Assembly (NCBI GenBank): GCA_964016885.1
Contig: OZ024766.1
Location: forward strand, 21,886,001 to 21,950,000
Reading direction: 5' to 3'
DNA: 64,000 nt
DNA from: Eledone cirrhosa
Lineage: Eukaryota
The translations under genes were made by a program, and so were the position numbers. The notes beneath the pieces are model-generated. The model had not been told where the DNA came from. It searched no databases and was given only the letters and a program-made list of their open reading frames with translations. Shown here piece by piece: positions 1 through 64,000 of this stretch. Position 1 is the stretch's first letter. Every line of letters starts with the position of its first letter.

Positions 1-129
1 AAACTTGGAAATCACCACGTTGTACACGTATTTGCAACTTGAAAAATATGAATTCTACATTATACTCCAGCGTAAATGGAATTAATTATGGCAATATTTC
101 CATGGCTTCTACTACTACAGCAGATACCA

Positions 130-308
130 TTAATTGGTTGAAAAAACATGGACTTAATCCTGTCCATTGGCAGTATCGGCAGAGGGTCGGACACAATGGT
201 TTGACGCATAGAGTTACGTCCCTTTATGATCTGAGTTCAAATCCCGCCGAGGTTAACATTGTCTTTCATCCTTACTAGGTCGATAAAATAAAGTACCAGT
301 AATGTACT
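130..308 (+). mobile_element. tRNA-derived SINE fragment (B box plus conserved central domain)
   Basis: GAGTTCAAATCCC B box at ~232-244, then GAGGTTAAC..TTTCATCCTTA..GGTCGATAAAATAAAGTACCAGT; the same block recurs at 26686, 42880-43230, 45517-45650, 45875-45975 and 62275. Confidence 0.75.
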
Positions 309-560
309 AACAGCTGAACTAGATAAGAAATTCCAAACATGGAAGCATGGCCTAGAATCAAAAGGCCGTAAAGTTAACTTGTCTAATACTAAAGTTCTAG
401 TTTGTAGGAAGGAAAATAGGGCACGGGTGCCCTCTGGGAAATGGCCATGTTCAGTGTGTAGGAAAGGAGTAGGTAGAAATTCCATTTTATGTCCCAAATA
501 CAAACTATGGGTACATAACAGACGTACTGGGAACACAGGCAAGCTATCTAAGAACGTAGA
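305..560 (+). mobile_element. degenerate RTE LINE RT/Zn-finger fragment
   Basis: Translates to [36 protein letters not shown], homologous to the intact RTE ORF at 7280-7420. Confidence 0.85.
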
Positions 561-562
561 TT

Positions 563-745
563 GTACACAACCAGCTTGAGTTGCCAGTTCGTGGTCCATT
601 GCTGCTTTGTGTCCAGATCTATAGAGTTCAGGATCTGTCCTTTTTATCTCAAGGAACAGCTTGATGTCATCTGCATATTTAAGTTGCCATCTATGTCAAT
701 AATATGTGTGTAAACGGAATTCTCCTATAAATTACTTGGCAAAGA
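563..745 (-). mobile_element. CR1-like LINE reverse-transcriptase fragment
   Basis: Minus strand reads YADDIKLFLEIKRTD...QQW..NWQLKL; paralogous copy at ~9890-10200. Confidence 0.6.
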
Positions 746-855
746 TTTGAAACCGAATCTAAGAGTTCTGGCATCTGGGACCACCTATCGTTGCGAGTTT
801 CCCACCATTGTCCTGTCAAGAGACAACAATGGTAAACATACATGCCACTTGACCT

Positions 856-1335
856 GTAACCCCAGCTTCAAGATAGCTGAACCTCACATGGCTACTCATA
901 AATCAATCCCGTATACACATCCTTCTAGTTATAGGGTTAATATAAATACAAGTACAAAGGGAATCCAGCAGCCAAACCACGAAGCAGCAGTCCTTCAGAG
1001 AATAATGATGTGAAACATTCACGTTCTACAGACCTCTTGGGGTCTACAGACTTCTACTGACGTCTACGGACCTTTTACTCTATCTCTCTCACCGTCTCAG
1101 CCACAGTCTACGCCACCAGAAAAGAGAGACCGAAGCAGCAGTCGTTGAGAGGAATAACAAATACTAAGGATACACACACACTCAGTAGCTTTCATTATAC
1201 TGTTTACTTCTGTGTTTTATCTATTCTTTTGTCTTTCTGTTGAATCACTTCTCGTGTATCGTTGTATTGATACATACATACACGCTAGCTCGAAGTAGCT
1301 AGTCAGCAAATTGATGTAGTGATAATTCCTGTCAC
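856..1335. mobile_element. possible solo LTR
   Basis: TGTAAC...GTCACA termini, internal TATAAATA (~941) and short internal duplications; copy at ~10314-10790; no TSD visible. Confidence 0.35.
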
Positions 1336-1689
1336 AAATTTTTATTACTTGATATTCAATGTAGCAACAAGTTAATATTGTTATTGTAAAATAAACATTG
1401 TCAACATCACAATTCTGGCATTATTCTTTTTATCATTCATACACAAAAGAATACATTTATCCACTACATATGCAACAAACAAAAGGGGTCCAAATTTCTA
1501 CACACATACATTCACATATATATAGCGTATGTAAATTCTGAACGCTACAGATTTGTCAGCACAAGTCTTGGTTACAACTTCTACAAATAAAATGAAAGGA
1601 GAAGAATTTCTTAGTAAAACAGTTTTATTCAAAATATTAACAACATTGGTGGCACTATTTTGGGTGAGTGATATGGTTTTTATCTTGTC

Positions 1690-2150
1690 TGATTGTGTTG
1701 CATTAAGTAACCTTTACAAGAGAATGATTAACCACAGATATCACAGTGATATAGTTCCTCTCCTGTATATGTTAGTGTGTAGTGAAGCCACAATATTTAG
1801 AGAATGATTTACTGCAGACATCACAGTGATATGGTTCCTCTCCTGTAAATGTTAGTGCCAAATGAAGTGAGTTATTTCAGAAAATGATTTCCCACAGATA
1901 TCACAGTGATATGGTTTCTCTCCTGTATGTATATGTTTGTGTCTAGTTGAACAAGCTTTCATGGATAACAATTTATCACAAATATTACAGTGATGTGGCT
2001 TTTCTCCAGTATATAAATGTTTGTATGAAGTTAATGTAGGCGTGAAAGAGAATAGTACAGTGGCATGGCTTCTCATATGAATGTATGTGTTTAATTCACC
2101 ATTTTCAGACAATGAGATATGACATTGATATGGTTTCTCACCTCTATGTG
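1690..2150 (-). pseudogene. decayed C2H2 finger relics in the 3' UTR of ZNF paralog 1
   Basis: [17 protein letters not shown]-like units with stops, frameshifts and lost Cys/His downstream of the stop codon; equivalents at 11150-11810 and 19820-20185. Confidence 0.75.
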
Positions 2151-2160
2151 TCTAGTTAAA

Positions 2161-4140
2161 CTAATTGATACAGAGAATGATATCAGAGAGGTATGGCTTG
2201 TCTCCTGTATGGGTATATTTGTGTGTAGTTAAATTACTTGATGCAGAGAATAATTTACCACAGATATCACAGTGGTATGGCTTGTCTCCTGTATGGATAC
2301 GTAAGTGTTTAGTTAAGGTACCACTATCAGAGAATGATTTACCACAGATATCACAGTGGTATGGCTTGTCACCTGTATGTGTACGATTGTGTCTAGTTAA
2401 GTGACTACTTTCAGAGAATGATTTACCACAGATATCACAGTGGTATGGCTTGTCACCTGTATGTGTACGTTTGTGACTAGTTAAGGTACTACTATCAGAG
2501 AATGATTTACCACAGATATCACAGTGATATGGCTCGTCTCCTGTATGTGTACGTAAGTGTTTAGTTAAGGTACCATTTTCATAGAATGATTTACCACAGA
2601 TACCACAGTCATATCGTTTGTCCCCTGTATGTATACGTTTGTGAGAAGTTAAATGATATCTTCGAGAGAATGATTTACCACAGATATCGCAGTGGTATGG
2701 TTTTTCACCTGTATGTATACGTTTGTGGCTAGTTAAGGTACTACTATCAGAGAATGATTTACCACAGATATCACAGTGGTATGGCTTGTCTCCTGTATGT
2801 ATACGTTTGTGTCTAGTTAAGTGACTACCTTGAGAGAATGATTTACCACAGATATCGCAGTGGTATGGCATGTCTCCTGTATGTGTACGTTTGTGGGAAG
2901 TTAAGTGACCACTTTGAGAGAATGATTTACCACAGATGTCACAGTGGTATGGTTTGTCTGCTGTATGTGTACGTTTGTGTATAGTTAAATTACTACTTGT
3001 AAAGAATGATTTACCGCAGATATCACAGTGGTATGGCGTGTCTCCTGTATGTATACGTTTGTGAGAAGTTAATATACTACTATCAGAGAATGAGTCCCCA
3101 CAGATATCACAGCGGTATGGCTTCTCACCTGTATGGGTACGTTTGTGTCTAGTTAAGGTACTACAAACAGAGAATGATTTACCACAGATGTTGCAGTGGT
3201 ATGGCTTGTCTCCTGTATGTGTACGTTTGTGGCAAGTTAAGTGACTACTAATAGAGAATGATTTACCACAGATATTGCAGTGGTATGGTTTCTCACCTGT
3301 ATGTATTCGTTTGTGTATAGTTAAGTTACCACTTTCAGAGAATGATTTACCACAGATATCACAGTGGTATGGCTTGTCTCCTATATGTATACGTTTGTGT
3401 CTAGTTAAGCTATTACTAACAGAGAATGATTTACCACAGATATCACAGTGGTATGGCTTGTCTCCTATATATATACGTTTGTGTTTAGTTAAGTTACTAC
3501 TTGTAAAGAAAGATTTACCACAAATATCACACTGGTATGGCTTGTCTCCTGTATGTATACGTTTATGATTAGTTAAGTTACTACTTGTAAAGAATGATTT
3601 ACCACAAATATCGCAGTGGTATGGCTTGTCTCCTGTATGTGTAAGTTTGTGGCCAGTTAAGTGACTACTAACAGAGAATGATTTACCACAGATATTGCAG
3701 TGGTATGGTTTCTCACCTGTATGTATACGTTTGTGTTTAGGTAAGCTACTACTATCAGAGAATGATTTACCACAGATATCACAGTGGTATGGCTTGTCAC
3801 CTGTATGTGTAAGTTTGTGGCGAGTTAAGGTACTACTAACAGAGAATGATTTACCACAGATATCGCAGTGGTATGGTTTCTCACCTGTATGTATACGTTT
3901 GTGGCTAGTTAAGTGACTACTACCAGAGAATGATTTACCACAGATATCGCAGTGGTATGGCTTGTCTCCTGTATGTATACGTTTGTGTTTAGTTAAGCTA
4001 CTACTAACAGAGAATGATTTACCACAGATATCGCAGTGATATGGTTTCTCTCCTCTAAAATTTGACACCTCTTCTGGAATAGCCATATCTTTAGACAATG
4101 TTTCACATTTAATCTTCTTCTCACTCAATTTAGTTTCCAT
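2161..4140 (-). CDS. C2H2 zinc-finger protein paralog 1 (659 aa, about 22 fingers, single coding exon)
   Basis: Open ORF of CxxC-x12-HxxxH units with TGEKPY/TGDKPY linkers; acceptor TTTCTTATTTCAG ~380 nt upstream of the ATG (exon starts 4523); AATAAA at 1341-1346 on the minus strand. Confidence 0.93.
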
Positions 4141-5327
4141 GTTTCTTCTTCCCTTGGCAGAATTTACAGATGTTATTCTTGTCTTATTTTATATATTATA
4201 TTCCTGAAGATATTTCTTCTGCTATATTTCCAGCAACTGATCTGTCAAGATCTGTAGATGATGCAAACTGCTTTCTGATTCAAATTTAGTTAAGATTCAA
4301 AATCATCTTGTAAATATTTCAGAGGCTGATGAAACAATACTTTTCCAAGAATTTTTCCAAGACACACAGTTCCGAGGAAATATTTCACAGTAATACTGCC
4401 ATAGATTTATATAAACAGTGTTATATGAGTTCCGTTTGAAAAGCTTTAGTCTTGAAATGATGATAAATAGAGGGGATGTATTCAAGATTAAAAAATAATT
4501 TTATCCCAATGTCATCTGATATTCTGAAATAAGAAAGAAATAGTATGAGATAATAGAGAATTCTTTAGAAACAGAGATAGATTTAACATTGGAAATTTTA
4601 TATTTCTATGTTGATAAACTGTAGATATCAACTTTCCTGTCCAGAGTTATTCTCTCCAATGTAAGCAGTGATATTCCACGATGCTCTATAAACTATATTC
4701 TTCTAACTCTTGGGAGGTCTGCTCTATAGCCTTTACTCAAGAACTTCATTCTTATATGACATTCTAACATGGTAATTGTCTGAGACCTGAGATGTGTAAC
4801 TTGACAGTTCCTTGAGTAACAGTTCTTTCTACCTGGAAGGGGAAAAGTGTTGTGTAATTGCTTGGTAACAGTCAAAGGATTCTCACACATGGCTACCCTA
4901 GGCACCCCAATAACATGACTTGTGTTAGGCTTGTAGACACAATTAGTGGGAATTTTTATTCGTAGGGCTTTCCATAATTTTAGCGCTATTTTATTTCTTT
5001 TGTTTGGTTGCCTTTCCACTCATCAACCACTTTACAGCAAGGACTGGGTGTATAGTTTTTGGCACTAGAGAGGTTATTTTAATGGTCTTAAGAGCTCATA
5101 TAGATACATATATATATATATACATATGTATAGATATTTATATACATATACATATATATAGATATTTATATATATATACATATAAATTTCACCAGAGATA
5201 GAAAACCAGAATTAGTCATTTAGTTTACATAATGAGACCCCAACCCATCCTATTTATTTTAAATGGGTGGAGTGAATTAAGAGTGGGGTGGTGGTGTAAA
5301 AAATCTGAAAATTAAATGAGGGTGGGG

Positions 5328-5712
5328 GAAAATTATTTGAGACCAAAGTGAGGGTGGGGGACAATTATTTGAGACGAAAGTGAGGGTGGGGGACAATTAT
5401 TTGAGACGAAAGTGAGGGTGGGGGAAAATTATTTGAGACGAAAGTGAGGGTGGGGGACAATTATTTCAGACCAAAGTAAGGGTGGGGGACAATTATTTCA
5501 GACCAAAAATAAGGGTGGGGGACAATTATTTGAGTTACACACACATCTGAGTTACATACACATCTACTGAGTTACACACATACATCTACTGAGTTATACA
5601 CACATCTACTGAGTTACACACACATCTACTGAGTTACACACACAACTACTGAGTTACACACACATCTACTGAGTTACACACACAACTACTGAGTTATACA
5701 CACATCTACTCA
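5328..5712. repeat. G-rich 32-bp VNTR followed by a ~20-bp CTGAGTTACACACACATCTA VNTR
   Basis: Visible tandem units; the paralogous arrays at 14427-14933 have different copy numbers. Confidence 0.9.
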
Positions 5713-5990
5713 TACATATTTATAAATAGACACATTATACAAAATAATTATTATATACACTCACATCTATGAATGATTGAGGAAGAGCTGGTGAAACACT
5801 ATAGCAATATGTGTGTTGCACCCCTTTTTTGTTTTACCGGCTACATAGCCTGTCCGTACTCTTATATCAGATGTGTAGGTGTATTATCTTGTCTAGTATG
5901 TATAATGTATGTATGTATATATACAATATATATACACATATATATATGCAATATATATACACATATATATATGCATATATATATATATAT

Positions 5991-8437
5991 ACACTAAAAA
6001 ATAACTTACTAGAGGCGACGGATGAGGTTTGTGGCTGGAGTAAGACCTCAAGCAGGAGGAGAGTGACTTGGTGGTGGAACAATAAGGTAGATGAAGCAGT
6101 CAAGGCCAAGAGACAGGCATGGAAAGAATGGAAGAACGGGGGGAGCAGGGTACATTACATAGAGACCAAGAGGGAAGCTAGGCGACAAGTATACTTAGCT
6201 AGGAGGGAAGCAGAGGATAGAAAATTCAAGCATGTTTTACAACGTGAGGACCAGAAACAGGAGGTATTCAAGATTGCGAGGCAGTGTGTCAGAGATAGTT
6301 GTGATGTCATTGGAGAGAAGTGTATCCGGAATGATAAAGGTGAGCTTGCCCTCACAAGTGCTGAGAAGAAAGATGCATGGAAGAGTCATTATGATAGATT
6401 ACTAAATGAGGAGAATGCATGGGAAGAAGAGACCCTACCCCACGTAGACCCTATAGAGGGACCAGCAGTACAAGTCAGCGGCAGCGTAGTAAGTAAGGCA
6501 ATCAGAGATATGAAGATAGGGAAGGCAACCGGTCCATCGGGTATAGCTGCCGAGATGCTGAAGGCATCTGGGTCTGTAGGTCACACTATAACCACACGTA
6601 TCGTTAACCAGGTAATACTAGAGGGGGCCATACCAAAAGATTGGTGCAGTAGCATCATTGTCAACTGCTACAAAGGTAAAGGCGATGCACTAGATAGAGG
6701 AAACTATAGAGGTATAAAGTTGATAGACCAGGTCATGAAAGTAACAGAAAGAGTTATAGCACAGCTGATTAGGGACCGGGTGAATATAGACGAGATGCAA
6801 TTTGGGTTTGTTCCAGGGAAAGGCACCACTGATGCGCTCTTCCTTGTGAGGCAATTACAGGAAAAGTACCTAGCTAAAAGTAAGCCACTCTACTTGGCAT
6901 TTGTCGACCTTGAGAAAGCCTTTGACAGAGTTCCACGTGCAGTAATCTGGTGGGCTCTTAGAAAACTAGGAGTAGATGAATGGCTTGTGAAAGCGGTACA
7001 AGCCATGTATAGGGGAGCAGTCAGCAAAGTTAGGATTGGCAATGAGTATAGCGAGGAATTTAGCGTACAGGTTGGGGTCCACCAGGGCTCTGTTCTTAGC
7101 CCTCTCCTGTTCATCATAGTCCTGCAGGCAATAACGGAGGAGTTTAAGACCGGATGCCCATGGGAACTCCTGTATGCTGATGACCTCGCACTCATAGCTG
7201 AATCTATGGTAGAACTAGAGAATAAATTCCAAACCTGGAAGCAGGGACTAGAGAGAAAGGGCCTCAAAGTCAACATGACAAAGACTAAGGTCCTTATAAG
7301 TAGACGAGAAAACAGAACCCAGATCCCCTCAGGGAAATGGCCTTGCTCAGTATGTAGGAAAGGTGTAGGTAGGAACTCCATTCTTTGCCCCAAATGCAAA
7401 CAATGGGTACACAAGAGATGTAGCGGGATCTCAGGAAGCTTAATTAAGAATGTAGGATTCACATGCAGCAGCTGTGCTGAAACAGCAAGCAAACAGCCAC
7501 AGGAAACAAGTACCACCAATCTCTGGGAGGGCCCTGTAGAAACAGTAGACAGCTTCTGCTACCTAGGTGACCGAATTAGCAACGGAGGTGGGTGCTCAGA
7601 AAGTACAATAACTAGGGTAAGAACGGGATGGAAGAAGTTTAGGGAACTACTACCACTGCTAGCTGCAAAAGGCTTCTCCCTCAGAATGAAAGGCAGACTG
7701 TATGATGCGTGTATCCGAACAGCGATGTTGCATGGTAGTGAGACCTGGGCGCTGAAGGTGGAAGACTTACGTAGATTAGAGAGAAACGAAGCCTGCATGC
7801 TCCGATGGATGTGTAACAGTAATATACGTGAACGACAAAGCATAAATGAATTGAGAGAGAGACTGAGCATAAGAGGAATCAAATGCTGCGTGCAGGAGAG
7901 GCGGTTACGCTGGTATGGACATGTGATGCGTATGAAGGATGACAGCTGCATAAAAAGGTGCAGAGCACTAGAAGTTGATGGAAACCGCGGAGTGGGGAGA
8001 CCCAAGATGACTTGGGATGAGGTGATAAAAGCCGACCTTACCCAACTACACCTCTCAAAGTCAATGACACACGACCGTGACTTCTGGCGTCACGCAGTAA
8101 TACAGGGTACCCGACCTCCCATGGGTACATGCTGAAGCATATAAACAATATGCCCCCCCCCCCACCGCAAGGTGGTCGTGGAGGTGCCACGGCAAAAAAG
8201 CACCCAGCCCACACTGTAAAGTGGACGTGTAGGCGCCACGAAAAAGCACCCAGCACTCACTGTAAATGAGGTTGGTGTTAGGAAGGGCATCCAGCTGTAG
8301 AAATCAAGCCAGATCAGTTCCTGTATGAGCAAGGCATGGTCAGCCGACCAGACACTGCCCACAACAGGACAACCCGTCTAACCCATGCTAGCGTGGAAGA
8401 ACGGACGTAAAACGGTGATGATGATGATGATGATGAT
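5991..8437 (+). mobile_element. 5'-truncated young RTE-clade LINE (intact RT plus C-terminus, 3' UTR and (TGA)n tail) inserted in a (TA)n tract
   Basis: Stop-free ORF to 8135 with QFGF, AFVDLEKAFDRV, GVHQGSVLSP, LYADD and RRLRWYGHV; the ORF track's N-terminal ~60 aa are flanking sequence and microsatellite; no endonuclease domain; tail GATGATGATG at 8417-8437. Confidence 0.95.
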
Positions 8438-8566
8438 ATATTTATATATATACTTTATATATATATATATATATATATACTTTATATATATATATATATA
8501 TACTTTATATATATAAAGTATATATATATATATATATATAAAGTATATATATATATATATACATAT

Positions 8567-8598
<32 letters not shown>

Positions 8599-8745
8599 CT
8601 TTATATATATATATATACTTTATATATATAAAGTATATAAATATTTAGACAGAAAATAGGGGAAAAATTAGTCAGAAATATTTTAAATATAAAACGGAAT
8701 AAATTAATGAAAGAAACGTAAAACAGATAAAAGTTGTTGAAATAC

Positions 8746-8842
8746 CTTGAAAATATAAAATATAGAAGAAAGAGGCAGGAATTGATTGAGTTTGAAGTAA
8801 ATTAATGAATGAACGAAAGTAGGTGGGGCAGGAACAGGAAGT
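8746..8842 (-). promoter_or_regulatory. candidate promoter and non-coding first exon of ZNF paralog 1
   Basis: ETS-type ACTTCCTG at 8842-8835, then donor CAAG|GTATTT at 8746/8745; same arrangement at 15334-15430 for paralog 2. Confidence 0.45.
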
Positions 8843-9479
8843 AAAGACAGTACAGTCTCGCAGTGAATGGTAAGGTTTAGAGTAAGAATTATTTTATTCC
8901 TGGTTGTATAAATAACATTACAAATTATACTGAGACGAATAATGTGCTGTATTAAATATATATATATATATAAATATATATATCACAGGGCCGAACAGCA
9001 AGTACAGTCTCGCAGTGAATGGTAAGGATTAGTGGAAGAATTATTTTATTCCTGGTTGTATAAATAACATTACAAATATCACAACTATCAAATAGATAAA
9101 AAAAATATATATTATATATATATATATACACACCAGGTCCGAAAAAGATATAGAGAAAGTACACGTTCGCAGTGAATATCTCCAGAATTATTTTATTCTT
9201 AGTTTTGTAAATAACATTACAAATTACACTTAGACGAAGAATGTGGTGTAGTAAACATATGTATATATATACACACAAATATATGTATATATATATATAC
9301 ACATAAATATGTATATATATATATATATAGAATTACCAATAAATAGTGAAGAATTTAGTTTAAAAGTCGGTGTTCATCAAGGCTCTGTCCTTAGCCCCCT
9401 CCTATTTATTATTGCCGTTCAGGCTAAAAGAGAGGAGTTTAAGACAGGCTGCCCATGGGAACTTCTATACGCAGATGAT

Positions 9480-15584
<6,105 letters not shown>

Positions 15585-15914
15585 TTTCTGTATTAATTAT
15601 GTGTATATGTATGTATGTATATATGTATGTATATATATATATATACACATATATGTGTGTATTCAGAAGATCCCGTTAAGGGTGAAAGCAGCGATTCTTT
15701 GCTTAAACTTTAATCTGCTATTTTAATAAATATATATATATATATACACCAGGTCTGAAAAAGATATAGAGAAAGTACAGCTTCGCAGTGAATATCTCAA
15801 GGAAAATGTTATTCCTGGTTGTATAAAAAACATTACGAATATCGCATAAATGATGAATGTGGTGTAGTAAATAAATATACACACACACATGTGTATATAT
15901 ATATATATATATAT

Positions 15915-17702
15915 CACCATCATCACCGTTTTACGTCCATTTTTCCACGCTAGCATGGGTTTAACGAATTGTCCTGCTGCGTGGAATGCTAGGTCAGGTG
16001 ACCATGTCTTGTTCATACAGTACTGGCAAGGTGCTTTTTGTTGTGACACCTACATGACCACTTTACAGTGTGGACTGGGTGCTGTTTGTTGTGACACCTA
16101 CATGACCACCTTACAGTGTGGACTGGGTGCTGTTTGTTGTGATATCCACATGACCACTTTACAGTGTGGACTGGAAGATTTTTGTTGTGACACCTACATG
16201 ACCACTTTACAGTGTGGACTGGGTGCTTTTTGTTGTGAAACCTACATGATCACTTTACGGTGTGGGCTGGGTGCTTTTTGTTGTGACACCTACATGACCA
16301 CTTTACAGTGTGGACTGGGTACTATTTTTTGTGACACCTACATGACCACTTTACAGTGTGGACTGGGTGCTGTTTGTTGTGACACCTACATGACCACTTT
16401 ACAGTGTGGACTGGGTGCTTTTTGTTGTGACACCTACATGACCACTTTACAGTGTGGACTGGGTGCTATTTGTTGTGACACCTACATGACCACTTTACAG
16501 TGTGGACTGGGTGCTATTTGTCGTGACACCTACATGACCACTTTACAGTGTGGACTGGGTGCTATTTGTCGTGACACCTACATGACCACTTTACAGTGTG
16601 GACTGGGTACTATTTGTTGTGACACCTACATGACCACTTTACAGTGTGGACTGGGTGCTATTTGTCGTGACACCTACATGACCACTTTACAGTGTGGACT
16701 GGGTGCTATTTGTCGTGACACCTACATGACCACTTTACAGTGTGGACTGGGTACTATTTGTTGTGACACCTACATGACCACTTTACAGTGTGGACTGGGT
16801 GCTATTTGTCGTGACACCTACATGACCACTTTACAGTGTGGACTGGGTGCTATTTGTCGTGACACCTACATGACCACTTTACAGTGTGGACTGGGTGCTA
16901 TTTGTCGTGACACCTACATGACCACTTTACAGTGTGGACTGGGTACTATTTGTTGTGACACCTACATGACCACTTTACAGTGTGGAGTGGGTACTATTTG
17001 TTGTGACACCTACATGACCACTTTACAGTGTGGAGTGGGTACTATTTGTTGTGACACCTACATGACCACTTTACAGTGTGGACTGGGTACTACTTTTTGT
17101 GACACCTACATGACCACTTTACAGTGTGGACTGGGTGCTTTTTGTTGTGACACCTACATGGCCACTTTACAGTGTGGACTGGGTACTTTTTGTTGTGACA
17201 CCTACATGACCACTTTACAGTGTGGACTGGGTACTATTTGTTGTGACACCTACATGACCACTTTACAGTGTGGACTGGGTACTATTTGTTGTGACACCTA
17301 CATGACCACTTTACAGTGTGGACTGGGTACTATTTGTTGTGACACCTACATGACCACTTTACAGTGTGGACTGGGTACTATTTGTTGTGACACCTACATG
17401 ACCACTTTACAGTGTGGACTGGGTACTATTTTTTGTGACACCTACATGACCACTTTACAGTGTGGACTGGGTGCTTTTTGTTGTGACACCTACATGGCCA
17501 CTTTACAGTGTGGACTGGGTGCTATTTGTTGTGACACCTACATGACCACTTTACAGTGTGGACTGGGTGCTATTTGTTGTGACACCTACATGACCACTTT
17601 ACAGTGTGGACTGGGTACTATTTGTTGTGACACCTACATGACCACTTTACAGTGTGGACTGGGTGCTTTTTGTCATGACACCTACTTGACCACTTTACAG
17701 TG
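15915..17702 (-). repeat. RTE/SINE 3' tail with an internal 48-bp tandem array (about 35 copies)
   Basis: Begins with the reverse RTE tail (CATCACCGTTTTACGTCC); unit GGGTGCT.TTTGTTGTGACACCTACATGACCACTTTACAGTGTGGACT. Confidence 0.9.
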
Positions 17703-17903
17703 TTGTTTTAAATTAGTATTTTTTCAACCTAGCTAGCTTGGTCATTTGCAATTGGAACACATCTATACTTGTATTGGTGTTCATCCCTCTCACATATTTA
17801 ATTATATATATATATATAATGTGTGTGTAGATATAAACGAATCGTCTGTCTACCTATAAATAGGAAGTTATATTTTTCAAATTACCTCCATCACATTGGT
17901 TTC

Positions 17904-18489
17904 ATCATCATCATCATTTCATTTTACATCCACTTTTCCCTGCTTGCAAGGGTGGGACGGGAACTGATTCTGGCTTCATTTCTACAGCTCGATGCCCTTC
18001 CTAACACAAACCTCATTTACAGTGAGTGGTGGGTGCTTTTTTACCGTGGCACCTCCACGACCACTATACAGTGAGGGCTGGGTGCTTTTTTGCCGTGGCA
18101 CCTCCACGACCACTTTACAGTGAGGGCTGGGTGCTTTTTTTGCTGTGGCACCTCCACGACCACTTTACAGTGAGGGCTGGGTGCTTTTTTGCTGTGGCAC
18201 CTCCACGACCACTTTACAGTGAGGGCTGGGTGCTTTTTTGCCGTGGCACCTCCACGACCACTTTACAGTGAGTGCTGCGTGCTTTTTTGCCGTGGCACCT
18301 CCACGAACACTTTGCAGTGGAATGATAGGGACCCCAGTCCCTATCATCTCATTTCTACAGCTGAGTAAACTGGAGCAATGTGAAATAAAGTGTCTTGCTC
18401 AAGGAAACAACACATCACCCGGTCTGAGAATTGAACTCACAACCTTTCGATTGCAAGGCCAATGCTCTAACCACTAAGCCATGTGCCTC
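17904..18489 (-). mobile_element. tRNA-headed CORE-type SINE with about 6 internal 49-bp repeats and an RTE-like tail
   Basis: Minus strand: A box TGGCTTAGTGG, B box GAGTTCAATTC, CORE-like CCTTGAGCAAGACACTT..CAGCTGTAGAAATGAG, repeats, then GTTAGGAAGGGCATC and a (TGA)n tail. Confidence 0.85.
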
Positions 18490-18914
18490 CATCAATATAT
18501 ATATATATAGAGATGCATGTTTGTGTGTGTGTATGTGGACATTGTAACGTCCCCAGACACACACAACACTACACTCAGTCAGTCACAGTAAGTCTTGTGT
18601 GAAAGAGAGAGAAAGAGACGTAAGGGACGTAAGGTTGAGGAAGGGGGAGAGTTAAACAGTGTGTAAAGAATAAATAAATAAAAGTTAAAGTTATCGAATG
18701 CTATCATTTCTCTCCTCCCCAACCACCCCGCAGTCTCTTTTTTTCTCTCTCTCTTTCTCTACAGAATAAAGAACAATCAAGAACGCATATTGTCGTCTGC
18801 TTTGGTTGAAATTTCTTTATGTATATTTCTAATAAGTTGTTGCCTCGTTTTGGAGGACTGAGTTGTGGGAGGGAGGGTTTAACATACTGTAGTAGTATCT
18901 CCTCTTCCCCCCTC

Positions 18915-19535
18915 TCTCACTTAGAAGTGGTTGATAGCTTTTGCAATCTAGGTAAGTTAATTAGCAGTGGAGAGGGCTGCTCTGCAAGATGAATAGCTAG
19001 AATAAGGGTAGGATGGAAAAAGTTTAGAGAGCTACTGCAACAGTTGACCACAAAAGGTTTCTCTCTCTGTAGTAAAGGACGACTGTATGACACATGTGGG
19101 TGATGTGCAATGATGCATGGTAACGGAACAAGGCTGTGACTGCAGAGGATATGTAGACTGGAGAGAAATGAAACAACCATGTTTTGTAGGATATGTTGTG
19201 TAAGTGTGAGAGAAAGGGAGAGTTTGGACGAGTTCAAGAAGAAGCTGGGTTTAAGAGTGATCTGAAGTGGTGTGTAAGAGAGAAGACTGTTTGTACAGAC
19301 ATGTGAAGAACATGGATAATGACCACTGGGTGAAGAAGTGCCAGGACATCCCAGTAGAAAGAAGACCAAGAAAGACCTGGACAGAGGCTGTGTGAACTGA
19401 CTTCAAATCACTGACTCTCACAGAGGAGATGACAAAGGAACACGACAAGTGGAAAGATGCCATGTTGAGAAGGACCTGTCCAACCAAGCAAGCATGGAAA
19501 GACGGAGATAAAAACAGTGATGATGTTGATGAAGA
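18915..19535 (+). mobile_element. old degenerate RTE LINE 3' fragment
   Basis: Remnants of RIRVGWKKFRELL, KGRLYD and RPRKTW with stops; tail GATGATGTTGATG. Confidence 0.75.
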
Positions 19536-20188
19536 TGACGTACATATACATACACAAATAAATCAAATACAGATATGCACATACTTATATACAAACACAG
19601 ATAGAAACATATACATGTACACAAATTTCTACACACATACATTCACATATATATAGCGTATGTAAATTCTCAACGCTACAGATTTGTCAGCAAAATTCTT
19701 GGTTGCAACTTCTACAAATAAAATGAAAGGAGAAGAATTATTTAGTAAAACAGTTTTATTCAAAATATTAACAACATTGGTGGCACTATTTTGGGTGAGT
19801 GATATGGTTTTTATCTTCTCAGATTGTGTTGCATTAAGTAATCTTTACAAGAGAATGATTAACCACAGACATCACAGTGATATAGTTCCTCTCCTGTATA
19901 TGCTAGTGTGTAGTGAAGCCACAATATTTAAAGAATGATTTACTGCAGACATTACAGTGATATAGTTCCTCTCCTGTAAATGTTAGTGTCTAGTGAAGCC
20001 ACAACATTTAGAGAATGATTTACCACAGATATCACAGTGATATGGCTTCCTAGCTGTATGTATATGTCTGTGTGAAGTTAATGTAACATTGAAAGAGAAT
20101 GATTTCCCTCGGATGTCACAAAGATATGTATTTGTATTCTCATTAATTCAAAAATTTAAGGGAATGATTTATCACTGATGTCAACGCG

Positions 20189-21547
20189 TTATGATTTCTC
20201 TACTGCATGTATAAGTTTGTGAGTAGTTAAGCTACCACTTACAGAGAATGATATACCACAGATATCACAGCAATATGGCTTGTCTCCTGTATGGGTATGT
20301 TTGTGGCTAGTTAAGGAATTACTTCGAGAGAATGATTTACCACAGATATCACAGTGGTATGGCTTGTCTCCTGTATGTGTACGTTTGTGTATAGTTAAGG
20401 TACTACTTTCAGAGAATGATTTACCACAGATATCACAGTGGAATGGCTTGTCTCCTGTATGGGTACGTTTGTGGCTAGTTAAGTTACTACTCTCAGAGAA
20501 TGATATACCACAGATATCACAGTGATATGGCTTTTCTCCTGTATGGGTACGTTTGTGTCTAGTTAAGCCACCACTTAAAGAGAATGATATACCACAGATA
20601 TCACAGTGGTATGGCTTCTCTCCTGTATGGGTATAATTGTGGCTAGTTAAGGAACTACTTCGAGAGAATGATTTACCACAGATATCACAGGGGTATGGCT
20701 TGTCTCCTGTATGTATACGATTGTGGCCAGTTAAGTTACTACTATCAGAGAATGATTTCCCACAGATATTACAGTAATATGGCTTGTCCCCTGTATGGGT
20801 ACGTTTGTGTCTAGTTAAGGCACCACTTACAGAGAATGATATACCACAAATATCACAGTGGTATGGCTTCTCTCCTGTATGTATACGATTGTGGATTCTT
20901 AAGACACTACTATCAGAGAATGATTTCCCACAAATATCACAGTGATACAGCTTTTCTCCTGTATGGTTACGTTTGTGGCTAGTTAATGTAGTACTAACAG
21001 AGAATGATTTACCACAGATATCACAGTGGTATGGCTTCTCTCCTGTATGTATACGATTGTGGCTAGTTAAGGCATTACTTTCAGAGAATGATTTACCACA
21101 GATATCACACTGATATGGCTTGTCTCCTGTATGTATACGTTTGTGGCTAGTTAAGGTAGTACTAACAGAGAATGATTTACCACAGATATCACAGTGATAT
21201 GGCTTGTCTCCTGTATGGGTACGTTTGTGTTTAGTTAAGTTAGAACTGTCAAGGAATGATTTACCACAGATATCACAGTGGTATGGCTTCTCTCCTGTGT
21301 GTATACGTTTGTGACTAATTAAGTTAGAACTGGAAAAGAATGATTTACCACAGATATCACAGTGATAAGGCTTCTCTCCTGTATGCATACGCTTGTGAAC
21401 AGTTAAGTGACTACTTCGAGAGAGTGATTTACCACAGATATCACAGTGGTATGGCTTCTTGTCTCTAATCTTTGTCATTTCACCAGGAATACTAAACACT
21501 TTTGATTGTGTTTCACATTTAATCTTCTCAGTCAATTTATTTGGCAT
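20189..21547 (-). CDS. C2H2 zinc-finger protein paralog 3 (452 aa, about 15 fingers)
   Basis: Open ORF of canonical fingers; diverged but homologous N-terminus (EKIKCET) and 5' UTR; homologous acceptor (exon starts 21875). Confidence 0.92.
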
Positions 21548-22131
21548 AATGATGTTTTCTTGAACAGAATATACAAATGTTTTCTTGTAATATTTTTTAT
21601 ATTATTCCTAAAAATATTCCTTCTTCTATATTTCCCTCAACTATGAAGATAATACAAACTTATGATTCACCCAAGGTTAGTTAAAATACAAAACCATCTC
21701 AGTGAAGAAAATAAACTCAGTTCTGAGGAAATATTTCACAGTAATTGAACTATAGATTTATATAAACAGTGTTATATAAGTTCTGTTTAGAAGGTTTTAG
21801 TCTTCAAATGACGATAAATATAGGTGATGTATCCGAGATTGAAAATAATAATTTATCCCAATGTCATCTGGTATTCTGAAATGAAAAAGAAACAGTATGA
21901 GATAATAGAGAATACTTTAGAAACAGAGATAGATTTAACATTGGAAATTTTATATTTCTATATTGATAAACTGTAGATATCAACTTTCCTGTCCAGAGTT
22001 ATTCTCTCCAAGGTAAGCAGTGATATTCCACGATGCTCTATAAACTATATTCTTCTAACTCTTGGGAGGTCTGTTCTATGGTAGTTTAGCAAAAAATTTA
22101 TTCTGGTAACATGTCAACACCGGTTTAAAAT

Positions 22132-22165
<34 letters not shown>

Positions 22166-22186
22166 CATACATATATATAAACGCTT

Positions 22187-22562
22187 GAATATGTGTAATA
22201 AGGCCAAGACAATGCAGGTATGGACATAGAAAAAAGAATGCAATAGTGAAAGATATTGATGTGAATTCGTCTTTCACCTTGAATTTATTTAAATGTCCTT
22301 AATTTTCGAGATAATATCTCTTCTTTGGAGGGAAGTAAAGGTCTCAAACCAGCATCTTTAAATCTTTAGCCAGCCATGCTGACCGGAAATATGACGCTGG
22401 TTTGAGACCTTTACTTCCCTCCGAAGAAGAGATATTATCTCGAAAATTAAGGACATTTAAATAAATTCAAGGTGAAAGACGAATTCACATCAATATCTTT
22501 CACTATTGCATTCTTTTTTCTATGTCCATACCTGCATTGTCTTGGCCTTATTACACATATTC
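22187..22562. mobile_element. long inverted repeat (~165-bp arms), Penelope-LTR-like fragment with a hammerhead-like motif
   Basis: Arms 22187-22353 and 22397-22562 are near-perfect reverse complements; CCGAAGA-A-GAGATA.TATCTC-GAAA at 22421-22445; lies next to (TA)n. Confidence 0.65.
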
Positions 22563-22614
22563 TAACGTTTATACCTCATTACACAATGCTTCAAGTGAAC
22601 TATAACCTCCTCCT

Positions 22615-23601
22615 TATATATATATATATATATACATATATATACATTGATACATATACATATATATACATACGTACACACATACATATATATATATATA
22701 CATATATACATACGTACACACATACATATATATATATATACATATATACATACATACACACATACATATATATATATACATACATACATACACACATACA
22801 TATATATATATACATACATACATACACACATACATATATATATATACATACACACACACACACATACATACATACATATATACATACATACACACATACA
22901 TATATATATACATATATATATATATATACATACATATATATATATACATACATACATACACATATATATATACATATATATATATACATACATACACATA
23001 TATATATACATATACATATATACATATATATACATACACACATATATATATACATATACATACACACATACATATATACATATACATACATACACATATA
23101 TATATATACATACATACACATATATATATATATATACATACATACACATATATATATATATACATACATACACATATATATATATATACATACATACACA
23201 TATATATATATATACATACATACACATATATATATATATACATACATACACATATATATATATATACATACATACACATATATATATATATATACATACA
23301 TACACATATATATATATATACATACATACACATATATATATATATATACATACATACACATATATATATATATACATACATACACATATATATATATATA
23401 TACATACATACACATATATATATATATATACATACATACACATATATATATATATATACATACATACACATATATATATATATACATACATACATATATA
23501 TATATATATACATACATACATATATATATATATATACATACATACATATATATATATACATACATACATATATATATATATATACATACATACATATATA
23601 T

Positions 23602-23644
<43 letters not shown>

Positions 23645-23750
23645 CATACATACATATATATATATATATACATACATACACATATATATATATATATACA
23701 TACATACATACACATACATATATATACATACATACATACATATATATATA
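22615..23750. repeat. compound (TA)n/(TACA)n microsatellite, ~1.1 kb
   Basis: Direct inspection. Confidence 0.97.
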
Positions 23751-23948
23751 TAACGAAGGAAATGTGGTAAGGAACCAGGTGGACCATAACGCACCAAAGT
23801 ACTCAATACTTAGGGTAGTAGAGTGGGTAATAGGAACGAGTAGGACCTCGACGGCAGAGCTCAAGCCGTTTCGACGGCTAATTCTGGGCTGTCCAGAATT
23901 AGACGTCGAAAAGGCTTGAGCTCTGCCGTCGGGGTCCTACTCGTTCCT
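23751..23948. mobile_element. Penelope-LTR-like fragment with an inverted 5' duplication (family also at 26747-26888 and 53942-54086)
   Basis: Palindromic TAGGAACGAGTAGGACC..GGTCCTACTCGTTCCTA; contains the hammerhead 3' half GAAAC-GGC..GCC-GTC; all copies lie at (TA)n. Confidence 0.6.
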
Positions 23949-24033
23949 ATATATATATATATATACATACATACATACATACATACATACATACATACAT
24001 ACATACACACATATATATATATATATATATATG

Positions 24034-24635
24034 GTGGCTGCCAACTCGTTTTCGAGTACGGCCACTACTTTATATCCATGTAGGAGAACCCCTACTGATG
24101 CGCTAAACAAGTGTGACTTTTTAGTCCAGCCAGCGACTTGAAAAACCTGGTACAAACACTACACTTGTGACAATTATTGACACATAGTGCTGGGCCCATG
24201 GTACCATATGACGACAAGTGCAGAGAGATCTCCAGATATAAAGCAATGCCTGTGCCGTGAAGCTTTTATAGTGAGCAAAGGCACTGCACAAAACCAGTCC
24301 CACTCTCTTAACCAAGATGATATTTACCAAAAAGAAGAACAAGTCAACATCATTGGATACCATTAGGGTTGCAGGTGTTATATCAGAGTTTTCCTTCTCC
24401 TAGAATTCTGCCTTGACAAAGGCTAAGGGGTCATCTCTCCCGGTGATTTTGGATGGCCATTGACTCTTAAGAGCTCCTTTGCCCTTTGACAGGTTTTGTT
24501 TTTAGTCCTGCAGGATGTCCAAAGTCACCCTCCTCACCAAGAAACCTTGGTGGGGTTGCCAGTTTAGTCGCCAACGACCCGACCATGAGACAGGTTGTAC
24601 TGGGATACACGTTACCAGTAGCACCACTGGTGACC
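24034..24635. mobile_element. probable degenerate LINE UTR fragment
   Basis: GC-richer block between microsatellites with a CCTTCTCCTAG...AAAGGCTA motif reminiscent of RTE 5' UTRs; no ORF. Confidence 0.3.
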
Positions 24636-25035
24636 TGACATATTTATATATACATACATACATACATACATAAGGTACAGCTAAATATAAACTATATTTT
24701 ATAATTGTTTCTACTTTTGGCACAAGGCCATCAATTATCCCAGTGCATTACTGGTACTTTATTTTATCGACTAACAAGGTAATTAAGTAGACGGATGTAA
24801 TTAAATAATAAAGATATCTTTAATTGACTTAAAGCAATAACAAGGTACAGCTAAATATAAAATATATTTTATAATTGTTTCTACTTTTGGCACAAGACCA
24901 GCAATTACCTCAGTGTATTACTGGTACTTTATTTTATCGACCCCGTAAGGATGAAAGGCAAAGTCAAATGTAATTAACAAGATAATTAAATAATAAAAAT
25001 ATCTTTAATTGACTTAAAGCAATAACAAGGTACAG

Positions 25036-25750
25036 CTAAATATAAACTATATTTTATAATGTAAGGTAATTAACCACATAATTAAATAGATGGAGGTAAT
25101 TAAAATAATAAATATAAACTATATTTTATAATGTAAGGTAATTAACCACATAATTAAATAGATGGAGGTAATTAAATAATAAATATAAACTATATTTTAT
25201 AATGTAAGGTAATTAACCACATAATTAAATAGACGGAGGTAATTAAATAATAAATATAAACTATATTTTATAATGTAAGGTAATTAACCACATAATTAAA
25301 TAGATGGAGGTAATTAAATAATAAATATAAACTATATTTTATAATGTAAGGTAATTAACCACATAATTAAATAGATGGAGGTAATTAAATAATAAATATA
25401 AACTATATTTTATAATGTAAGGTAATTAACCACATAATTAAATAGATGGAGGTAATTAAATAATAAATATAAACTATATTTTATAATGTAAGGTAATTAA
25501 CCACATAATTAAATAGACGGAGGTAATTAAATAATAAATATAAACTATATTTTATAATGTAAGGTAATTAACCACATAATTAAATAGATGGAGGTAATTA
25601 AATAATAAATATAAACTATATTTTATAATGTAAGGTAATTAACCACATAATTAAATAGACGGAGGTAATTAAATAATAAATATAAACTATATTTTATAAT
25701 GTAAGGTAATTAACAAGGTAATTAAGTAGATGGAGGTAATTAAATAATAA
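25036..25750. repeat. 71-bp AT-rich tandem repeat (about 10 copies)
   Basis: Unit AAATATAAACTATATTTTATAATGTAAGGTAATTAACCACATAATTAAATAGATGGAGGTAATTAAATAAT; grows out of duplicated SINE-end flanks at 24670-25035. Confidence 0.92.
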
Positions 25751-25950
25751 AGACAGTCGTGTTAACAATATATTTTATATCACATGTAACAGTGGAATCT
25801 GGTTAATTAGTGGATCGTTATAGGGGTCACATAATTATATAATTTACACACATTAATATAGACATTAAGTAATGCACTGGGTAATTGCTGGCCTTGTGCC
25901 TAAAGTAGAAACAATTAATAAAGACATTAATTAAATCTTTGTCAACTTAC

Positions 25951-26150
25951 CTCCTTCACATATAATCAATGTGTTGTGTTGTTAGTTTTTACTAAACAAC
26001 CAAAGAAATAATCTCTTTGTTATCAAATTAGATGTTTTAAAGATGTTATCAGCTTTATTTCACGACATTAACGTTGGTGTATCTTCTTCATCTTTAGTCA
26101 TTAATTGATATCTTGTCAGAATGAAGTAGTGAGGCTGACTTTATGTCTTT
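25951..26150 (-). other. candidate non-coding 5' exon of ZNF paralog 3
   Basis: Unique sequence ending in a perfect donor GGAG|GTAAGT at 25951/25950; the 5' boundary is uncertain. Confidence 0.5.
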
Positions 26151-26388
26151 AGCTACAGATTTGATAGGAAATATATATATATTAGGTTGATATGTGGTCT
26201 AAAATATATATATTGTCTATAAATGACTGGTAGCAGATGTTCTGGTGAAATAGTAGTTTTACTACTACAGATTGTAATGGAACTCTTAGTAGACACAGTT
26301 GTAAAGTAAGAATAGATATGACAGGGTAAGACTGATGGCGGGGAAAGAAAGGTGGGTGTGTATATGTATATATATGTATATAAAAATA

Positions 26389-26434
<46 letters not shown>

Positions 26435-26491
26435 ATTGTTACACAAGAGATATAATTAGATTAATTAAAGTTATGGCGCTACAATGCTATT

Positions 26492-26642
26492 TAGCTGTCA
26501 GGCGAAAGCAGCCGATGAAAAGCAAAACATCGTTTATTTCCGTATTACTAGCACGCGTAAGTGGAGTTACATGGTGGTAGTAATACGGAAATAAACGATG
26601 ACGAATGACGTCACCTTCGGCTGCTTTCACGACTGACAGCTA
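26492..26642. mobile_element. ~150-bp palindromic MITE-like element
   Basis: TAGCTGTCAG..GAAAGCAGCCGA..CATCGTTTATTTCCGTATTACTA / TAGTAATACGGAAATAAACGATG..TCGGCTGCTTTC..CTGACAGCTA; TA at both ends. Confidence 0.7.
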
Positions 26643-26904
26643 TATATATCACGTGAACACAATCACATTATTCTTTTAAAAAGTTACCGCCGAGGTTGAC
26701 TTTGCCTTTCATCCTTACGGGGTCGATAAAATAAAGTACCAGTAATGCACCAAAGTACTCAATACTTAGGGTAGTAGAGTGGGTAATAGGAACCAGTAAG
26801 ACCCCGACGGCTGAGCTCAAGCCGTTTCAGTCCAGAATTAGCCGTCGAAACGGCTCGAGCTCAGCCGTCGGGGTCTTACTGGTTCCTATATATATATATA
26901 TATA

Positions 26905-27223
26905 TATAACAATTATTTTAATTAATTACTTATATAAAACAAGAAATAAGTTGGCAAGAAAAAAATTTATTTTTTTTAAATCTGCCGTCGTTAAAAATAA
27001 TAAAATTCCGCCATTGCTCCTCCCATGATGCAACGGGGCAGGTAAATTATTTGACGATTTAGCGACACCAGTTCCTTGAGTTTGTCCAATACGAAATCTC
27101 AAGAACGATAACTCCGTCTTTACTTAATCGCAAAAATGGGTGGAAAAAAGTATTTAAAAAAATTTCTTTCTCATCAACTTGTTCCTTGTTTTATATAAGT
27201 AATTAATTAAAATAATTGTTATA
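26905..27223. mobile_element. MITE-like element with ~45-bp terminal inverted repeats in (TA)n
   Basis: ATAACAATTATTTTAATTAATTACTTATATAAAACAAG / CTTGTTTTATATAAGTAATTAATTAAAATAATTGTTAT. Confidence 0.75.
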
Positions 27224-27518
27224 TATATTATATTTATTATTATTGCTATTATATATATATATATATATATATTATAAATATATATATATATATTATAAAT
27301 ATATAATATATTATAAATATATAATATATTATAAATATATAATATATTAAATATATACGTATTATATATTTAATATGTTACATTTATATATTATAAATAT
27401 ATATATGTGCGTGTGTGTCTCTATATATATATATATACGTATATATTACATATATGTATATATATATATATGAGTGAACACCGTTAATTATAATATATAT
27501 ATTTATATATATATATAA

Positions 27519-27820
27519 TGTGTAGGCAACACGGTAAAAACCTCCCAGCCCCAAACTGTAAATGTGGTTGGTGTTAGGAAGGGCATCCAGCCGTAGAAAA
27601 CCCGCCAGACAGTCCACGCTGTAATGTGGCCGTGTAGGCAACACGGTAAAAACCTCCCAGCCCACACTGTAAATGTGGTTGGTGTTAGGAAGGGCATCCA
27701 GCCGTAGAAAACCCGCCAGACAGTCCTATGCGAGCAAGACAACCACTCTTGCCTCAAGTGGGAAAACCCCCGTCCAAACCCATGCAAGCGTGGAACACGG
27801 ACGTTAAACGTTGATGATGA
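27519..27820 (+). mobile_element. SINE/RTE 3' end with an internal ~110-bp duplication
   Basis: GTTGGTGTTAGGAAGGGCATCCAGCCGTAGAAAA twice, ends GGACGTTAAACGTTGATGATGA; related copies at 32372-32770, 35696-36130 and 40458-40595. Confidence 0.8.
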
Positions 27821-28539
27821 TATATATATATATATATAATATATATGTATGTATAATATACATCTCTATATATAATACATTAAAATATATGTATATTTTA
27901 TTTATATAATGTATGCATATATATACATTATATATATACGTTATATATGCATTATGCATATATATATATATATACATTTACATTATATATATATATACAT
28001 TATGCATATATATACATTATATATATATATTTACATTATATATATATACATTATGCATATATATACATTATATATATATATTTACATTATATATATACAC
28101 ATTATATATATAATATATGCATATATACACATTATATATATATATATAATATATGCATATATATACATACATGTATATATTATACAAGCCCTAGATACAC
28201 TTTGTTTGAATAAAAGCCTAGATGGTCACGGCTGGAACACCTTAGATACAAAGTGTTTCTCTCCTGTACCAGAACTGACCTAGGGTCAAATAACATATAT
28301 ACATACCTCAAAAATATATAAAGTAAACAAAAAAAAAAAAACACAAATTCAAGGGAGACAACTCATGGCTGACCAAATTTTATAATTTTTATTTTGTACA
28401 AAAAGAAAAAAAACAACCCTACCCCCCCTCCACATTGGGGCCACTTCTGTTCCTTTTCTAACGAAATCCAGACATGGCCATCTCTACAGAATATAACAGC
28501 CCCTCCTGTCCAGCTCCCCCCCCCCCGGTATAATATCCA

Positions 28540-29445
28540 GATGTGACCATTCCTTGATAAAGACAACAGTTGTCTCCCCTCTCCAAGTGTGACCATCTCT
28601 CTATAAACATGTCTATGGTCTTTTCTCTCCAAATGTGACCATCCCTCCATAAAGACAACTATTGAGTCTCTCCTCTCCAAATGTGACCATCCCTCTATAG
28701 TGACAAGTATATGGTATTTCCTCTCCAGATATGACCATCCCTCTATAAAGACAACTGTTGAGTCTCTCCTCTCCAAATGTGGCCACCACTCTATAAAGAC
28801 AGGTGTTGAGTCTCTCCTCTCCAAATGCGACCACCACTCTATAAAGACAGGTGTTGAGTCTCTCCTCTCCAAATATGACTATCCCTCTATAAAGACAGGT
28901 GTTGAGTCTCTCCTCTCCAAATGCGACCACCACTCTATAAAGACAGGTGTTGAGTCTCTCCTCTCCAAATATGACTATCCCTCTATAAAGACAGGTGTTG
29001 AGTCTCTCCTCTCCAAATATGACCATCCCTCTATAAAGATAACTGTTGAGTCTCTCCTCTCCAAATGTGACCATCACTCTATAAACATGTCTATGATCTT
29101 TCCTCTCCAAATATGACCATCACTCTATAAAGACAACTATTGAGTCTCTCCTCTCCAAATATGACCATCACTCTATAAAGACAGGTGTTGAGTCTCTCCT
29201 CTCCAAATGTGGCCACCACTCTATAAAGACAGGTGTTGAGTCTCTCCTCTCCAAATGTGACCATCACTCTATAAACATGTCTGATCTTTCCTCTCCAAAT
29301 ATGACCATCACTCTATAAACACATGTCTCTCCTCTCCAAATATGACCACCACTCTATAAAGATAACTGTTGAGTCTCTCCTCTCCAAATGTGACCATCAC
29401 TCTATAAAGACAGGTGTTGAGTCTCTCCTCTCCAAATGTGGCCAC
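28540..29445. repeat. 48-bp minisatellite in the predicted MRPL1 3' UTR
   Basis: Unit CTCTATAAAGACAGGTGTTGAGTCTCTCCTCTCCAAATGTGACCATC starts ~20 nt after the stop; minus-strand AATAAA at 28388-28393. Confidence 0.9.
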
Positions 29446-29466
29446 CGCTTCACAGTTTATCTCCAT

Positions 29467-29681
29467 TTAATTTGCACCTGCCACACTTCTGTTCTCGTCG
29501 TCATCATCATCATCATCGTCATCATCGCCATCACTACCATCGTCGCCGCCTTCTTTCTCCCCCTCTCCCCCGTCCCTCTGTTCCGCAGGTGTGTCGTAGC
29601 CCGGGACATAGAGTTCCACCTTCAGCTGGAATTCTTCCTCGGACGGTGGAGCGATGATCTTTGCCTCCATAATGAGTGGAC
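29467..29681 (-). CDS. MRPL1: MRPL1 exon 9 ([27 protein letters not shown] plus acidic tail)
   Basis: Acceptor CTCTTCAG|GT; stop TAA at 29467-29469. Confidence 0.88.
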
Positions 29682-29756
29682 CTGAAGAGTAGAGAAAGAG
29701 AGATATATATAAATATATATATATAGAGAGAGAGAGACAGAGAGGGAGAGAGAGAT

Positions 29757-29788
<32 letters not shown>

Positions 29789-32700
29789 TAGGAATAACCA
29801 AAGAGTACTTAGAAATACATTGTTTTATTAGCTTACAGTGTTTCATCCACACACCATGGCAGGAATCATCAGACCCTATAAACATGAGTATATCAGTAGT
29901 TGCATGCTCCATCGAGTTATACTAGTTATCCTACATTGAGCTAAAACCACACCGTCATACCAAGGGCAATATATCTGCATGTCTGGGCATATTGATATAT
30001 TTGTCAACGAAATATATATATATATATATATATATTATATACATGAAGCATATAGACAATATGCCCCCACTGCAAGGTGGTCGTGGAGGTGCCACAGCAA
30101 AAAAGCACCCACCACTCACTGTAAAGTGTTCGTGGAGGTGCCACGGCAAAAAAGCACCCAGCACTCACTGTAAATGAGGTTGGTGTTAGGAAGGGCATCC
30201 AGCTGTAGAAATCAACCCAGAATCAGTTCCCGTCCCACCCTTGCAAGCAGGGAAAAGTGGACGTAAAATGAAATGAAATGAAAATATACATATATATATA
30301 TATAGAGAGAGGGAGAGATTTAGGATAACAAGATATCAGTTAGAGGTTGTGAGTACTCTGTACTGTGGATAGTTTTAACGTACGGCGTTGTTTGACACAA
30401 GAAATTTTCTTAGTTAGATATATATATATATATATATACATACACAACATACATAGCAATCAAATTTTGTTTAAGGCATTTAATAGCTTACGATCGTTTC
30501 ATCCAGACATAAGTGTGGAATCATCAGAACATATACAATGTTAAAACAAATAAATTCCTAATCATTAGAACATTCAGCAGGATACATATGTGAGAAGACT
30601 AATTAAAATTGTTCATGTTAATTGCAATATATTAAATAGTAAGAGCAAAAAAATATTACTGAGGTACCTATTGTTAAGTATATCTACCCAGTGAGGTACC
30701 TGTTGTTAAAAGACATGTATCTACATACCCAAGGCGGGAGACCGATTCACACAAAGCTTAGCAACCAATTTTTGGAAATTTTCCACCAAATCTTCGGTAT
30801 TCATGTTGAGCTGAAAAATAAAGACCAGAGTTAATAATATATCATCATCATCATCATTTTACATCTGCTTTTTCCCTGCTTGCAAGGGTGGGACGGGAAC
30901 TGATTCTGGCTTGATTTCTACAGCTGGATGCCCTTCCTAACACCAACCTCATTTACAGTGAGTGCTGGGTGCTTCTTTTGCCGTGGCACCTCCACGACCA
31001 CTTTACAGTGAGGGCTGGGTGCTTTTTTGCTGTGGCACCTCCACGACCACTTTACAGTGAGTGGTGGGTGCTTTTTTTTCCGTGGCGCCTCCACGACCAC
31101 TTTACAGTGAGTGCTGGGTGCTTCTTTTGCCGTGGCACCTCCACGACCACTTTACAGTGAGGGCTGGGTGCTTTTTTGCCGTGGCACCTCCACGACCACT
31201 TTACAGTGAGTGCTGGGTGCTTTTTTGCCGTGGCACCTCCACGACCACTTTACAGTGAGTGCTGGGTGCTTTTTTTGCCATGGCACCTCCACGACCACTT
31301 TACAGTGAGTGCTAGGTGCTTTTTTCCCGTGGCACCTCCACGACCACTTTACAGTGAGTGGTGGGTGCTTTTTTTTTCCGTGGCGCCTCCACGACCACTT
31401 TACAGTGAGTGCTGGGTGCTTTTTTTCCCATGACACCTCCACGACCACTTTACAGTGAGTGCTGGGTGCTTTTTTTTCTGTGGCACCTCCACGACCACTT
31501 TACAGTGGAATGATAGGGACCCCAGTCCCTATCATCTCATTTCTACAGCTGAGTAAACTGGAGCAATGTGAAATAAAGTGTCTTGCTCAAGGAAACAACA
31601 TATCACCCGGTCTGAGAATTGAACTCACAACCTTTCGATTGCCAGGCCAATGCTCTAACCACTAAGCCACGTGCTATATAAATATATATAATGACAAAGA
31701 AATTTGCTAAGGTAAAATACTGTAGTCCTCTCTTTTCCCTCTATAACACATTACATTATATGATGCTGATGATATGTGTACAAACCTTGCCAAAAGCTAC
31801 CTGCATTGATGAGGCATCTTCTGCAATCTTTTTCGATTGGTAGTGAACTCCTTTCATTAGGCTGTTAAGCATCCCTTCGACATCATTATTGACTGTACCT
31901 GTAGATATATATAAATATTATTGGCTATGGAAACAGCAGTTGGAAGCAAGAGGACTGAGAGTGCACCGAGCTAAGAGAAAAGGTTCGGTCCTCAGCCCAC
32001 TTCTGTTCTTGGGGCCCTAACAGAGGAGTTTAAGACTGGCTGCCCATGGAACTTCTCTGTGCTGAATTTGACAGTGGTTCTTATAGCAGAATCAGTAGAG
32101 GAGCTAGAGAATAAACTCTGGCTATGGAAACAGCAGTTGGAAGCAAGAGGACTGAGAGTGAACCTAGCTAAGACAAAAGTGTTGATAAGTAGAAAAGAGG
32201 ACAAAACTCTGATTCCGTCAGGGAAATGGCCATGTTCGATATGCAGAACAGGAACTGGCATAAATTCTATAAAATGCACACAATGCAGATCCTGCAGAGG
32301 TGGTGAGAGCAGACCTCAGATCGCTGTAGCTCTCACAGAGGAGATGACGAAGGCCCGTGACAAGTGGAGAGATCATCATCATCATCATCATCATCATCAT
32401 CGTTTAACGTCCATCTTCCACGCATGCATGGGTTTGGACGGGAGTTTTCCCACTTGAGGCAAGAGTGGTTGTCCTGCTCGTATAGGACTGTCTGGCGGGT
32501 TTTCTACGGCTGGATGCCCTTCCTAACACCAACCACATTTACAGTGTGGGACTGGGAGGTTTTTACCGTGTTACCTACACGGCCACATTACAGCATGGAC
32601 TGTGTGGTTTTTTGTTGTGACACCTACACGTCTGGTGGGTTTTCTACGGCTGGATGCCCTTCCTAACACCAACCACATTTACAGTGTGGAACTGGGAGCT

Positions 32701-33518
32701 TTTTACCGTGTTACCTACACGGCCACATTACAGCGTGGGCTGTGCGTTTTTTTTTGTCGTGACACCTACACGACCTCATTTGTTTCGGACTGGATGTTGT
32801 GGTACCAACATAGCTTCACATCGAAAGGTGGCGGTGTGGATGGGATGGAGGTAGTGGGACGGGGGTGTATTTTTGGTCAAGAGGTACCTACTGACCGTAG
32901 TAGGTTTCGCTTTGCACTTAGGCAAGGCGGGTCTTCTGTATGACTGTGTAGCGCCATAGATCTCGGTCCAGTGACATTGTCTTGGGGAGGTGTCGTCCCC
33001 CCCTTATATATATCTGAAAGGGAGTAACACAGACCTTGTTTTTGATGTGGAAATTTCTCCTTAAAGAGATTCCGATGAGATAGAAGCTCCTGATAAATGT
33101 CTGGTGTGCAAGTCGCATAGTCATACATAGTTTTTGTGACAGTGTCTGCCTTCAGCTGAAATTGAAGCAAGAGGCATGGTTAGTATTACAGGAGACACAT
33201 GGCGTAGTTAGACATATATATGTATAAATATATATGCGCACACACATATATATATAAATACATACATATATACATATACACACACATATATATACATATA
33301 CACACACATATATACATATATACATACATACATATATATATATACAGACACATATATATACATATACACACATATATACATATATATACACATATACATA
33401 TATATACATACACACACACACACATACATATATATACATATACACACATACATATATATACACACTACACACACACACATATATATACATATACACACAT
33501 ATATATATATATATACAT

Positions 33519-33549
<31 letters not shown>

Positions 33550-33637
33550 CATACACACATACATACATATATACATACACACATACATATATATATATAT
33601 ATACATACACACATACATATATATACACACTACACAG

Positions 33638-33678
<41 letters not shown>

Positions 33679-36600
33679 TATATACATATACACATTACAC
33701 ACATACATATATATACACACTACACAGACATATATATATATATACATATATACACACATACATATAGAGAGAAGGCAGAGATATTTACCAAATCCAAGAG
33801 GTCTAGGCCACCAGCATGCGTTAACCCTAAAGACTTGGCCAAAGATATATTTTCTGGGTTCTGGAATAATAATAATAATAATAATAATGAAATTATTGTG
33901 TACAGTGCTCAGGTGCACTACAACTCATCAAAGGTGCATGTGTAGTTCATAGAATAATGTACAAATGTCAGGAAAATGAACAGTGTACGAGTCATGATAT
34001 AATAACAATAACGAAATATTGTGTACAGTGCTCAGGTGCACTACAACTCATCAAAAGTGCATGTATAGTACATAGAATAATGTACAAATGTCAGGAAAAT
34101 GAACAGTGTACGAGTCATGATATAATAACAATAACGAAATATTGTGTACAGTGCTCAGGTGCACTACAACTCATCAAAGGTGCATGTATAGTACATAGAA
34201 TAATGTACAAATGTCAGGAAAATAAACAGTGTACGAGTCATGATATAATAACAATAACGAAATATTGTGTACAGTGCTCAGGTGCACTACAACTCATCAA
34301 AGGTGCATGTATAGTACATAGAATAATGTACAAATGTCAGGAAAATGAACAGTGTATGAGTCATGATATAATAACAATAACAATAATGAAATCATTGTGT
34401 ACAGTGCTCAGGTGCACTACAACTCATCAAAGGTGCATGTGTAGTTCATAGAATAATGTACAAATGTCAGGAAAATGAACAGTGTACGAGTCATGATATA
34501 ATAACAATAACAATAACGAAATATTGTGTACAGTGCTCAGGTGCACTACAACTCATCAAAGGTGCATGTATAGTACATAGAATAATGTACAAATGTCAGG
34601 AAAATGAACAGTGTACGAGTCATGATATAATAACAATAACAATAATGAAATTATTGTGTACAGTGCTCAGGTGCACTACAACTCATCAAAGGTGCATGTA
34701 TAGTTCATAGAATAATGTACAAATGTCAGGAAAATGAACAGTGTACGAGTCATGATATAATAACAATAACAATAATGAAATTATTGTGTACAGTGCTCAG
34801 GTGCACTACAACTCATCAAAGGTGCATGTATAGTTCATAGAATAATGTACAAATGTCAGGAAAATGAACAGTGTACGAGTCATGATATAATAACAATAAC
34901 AATAATGAAATTATTGTGTACAGTGCTCAGGTGCACTACAACTCATCAAAGGTGCATGTATAGTTCATAGAATAATGTACAAATGTCAGGAAAATGAACA
35001 GTGTACGAGTCATGATATAATAACAATAACAATAATGAAATTATTGTGTACAGTGCTCAGGTGCACTACAACTCATCAAAGGTGCATGTATAGTTCATAG
35101 AATAATGTACAAATGTCAGGAAAATGAACAGTGTACGAGTCATGATATAATAACAATAACGAAATATTGTGTACAGTGCTCAGGTGCACTACAACTCATC
35201 AAAGGTGCATGTATAGTACATAGAATAATGTACAAATGTCAGGAAAATGAACAGTGTACGAGTCATGATATAATAACAATAACAATAATGAAATATTGTG
35301 TACAGTGCCCAGGTGCACTACAACTCATCAAAGGTGCATGTATAGTTCATAGAATAATGTACAAATGTCAGGAAAATGAACAGTGTACGAGTCATGATAT
35401 AATAACAATAATGAAATATTGTGTACAGTGCCCAGGTGCACCACAACTCATCAAAAAAGTGCATGTACAGTACATAGGGCAATGCACAAACATCAGTAAA
35501 ATGAACAGTGCACGAGTCATGATACACACGTGTGCATGTGTATGGAAGGGGTACATCAGGTGTAGTTTTGGTGTATTTCGGGAAGCATGAATGTCTTAAG
35601 AAAGGGAAAGATAGAGAGCTATACAAACTCACAAACATTAAACATATATATATATAAAAGAAATAGGATTTCACTTCAAGCATAGCTTTATACAATCATC
35701 ATCATCATCGTTTAACGTCCATCTTCCACGCTTGCATGGGTTTGGATGGGAATTTTCCCACTTGAGGCAAGAGTGGTTGTCTTGCTCGCATAGGACTGTC
35801 TGGTGGGTTTTCTACGGCTGGGTGCCCTTCCCAACACCAACCACGTTTACAGTGTGGGGCTGGGAGGTTTTTACCGTGTTACCTACACGGCCACATTACA
35901 GCGTGGACTGTGTGTTTTTTTTTGTCGTGACATCTACACGTCTGGCGGGTTTTCTACGGCTGGATGCCCTTCCTAACACCAACCACATTTACAGTGTGGA
36001 CTGGGTGGTTTTTACCGTGTTACCTACACGGCCACATTACAGCGTGGACTGTGTGTTTTTTTTTGTCGTGACATCTACACGTCTGGCAGGTTTTCTACGG
36101 CTGGGTGCCCTTCCTAACACCAACCTCATTTACAGTGAGTGCTGGGTGCTTTTTTGCCGTGGCACCTCCACGACCACTTTACAGTGAGTGTTGGGTGCTT
36201 TTTTGCTGTGGCACCTCCACGACCACTTGACAGTGAGTGCTGGGTGCTCTTTTGCTGTGGCACCTCCACGACCACTTTACAGTGAGTGCTGGGTGCTTTT
36301 TTGCTGTGGCACCTCCACGACCACTTGACAGTGAGTGCTGGGTGCTCTTTTGCTGTGGCACCTCCACGACCACTTTACAGTGAGTGCTGGGTGCTTTTTT
36401 GCCGTGGCACCTCCATGACCACTTTACAGTGAGTGCTGGGTGCTTTTTTGCCGTGGCACCTCCATGACCACTTTACAGTGAGTACTGGGTGCTTTTTTGC
36501 CGTGGCACCTCCATGACCACTTTGCAGTGAGTGCTGGGTGCTTTTTTGCCGTGGCACCTACACGACCACTTTGCAGTGAGTGCTGGGTGCTTTTTTGCCG

Positions 36601-39600
36601 TGGCACCTCCATGACCACTTTACAGTGAGTGCTGGGTGCTTTTTTGCCGTGGCACCTCCATGACCACTTTACAGTGAGTGCTGGGTGCTTTTTTGCCGTG
36701 GCACCTCCATGACCACTTTACAGTGAGTACTGGGTGCTTTTTTGCCGTGGCACCTCCACGACCACTTTACAGTGAGTGCTGGGTGCTTTTTTGCTGTGGC
36801 ACCTCCACGACCACTTTACAGTGAGTGCTGGGTGCTTTTTTGCTGTGGCACCTCCACGACCACTTTACAGTGAGTGCTGGGTGCTTTTTTGCGGTGGCAC
36901 CTCCACGACCACTTTGCAGTGTGGGCTGGGTGCTTTTTTGCCGTGGCACCTCCACGACCACTTTACAGTGAGTGCTGGGTGCTTTTTTGTTGTGGCACCT
37001 CCACGACCACTTTACAGTGTGGGCTGGGTGCTTTTTTGTTGTGGCACCTCCACGACCACTTTGCAGTGAGTGCTGGGTGCTTTTTTGCCGTGGCACCTCC
37101 ACGACCACTTTACAGTGAGTGCTGGGTGCTTTTTTGCCGTGGCACCTCCACGACCACTTTACAGTGAGTGCTGGGTGCTCTTTTGCTGTGGCACCTCCAC
37201 GACCACTTTACAGTGAGTGCTGGGTGCTTTTTTGCTGTGGCACCTCCACGACCACTTTACAGTGAGTGCTGGGTGCTTTTTTGCTGTGGCACCTCCACGA
37301 CCACTTTACAGTGAGTGCTGGGTGCTCTTTTGCTGTGGCACCTCCACGACCACTTTACAGTGAGTGCTGGGTGCTCTTTTGCCGTGGCACCTCCACGACC
37401 ACTTTGCAGTGAGTGCTGGGTGCTTTTTTGCTGTGGCACCTCCACGACCAATTTACAGTGAGTGCTGGGTGCTTTTTTGCTGTGGCACCTCCACGACCAC
37501 TTTACAGTGAGTGCTGGGTGCTTTTTTGCCGTGGCACCTCCACGACCACTTTGCAGTGAGTGCTGGGTGCTTTTTTGCCGTGGCACCTCCACGACCACTT
37601 TACAGTGAGTGCTGGGTGCTTTTTTGCTGTGGCACCTCCACGACCACTTTACAGTGAGTGCTGGGTGCTTTTTTGCCGTGGCACCTCCACGACCACTTTA
37701 CAGTGAGTGCTGGGTGCTTTTTTGCCGTGGCACCTCCACGACCACTTTACAGTGAGGGCTGGGTGCTTTTTTGCCGTGGCACCTCCACGACCACTTTACA
37801 GTGAGTGCTGGGTGCTTTTTTGCGGTGGCACCTCCACGACCACTTTACAGTGGAATGATAGGGACCCCAGTCCCTATCATCTCATTTCTACAGCTGAGTA
37901 AACTGGAGCAATGTGAAATAAAGTGTCTTGCTCAAGGAAACAACACATCACCCGGTCTGAGAATTGAACTCACAACCTTTCGATTGCAAGGCCAATGCTC
38001 TAACCACTAAGCCATGTGCCTCCATACATATAATGATTTACACCACCCCTTACACTGGTAAAAGGGAGACCTACCTTGGACAGGAAGATACAGCGGGTCT
38101 CGGTGTCGTCCTCAAAATGGTGAGGGTAGACCAAGGTACCACTGACACTGCTGAGGAACTTTGTCTGCAAGTAGAGAGTGGCATAGGGTGTGTGAGTGGG
38201 CAGGGGTGGAGGAAAGAAAATACTCCCCCAAAAGTCCTGACCCACCACCACCAACACTAAAACAATCGAAACCACAAGACCCCCCCCCCCCCCCCCCCCA
38301 AACAATAATTAGAGCAAAAAACCCCTAAGGGCTGCCAAAAACTAAAAAAAGCCCTAAGAAAAAACACAAATCCCTACCAAAAGCCCTAATAAAACACACC
38401 AACCCCACCAAAAGCCCTAATAAAACACACCAACCCCACTAAGAACCTTAACAAAACACACCAACCCCACCAAGAACCCTAATAAAACACCAACCCCACT
38501 AAGAACCCTAATAAAACACACCAACCCCACTAAGAACCTTAACATAACACACCAACCCCACCAAAAACCCTAATAAAACACACCAACCCCACCAAAAACC
38601 CTAATAAAACACACCAACCCCACTAAGAACCCTAATAAAACACACCAACCCCACCAAAAGCCCTAATAAAACACACCAACCCCACCAAAAACCCTAATAA
38701 AACACACCAACCCCACCAAAAACCCTAATAAAACACATCAACCCCGCCAAAAGCCCTACTAAAACACACCAACCCCACTAAGAACCTTAATAAAACACAC
38801 CAACCCCACCAAAAGCCCTAATAAAACACACCAACCCCACTAAGAACCTTAACAAAACACACCAACCCCACCAAAAACCCTAATAAAACACACCAACCCC
38901 ACCAAAAACCCTAATAAAACACACCAACCCCACCAAAAGCCCTAATAAAACACACCAACCCCACCAAAAACCCTAATAAAACACACCAACCCCACCAAAA
39001 ACCCTAATAAAACACACCAACCCCACCAAAAACCCTAATAAAACACACCAACCCCACCAAAAACCCTAATAAAACACACCAACCCCACCAAAAACCCTAA
39101 TAAAACACACCAACCCCCACCAAAAACCCTAATAAAACACACCAACCCCCACCAAAAACCCTAATAAAACACACCAACCCCCACCAAAAACAGTAATTAA
39201 AACCCCCGTCAAACCTTCTTCTTAGTCGCCATATTAAGGACCATGTCGATATAGAGAAGACCTTCAAGGTTGTCCATCATAGCAGGATCGGCGTAGGCCT
39301 TATGTTTAGCGATGGCCCCCTCGAGGGGGTTCAACTGGACGGGGTAGTACTGACTGAACCAGATGTTGTCTGTCGGGGACCTCGCAGCAAACTCGGGCCT
39401 CAACGCTGGCTTGGAGTACTTCTTGACGTTGCTGGAACAGAGAGGAACGGAGAGTGTTTAGTGGTGTGGTGGTGGTGGTGTGTGGTTGTGGTGGTGGTGT
39501 GGTGGTGTGGTGGTAGTGTGGTGGTGGTGTGGTGGTAGTGTAGTGGTGGTGTAGTGGTGGTGGAGACGGGCCTCAACGCTGGCTTGGAGTACTTCCTGAC

Positions 39601-42200
39601 GTTGCTGGAACAGAGAAGAGCGGAGAGTGCTTAGTGGTGTGGGGGAGGGTGTGGTGGTGGTTGTGGTGGTGGTGGTGGTGGTGGTGGTGTAGTGTGGTGG
39701 TGTGGTGGTGGTGGTGGTGTAGTGTGGTAGTGTAGTGGTGGTGGTGGTAGTGGAGTACTTCCTGACGTTGCTGGAACAGAGAGGAACGGAGAGTGTTTAG
39801 TGGTGTGGTGGTGGTTGTGGTGGTGGTGTAGTGTGGTGGTGGTGGTGGTGGTGTAGTGTGGTGGTGGTGTAGTGTGGGGGAGGGTGTGGTGGTGGTGTAG
39901 TGTGGTGGTGTGGTGGTAGTGTGGTGGTGGTGGTGGTGTAGTGTGGTGGTGTGGTGGTAGTGTGGTGGTGTGGTGGTAGTGTGGTGGTGGTGTGGTGGTG
40001 GTGGTGTAGTGTGGTGGTGTGGTGGTAGTGTGGTGGTGTGGTGTGGTGGTAGTGGTAGTGGAGTACTTCTTGACGTTGCTGGAACAGAGAGGAACGGAGA
40101 GTGCTTAGTGGTGTGGGGGAGGGTGTGGTGGTGGTTGTGGTGGTGGTGTAGTGTGGTGGTGGTGGTGGTAGTGTGGTGGTGTGGTGGTAGTGTGGTGGTG
40201 GTGGTAGTGGAGTACTTCCTGACGTTGCTGGAACAGAGAAGAACGGAGAGTGCTTAGTGTTGTAGTGGTGGTGGTGGTGTGGTGTGGTGTGGTGGTGGTG
40301 GTGTGGTGGTGGTGTAGTGGTGGTGTAGTGTGGTGGAGAAGAACGGAGAGAGTTTAGTGGTGTGGTGGTGGTAGTGTGGTGGTAGTGGTGTGGTGGTGGT
40401 AGTGTAGTGGTAGTGTGGTGGTGGTGGTAGTGGTGTGGTGGTGGTGGAGAGAGTTTACTGGTTGGTGTTAGGAAGTGCATCCAGCCGTAGAAAACCCGCC
40501 AGACAGTCCTATGCGAGCAAGACAACCACTCTTGCCTCAAGTGGGAAAACTCCCGTCCAAAGCCATGCAAGCGTGGAACAGGGACGTTAAACGATGTTAG
40601 AGAGAAACGAAGCCTGCATGCTCCGATGGATGTGTAACAGTAATATACGTGAACGACGAAGCATAAAGGAATTGAGAGAGAGACTGAGCATAAGAGGAAT
40701 CAAATGCTGCGTACAGGAGAGGCGGTTACGCTGGTATGGACATGTGATGCGTATGAAGGATGACAGCTGCATAAAAAGGTGCAGAGCACTAGAAGTTGAT
40801 GGAAACCGCGGAGTGGGGAGACCCAAGATGACCTGGGATGAGGTGATAAAAGCCGACCTTACCCAACTACACCTCTCAAAGTCAATGACACACGACCGTG
40901 ACTTCTGGCGTCACGCAGTAATACAGGGTACCCGACCTCCCATGGGTACATGCTGAAGCATATAAACAATATGCCCCCACTCCCCCCACCGCAAGGTGGT
41001 CGTGGAGGTGCCACGGCAAAAAAAGCACCCAGCCCACACTGTAAAGTGGACGTGTAGGCGCCACGAAAAAGCACCCAGCACTCACTGTAAATGAGGTTGG
41101 TGTTAGGAAGGGCATCCAGCTGTAGAAATCAAGCCAGATCAGTTCCTGTATGAGCAAGGCATGGTCAGCCGACCAGACACTGCCCACAACAGGACAACCC
41201 GTCTAACCCATGCTAGCGTGGAAGAACGGACGTAAAACGGTGATGATGATGATGATGATGATGAAAGATACTTACTAAGATAATGTGGGCTGGTTTTTTT
41301 TATCTTTAGCAGGTTTTGGTGCCTTAAACCTGATCTTCTTCTGCTTATATCGATTCTGTTGGTAGTTTGTTAGGCAGGGCCCAGGGTGGGAGAGAACCTG
41401 ATACATTCCATTACAGCAGACTGGAAGGGGTCACAGCAGGGGGTGGAGAAAATAGAAGAAAGAAAAAACAACAACAAAATTAACCCCTTTCAGACACCAA
41501 TTCAAACATGAACACCACCCCTTCGTTCTATCGTATAGAACCTTTGTTAAGTTATGTTCCAACCCACCAGAAACCATCCCTGGTTCTCTGAGACAAACCT
41601 GCTTGTTGTTAAAGTGTTTATATTTATGTAAGAACCTTTGTTGTGTTATGTTCCATTAGAAATATGGAAATTAAAGGGTTAAAGTGCTTATATTTATGTA
41701 AGAACCTTTGTTAAGTTATGTTCCATTAGAAATATGGTAATGAAAGGGTTAAAGTGTTTATATTTATGTGTGTATGTATATATGTAGATGTATGTGCGTG
41801 TATATATATATATGCGTGTATATATACATGTGTGTGTGCCTAGCCTTGTCGGACACTGTGTGGTGCTGAATCTCCCTGAGAACAAGCTTAAAGGTACACG
41901 TAACGAACTACAAATTTACCACTGAATCTCCCTGAGAAATAAGTTAAAGGTACACGTGTCTGTATATATATATATATATACATCTATGTGTATATATATA
42001 TATACACACACATGATGGCCCCCAAAAATGTATGCACATTTCAATAGCATTAAACATATGTATACATTTTTTGGGGACACCCTGTATATATATATACAAG
42101 GTGTCCCCAAAAAATGTATACATCTATTTAATGCTATTGAAATGTGCATACATTTTTGTGGGACACCATGTGTGTGTGTGTGTATATATATGTATATATA

Positions 42201-42242
<42 letters not shown>

Positions 42243-42359
42243 GGGTGTCCCCCCAAAAATATATACATACTTCAATAACATTCTGATAGATGTGTGTATA
42301 CATTTTTTTGAGACACCCTATATATGTATATATACATCTATATGTATGTATAAAGCATG

Positions 42360-42393
<34 letters not shown>

Positions 42394-42460
42394 TATACTT
42401 ACTGTTGGTCGCCAAAGTTCTTCGAGTGAAGAGAATTAGGTTTAATTTCGTGAAGGACAT
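29467..42460 (-). CDS. MRPL1: 39S mitochondrial ribosomal protein L1, 9 coding exons, 370 aa
   Basis: Exons 42460-42403, 41420-41276, 39431-39215, 38164-38075, 33860-33789, 33155-33035, 31898-31786, 30810-30729 and 29681-29467; all GT-AG, phases compatible, total 1113 nt; uL1-like segments [40 protein letters not shown]; basic presequence [17 protein letters not shown]. Confidence 0.9.
29831..29875 (-). ncRNA. minimal type-I hammerhead ribozyme motif (slightly decayed)
   Basis: ggt-CTGATGA-TTCC..GGAT-GAAA-CACTG-TA-agc on the minus strand. Confidence 0.55.
30486..30530 (-). ncRNA. minimal type-I hammerhead ribozyme motif (Penelope-type)
   Basis: gtt-CTGATGA-TTCCACAC TTAT GTCTGGAT-GAAA-CGATCG-TA-agc; palindromic helix III, GUA cleavage triplet. 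Confidence 0.7.
30729..30810 (-). CDS. MRPL1: MRPL1 exon 8
   Basis: TTTTTCAG|[28 protein letters not shown]|GTATGT. Confidence 0.9.
30842..31673 (-). mobile_element. CORE-type SINE with about 11 internal 49-bp repeats
   Basis: Same head, CORE and tail as 17904-18489. Confidence 0.85.
31786..31898 (-). CDS. MRPL1: MRPL1 exon 7
   Basis: CTACAG|[38 protein letters not shown]|GTTTGT. Confidence 0.87.
31920..32370 (+). mobile_element. rearranged RTE RT fragments
   Basis: [46 protein letters not shown]. Confidence 0.75.
33035..33155 (-). CDS. MRPL1: MRPL1 exon 6
   Basis: AATTTCAG|[41 protein letters not shown]|GTCTGT. Confidence 0.88.
33789..33860 (-). CDS. MRPL1: MRPL1 exon 5
   Basis: ATTCCAG|[24 protein letters not shown]|GTAAAT. 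Confidence 0.85.
33866..35525. repeat. 123-129-bp tandem repeat (about 13 copies) apparently derived from a retroelement 3' end
   Basis: Unit TGTGTACAGTGCTCAGGTGCACTACAACTCATCAAAGG...; on the minus strand it ends in an (ATT)n tail. Confidence 0.88.
35696..38022 (-). mobile_element. CORE-type SINE with about 35 internal 49-bp repeats and a composite tail
   Basis: Head at 37860-38022 matches 18325-18489; array at 36134-37850. Confidence 0.85.
38075..38164 (-). CDS. MRPL1: MRPL1 exon 4
   Basis: TTGCAG|[30 protein letters not shown]|GTAGGT. Confidence 0.88.
38380..39190. repeat. ~31-bp C/A-rich minisatellite (CCCTAATAAAACACACCAACCCCACCAAAAA)
   Basis: Direct inspection; fills MRPL1 intron 3. 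Confidence 0.92.
39215..39431 (-). CDS. MRPL1: MRPL1 exon 3
   Basis: TGTTCCAG|[45 protein letters not shown]|GTTTGA. Confidence 0.88.
39460..40450 (-). repeat. (GGT)n-type repeat interspersed with duplicated MRPL1 exon-3 acceptor modules
   Basis: GGAGTACTTC.TGACGTTGCTGGAACAGAGA repeated at ~39586, 39752, 40060 and 40209. Confidence 0.88.
40596..41263 (+). mobile_element. young 5'-truncated RTE copy
   Basis: Near-identical to 7776-8437 including the 3' UTR and (TGA)n tail. Confidence 0.93.
41276..41420 (-). CDS. MRPL1: MRPL1 exon 2
   Basis: CCTTCCAG|..[47 protein letters not shown]|GTAAGT; phases fit both neighbours. Confidence 0.8.
42010..42320. mobile_element. tandem ~75-bp Tc1/mariner-type MITE hairpins (3-4 copies)
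   Basis: CAGGGTGTCCCC..AAAATGTATAC / GTATACATTTTT..GGGACACCCTG with TA flanks; single copy at 60257-60333. Confidence 0.65.
42403..42460 (-). CDS. MRPL1: MRPL1 exon 1 (start codon, mitochondrial presequence)
   Basis: ATG at 42460, [19 protein letters not shown], donor A|GTAAGT; ETS motif ACTTCCTG ~30 nt upstream (42487-42494). Confidence 0.8.
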
Positions 42461-42521
42461 ATTTTTGTGTCGGTATTTAATGATAACAGGAAGTCAGAGC
42501 AGTCCTGCAGTTAATATATAG

Positions 42522-42607
<86 letters not shown>

Positions 42608-42801
42608 ATATACTATAGTAGTAAGAGTACTATATTCACTGCGGAGTTTGTGTGTATGAAGGATAAACTGTAGTGGTTTGATTATATTTACTGCGGAACA
42701 TAAAGATAATGAGAGAAAAAAAAGGAAAAAAAATATGAGAGAAAAAATTGGATGAGATTTTTTAATTAATTAAAATTTTATAGAGATTTTTTTTTTCGAT
42801 T

Positions 42802-42849
<48 letters not shown>

Positions 42850-42879
42850 TATATAACTTATTAATGCTTTCCAGCATAG

Positions 42880-43230
42880 TTACGTCCCTTTACGATCTGA
42901 GTTCAAATTCCGTCGAGGTTGACTTTGCCTTTCATCCTTACGGGGTCGATAAAATAAAGTACCAGTAATGCACTGGGTAATTGCTGGCCTTGTGCTTAAA
43001 TTAGAAACAATTATATAACTTATTAATTGGGCGATGGGTTGGCAGTATCGGTAAGGGTCGGACGCCATGCTTTTGAAGCATAGAGTTACCTCCCTTTATG
43101 ATCTGAGTTCAAATCCCGCCGAGGTTGACTTTGCCTTTCATCCTTACGGGGTCGATAAAATAAAGTACCAGTAATGCACTGGGATAATTGCTGGCCTTGT
43201 GCCAAAAGTAGAAACGATTATATAACTTAT
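42880..43230 (+). mobile_element. two tandem tRNA-SINE copies
   Basis: B boxes GAGTTCAAAT and the central domain GACTTTGCCTTTCATCCTTACGGGGTCGATAAAATAAAGTACCAG, each twice. Confidence 0.8.
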
Positions 43231-43280
43231 TAATATTTTGTTGGTTTGGGGTGGAGAGAATGATGAGGCGTGTGTCGTTG

Positions 43281-43322
<42 letters not shown>

Positions 43323-43400
43323 TGTAATAGATAGATAGAAACAGAGAGAGAGAGGGAGAGAGAGAGAGTGTGTAATAGATAGATAGAAACAGAGAGAGAG

Positions 43401-43431
<31 letters not shown>

Positions 43432-44016
43432 ATGGAAAAATGTGAACAGGAACAAAACAGAGAGGCAGTACAACGAATGTTTATTAATTTCACGCTCTGG
43501 AGAGTGGGGTGGTGGTGGGGAACGACGTTTTGGGCACAAGCCCTTCCTCAGGTGAGAAGTGTGTGGGAACAGAGTTCAAAGGGTGTGTAGGGGAGTGGTG
43601 AAGAGACATATGGCGAAAGGAAACGGTGCGAATGAAATTAAAAATAAAAATAAAAATAAAGCATGATCAAAATACATATATATATATATACATGTAAAGT
43701 TATATTTAAAATTGTTGGGTTACAACTAATAAATATTTATAACTGATATAAAAGCACTCGACAAATACTTGGAGTATATTTACAATATTAAATAAATGGA
43801 AAACTATATTTATAAAACCATATTTATTTCATTATATATATTTCGGGGATATCATATTAACAATATGCTATGCCTTCATCAGACAAAATACAATATAAAC
43901 AGTTTTATAGATAAATATATTCGACATACCGTAATAAACATCAAATAAACTTCAAATGAAGTTGATGTTTATTACGGTATGTCGAATATATTTATCTATA
44001 AAACTGTTTATATTGT

Positions 44017-44080
44017 ATTTTGTCTGATGAAGGCATAGCATATTGTTAATATGATATCCCCGAAATATATATAATGAAAT
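44017..44080 (+). ncRNA. type-I hammerhead ribozyme motif
   Basis: attttgt-CTGATGA-[AGGCATAGCATATT GTT AATATGATATCCCC]-GAAA-TATATA-TA-atgaaat; 7-bp helix I. Confidence 0.65.
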
Positions 44081-44259
44081 AAATATGGTTTTATAAATAT
44101 AGTTTTCCATTTATTTAATATTGTATATATATATATATATATATGTAGAAGTTATATTTAATTTGTTGTGATACAACAAGCAAATATTTTTATAACTGAT
44201 ATAAAGCACTCAACAAATTATTGGAGTAAAAATACAATATATTAACAAATCTATATTAT

Positions 44260-44322
44260 ATTTTATCTGATGAAAGCGCACCATAATTTAACTTGGTGTC
44301 CTTGAAATATGTATAATGAAAT
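44260..44322 (+). ncRNA. type-I hammerhead ribozyme motif (diverged subfamily)
   Basis: attttat-CTGATGA-[AAGCGCACCA..TGGTGTCCTT]-GAAA-TATGTA-TA-atgaaat; different helix II sequence with the same pairing. Confidence 0.65.
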
Positions 44323-44380
44323 AAATATGGTTTTATAAATATAGTTTCCATTTGTTAATATATTGTAGAAATATATATAT

Positions 44381-44785
44381 CATCATCATCATCATCATCA
44401 CCGTTTTACGTCCGTTCTTCCACGCTAGCATGGGTTAGACGGGTTGTCCTGTTGTGGGCAGTGTCTGGTCGGCTGACCATGCCTTGCTCATACAGGAACT
44501 GATCTGGCTTGATTTCTACAGCTGGATGCCCTTCCTAACACCAACCTCATTTACAGTGAGTGCTGGGTGCTTTTTCGTGGCGCCTACACGTCCACTTTAC
44601 AGTGTGGGCTGGGTGCTTTTTTGCCGTGGCACCTCCACGACCACCTTGCGGTGGGGGGGGGGGGCATATTGTTTATATGCTTCAGCATGTACCCATGGGA
44701 GGTCGGGTACCCTGTATTACTGCGTGACGCCAGAAGTTACGGTCGTGTGTCATTGACTTTGAGAGGTGTAGTTGGGTAAGGTCGG

Positions 44786-44787
<2 letters not shown>
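44381..44787 (-). mobile_element. young 5'-truncated RTE copy in (TA)n
   Basis: Reverse complement of ~8029-8437, near-identical. Confidence 0.93.
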
Positions 44788-44819
<32 letters not shown>

Positions 44820-44823
<4 letters not shown>

Positions 44824-45280
44824 CAATATTAAATAAATGGAAAACTATATTTATAAAACCATATTTATTTCATTATATATATTTCGGGGATATCATTTTA
44901 ACAATATGCTATGCCTTCATCAGACAAAATACAATATAAACAGTTTTATAGATAAATAGATTCGACATACCGTAATAACACCGACTTCATTTGAAGAGGT
45001 TTACGCTGGCAGCGTAAACCTCTTCAAATGAAGTCGGTGTTATTACGGTATGTCGAATCTATTTATCTATAAAACTGTTTATATTGTATTTTGTCTGATG
45101 AAGGCATAGCATATTGTTAATATGATATCCCCGAAATATATATAATGAAATAAATATGGTTTTATAAATATAGTTTTCCATTTATTTAATATTGTAAATA
45201 TACTCCAAATATTTGTCGAGTGCTTTTATATCAGTTATAAATATTTACTAGTTGTAACCCAACAATTTTAAATATAACTT

Positions 45281-45287
<7 letters not shown>
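44820..45287. mobile_element. near-perfect palindrome (~185-bp arms) of Penelope-LTR-like sequence
   Basis: Centre GAAGAGGTTTACGCTG-G-CAGCGTAAACCTCTTC at ~45009; hammerheads at 44867-44930 (-) and 45088-45151 (+). Confidence 0.72.
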
Positions 45288-45373
<86 letters not shown>

Positions 45374-45647
45374 GTTGGTCCCGGGTTGAGTCGGGGATAA
45401 CCACAGTAAGTAAGGTACTCAATACATGGCAGAGTAAAAATTTTTTTATTTTATAGAAGGAGCTTCTACAGGTCTAGTACTGTTTCATTCAGATGAAATC
45501 TCCAGGAATATATATAGAGGGTCGGACGCCGTCTGAGTTCAAATCCCGCCGAGGTTAACTTTGCCTTTTATCCTTACGGGGTCGATAAAATAAAGTACCA
45601 GTAATGTACTGGGTTATTGCTGGCCTTGTGCCTAAAGTAGAAACAAT

Positions 45648-45705
<58 letters not shown>

Positions 45706-45976
45706 ATCAAAAGATGGTTAAAAGAGTTCCATGTATTTTATTATGCGCATTTCAAAAACAAATATCATCATGGGATGATATTTGTGTTCTCATCAGATAA
45801 AATAGGGAGACATGGTATGAAGCTTAAAACACACTTGCGAGCAGGGAAGCGTTAAATCAACATATATTATTGCCAAGGTTAAGTTTGCCTTTCATCCTTA
45901 CGGGGTCGATAAAATAAAGTACCAGTAATACACTGAGTTAATTGCTGGCCTTGTGCCTAAAGTAGAAACAATTATT

Positions 45977-46009
<33 letters not shown>

Positions 46010-46077
46010 TGTGTATGTGAGAGAGATACAGAGAGAGAGAGATGAGGGAAAGTAGGAGAGAAATAAACAGCAACAAC

Positions 46078-46132
<55 letters not shown>

Positions 46133-46422
46133 AAGGGAGGGAAAAGAAAGAGGTTAATAGTTTAAACGAAGGTGCAAAAAAAAAAGACAGATAGATAGAT
46201 ATTATAAAGGAGAGGAGGAGGGTAAAAGTGAGAGATAAGGAATTAGAAGAGAGAGGGGGGAAATAGATAGACAGTAAAACCTTGAAGGAGGGTGACTGTG
46301 AGGTAATATATATAAATATAGAGAGAGTAACAGTAGGGGGAGTGTGAGAGAAAGAGACAGAGTTTAAAGGTAGAGAGAGAAAAGATAGATAGATATATAT
46401 TGTGAAGGAGAAGAGTGTGAGG

Positions 46423-46458
<36 letters not shown>

Positions 46459-47017
46459 AGAAAGGGAGGAGAGTGAGAGAAAAAGATACAGAAATATAAG
46501 GGAGGGAGAAGAAAGAGTTTGATAGCTTAGAGGGAGGTGTTGTGAGAAAGACGATAGATTAATACTTTATAGAGAGGAGAGTGTGAGTAAGTATGTAAAC
46601 AGTAAGAAGAGGAGGAGAGTGAAAGGAAGAGATATAAAAGTATAAGGGAGGGGGAAGAAAGAGGTTAAGAGTTTAGACGGAGGTGTTGTGAGAAAGACGA
46701 CACATTAATACTTCATAGAGAGGAGAGTGTGAGTAAGTATGTAAACAGTAAGAAGGGGAGGAGAGTGAGAGGGAGAAAGAGATACAGAAATAATAGGGAG
46801 GGGAAGAAAGAGATTAAGAGTTTAGAGGGATGTGTTGTGAGAAAGACGATAGATACATAGTAATAAAGGAGAGAGAAAGATACATAAATAAACGGGAGGA
46901 AGAGTATGAGTGAAAGGAAGAGAGTAGTGGGGGGTGAATGCATGAGAGAAGAGGAGGAAGTTACATTACTAGAGAGGGAAAGAGTAAGAATATAGATAGA
47001 GAGATAGATAGACAGAT

Positions 47018-47074
<57 letters not shown>

Positions 47075-47258
47075 TAGATAGAGAGAGAGTGAGATAGAGA
47101 GAGATAGATAGAGAGAGAGAGAGAGATAGATAGATAGACAGATAAGACAGATAGAGAGATAGGGAGAGAGAGAGAGGAGTGGGGGAGAGAATGACATGTG
47201 ACCTCGACAGAGAATCGAACTCGGAACGTAAAGGGACGTAACTGCGACTTTATCGATT

Positions 47259-47330
<72 letters not shown>

Positions 47331-47377
47331 GTGTGTGTGTGCATGTGATTATGTAAACAAACATATATACATGTGTG

Positions 47378-47411
<34 letters not shown>

Positions 47412-47438
47412 TGTATGTATATACACACACACTCACAC

Positions 47439-47469
<31 letters not shown>

Positions 47470-47575
47470 TACACATATATACATACATATATATATGCAG
47501 ACACACACACACATACGAATACATACATATATACATATATATACATACATAAATAAATAAAATAAATAAAAATAT

Positions 47576-47634
<59 letters not shown>

Positions 47635-47637
47635 CAC

Positions 47638-47671
<34 letters not shown>

Positions 47672-47818
47672 AGGATGCATGTATGTATTAAAAATATATA
47701 TACACAAATACATACATATATATACTAGATGCATGTATGTATAAAAAATATATATACACAAATATATACACACATATATTTATAGGTTCTATATGTGTAT
47801 ATGACAGTGAGGGAATAT

Positions 47819-47972
47819 TGACCAATGGGAGGCGAGTTTCTATTCACTCCGACTCGCTGCTCACAAGAAGTGTTCATCCGACATATTGGTTTCAAGAGAA
47901 GCATCTGTTCATGAGTTGCAGAGATCTTTGCCTACCCCAACAGTTTCTGGGCCCCAGGATTTATAGATGAAG
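47819..47972 (+). promoter_or_regulatory. CNOT6: candidate CNOT6 promoter (CCAAT box) and non-coding first exon
   Basis: TGACCAATGGG at ~47819-47830, then unique sequence ending in donor GAAG|GTCAGT at 47972/47973; the CNOT6 ATG exon has an acceptor, so a 5' exon is required. Confidence 0.5.
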
Positions 47973-48347
47973 GTCAGTCACACATTATATACACCCTACA
48001 TGTCTCATATATATACATATATATACGTATATGTGTGTATATATATATATATTGAGCATTTGGTACGTGTGCCTCTGGTATTGTGTATATAGAGATAGAG
48101 AGAGATGTATGTATATATGTGTGTATATATTTATATATGCACTCATATATACATATATGTGTGTGTGTATATATACCCCTGGATTTTGTTTGTGTTGTGA
48201 ATGTATATATAACTATATATATATAGTTATTGTTGTGTATATATATATATATATATATAGTGTATATATATATATGATCTTGAGATATATATATATATAT
48301 ATGATGTGAGATCGTTTATATATATATATGTAGATATGTGTATATAT

Positions 48348-48395
<48 letters not shown>

Positions 48396-48539
48396 TATAT
48401 ATTGTATATATATATATAGTTGCAGGTATATATGTTTGTAATATTGAGATCTATATATATATATATATGTATATATATATCTATCTATATATATATATAT
48501 ATATAAGGAAAATATAAATATAAGTATATAAATGTATGG

Positions 48540-48588
<49 letters not shown>

Positions 48589-48714
48589 AATGTATAACCC
48601 CCTCAGATCTCCTGGACTTGCCTTCTCCCCTGCCCCTGCCCTTGATGAGTTTGTGAACCACCCAAGGTAGCTTAAATCACCCCTAGCTAAGATTATTGGT
48701 CAAAGCATGCGGCC

Positions 48715-49330
48715 CTGAGGCCCCTATCTTTAAAACACCCAAGAAACCTTTCATCAAGAGAGAACTGGGGTCCCTATCATTGAAACACCCAAGGAACCTT
48801 TACTTATGAGAAATCTGAGGCCCATGTCATTAAAACATCCAAGAAACCTTTCATCAAGAGAGAACTGGGGTCCCTATCATTAAAACACACAAGAAACCTT
48901 TACTTATGAGAAATCTGAGGCCCCTGTCATTAAAACATCCAAGAAACCTTTCCTCTAGGGAGAACTGAGGTCCCTAAATAAAGTGTCTTGCTCAAGGACA
49001 TAACGCATCGTTCGTTCCAGGAATCAAAGTCACAACCTCACGATTGCACATCTAATTCTCTAAGCGACGTGCCATCATATGATTGGGGTCCCTATCTCTA
49101 AAATGGCCAACAAAGCTTTTCATGGGGCTTTCTGTGGGGTGCAACACTGTAAGGGGCCAGTTAAACCTACATTGATGTGAGCTCTAACAACAATAGCATC
49201 ATCACCATCTTAAAAAACTCAAGAAATCCCTTTTCATGAGAAGACTGGGTGGCCCCCTATCAGTAAAACACCCAAGAAATCTCCTTTTCGTGATATGGCT
49301 AGGGACCCTATCAGTAAAACGCACAAGAAA
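48715..49330. repeat. degenerate ~40/80-bp tandem repeat with an inserted SINE piece
   Basis: AAGAAACCTTTCATCAAGAGAGAACTGGGGTCCCTATCATTAAAACACCC units; SINE remnant at 48976-49070. Confidence 0.65.
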
Positions 49331-49796
49331 CCTGTGAAATACAACCTCCCTAAGAGGAACAGCTAAACCTGACAGCTGCCCTTGTACTGGTGATCTACAT
49401 TATAAAAAGTACCCAGAATGTTGTAAAGTAATTAGTGTAAGGAAGGGCAAACAGCCGTAGAAAGCTTGCCAAACAAGGGGTTTTGTGGACCCTTCAGTTT
49501 GTGCTAAAAGACAGGTTGGTAAAATAGTGCAGTCACAAGGTGTAGGTTATTTATCCAGGTTTGATTTACAAAGATTGCCGCATGTAGTTGAAGGGGTCAA
49601 CAAACAGAGGTATGAAAGTCTTATTAGTTTCACGCTTTATATGGAAAAGAGGAAAGAAAGTTCTCTTTTTTGTACTCCCGAAGAAGAGCGTAAGCCCGAC
49701 ACGTCAAACGTTTTGTCCTCTTTTCCGATGTAAAGCATGAAACTAGGAAGACTTTTTGTACCTCTGTTTGTTATCTCTTTGAACTATATATATATC

Positions 49797-50245
49797 ATCA
49801 TCATCATCATTTGTCGACTACTGTCGAGATGATGGATCTCACCCTCATGCCCCAGAATTCCCTGTCCCCCATCACCGCCCCCCCAGGTCCTGTCTACTGA
49901 TTCCCGTATCCCTAGAGATAACGTCAGGGAATGACAGCTTCCTACTCCTAGTCAGGCTGGAGTCAGGGTTCCAGAGCAAGAGAGCAGATATGATTTCATT
50001 GCTGGCATGGTGACAGGGGCCAGCAAATTGAGCTCTCCGGGATTTTAGAAGGGCAGAGGCTCGAGGGAGTTTGCCATAGATTTTAGACAAGGTGGGATGT
50101 CGTTTCCAGGATAGGTTTTGCACTCTCATTAAGAGGCGGGTATATGTGCCATCCAATCTCCTCTCAGAGTCAGGGTTCCAGAGCAAGAGAGCGGATATGA
50201 TTTCATTGCTGGCACGGTGACTGGCCAGCAAATTGAACTCTCCGG
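49797..50245 (-). mobile_element. 3' fragment of a second LINE family (RTE-group)
   Basis: LDGTYTRLLMRVQNLSWKRHPT..RRAQFAG, with a (GAT)n tail. Confidence 0.75.
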
Positions 50246-50646
50246 TATTTTATATATATATATAGTAATAATAATAATAATAATAATAAATGTGAAGACT
50301 AAAATCTGAAGAGGGCTCGCAAGGGTGGGATGGGTCCTATTCAGCACAGCATCTCTCCACTTGTCACGGTCCTTCGTCATCTCCACCGTGAGCTTCAGCG
50401 ATCTGAGGTCTGTCCATGCTATGTGTGTGTGTGTGTGTGCTATGTGTATGTATGTGTGTGTGTGTGTATATGTACATATATATATATCTGTATGTTTTTA
50501 TAAATATAGTTTCCATTTATTTAATATCATTGAATATTATACTCCAGAAAACTTGTTGAGTGCTCTGAATCAGTTATAAACATTTATATTTGTTGAATTA
50601 CCAAGAAATTGAATATCCCTTTTGCTTATATATATAAATATATATA

Positions 50647-53600
50647 CTAGCAGCAGTACGCAGCGTTGCCTGGGTAGGTAAAATAATATCTGCTTTGATG
50701 AAAAGGTGTTGATCTTAGCGACTGCTTCTCGATGACTCATCTATGGCCACATGCAGGGAAGGGTGGTGATGACCTCTATCACTGAGAGACGCGGGTCACT
50801 GACGAAGGGGCATGCTGGGAGAGGGAGTTTCGAATTAGAACAAAATCGGTTTAAAAATGTGGGAGCTAGAGCTGAAAAGGTGGTATTTTCGAATATTTAA
50901 GCGGCTGCCACGCCATTCCTGAACAAAAATTCCAAAATGTAAAGCCACTTTAAGACGTGAAATAAGCAGATCTAGCGTCGTGTAAAATTTGAACAAAGTA
51001 GGTTGATTAATGTGGGAGCTAGAGCTGAAAAAGTGGAAATTTGAGTTTAAAAATGGAAATTTGAGTCTAAAAGTGGTATTTTTGAATATTTAAGTGGCTG
51101 CCACGCCGTTCCTGAACAGAAACTCCAAAATGTAAAGCCACTTTAAGACGTGAAATAAGCAGATCTAGCGTCGTGTAAAATTTGAACAAAGTAGGTTGAT
51201 TAATGTGGGAGCTAGAGCTGAAAAATGGAAATTTGAGTTTAAAAATGGAAATTTGAGTCTAAAAGTGGTATTTTTGAATATTTAAGTGGCTGCCACGCCG
51301 TTCCTGAACAGAAACTCCAAAATGTAAAGCCACTTTAAGACGTGAAATAAGCAGATCTAGCGTCGTGTAAAATTTGAACAAAGTAGGTTGATTAATGTGG
51401 GAGCTAGAGCTGAAAAATGGAAATTTGAGTTTAAAAATGGAAATTTGAGTCTAAAAGTGGTATTTTTGAATATTTAAGTGGCTGCCACGCCGTTCCTGAA
51501 CAGAAACTCCAAAATGTAAAGCCACTTTAAGACGTGAAATAAGCAGATCTAGCGTCGTGTAAAATTTGAACAAAGTAGGTTGATTAATGTGGGAGCTAGA
51601 GCTGAAAAATGGAAATTTGAGTTTAAAAATGGAAATTTGAGTCTAAAAGTGGTATTTTTGAATATTTAAGTGGCTGCCACGCCGTTCCTGAACAGAAACT
51701 CCAAAATGTAAAGCCACTTTAAGACGTGAAATAAGCAGATCTAGCGTCGTGTAAAATTTGAACAAAGTAGGTTGATTAATGTGGGAGCTAGAGCTGAAAA
51801 ATGGAAATTTGAGTTTAAAAATGGAAATTTGAGTCTAAAAGTGGTATTTTTGAATATTTAAGTGGCTGCCACGCCGTTCCTGAACAGAAACTCCAAAATG
51901 TAAAGCCACTTTAAGACGTGAAATAAGCAGATCTAGCGTTGTGTAAAATTTGAACAAAGTAGGTTTTTTTAATGTGGGAGCTAGAGCTGAAAAATGGAAA
52001 TTTGAGTTTAAAAATGGAAATTTGAGTCTAAAAGTGGTATTTTTGGATATTTAAGTGGCTGCCACGCCGTTCCTGAACAGAAACTCCAAAATGTAAAGCC
52101 ACTTTAAGACGTGAAATAAGCAGATCTAGCGTCGTGTAAAATTTGAACAAAGTAGGTTGATTAATGTGGGAGCTAGAGCTGAAAAATGGAAATTTGAGTT
52201 TAAAAATGGAAATTTGAGTCTAAAAGTGGTATTTTTGAATATTTAAGTGGCTGCCACGCCGTTCCTGAACAGAAACTCCAAAATGTAAAGCCACTTTAAG
52301 ACGTGAAATAAGCAGATCTAGCGTCGTGTAAAATTTGAACAAAGTAGGTTGATTAATGTGGGAGCTAGAGCTGAAAAATGGAAATTTGAGTTTAAAAATG
52401 GAAATTTGAGTCTAAAAGTGGTATTTTTGAATATTTAAGTGGCTGCCACGCCGTTCCTGAACAGAAACTCCAAAATGTAAAGCCACTTTAAGACGTGAAA
52501 TAAGCAGATCTAGCGTTGTGTAAAATTTGAACAAAGTAGGTTTTTTTAATGTGGGAGCTAGAGCTGAAAAATGGAAATTTGAGTTTAAAAATGGAAATTT
52601 GAGTCTAAAAGTGGTATTTTTGAATATTTAAGTGGCTGCCACGCCGTTCCTGAACAGAAACTCCAAAATGTAAAGCCACTTTAAGACGTGAAATAAGCAG
52701 ATCTAGCGTCGTGTAAGATTTGAACAAAGTAGGTTGATTAATGTGGGAGCTAGAGCTGAAAAATGGAAATTTGAGTTTAAAAATGGAAATTTGAGTCTAA
52801 AAGTGGTATTTTTGAATATTTAAGTGGCTGCCACGCCGTTCCTGAACAGAAACTCCAAAATGTAAAGCCACTTTAAGACGTGAAATAAGCAGATCTAGCG
52901 TCGTGTAAAATTTGAACAAAGTAGGTTGATTAATGTGGGAGCTAGAGCTGAAAAATGGAAATTTGAGTTTAAAAATGGAAATTTGAGTCTAAAAGTGGTA
53001 TTTTTGAATATTTAAGTGGCTGCCATGCCGTTCCTGAACAGAAGCTCCAAAATGTAAAGCCACTTTAAGACGTGAAATAAGCAGATCTAGCGTCGTGTAA
53101 GATTTGAACAAAGTAGGTTGATTAATGTGGGAGCTAGAGCTGAAAAAGTGGAAATTTGAGTTTAAAAGTGGTATTTTTGAATATTTAAGCGGCTGCCACG
53201 CCGTTCCTGAACAGAAACTCCAAAATGTAAAGCCACTTTAAGACGTGAAATAAGCAGATCTAGCGTCGTGTAAAATTTGAACAAAGTAGGTTGATTAATG
53301 TGGGAGCTAGAGCTGAAAAATGGAAATTTGAGTTTAAAAATGGAAATTTGAGTCTAAAAGTGGTATTTTTGAATATTTAAGTGGCTGCCACGCCGTTCCT
53401 GAACAGAAACTCCAAAATGTAAAGCCACTTTAAGACGTGAAATAAGCAGATCTAGCGTCGTGTAAGATTTGAACAAAGTAGGTTGATTAATGTGGGAGCT
53501 AGAGCTAAAAAATGGAAATTTGAGTCTAAAAGTGGAAATTTGAGTTTAAAAGTGGTATTTTTGAATATTTAAGCGGCTGCCATGCCGTCCCTGAACAACA

Positions 53601-53923
53601 AATGTAAAATATAAAGCCATTACAGGATGTGCAATGATAAATTCTATTTTGCTTTAAAATTTGAACGAAATCGGTGGCAAAATGTGGGAGCTAGAGGTAA
53701 AAAATTTTATTTTTTTGATTCCTAAAAAAAAGTGATTTTTTATCTGCAGAATGATCCCGGAATAAAAAAACGATACGCTGATATATAGAAAACCAGCCAG
53801 AAAGACCCCTATTTGAGCGAGACACGCTGATCTATGAGCCTGTAAAGTTTCATGAAAATCGGTCGTAAGATGTAGGCCCCTATAGGTAATACACAGACGT
53901 ACTTAATTTTATATATATACAGA
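50647..53923 (-). mobile_element. non-autonomous Helitron-like element with a central 192-bp tandem array (about 14 copies)
   Basis: Minus strand: A|TCTGTATATATATAAAA 5' end; 3' hairpin CCCAGGCAACGCTGCG then CTAG|T; no TSD; array ~50860-53600. Confidence 0.8.
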
Positions 53924-54084
53924 TATACATACATATATATATAGGAACCAGTAAGACCCCGACAGCTGAGCTCAAGCCGTTTCGACGGCTAATTCTGGAC
54001 TCAGAATTACCCACTCTACTACCTCAAGTATTGAGTACTTTGGTGCGTTATGGTCCACCTGGTTCCTTACCACACTTCCTTCGT

Positions 54085-54128
<44 letters not shown>

Positions 54129-54380
54129 ATATATAATCATCATCATCATCATCATATATATATATATATTCATGTATATATTTGTGTCAGGGTTATTGTG
54201 TCTTTTGTTTATGTAGACAGATGGCAGTTTCTATAACAAACTTTGTCTGTATACGCACACACGCACACACACACACACATATATATATGTACTCACTAGA
54301 CAGGTGATATATATATATAGGCTGTCTGCGAGAACTAGGTGATGTGTGTGTGTGTTTGTGTATATATATATAATATAATA

Positions 54381-54425
<45 letters not shown>

Positions 54426-54646
54426 ACACGGCAAAAGGCACCCAGCCCACACTGTCGATGTGGTTGGTGTTAAGAAGGGCATACAGCTGTAGAAACCCAA
54501 CCAGAAACAGCCCTATTTGAGCGAGACACGGTCACCTGACACAACTTGCCTCTAAATGGGACCCGTCTAACCCATGCTAGCGTGGAAGATGGACGTTAAT
54601 CGATGATGATGATGATATATATATATGTATATATATACATATTTAA

Positions 54647-56568
54647 CCCTTTAGCATTTACATTACTCTATATATACTGTTGTATTGTCACAGTAAAGGC
54701 TTTACCTCACATAATATCTCACATAACATTTACATTACTCTATATATACTATTGTATTGTCACAGTAAAGGCTTTACCTCACATAATATCTCACATAACA
54801 TTTACATTACTCTATATATACTATTGTATTGTCACAGTAAAGGCTTTACCTCACATAACATTTACATTACTCTATATATACTATTGTATTTTCACAGTAA
54901 AGGCTTTACCTCACATAATATCTCACATAACATTTACATTACTCTATATATACTATTGTATTGTCACAGTAAAGGCTTTACCTCACATAATACCTCACAT
55001 AACATTTACATTACTCTATATATACTATTGTATTGTCACAGTAAAGGCTTTACCTCACATAATATCTCACATAACATTTACATTACTCTATATATACTAT
55101 TGTATTGTCACAGTAAAGGCTTTATCTCACATAATATCTCACATAACATTTACATTACTCTATATATACTATTGTATTGTCACAGTAAAGGCTTTACCTC
55201 ACATAATATCTCACATAACATCTACATTACTCTATATATACTACTGTATTGTCACAGTAAAGGCTTTACCTCACATAATACCTCACATAACATTTACATT
55301 ACTCTATATATACTATTGTATTGTCACAGTAAAGGCTTTACCTCACATAATATCTCACATAACATCTACATTACTCTATATATACTATTATATTGTCACA
55401 GTAAAGGCTTTACCTCACATAATATCTCACATAACATTTACATTACTCTATATATACTATTGTATTGTCACAGTAAAGGCTTTACGTCACATAATATCTC
55501 ACATAACATCTACATTACTCTATATATACTATTGTATTGTCACAGTAAAGGCTTTACCTCACATAATATCTCACATAACATTTACATTACTCTATATATA
55601 CTATTGTATTGTCACAGTAAAGGCTTTACGTCACATAATATCTCACATAACATCTACATTACTCTATATATACTATTGTATTGTCACAGTAAAGGCTTTA
55701 CCTCACATAATATCTCACATAACATTTACATTACTCTATATATACTATTGTATTGTCACAGTAAAGGCTTTACCTCACATAATATCTCACATAACATCTA
55801 CATTACTCTATATATACTATTGTATTGTCACAGTAAAGGCTTTACCTCACATAATATCTCACATAACATCTACATTACTCTATATATACTATTGTATTGT
55901 CACAGTAAAGGCTTTACCTCACATAATATCTCACATAACATCTACATTACTCTATATATACTATTGTATTGTCACAGTAAAGGCTTTACCTCACATAATA
56001 CCTCACATAACATTTACATTACTCTATATATACTATTGTATTGTCACAGTAAAGGCTTTACCTCACATAATACCTCACATAACATTTACATTACTCTATA
56101 TATACTATTGTATTGTCACAGTAAAGGCTTTACCTCACATAATATCTCACATAACATTTACATTACTCTATATATACTATTGTATTGTCACAGTAAAGGC
56201 TTTACCTCACATAATATCTCACATAACATTTACATACTCTATATATACTATTGTATTGTCACAGTAAAGGCTTTACCTCACATAATATCTCACATAACAT
56301 TACATTACTCTATATATACTATTGTATTGTCACAGTAAAGGCTTTACCTCACATAATACCTCACATAACATCTACATTACTCTATATATACTATTGTATT
56401 GTCACAGTAAAGGCTTTACCTCACATAATATCAAAGCTATGAAATTTTGATATTATTTATTTTGAGAACAATACCTTAACATAAGTATGAGCAGCCAGTT
56501 ACAGCTGGTTTGAACAGAAAGAGGTGAGGGAATTCTGGCCGGATATGACCGGTTTAAATGCTAAAGGG
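54647..56568. mobile_element. piggyBac-like MITE containing a 72-bp tandem array (about 24 copies)
   Basis: TTAA|CCCTTTAGCATTTA ... TAAATGCTAAAGGG; a related unexpanded right end at ~59490-59698 finishes AAAGGG|TTAA. Confidence 0.7.
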
Positions 56569-56863
56569 GCATATATATATATATATATATGAATGTATGT
56601 AAGATATATATATATATGTGAGATATATATATATATATATGTCAAAAACATAGACATACTTTTTTCTTCTCTGTTTTTTCTTTGCTTGTTTCCTTAAAGT
56701 TTATCCTTTATTCCGTTTGTATACCTCTATTGTGCAATTTACACCTGAAGATGTTCTCGGCTTCTTATGCAACCCAGCCACTGGAATGTACATAGTGTTT
56801 GCAGAAATAGACAATTAACGAAATTCAACATATTTGTCCTCCTGTCATTTCATTTTATAATAT

Positions 56864-58380
56864 CATCATCATCATCATTTTACGTCCACTTTTCTCTGCT
56901 TGCAAGGGTGGGACGGGTCCTATTCAGCACAGCATCTCTCCACTTGTCACGGTCCATCGTCATCTCCTCCGTGAGCTTCAGCGATCTGAGGTCTGCTCTC
57001 ACCACCTCCGCCCATGTTTTTCGTGGTCTTCCTCTACTGCGTCTTCCTTCTACTGGGATTTCTTGGCACTTCTTTACCTAGCGGTCATCCTCCATGTTAC
57101 TCTCTCAACACATCACATGTCCATACCATCTCAGTCTCCTCTCCCACACACCACAACTTATCCCTCTTATACCCAGTTTCTCTCTCAACACATCACATGT
57201 CCATACCATCTCAGTCATCTCTCCCACACACCACAACTTATCCCTCTTATACACAGTTTCTCTCTCAACACATCACATGTCCATACCATCTCAGTCTCCT
57301 CTCCCACACACCACAACTTATCCCTCTTATACCCAGTTCCTCTCTCAACTCATCACATGTCCATACCATCTCAGTCTTCTCTCCCACACACCACAACTTA
57401 TCCCTCTTATACCCAGTTCCTCTCTCAACTCATCACATGTCCATACCACCTCAGTCTTCTCTCCCACACACCACAACTTATCCCTCTTATACCCAGTTCC
57501 TCTCTCAACTCATCACATGTCCATACCATCTCAGTCTTCTCTCCCACACACCACAACTTATCCCTCTTATACCCAGTTCCTCTCTCAACTCATCACATGT
57601 CCATACCACCTCAGTCTTCTCTCCCACACACCACAACTTATCCCTCTTATACCCAGTTCCTCTCTCAACTCATCACATGTCCATACCACCTCAGTCTTCT
57701 CTCCCACACACCACAACTTATCCCTCTTATACCCAGTTCCTCTCTCAACTCATCACATGTCCATACCATCTCAGTCTTCTCTCCCACACACCACAACTTA
57801 TCCCTCTTATACCCAGTTTCTCTCTCAACTCATCACATGTCCATACCATCTCAGTCTTCTCTCCCACACACCACAACTTATCCCTCTTATACACAGTTTC
57901 TCTCTCAACACATCACATGTCCATACCACCTCAGTCTTCTCTCCCACACACCACAACTTATCCCTCTTATACCCAGTTCCTCTCTCAACTCATCACATGT
58001 CCATACCATCTCAGTCTTCTCTCCCACACACCACAACTTATCCCTCTTATACCCAGTTTCTCTCTCAACTCATCACATGTCCATACCATCTCAGTCTTCT
58101 CTCCCACACACCACAACTTATCCCTCTTATACACAGTTTCTCTCTCAACACATCACATGTCCATACCACCTCAGTCTTCTCTCCCACACACCACAACTTA
58201 TCCCTCTTATACCCAGTTTCCCTTTCAACTCATCACATGTCCATACCATCTTAGTCTTCTCTCCCACACACCACAACTTATCCCTCTTATACACAGTTTC
58301 TCTCTCAACTCGTCTATGCTTGGTCGTTCACACACATTGACATTGCACACCCAACGGAGCATGCTTGCCTCATTTCTCTA
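56864..58380 (-). mobile_element. RTE 3' fragment with an 80-bp internal segment tandemly amplified about 15 times (57095-58310)
   Basis: The unit's reverse complement encodes [26 protein letters not shown]; flanks continue the RTE ORF and tail. Confidence 0.88.
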
Positions 58381-58497
58381 AGTGTGTGTATATATATATA
58401 TATACACATATATACACACATGCTTATATGTATATATGAGTGTATATAATGATAATATATATTAATTATTGTTTGATTTTGTTCAGCTGCTTCGAAG

Positions 58498-58609
58498 ATG
58501 CCCAAAGATAAATACGAATCTTGCAATCCACGTAGAAATTACAGCATCATGTCTTCAGAAGATTTAGCATCAGGCAAGAAGTCAGAGTGGTATGAATTGG
58601 AGATATCAG
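58498..58609 (+). CDS. CNOT6: CCR4-NOT subunit 6 (CCR4 deadenylase), first coding exon
   Basis: MPKDKYESCNPRRNYSIMSSEDLASGKKSEWYELEISG matches the CNOT6/6L N-terminus; acceptor at 58485-58486; donor G|GTAGGT. Confidence 0.93.
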
Positions 58610-58619
58610 GTAGGTTATC

Positions 58620-59480
58620 TGTTTATGGTATAACACTGTCACTGTCTGTTTATCACACGGTCTCTCTGTCTGTTTATCACACACAGTCTCTGTCTGTTTA
58701 TCACACAGTCTATGTCTGTTTATCACACACAGTCTCTCTGTCTGTTTATCACACAGTCTCTGTCTATTTATCACACACAGTCTCTCTGTCTGTTTATCAC
58801 ACAGTCTCTCTGTGTCTGTTTATCACACAGTCTCTCTGTCTGTTTATCACACAGTCTATGTCTGTTTATCACACAGTCTATGTCTGTTTATCACACAGTC
58901 TATGTCTGTTTATCACACAGTCTCTGTCTGTTTATCACACACAGTCTCTGTCTGTTTATCACACACAGTCTCTGTCTGTTTATCACAGTCTCTGTCTGTT
59001 TATCACACAGTCTCTGTCTGTTTATCACACAGTCTCTCTGTCTGTTTATCACACAGTCTCTCTGTGTCTGTTTATCACACAGTCTCTCTGTCTGTTTATC
59101 ACACACAGTCTCTGTCTGTTTATCACACAATCTCTCTGTCTATTTATCACACAGTCTCTGTCTGTTTATCACACAGTCTCTCTGTCTGTTTATCACACAG
59201 TCTCTCTGTCTATTTATCACACAGTCTCTGTCTGTTTATCACACAGTCTCTCTGTCTGTTTATCACACAGTCTCTCTGTCTATTTATCACACAGTATCTC
59301 TGTCTGTTTATCACACACAGTCTCTCTGTCTATTTATCACACAGTCTCTGTCTGTTTATCACACAGTCTCTGTCTATTTATCACACAGTCTCTCTGTCTA
59401 TTTATCACACAGTCTCACTGTCTGTTTATGACATGGTCACTGTATGTTTATCACACAGTCTCTCTGTCTGTTTATCACAT
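58620..59480. repeat. ~22-bp minisatellite (TCTGTCTGTTTATCACACAGTC)
   Basis: Starts immediately after the CNOT6 donor. Confidence 0.92.
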
Positions 59481-60014
59481 ACTATATAGCATATCTCACA
59501 TAACATTTACATTACTCTATATATACTATTATATTTTCACTTTATCTCACATAATATCAAATCTATGAGATTTTGATGTTATTTATTTTGAGAACAATAC
59601 CTTAACATCAGTATGAGCGGCCGGTTACAGCCGGTTTGAACAGAAAGTGGTGAGAGAATTCTGGCCGGATATGTCCGGTTTAAATACTAAAGGGTTAAAG
59701 TGTTTATATTTATCTAAAAATCTTTGATCATAATTTTATGTAAGAACCTTTGTTAAGTTATGTTCCAAACACCAAATATAGTAGCGAAAATTTTTAAAGT
59801 GTTTATATTTATCTAAAAACCTTCCATCATAATTTTATGTAGGAACCTTTGTTAAGTTATGTTCCAGGCCGTGTCTTTCATTAGAAATATGTCAACGAAT
59901 GTGATAAAAACAGAAATGACATGATTACCTCCCCTTAGCTGTTAAAATCCAGCTTTAGGGCTCAAGATTTGTGGTGTATAATACATACTTATGTATGATG
60001 TATCTGTCTTATAT

Positions 60015-61345
60015 GACCCCTATTTTTCTGTGTCTCTGTCATTTCTAGGTTCCAGTATGAAGCCTGTTCCCTAAAATCTGGTCCCTTTGTCATCTAATCC
60101 CTCTATAATTATAAATAAATGTTAAATGTTGATGATGTGTCTGTCATGAGATCCCTATTTTTCTGTCTCTGTCATTTTTAGGCCCAGTATGAAGCCTCTT
60201 CCCTAAACTTTGGCCCCTTTGCCATCTAACACCTCTGTAACTCTATAATTACATATACTGAGTGTCCCCCAAAAATGTATACATATTTATTAGAATGCTG
60301 TTGAAGTGTATATACATTTTTAGGGACACCCTGTTTATGTTAATGATGTGTCTATCTCTCTAATGTGGTCCCTATTTTTCTGTGACTTCTAGGTCCAGTA
60401 CGAAACCTGTGCCCTAAATTCTGGTCCCTTCACTTCTTGATCCCTGTTTAATTCTATAATTATATATATATATCTATATATATGTTGATTATGTGTCTCT
60501 CTCTGATGTGGCCCCTATTTTTCTGTATGTCATTTCTAGGTCCAGTACGACACCTGTGCCCTAAACTCTGGTCCCTCTCTACCTCTATAATTATAAATAA
60601 ATGTTAAATGATGATTAGGTGTCTATTTATCTAATGTGGCCCCTATTTTTCTGTCTGTCATTTCTAGGTCCAGTACGACACCTGTGCCCTAAACTCTGGT
60701 CCCTCTCTACCTCTATAATTATAAATAAATGTTAAATGATGATTAGGTGTCTATTTTATCTGATGTGGCCCCTATTTTTCTTGTGTCATTTCTAGGTCCA
60801 GTACGACACCTGTGCCCTAAATTCTGCTCCCTCTCTACCCCTATAATTATAAATAAATATTAAATGATGATTAGGTGTCTATTTATCTAATGTGGCCCCT
60901 ATTTTTCTGTATGTCATTTCTAGGTCCAGTACGACACCTGTGCCCTAAATTCTGCTCCCTCTCTACCTCTATAATTATAAATAAATGTTAAATGATGATT
61001 AGGTGTCTATTTATCTAATGTGGCCCCTATTTTTCTGTATGTCATATTTCTAGGTCCAGTACGAAACCTGTGCCCTAAACTCTGGTCCCTCTCTACCTCT
61101 ATAATTATAAATAAATGTTAAATGATGATTAGGTGTCTATTTTATCTAATGTGGCCCCTATTTTTCTTGTGTCATTTCTAGGCCCAGTACGACACCTGTG
61201 CCCTAAATTCTGCTCCCTCTCTACCTCTATAATTATAAATAAATGTTAAATGATGATTAGGTGTCTATTTTATCTAATGTGGCCCCTATTTTTCTGTATG
61301 TCATTTCTAGGCCCAGTACGAAACCTGTGCCCTAAACTCTGGTCC
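60015..61345 (+). repeat. ~128-bp tandem array of duplicated CNOT6 acceptor plus exon start (9 decoys and the true site)
   Basis: CCCTATTTTTCTG..TCATTTCTAG|G(T/C)CCAGTACGA.ACCTGTGCCCTAAA repeated. Confidence 0.92.
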
Positions 61346-61574
61346 CTACGCCATCTCACCTCTCTGTACCTCAATGATAACAACCTACTGCGAATACCCC
61401 CCGACATCTCTAAACTCACCAACCTCACATATCTTGATCTGTCATCCAACAAGTTAAGGAGCTTACCGTCAGAGCTTGGTGACCTCTCTCTCATGCGTCA
61501 GCTTCTCCTCAACAACAATTTCCTGCGAAACCTACCGTTCGAACTTGGTAAATTGTTCCAGTTACAAACATTAG
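61311..61574 (+). CDS. CNOT6: CNOT6 coding exon 2 (leucine-rich repeats)
   Basis: GPVRNLCPKLWSLRHLTSLYLNDNNLLRIPPDISKLTNLTYLDLSSNKLRSLPSELG..LPFELGKLFQLQTLG; AG|..|GTGAGT. Confidence 0.95.
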
Positions 61575-61582
61575 GTGAGTAT

Positions 61583-62260
61583 CTCTTTTGTTTCTTTCCT
61601 TCGTTTCTTTCTTTGCCTTCTTCTTCTTTCCTTCGTTCCTTTCCTTCGTTTCTTTCCTTCGTTTCTTTCTTTGCCTTCTTCTTTCCTTTGTTTCTTTCCT
61701 TCGTTTCTTTCTTTGCCTTCTTCTTTTCTCCTTCGTTTCTTTCCTTCGTTTCTTTCCTTCGTTTCTTTCTTTGCCTTCTTCTTTCCTTTGTTTCTTTCCT
61801 TCGTTTCTTTCTTTGCCTTCTTCTTTTCTCCGTTTCTTTCCTTCGTTTCTTTCTTTGCCTTCTTCTTTTCTCCGTTTCTTTCCTTCGTTTCTTTCTTTAC
61901 CTTCTTTCCTTCCTTTGTTTCTTTCTTTGCCTTCTTCTTTCCTTCGTTTCTTTCTTTCCTCCGTTTCTTTTTTTTCTTTCTTTCTTTGCCTTCTTTCCTT
62001 TGTTTCTTTCTTTGCCTTCTTCTTTTTCTTTCCTTCGTTTCTTTCTTTGCCTACTTCTTCTTCTTTCCTTTGTTTCTTTCCTTCGTTTGTTTCTTTGCCT
62101 TCTTCTTTCCTTTGTTTCTTTCTTTGCCTTCTTCTTCTTTCCTTTGTTTCTTTCTTTGCCTTCTTCTTCTTTCCTTTGTTTCTTTCTTTGCCTTCTTCTT
62201 TCCTTTGTTTCTTTCTTTGCCTTCTTTCCTCCGTTTCTTTCTTTGCCTTCTTCTTCTTCA
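61583..62260. repeat. pyrimidine-rich low-complexity repeat (TTTC/TTCC/TTCG)
   Basis: Direct inspection; intronic. Confidence 0.93.
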
Positions 62261-62470
62261 TCCTTACAAGGTCTATAAAATAAAGTACCAGTAATACACT
62301 GGGGTAATTGCTGGCCTTGTGCCCCCTAAAGTAGGAACATTATTATTATTGTTGTTGTTTGTATTTTTTTTAGTGTTTTTTATTTTTTTTTTATTTTCTG
62401 CTCCCTAACAAATATTTGTCTAACTCTCTCTGTGTCTGACCCCTTTTTTTTTCTTCACACACCCACACAG

Positions 62471-62569
62471 GTCTTCAGGGTAACCCTCTATCACCGGATA
62501 TTTTAAATCGCTACAATGAACCAAATGGGACCCAAAAACTTCTCAGCTACATGTTGGATCACTTAGCAC
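62471..62569 (+). CDS. CNOT6: CNOT6 coding exon 3 (the gene continues beyond the window)
   Basis: CACAG|GLQGNPLSPDILNRYNEPNGTQKLLSYMLDHLA|GTGAGT. Confidence 0.93.
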
Positions 62570-62687
62570 GTGAGTAGTGGTGACCCCTTTTCTTTAAAAA
62601 CCCTTTAAATTTTTTTTTTTTTTTTTGATGGGTGCAGGGCTTGAGTCGTGGGTTATGGGTGGTGGCGACTTAGGGTTTGTGTTTTGT

Positions 62688-63640
62688 GGACCCTTCCGTC
62701 TTTCTTTGTCAGCTACATGTCGGTGGGTTTAGCATGTAGATGCCGGAGACCCTTAAATTTGAGGGTGAATCAGGGGTTTAGGGCTTTTTTGGTGACCCTT
62801 CGGTTGGTCTTTGTCAGCTACATGTCGGTTGGTTTAATGTGTAGATGCGGGAGACCCTTAAATTTGAGGGTGAATCAGGGGTTTAGGGCTTTTTTGGAGA
62901 CCCTTCTGTCTTTCTTTGTCAGCTACATGTCGGTGGGTTTAGCATGTAGATGCCGGAGACCCTTAAATTTGAGGGTGAATCAGGAGTTTAGGGCTTTTTT
63001 GGAGACCCTTCGGTTAGTCTTTGTCAGCTACATGTCGGTTGGTTTAATGTGTAGATGCCGGAGACCCTTAAATTTGAGGGTGAATCACGGGTTTAGGGCT
63101 TTTTTGGAGACCCTTCGGTTGGTCTTTGTCAGCTACATGTCGGTTGGTTTAATGTGTAGATGCCGGAGACCCTTAAATTTGAGGGTGAATCACGGGTTTA
63201 GGGCTTTTTTGGAGACCCTTCGGTTGGTCTTTGTCAGCTACATGTCGGTTGGTTTAATGTGTAGATGCCGGAGACCCTTAAATTTGAGGGTGAATCACGG
63301 GTTTAGGGCTTTTTTGGAGACCCTTCGGTTGGTCTTTGTCAGCTACATGTCGGTTGGTTTAATGTGTAGATGCCGGAGACCCTTAAATTTGAGGGTGAAT
63401 CAGGAGTTTAGGGCTTTTTTGGAGACCCTTCGGTTAGTCTTTGTCAGCTACATGTCGGTTGGTTTAATGTGTAGATGCCGGAGACCCTTAAATTTGAGGG
63501 TGAATCAGGGGTTTAGGGCTTTTTTGCAGTCCCTTCGGTTGGTCTTTGTCAGCTACATGTCGGTTGGTTTAATGTGTAGATGCCGGAGACCCTTAAATTT
63601 GAGGGTGAATCAAGGGTTTAGGGTTTGTGTTTGTGGACCC
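62688..63640 (+). repeat. 105-bp tandem repeat (about 9 copies) resembling the CNOT6 exon-3 3' end and donor region
   Basis: Unit contains GGAGACCC..TCAGCTACATGTCGG..TTAGCATGT versus the exon's GGGACCC..TCAGCTACATGTTGG..TTAGCAC|GT. Confidence 0.85.
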
Positions 63641-64000
63641 TTTGGCTGTCTTTCTTTTTCAGATACATATCGGATCCCTTTAATTTATATATATATGTGT
63701 GTGTGTATATATATATGTGTGTATTTATATATATGTGTGTGTGTGTGTATTTACATATATGTGTGTGTGTGTGTGTTTATATATGTGTGTATTTATATAT
63801 GTATATATGTGTGTGTGTGTATTTATATATGTATATGTGTATATATGTGTGTGTGTGTGTATATATATATGTGCATGTATATATATATATATAGACATGC
63901 TGTGTAGTGTATATATGCTATATTTAGTCTTATTAATATATCTGATGTTGATGAAATCTGCAGTTGGATCAATGCTTGGCACTGTAGTATTTAACCCTAG

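Follow-up and report, generated by a model that had tools for sequence, protein, structure and literature searches.

Tandem copies of an intron/exon boundary lying beside the true boundary have been described in amphioxus as mirage minisatellites, with cases in the globin genes BflGb6 and BflGb9, Adh3, troponin C and PGBD5 (PMC3087553, PMC3902484). According to the first of these accounts, the BflGb6 mirage repeats the 3′ end of an intron together with the 5′ part of the following exon in units of 150-160 bp, present in 3 or 6 copies, and Adh3 data together with RT-PCR suggest that splicing is not interfered with (PMC3087553); for the Adh and troponin C mirages, the second account reports that no aberrant mRNA is generated (PMC3902484). 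On the donor side, a 37-bp VNTR in intron 7 of human F7 carries pseudo-donors described as functional but silent, which its authors attribute to oriented scanning, with the most upstream site chosen, and the same report records that early experiments with duplicated sites gave opposite results (PMC1557585). In humans, variation in splicing has also been linked at many loci to the length of tandem repeats (PMC10078293).

We describe a comparable array in Eledone cirrhosa. In the window, the 64,000-nucleotide stretch of DNA that was analyzed (G000:C27:21886001-21950000 of a 3.0-Gb genome), nine head-to-tail copies of an intron end and exon start, U1 to U9, precede the LRR exon of CNOT6 at a distance of 0.41 Mb from the contig end. 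Judged by its anatomy and by the published precedents, the array is very probably a mirage-type minisatellite spanning the CNOT6 3′ splice site, whose copies are tolerated and likely ignored by the spliceosome. Like the amphioxus mirages as reported, it consists of tandem boundary copies beside the true boundary, many copies keep their splice signals, and acceptor- and donor-side forms occur. It has the same polarity as the BflGb6 mirage, with units of 128-211 bp compared with the 150-160 bp given there, and just as concerted evolution is described for BflGb6 with the edge units excluded, U4-U9 are homogenized while U1-U2 stand apart. Six of eight mirage features are present (tandem units, boundary span, intact true exon, kept signals, concerted inner units and locus specificity); the remaining two, undisturbed splicing and length instability, are those shown in amphioxus by normal splicing and length polymorphism. 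It departs from the amphioxus cases in its host, an octopod mollusc, in the housekeeping deadenylase it occupies, in its nine copies, in the AATAAA of its spacer and in the presence of three such junctions in one gene. The F7 VNTR is similar in that the edge unit holds the true splice site and several pseudo-sites are identical and potentially functional. No cephalopod or CNOT6 mirage was found in the literature searched.

CNOT6 and the anatomy of the acceptor array

The exon 3′ of the array is matched by profiles of LRR families and shares 98% identity with CNOT6 of Argonauta hians (P0010) across 87 aa. When the adjacent 100 kb of DNA is added to the window, P0010, which carries PF03372, aligns exon by exon over its residues 1-538. 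Ten coding exons form one open frame using the acceptor at 61309-61310, and this frame joins an N-terminal LRR to an EEP nuclease, the domain layout of CNOT6/CCR4. A search of the 3.0-Gb genome with one nuclease exon found a single CNOT6/CCR4 locus (1 match among 16 candidates). The nine true donors of the gene match 6-9 of the 9 positions of the 5′ splice consensus, and an acceptor-like AG at 58485-58486 suggests a putative 5′UTR exon upstream of coding exon 1.

Elsewhere in the window, the translations reveal three tandem C2H2 zinc-finger ORFs on the minus strand (2161-4188, 11815-13329 and 20189-21601) within repeated ~9-kb blocks, and a 776-codon open frame on the plus strand (5805-8135) that resembles a non-LTR retrotransposon reverse transcriptase. 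CNOT6 intron 3, which begins at window position 62570, is 23.4 kb long, and read-through of the exon 3 donor is predicted to yield a 160-aa LRR-only product. Many bilaterian CNOT6 database records are LRR-only at about 150-300 aa (among the best 120 of 301 matches, which favours longer ones); they may stem from gene models that were split, or from a short isoform that is genuine and conserved. Should a conserved control by truncation exist in CNOT6, intron 3 would be the better place to seek it.

The preliminary description of this DNA had located nine decoy AGs, the true AG and the upstream donor after 58609, and every one of these positions holds (Table 1). TRF resolves a 128-bp unit repeated 6.6 times with 95% matches (60502-61347) and a 132-bp block of 1.8 copies (59995-60240). 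Exon bases 1-60 align with the intron at a score of 72, compared with a shuffle maximum of 32 (n = 300), and the array is locus-specific rather than a dispersed repeat, with 8 of 8 matches to a 291-base query at its own locus in a DNA search (one candidate).

Table 1. Features of the CNOT6 acceptor array and its surroundings (window positions unless another locus is named)
Feature	Position	Strand	Details
Coding exon 1 of CNOT6, from ATG	58498..58609	+	donor CAG/GTAGGT, phase 1
Intron carrying the decoy array	58610-61310	+	2.7 kb
Old decoy units U1-U3	59999..60488	+	AG 60047, 60180, 60391; 8-15 differences from true site, -42..+37
Young decoy block U4-U9, 128-130 bp units	60489..61259	+	AG 60538, 60666, 60794, 60922, 61052, 61180
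True 3′ splice site	61260..61310	+	CTAAT at -37; AG 61309-61310; equals U7 over -40..-1
True LRR exon, 264 nt	61311..61574	+	strong donor TAG/GTGAGT at 61575
Coding exon 3	62471..62569	+	donor CAC/GTGAGT
Donor-side boundary array, 105 bp x9.2	62682..63653	+	resembles exon 3 end plus decayed donor; score 30
Exon 9 end copy, 60-bp x2.1	L007:8920-9060 (G000:C27 about 21,978,920-21,979,060)		past exon 9 donor

Each unit comprises about 45 intron bases, the AG and 37-58 exon bases; the copied exon segment, previously put at ~35 nt, measures 37 nt in U4-U9 and reaches 58 in U2. The AG is intact in all nine decoys and a branch-like motif in seven, no YTRAY-type branch motif being found in U1 or U2. 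Every unit from U4 to U9 carries a CTRAT that resembles a branch point, at positions -36 to -39, then a tract of 75-79% pyrimidine ending in AG, the exon bases, and then an AT-rich spacer with AATAAA and an in-frame stop, together with a weak donor, TAG/GTGTCT, that recurs in six units 79 nt past the AG. Beyond +37, the GC content of the decoy spacer is 27% compared with 45-46% in the true exon. An AATAAA ahead of the stop had been claimed for the proximal units; the hexamer is present in seven of the nine units, where GU/U-rich sequence follows it, and is missing from U2 and U3.

Splicing from 58609 to any of the nine decoys is predicted to give a premature stop after 3-22 residues. The 22-residue decoy peptide given earlier is exact in U4 and U5 and is replaced by 22-residue variants in U6-U9, while the reading frames of U1, U2 and U3 stop after 9, 3 and 19 residues, respectively. 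The amino-acid changes of the decoys are missing from both the true exon and P0010, and P0010 contains no decoy residues.

Over positions -42 to +37, U1 to U9 differ from the true site at 13, 15, 8, 5, 3, 8, 4, 3 and 6 positions. Divergence had been said to rise upstream; it is a step between U1-U3 and U4-U9 rather than a smooth gradient. In its intron half, the true acceptor shares 37-40 of 40 bases with U4-U9 and 31-32 with U1-U3, and U7 is identical to it at all 40 positions (-40 to -1). Members of U4-U9 differ from one another by 2-8 changes over their full length, or 2-9 in the comparison that sets U1-U2 apart from the remaining units by 12-20, and no two units of the array are identical.

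Authenticity and proposed origin of the array

An assembly artefact is exceedingly unlikely. The contigs available are short and the reads 150 nt long, too short to span the copy number, but every unit differs from every other by 2-20 changes. Decoy-type units and the unique spacer sequence of U2/U3 also appear in contigs from run X1, although this run is not independent if, as is possible, it is the source sample. Spacer and acceptor are further carried by a few RAD-seq reads, three from X5 and one from X6, which derive from other samples with the same species label in another study; a T occupies position +2 in both X5 reads and in the one X6 read that cover it. Over the stretch used in the comparison, 61135-61590, run X4 (kind unrecorded) yielded one 154-nt contig, 61373-61526, which lies wholly inside the exon and is uninformative on acceptor choice.

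We propose that an old local duplication would have given rise to U1-U3. Since U2 copies 58 exon bases, the original duplicated stretch presumably extended further, and part of it has probably been lost from the young unit. Recent unequal exchange may then have expanded U4-U9 and homogenized these units and the intronic side of the working acceptor, whose exon side is probably held by coding constraint. Because its intron half is closer to U4-U9 than to U1-U3, the working 3′ splice site appears to have been homogenized with the young block; it also appears to co-evolve with the array. As anatomy and the amphioxus precedents suggest, the array as a whole probably arose as a by-product of duplicated DNA and is tolerated, rather than acting as a regulator.

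Splice-site choice and competing explanations

The preliminary description had set skipping of the decoys by exon definition beside several regulatory readings, and skipping over a neutral repeat is the reading best supported by anatomy and precedent. As U7 and the true acceptor are identical across all 40 intron bases next to the exon, the choice between them would have to rest on downstream exon context, and established splicing biology suggests that exon definition picks the last AG. Only this AG precedes a complete 264-nt exon of higher GC content that ends in a strong donor; a decoy would offer its short exon segment followed by the AT-rich spacer and a weak donor, or would otherwise require an exon of 393-1526 nt. 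In engineered globin substrates with duplicated splice sites, Reed and Maniatis reportedly found in 1986 that a site at a truncated exon loses to a site at a full exon, although those experiments were reportedly done in vitro, with two sites and mammalian extract, and in these respects are unlike CNOT6. With nine AGs and seven branch-like motifs intact, simple 5′-to-3′ scanning would prefer an upstream AG, which is a point against this reading, as are the opposite results of early duplicated-site experiments (PMC1557585). Whereas the F7 donors are explained by scanning to the most upstream site (PMC1557585), the most downstream CNOT6 acceptor has to win, so scanning alone is insufficient. Masking of the decoys by RNA structure found no support over 60930-61420, where no fold exceeds that of shuffled sequences (z = 0.40). 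Any mRNA that leaked through a decoy would meet a stop near codon 60 with at least 7 later junctions downstream, and is predicted to undergo nonsense-mediated decay. A contrast between AG/GT at the decoys and AG/GC at the true site had also been drawn; it holds for seven of the nine, but fails as a rule of site choice because AG/GC is found in U2 and also in U9, which lies closest to the exon, and the GT/GC variation after the decoy AG falls on the third position of a Gly codon, where it is synonymous.

Recursive splicing had also been proposed, and the AG/GT in seven of nine decoys would speak for such (ratchet) splicing through zero-length exons. This mechanism is hardly conceivable here: the regenerated donor TAG/GTCCAG matches 4 of 9 positions of the 5′ consensus compared with 6-9 in the nine true donors, the GT sits at a synonymous codon position and is GC in U2 and U9, and the host intron is just 2.7 kb, recursive splice sites being typical of very long introns. 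Somewhat less remote, but unlikely, is a leaky sink, neutral in origin and dependent on copy number, in which the decoy-spliced share of transcripts would be lost through a premature stop and nonsense-mediated decay, through a 79-nt poison cassette using TAG/GTGTCT, or through cleavage after AATAAA, so that unit number would become a quantitative trait acting on CNOT6 dose. U4-U9 are complete acceptors, one of them equal to the true site over 40 bases; all decoys contain stops, seven of nine have AATAAA with GU/U-rich sequence, and six units share the weak donor; with a single CNOT6 locus found, dose could matter; and the human link between tandem-repeat length and splicing variation (PMC10078293) leaves the idea some probability. 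The published mirages, on the other hand, are reported without aberrant mRNA (PMC3087553, PMC3902484), and the AATAAA traces to a single event that the units inherited. In AT-rich introns the hexamer is common, occurring in 580 of 12524 intron windows of 45 nt overall, in 380 of the 2063 (18%) that are equally AT-rich, and in 592 of 4444 windows of 128 nt. The cassette donor is the best GT in the array and would bound 79-nt stop-containing exons in six units, but it matches 6 of 9 consensus positions, lacking +4A and +5G, a count equal to that of the weakest true donor; a poison cassette is possible but weak.

A further reading is a selected device, a poison or intronic-polyadenylation switch controlling the deadenylase, as had been suggested in the form of a copy-number-tunable element; we found no positive evidence for it, and it is very unlikely. 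The array is old (U1-U2 are about 17-19% diverged) and still expanding, and boundary copies are in excess at CNOT6, but the old units do not preferentially keep their signals: across U1-U3, 95 of 113 positions are retained in the acceptor half compared with 96 of 110 in the exon half (p = 0.57), neither U1 nor U2 has a YTRAY-type branch motif, and AATAAA is missing from U2 and U3. Short CNOT6 records inspected from other animals stop past LRR exon 2 or 3, or else start within sequence derived from an intron; none ends near residue 60, either among 11 sequences read or among the best 120 of 301 matches, which favor longer ones. In the literature searched, no paper brought together CNOT6, poison exons, intronic polyadenylation and autoregulation. 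A leaky or tunable role of the array would be improbable, and the more specific possibility that U4-U9 work as stacked alternative acceptors equipped with a stop and a poly(A) signal, diverting the only CCR4 transcripts in a copy-number-dependent manner, is more doubtful again.

Boundary copies elsewhere in CNOT6 and in the genome

Within CNOT6, intronic copies accompany 3 of 19 exon edges, namely the acceptor of exon 2 and the ends of exons 3 and 9 (in the 60-nt edge test, exons 5 and 6 were started a single base too far upstream). The score of the donor-side array past exon 3 was reached by 0 of 2000 shuffles, and this array is, on its sequence resemblance, a candidate second mirage within CNOT6, now decayed; the exon 9 duplication ends with a copy of the last ~25 bases of that exon. 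Two further tandem repeats, at 58642-59479 and 61587-62258, start ~10-35 bases past the donors of coding exons 1 and 2, and no copies of exon sequence were found in them.

A baseline was obtained from exon matches of seven Pfam families, for which 216 loci with 1.5-kb flanks were scanned; 14 loci with matches >450 nt, none showing a boundary copy, were dropped, leaving 202 loci and 404 edges. A search with PF03372 returned long-ORF matches that we read as LINE-type endonucleases, and these 30 loci (L015-L044) were left out. Local alignment flagged 15 edges, of which three (L107, L144 and L205) were kept, giving boundary copies at 3 of 404 edges outside CNOT6, or 0.74% (95% interval 0.15-2.2%), where an edge is the end of a profile match rather than an annotated splice site, and the edges, several of which fall in the same gene, are not fully independent. 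The kept cases comprise a donor-side array of ~20 copies at an aldehyde dehydrogenase (ALDH) exon (L107/L173; G000:C18 about 34,848,900-34,850,550, minus strand) with an 82-bp unit, 41 exon bases per unit and 19 exact donor 12-mers including the true one; a myosin exon end copied once with its donor decayed (L144:1695-1775, gene-strand); and a HECT-ligase acceptor and exon start copied once with the AG lost (L205:1241-1368, gene-strand). By its sequence, the ALDH donor array would be a cleaner F7-like case than the CNOT6 acceptor array. Among the flagged edges that were rejected, L165:26-124 reflects a whole myosin head exon duplicated 1.5 kb upstream at 81% identity, possibly a mutually exclusive pair; L054 is a borderline 23-nt copy with apparently few exon bases; and ten others are short or low-complexity matches. 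A blastn match at L186 was too short at 19 nt.

Multi-copy arrays occur at 1 of 404 survey edges (0.25%), compared with an expectation of 0.26% if local repeats arise at random, and the survey rate of boundary copies is close to that of random repeat birth. CNOT6 exceeds the other genes (3/19 versus 3/404, Fisher p = 0.0014; 2/18, p = 0.016 without the exon 2 acceptor), but its exon flanks are also 56% tandem repeat, a level reached by 3 of 202 survey loci, for which the mean is 12% and the median 4.6%. From its own repeat density, 2.2% of edges would be expected to carry a copy, a rough figure in that the arrays themselves are included, and on this expectation P = 0.008 for 3/19 and 0.059 for 2/18 without the exon 2 acceptor. 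Repeat density explains much, perhaps not all, of the excess at CNOT6.

If the best-supported reading is true, mirage minisatellites, known from lancelets, extend to cephalopods, with boundary copies at a rough frequency of about 0.7% of exon edges. With one decoy that equals the true acceptor along 40 bases, and a choice that has to fall on the last AG, the CNOT6 array offers a clean natural test of 3′ splice-site choice. Were the decoys to leak in proportion to copy number, this would be the first functional mirage found described, and if diversion by copy number proved true, a mirage minisatellite would act as a heritable dial on global mRNA decay.
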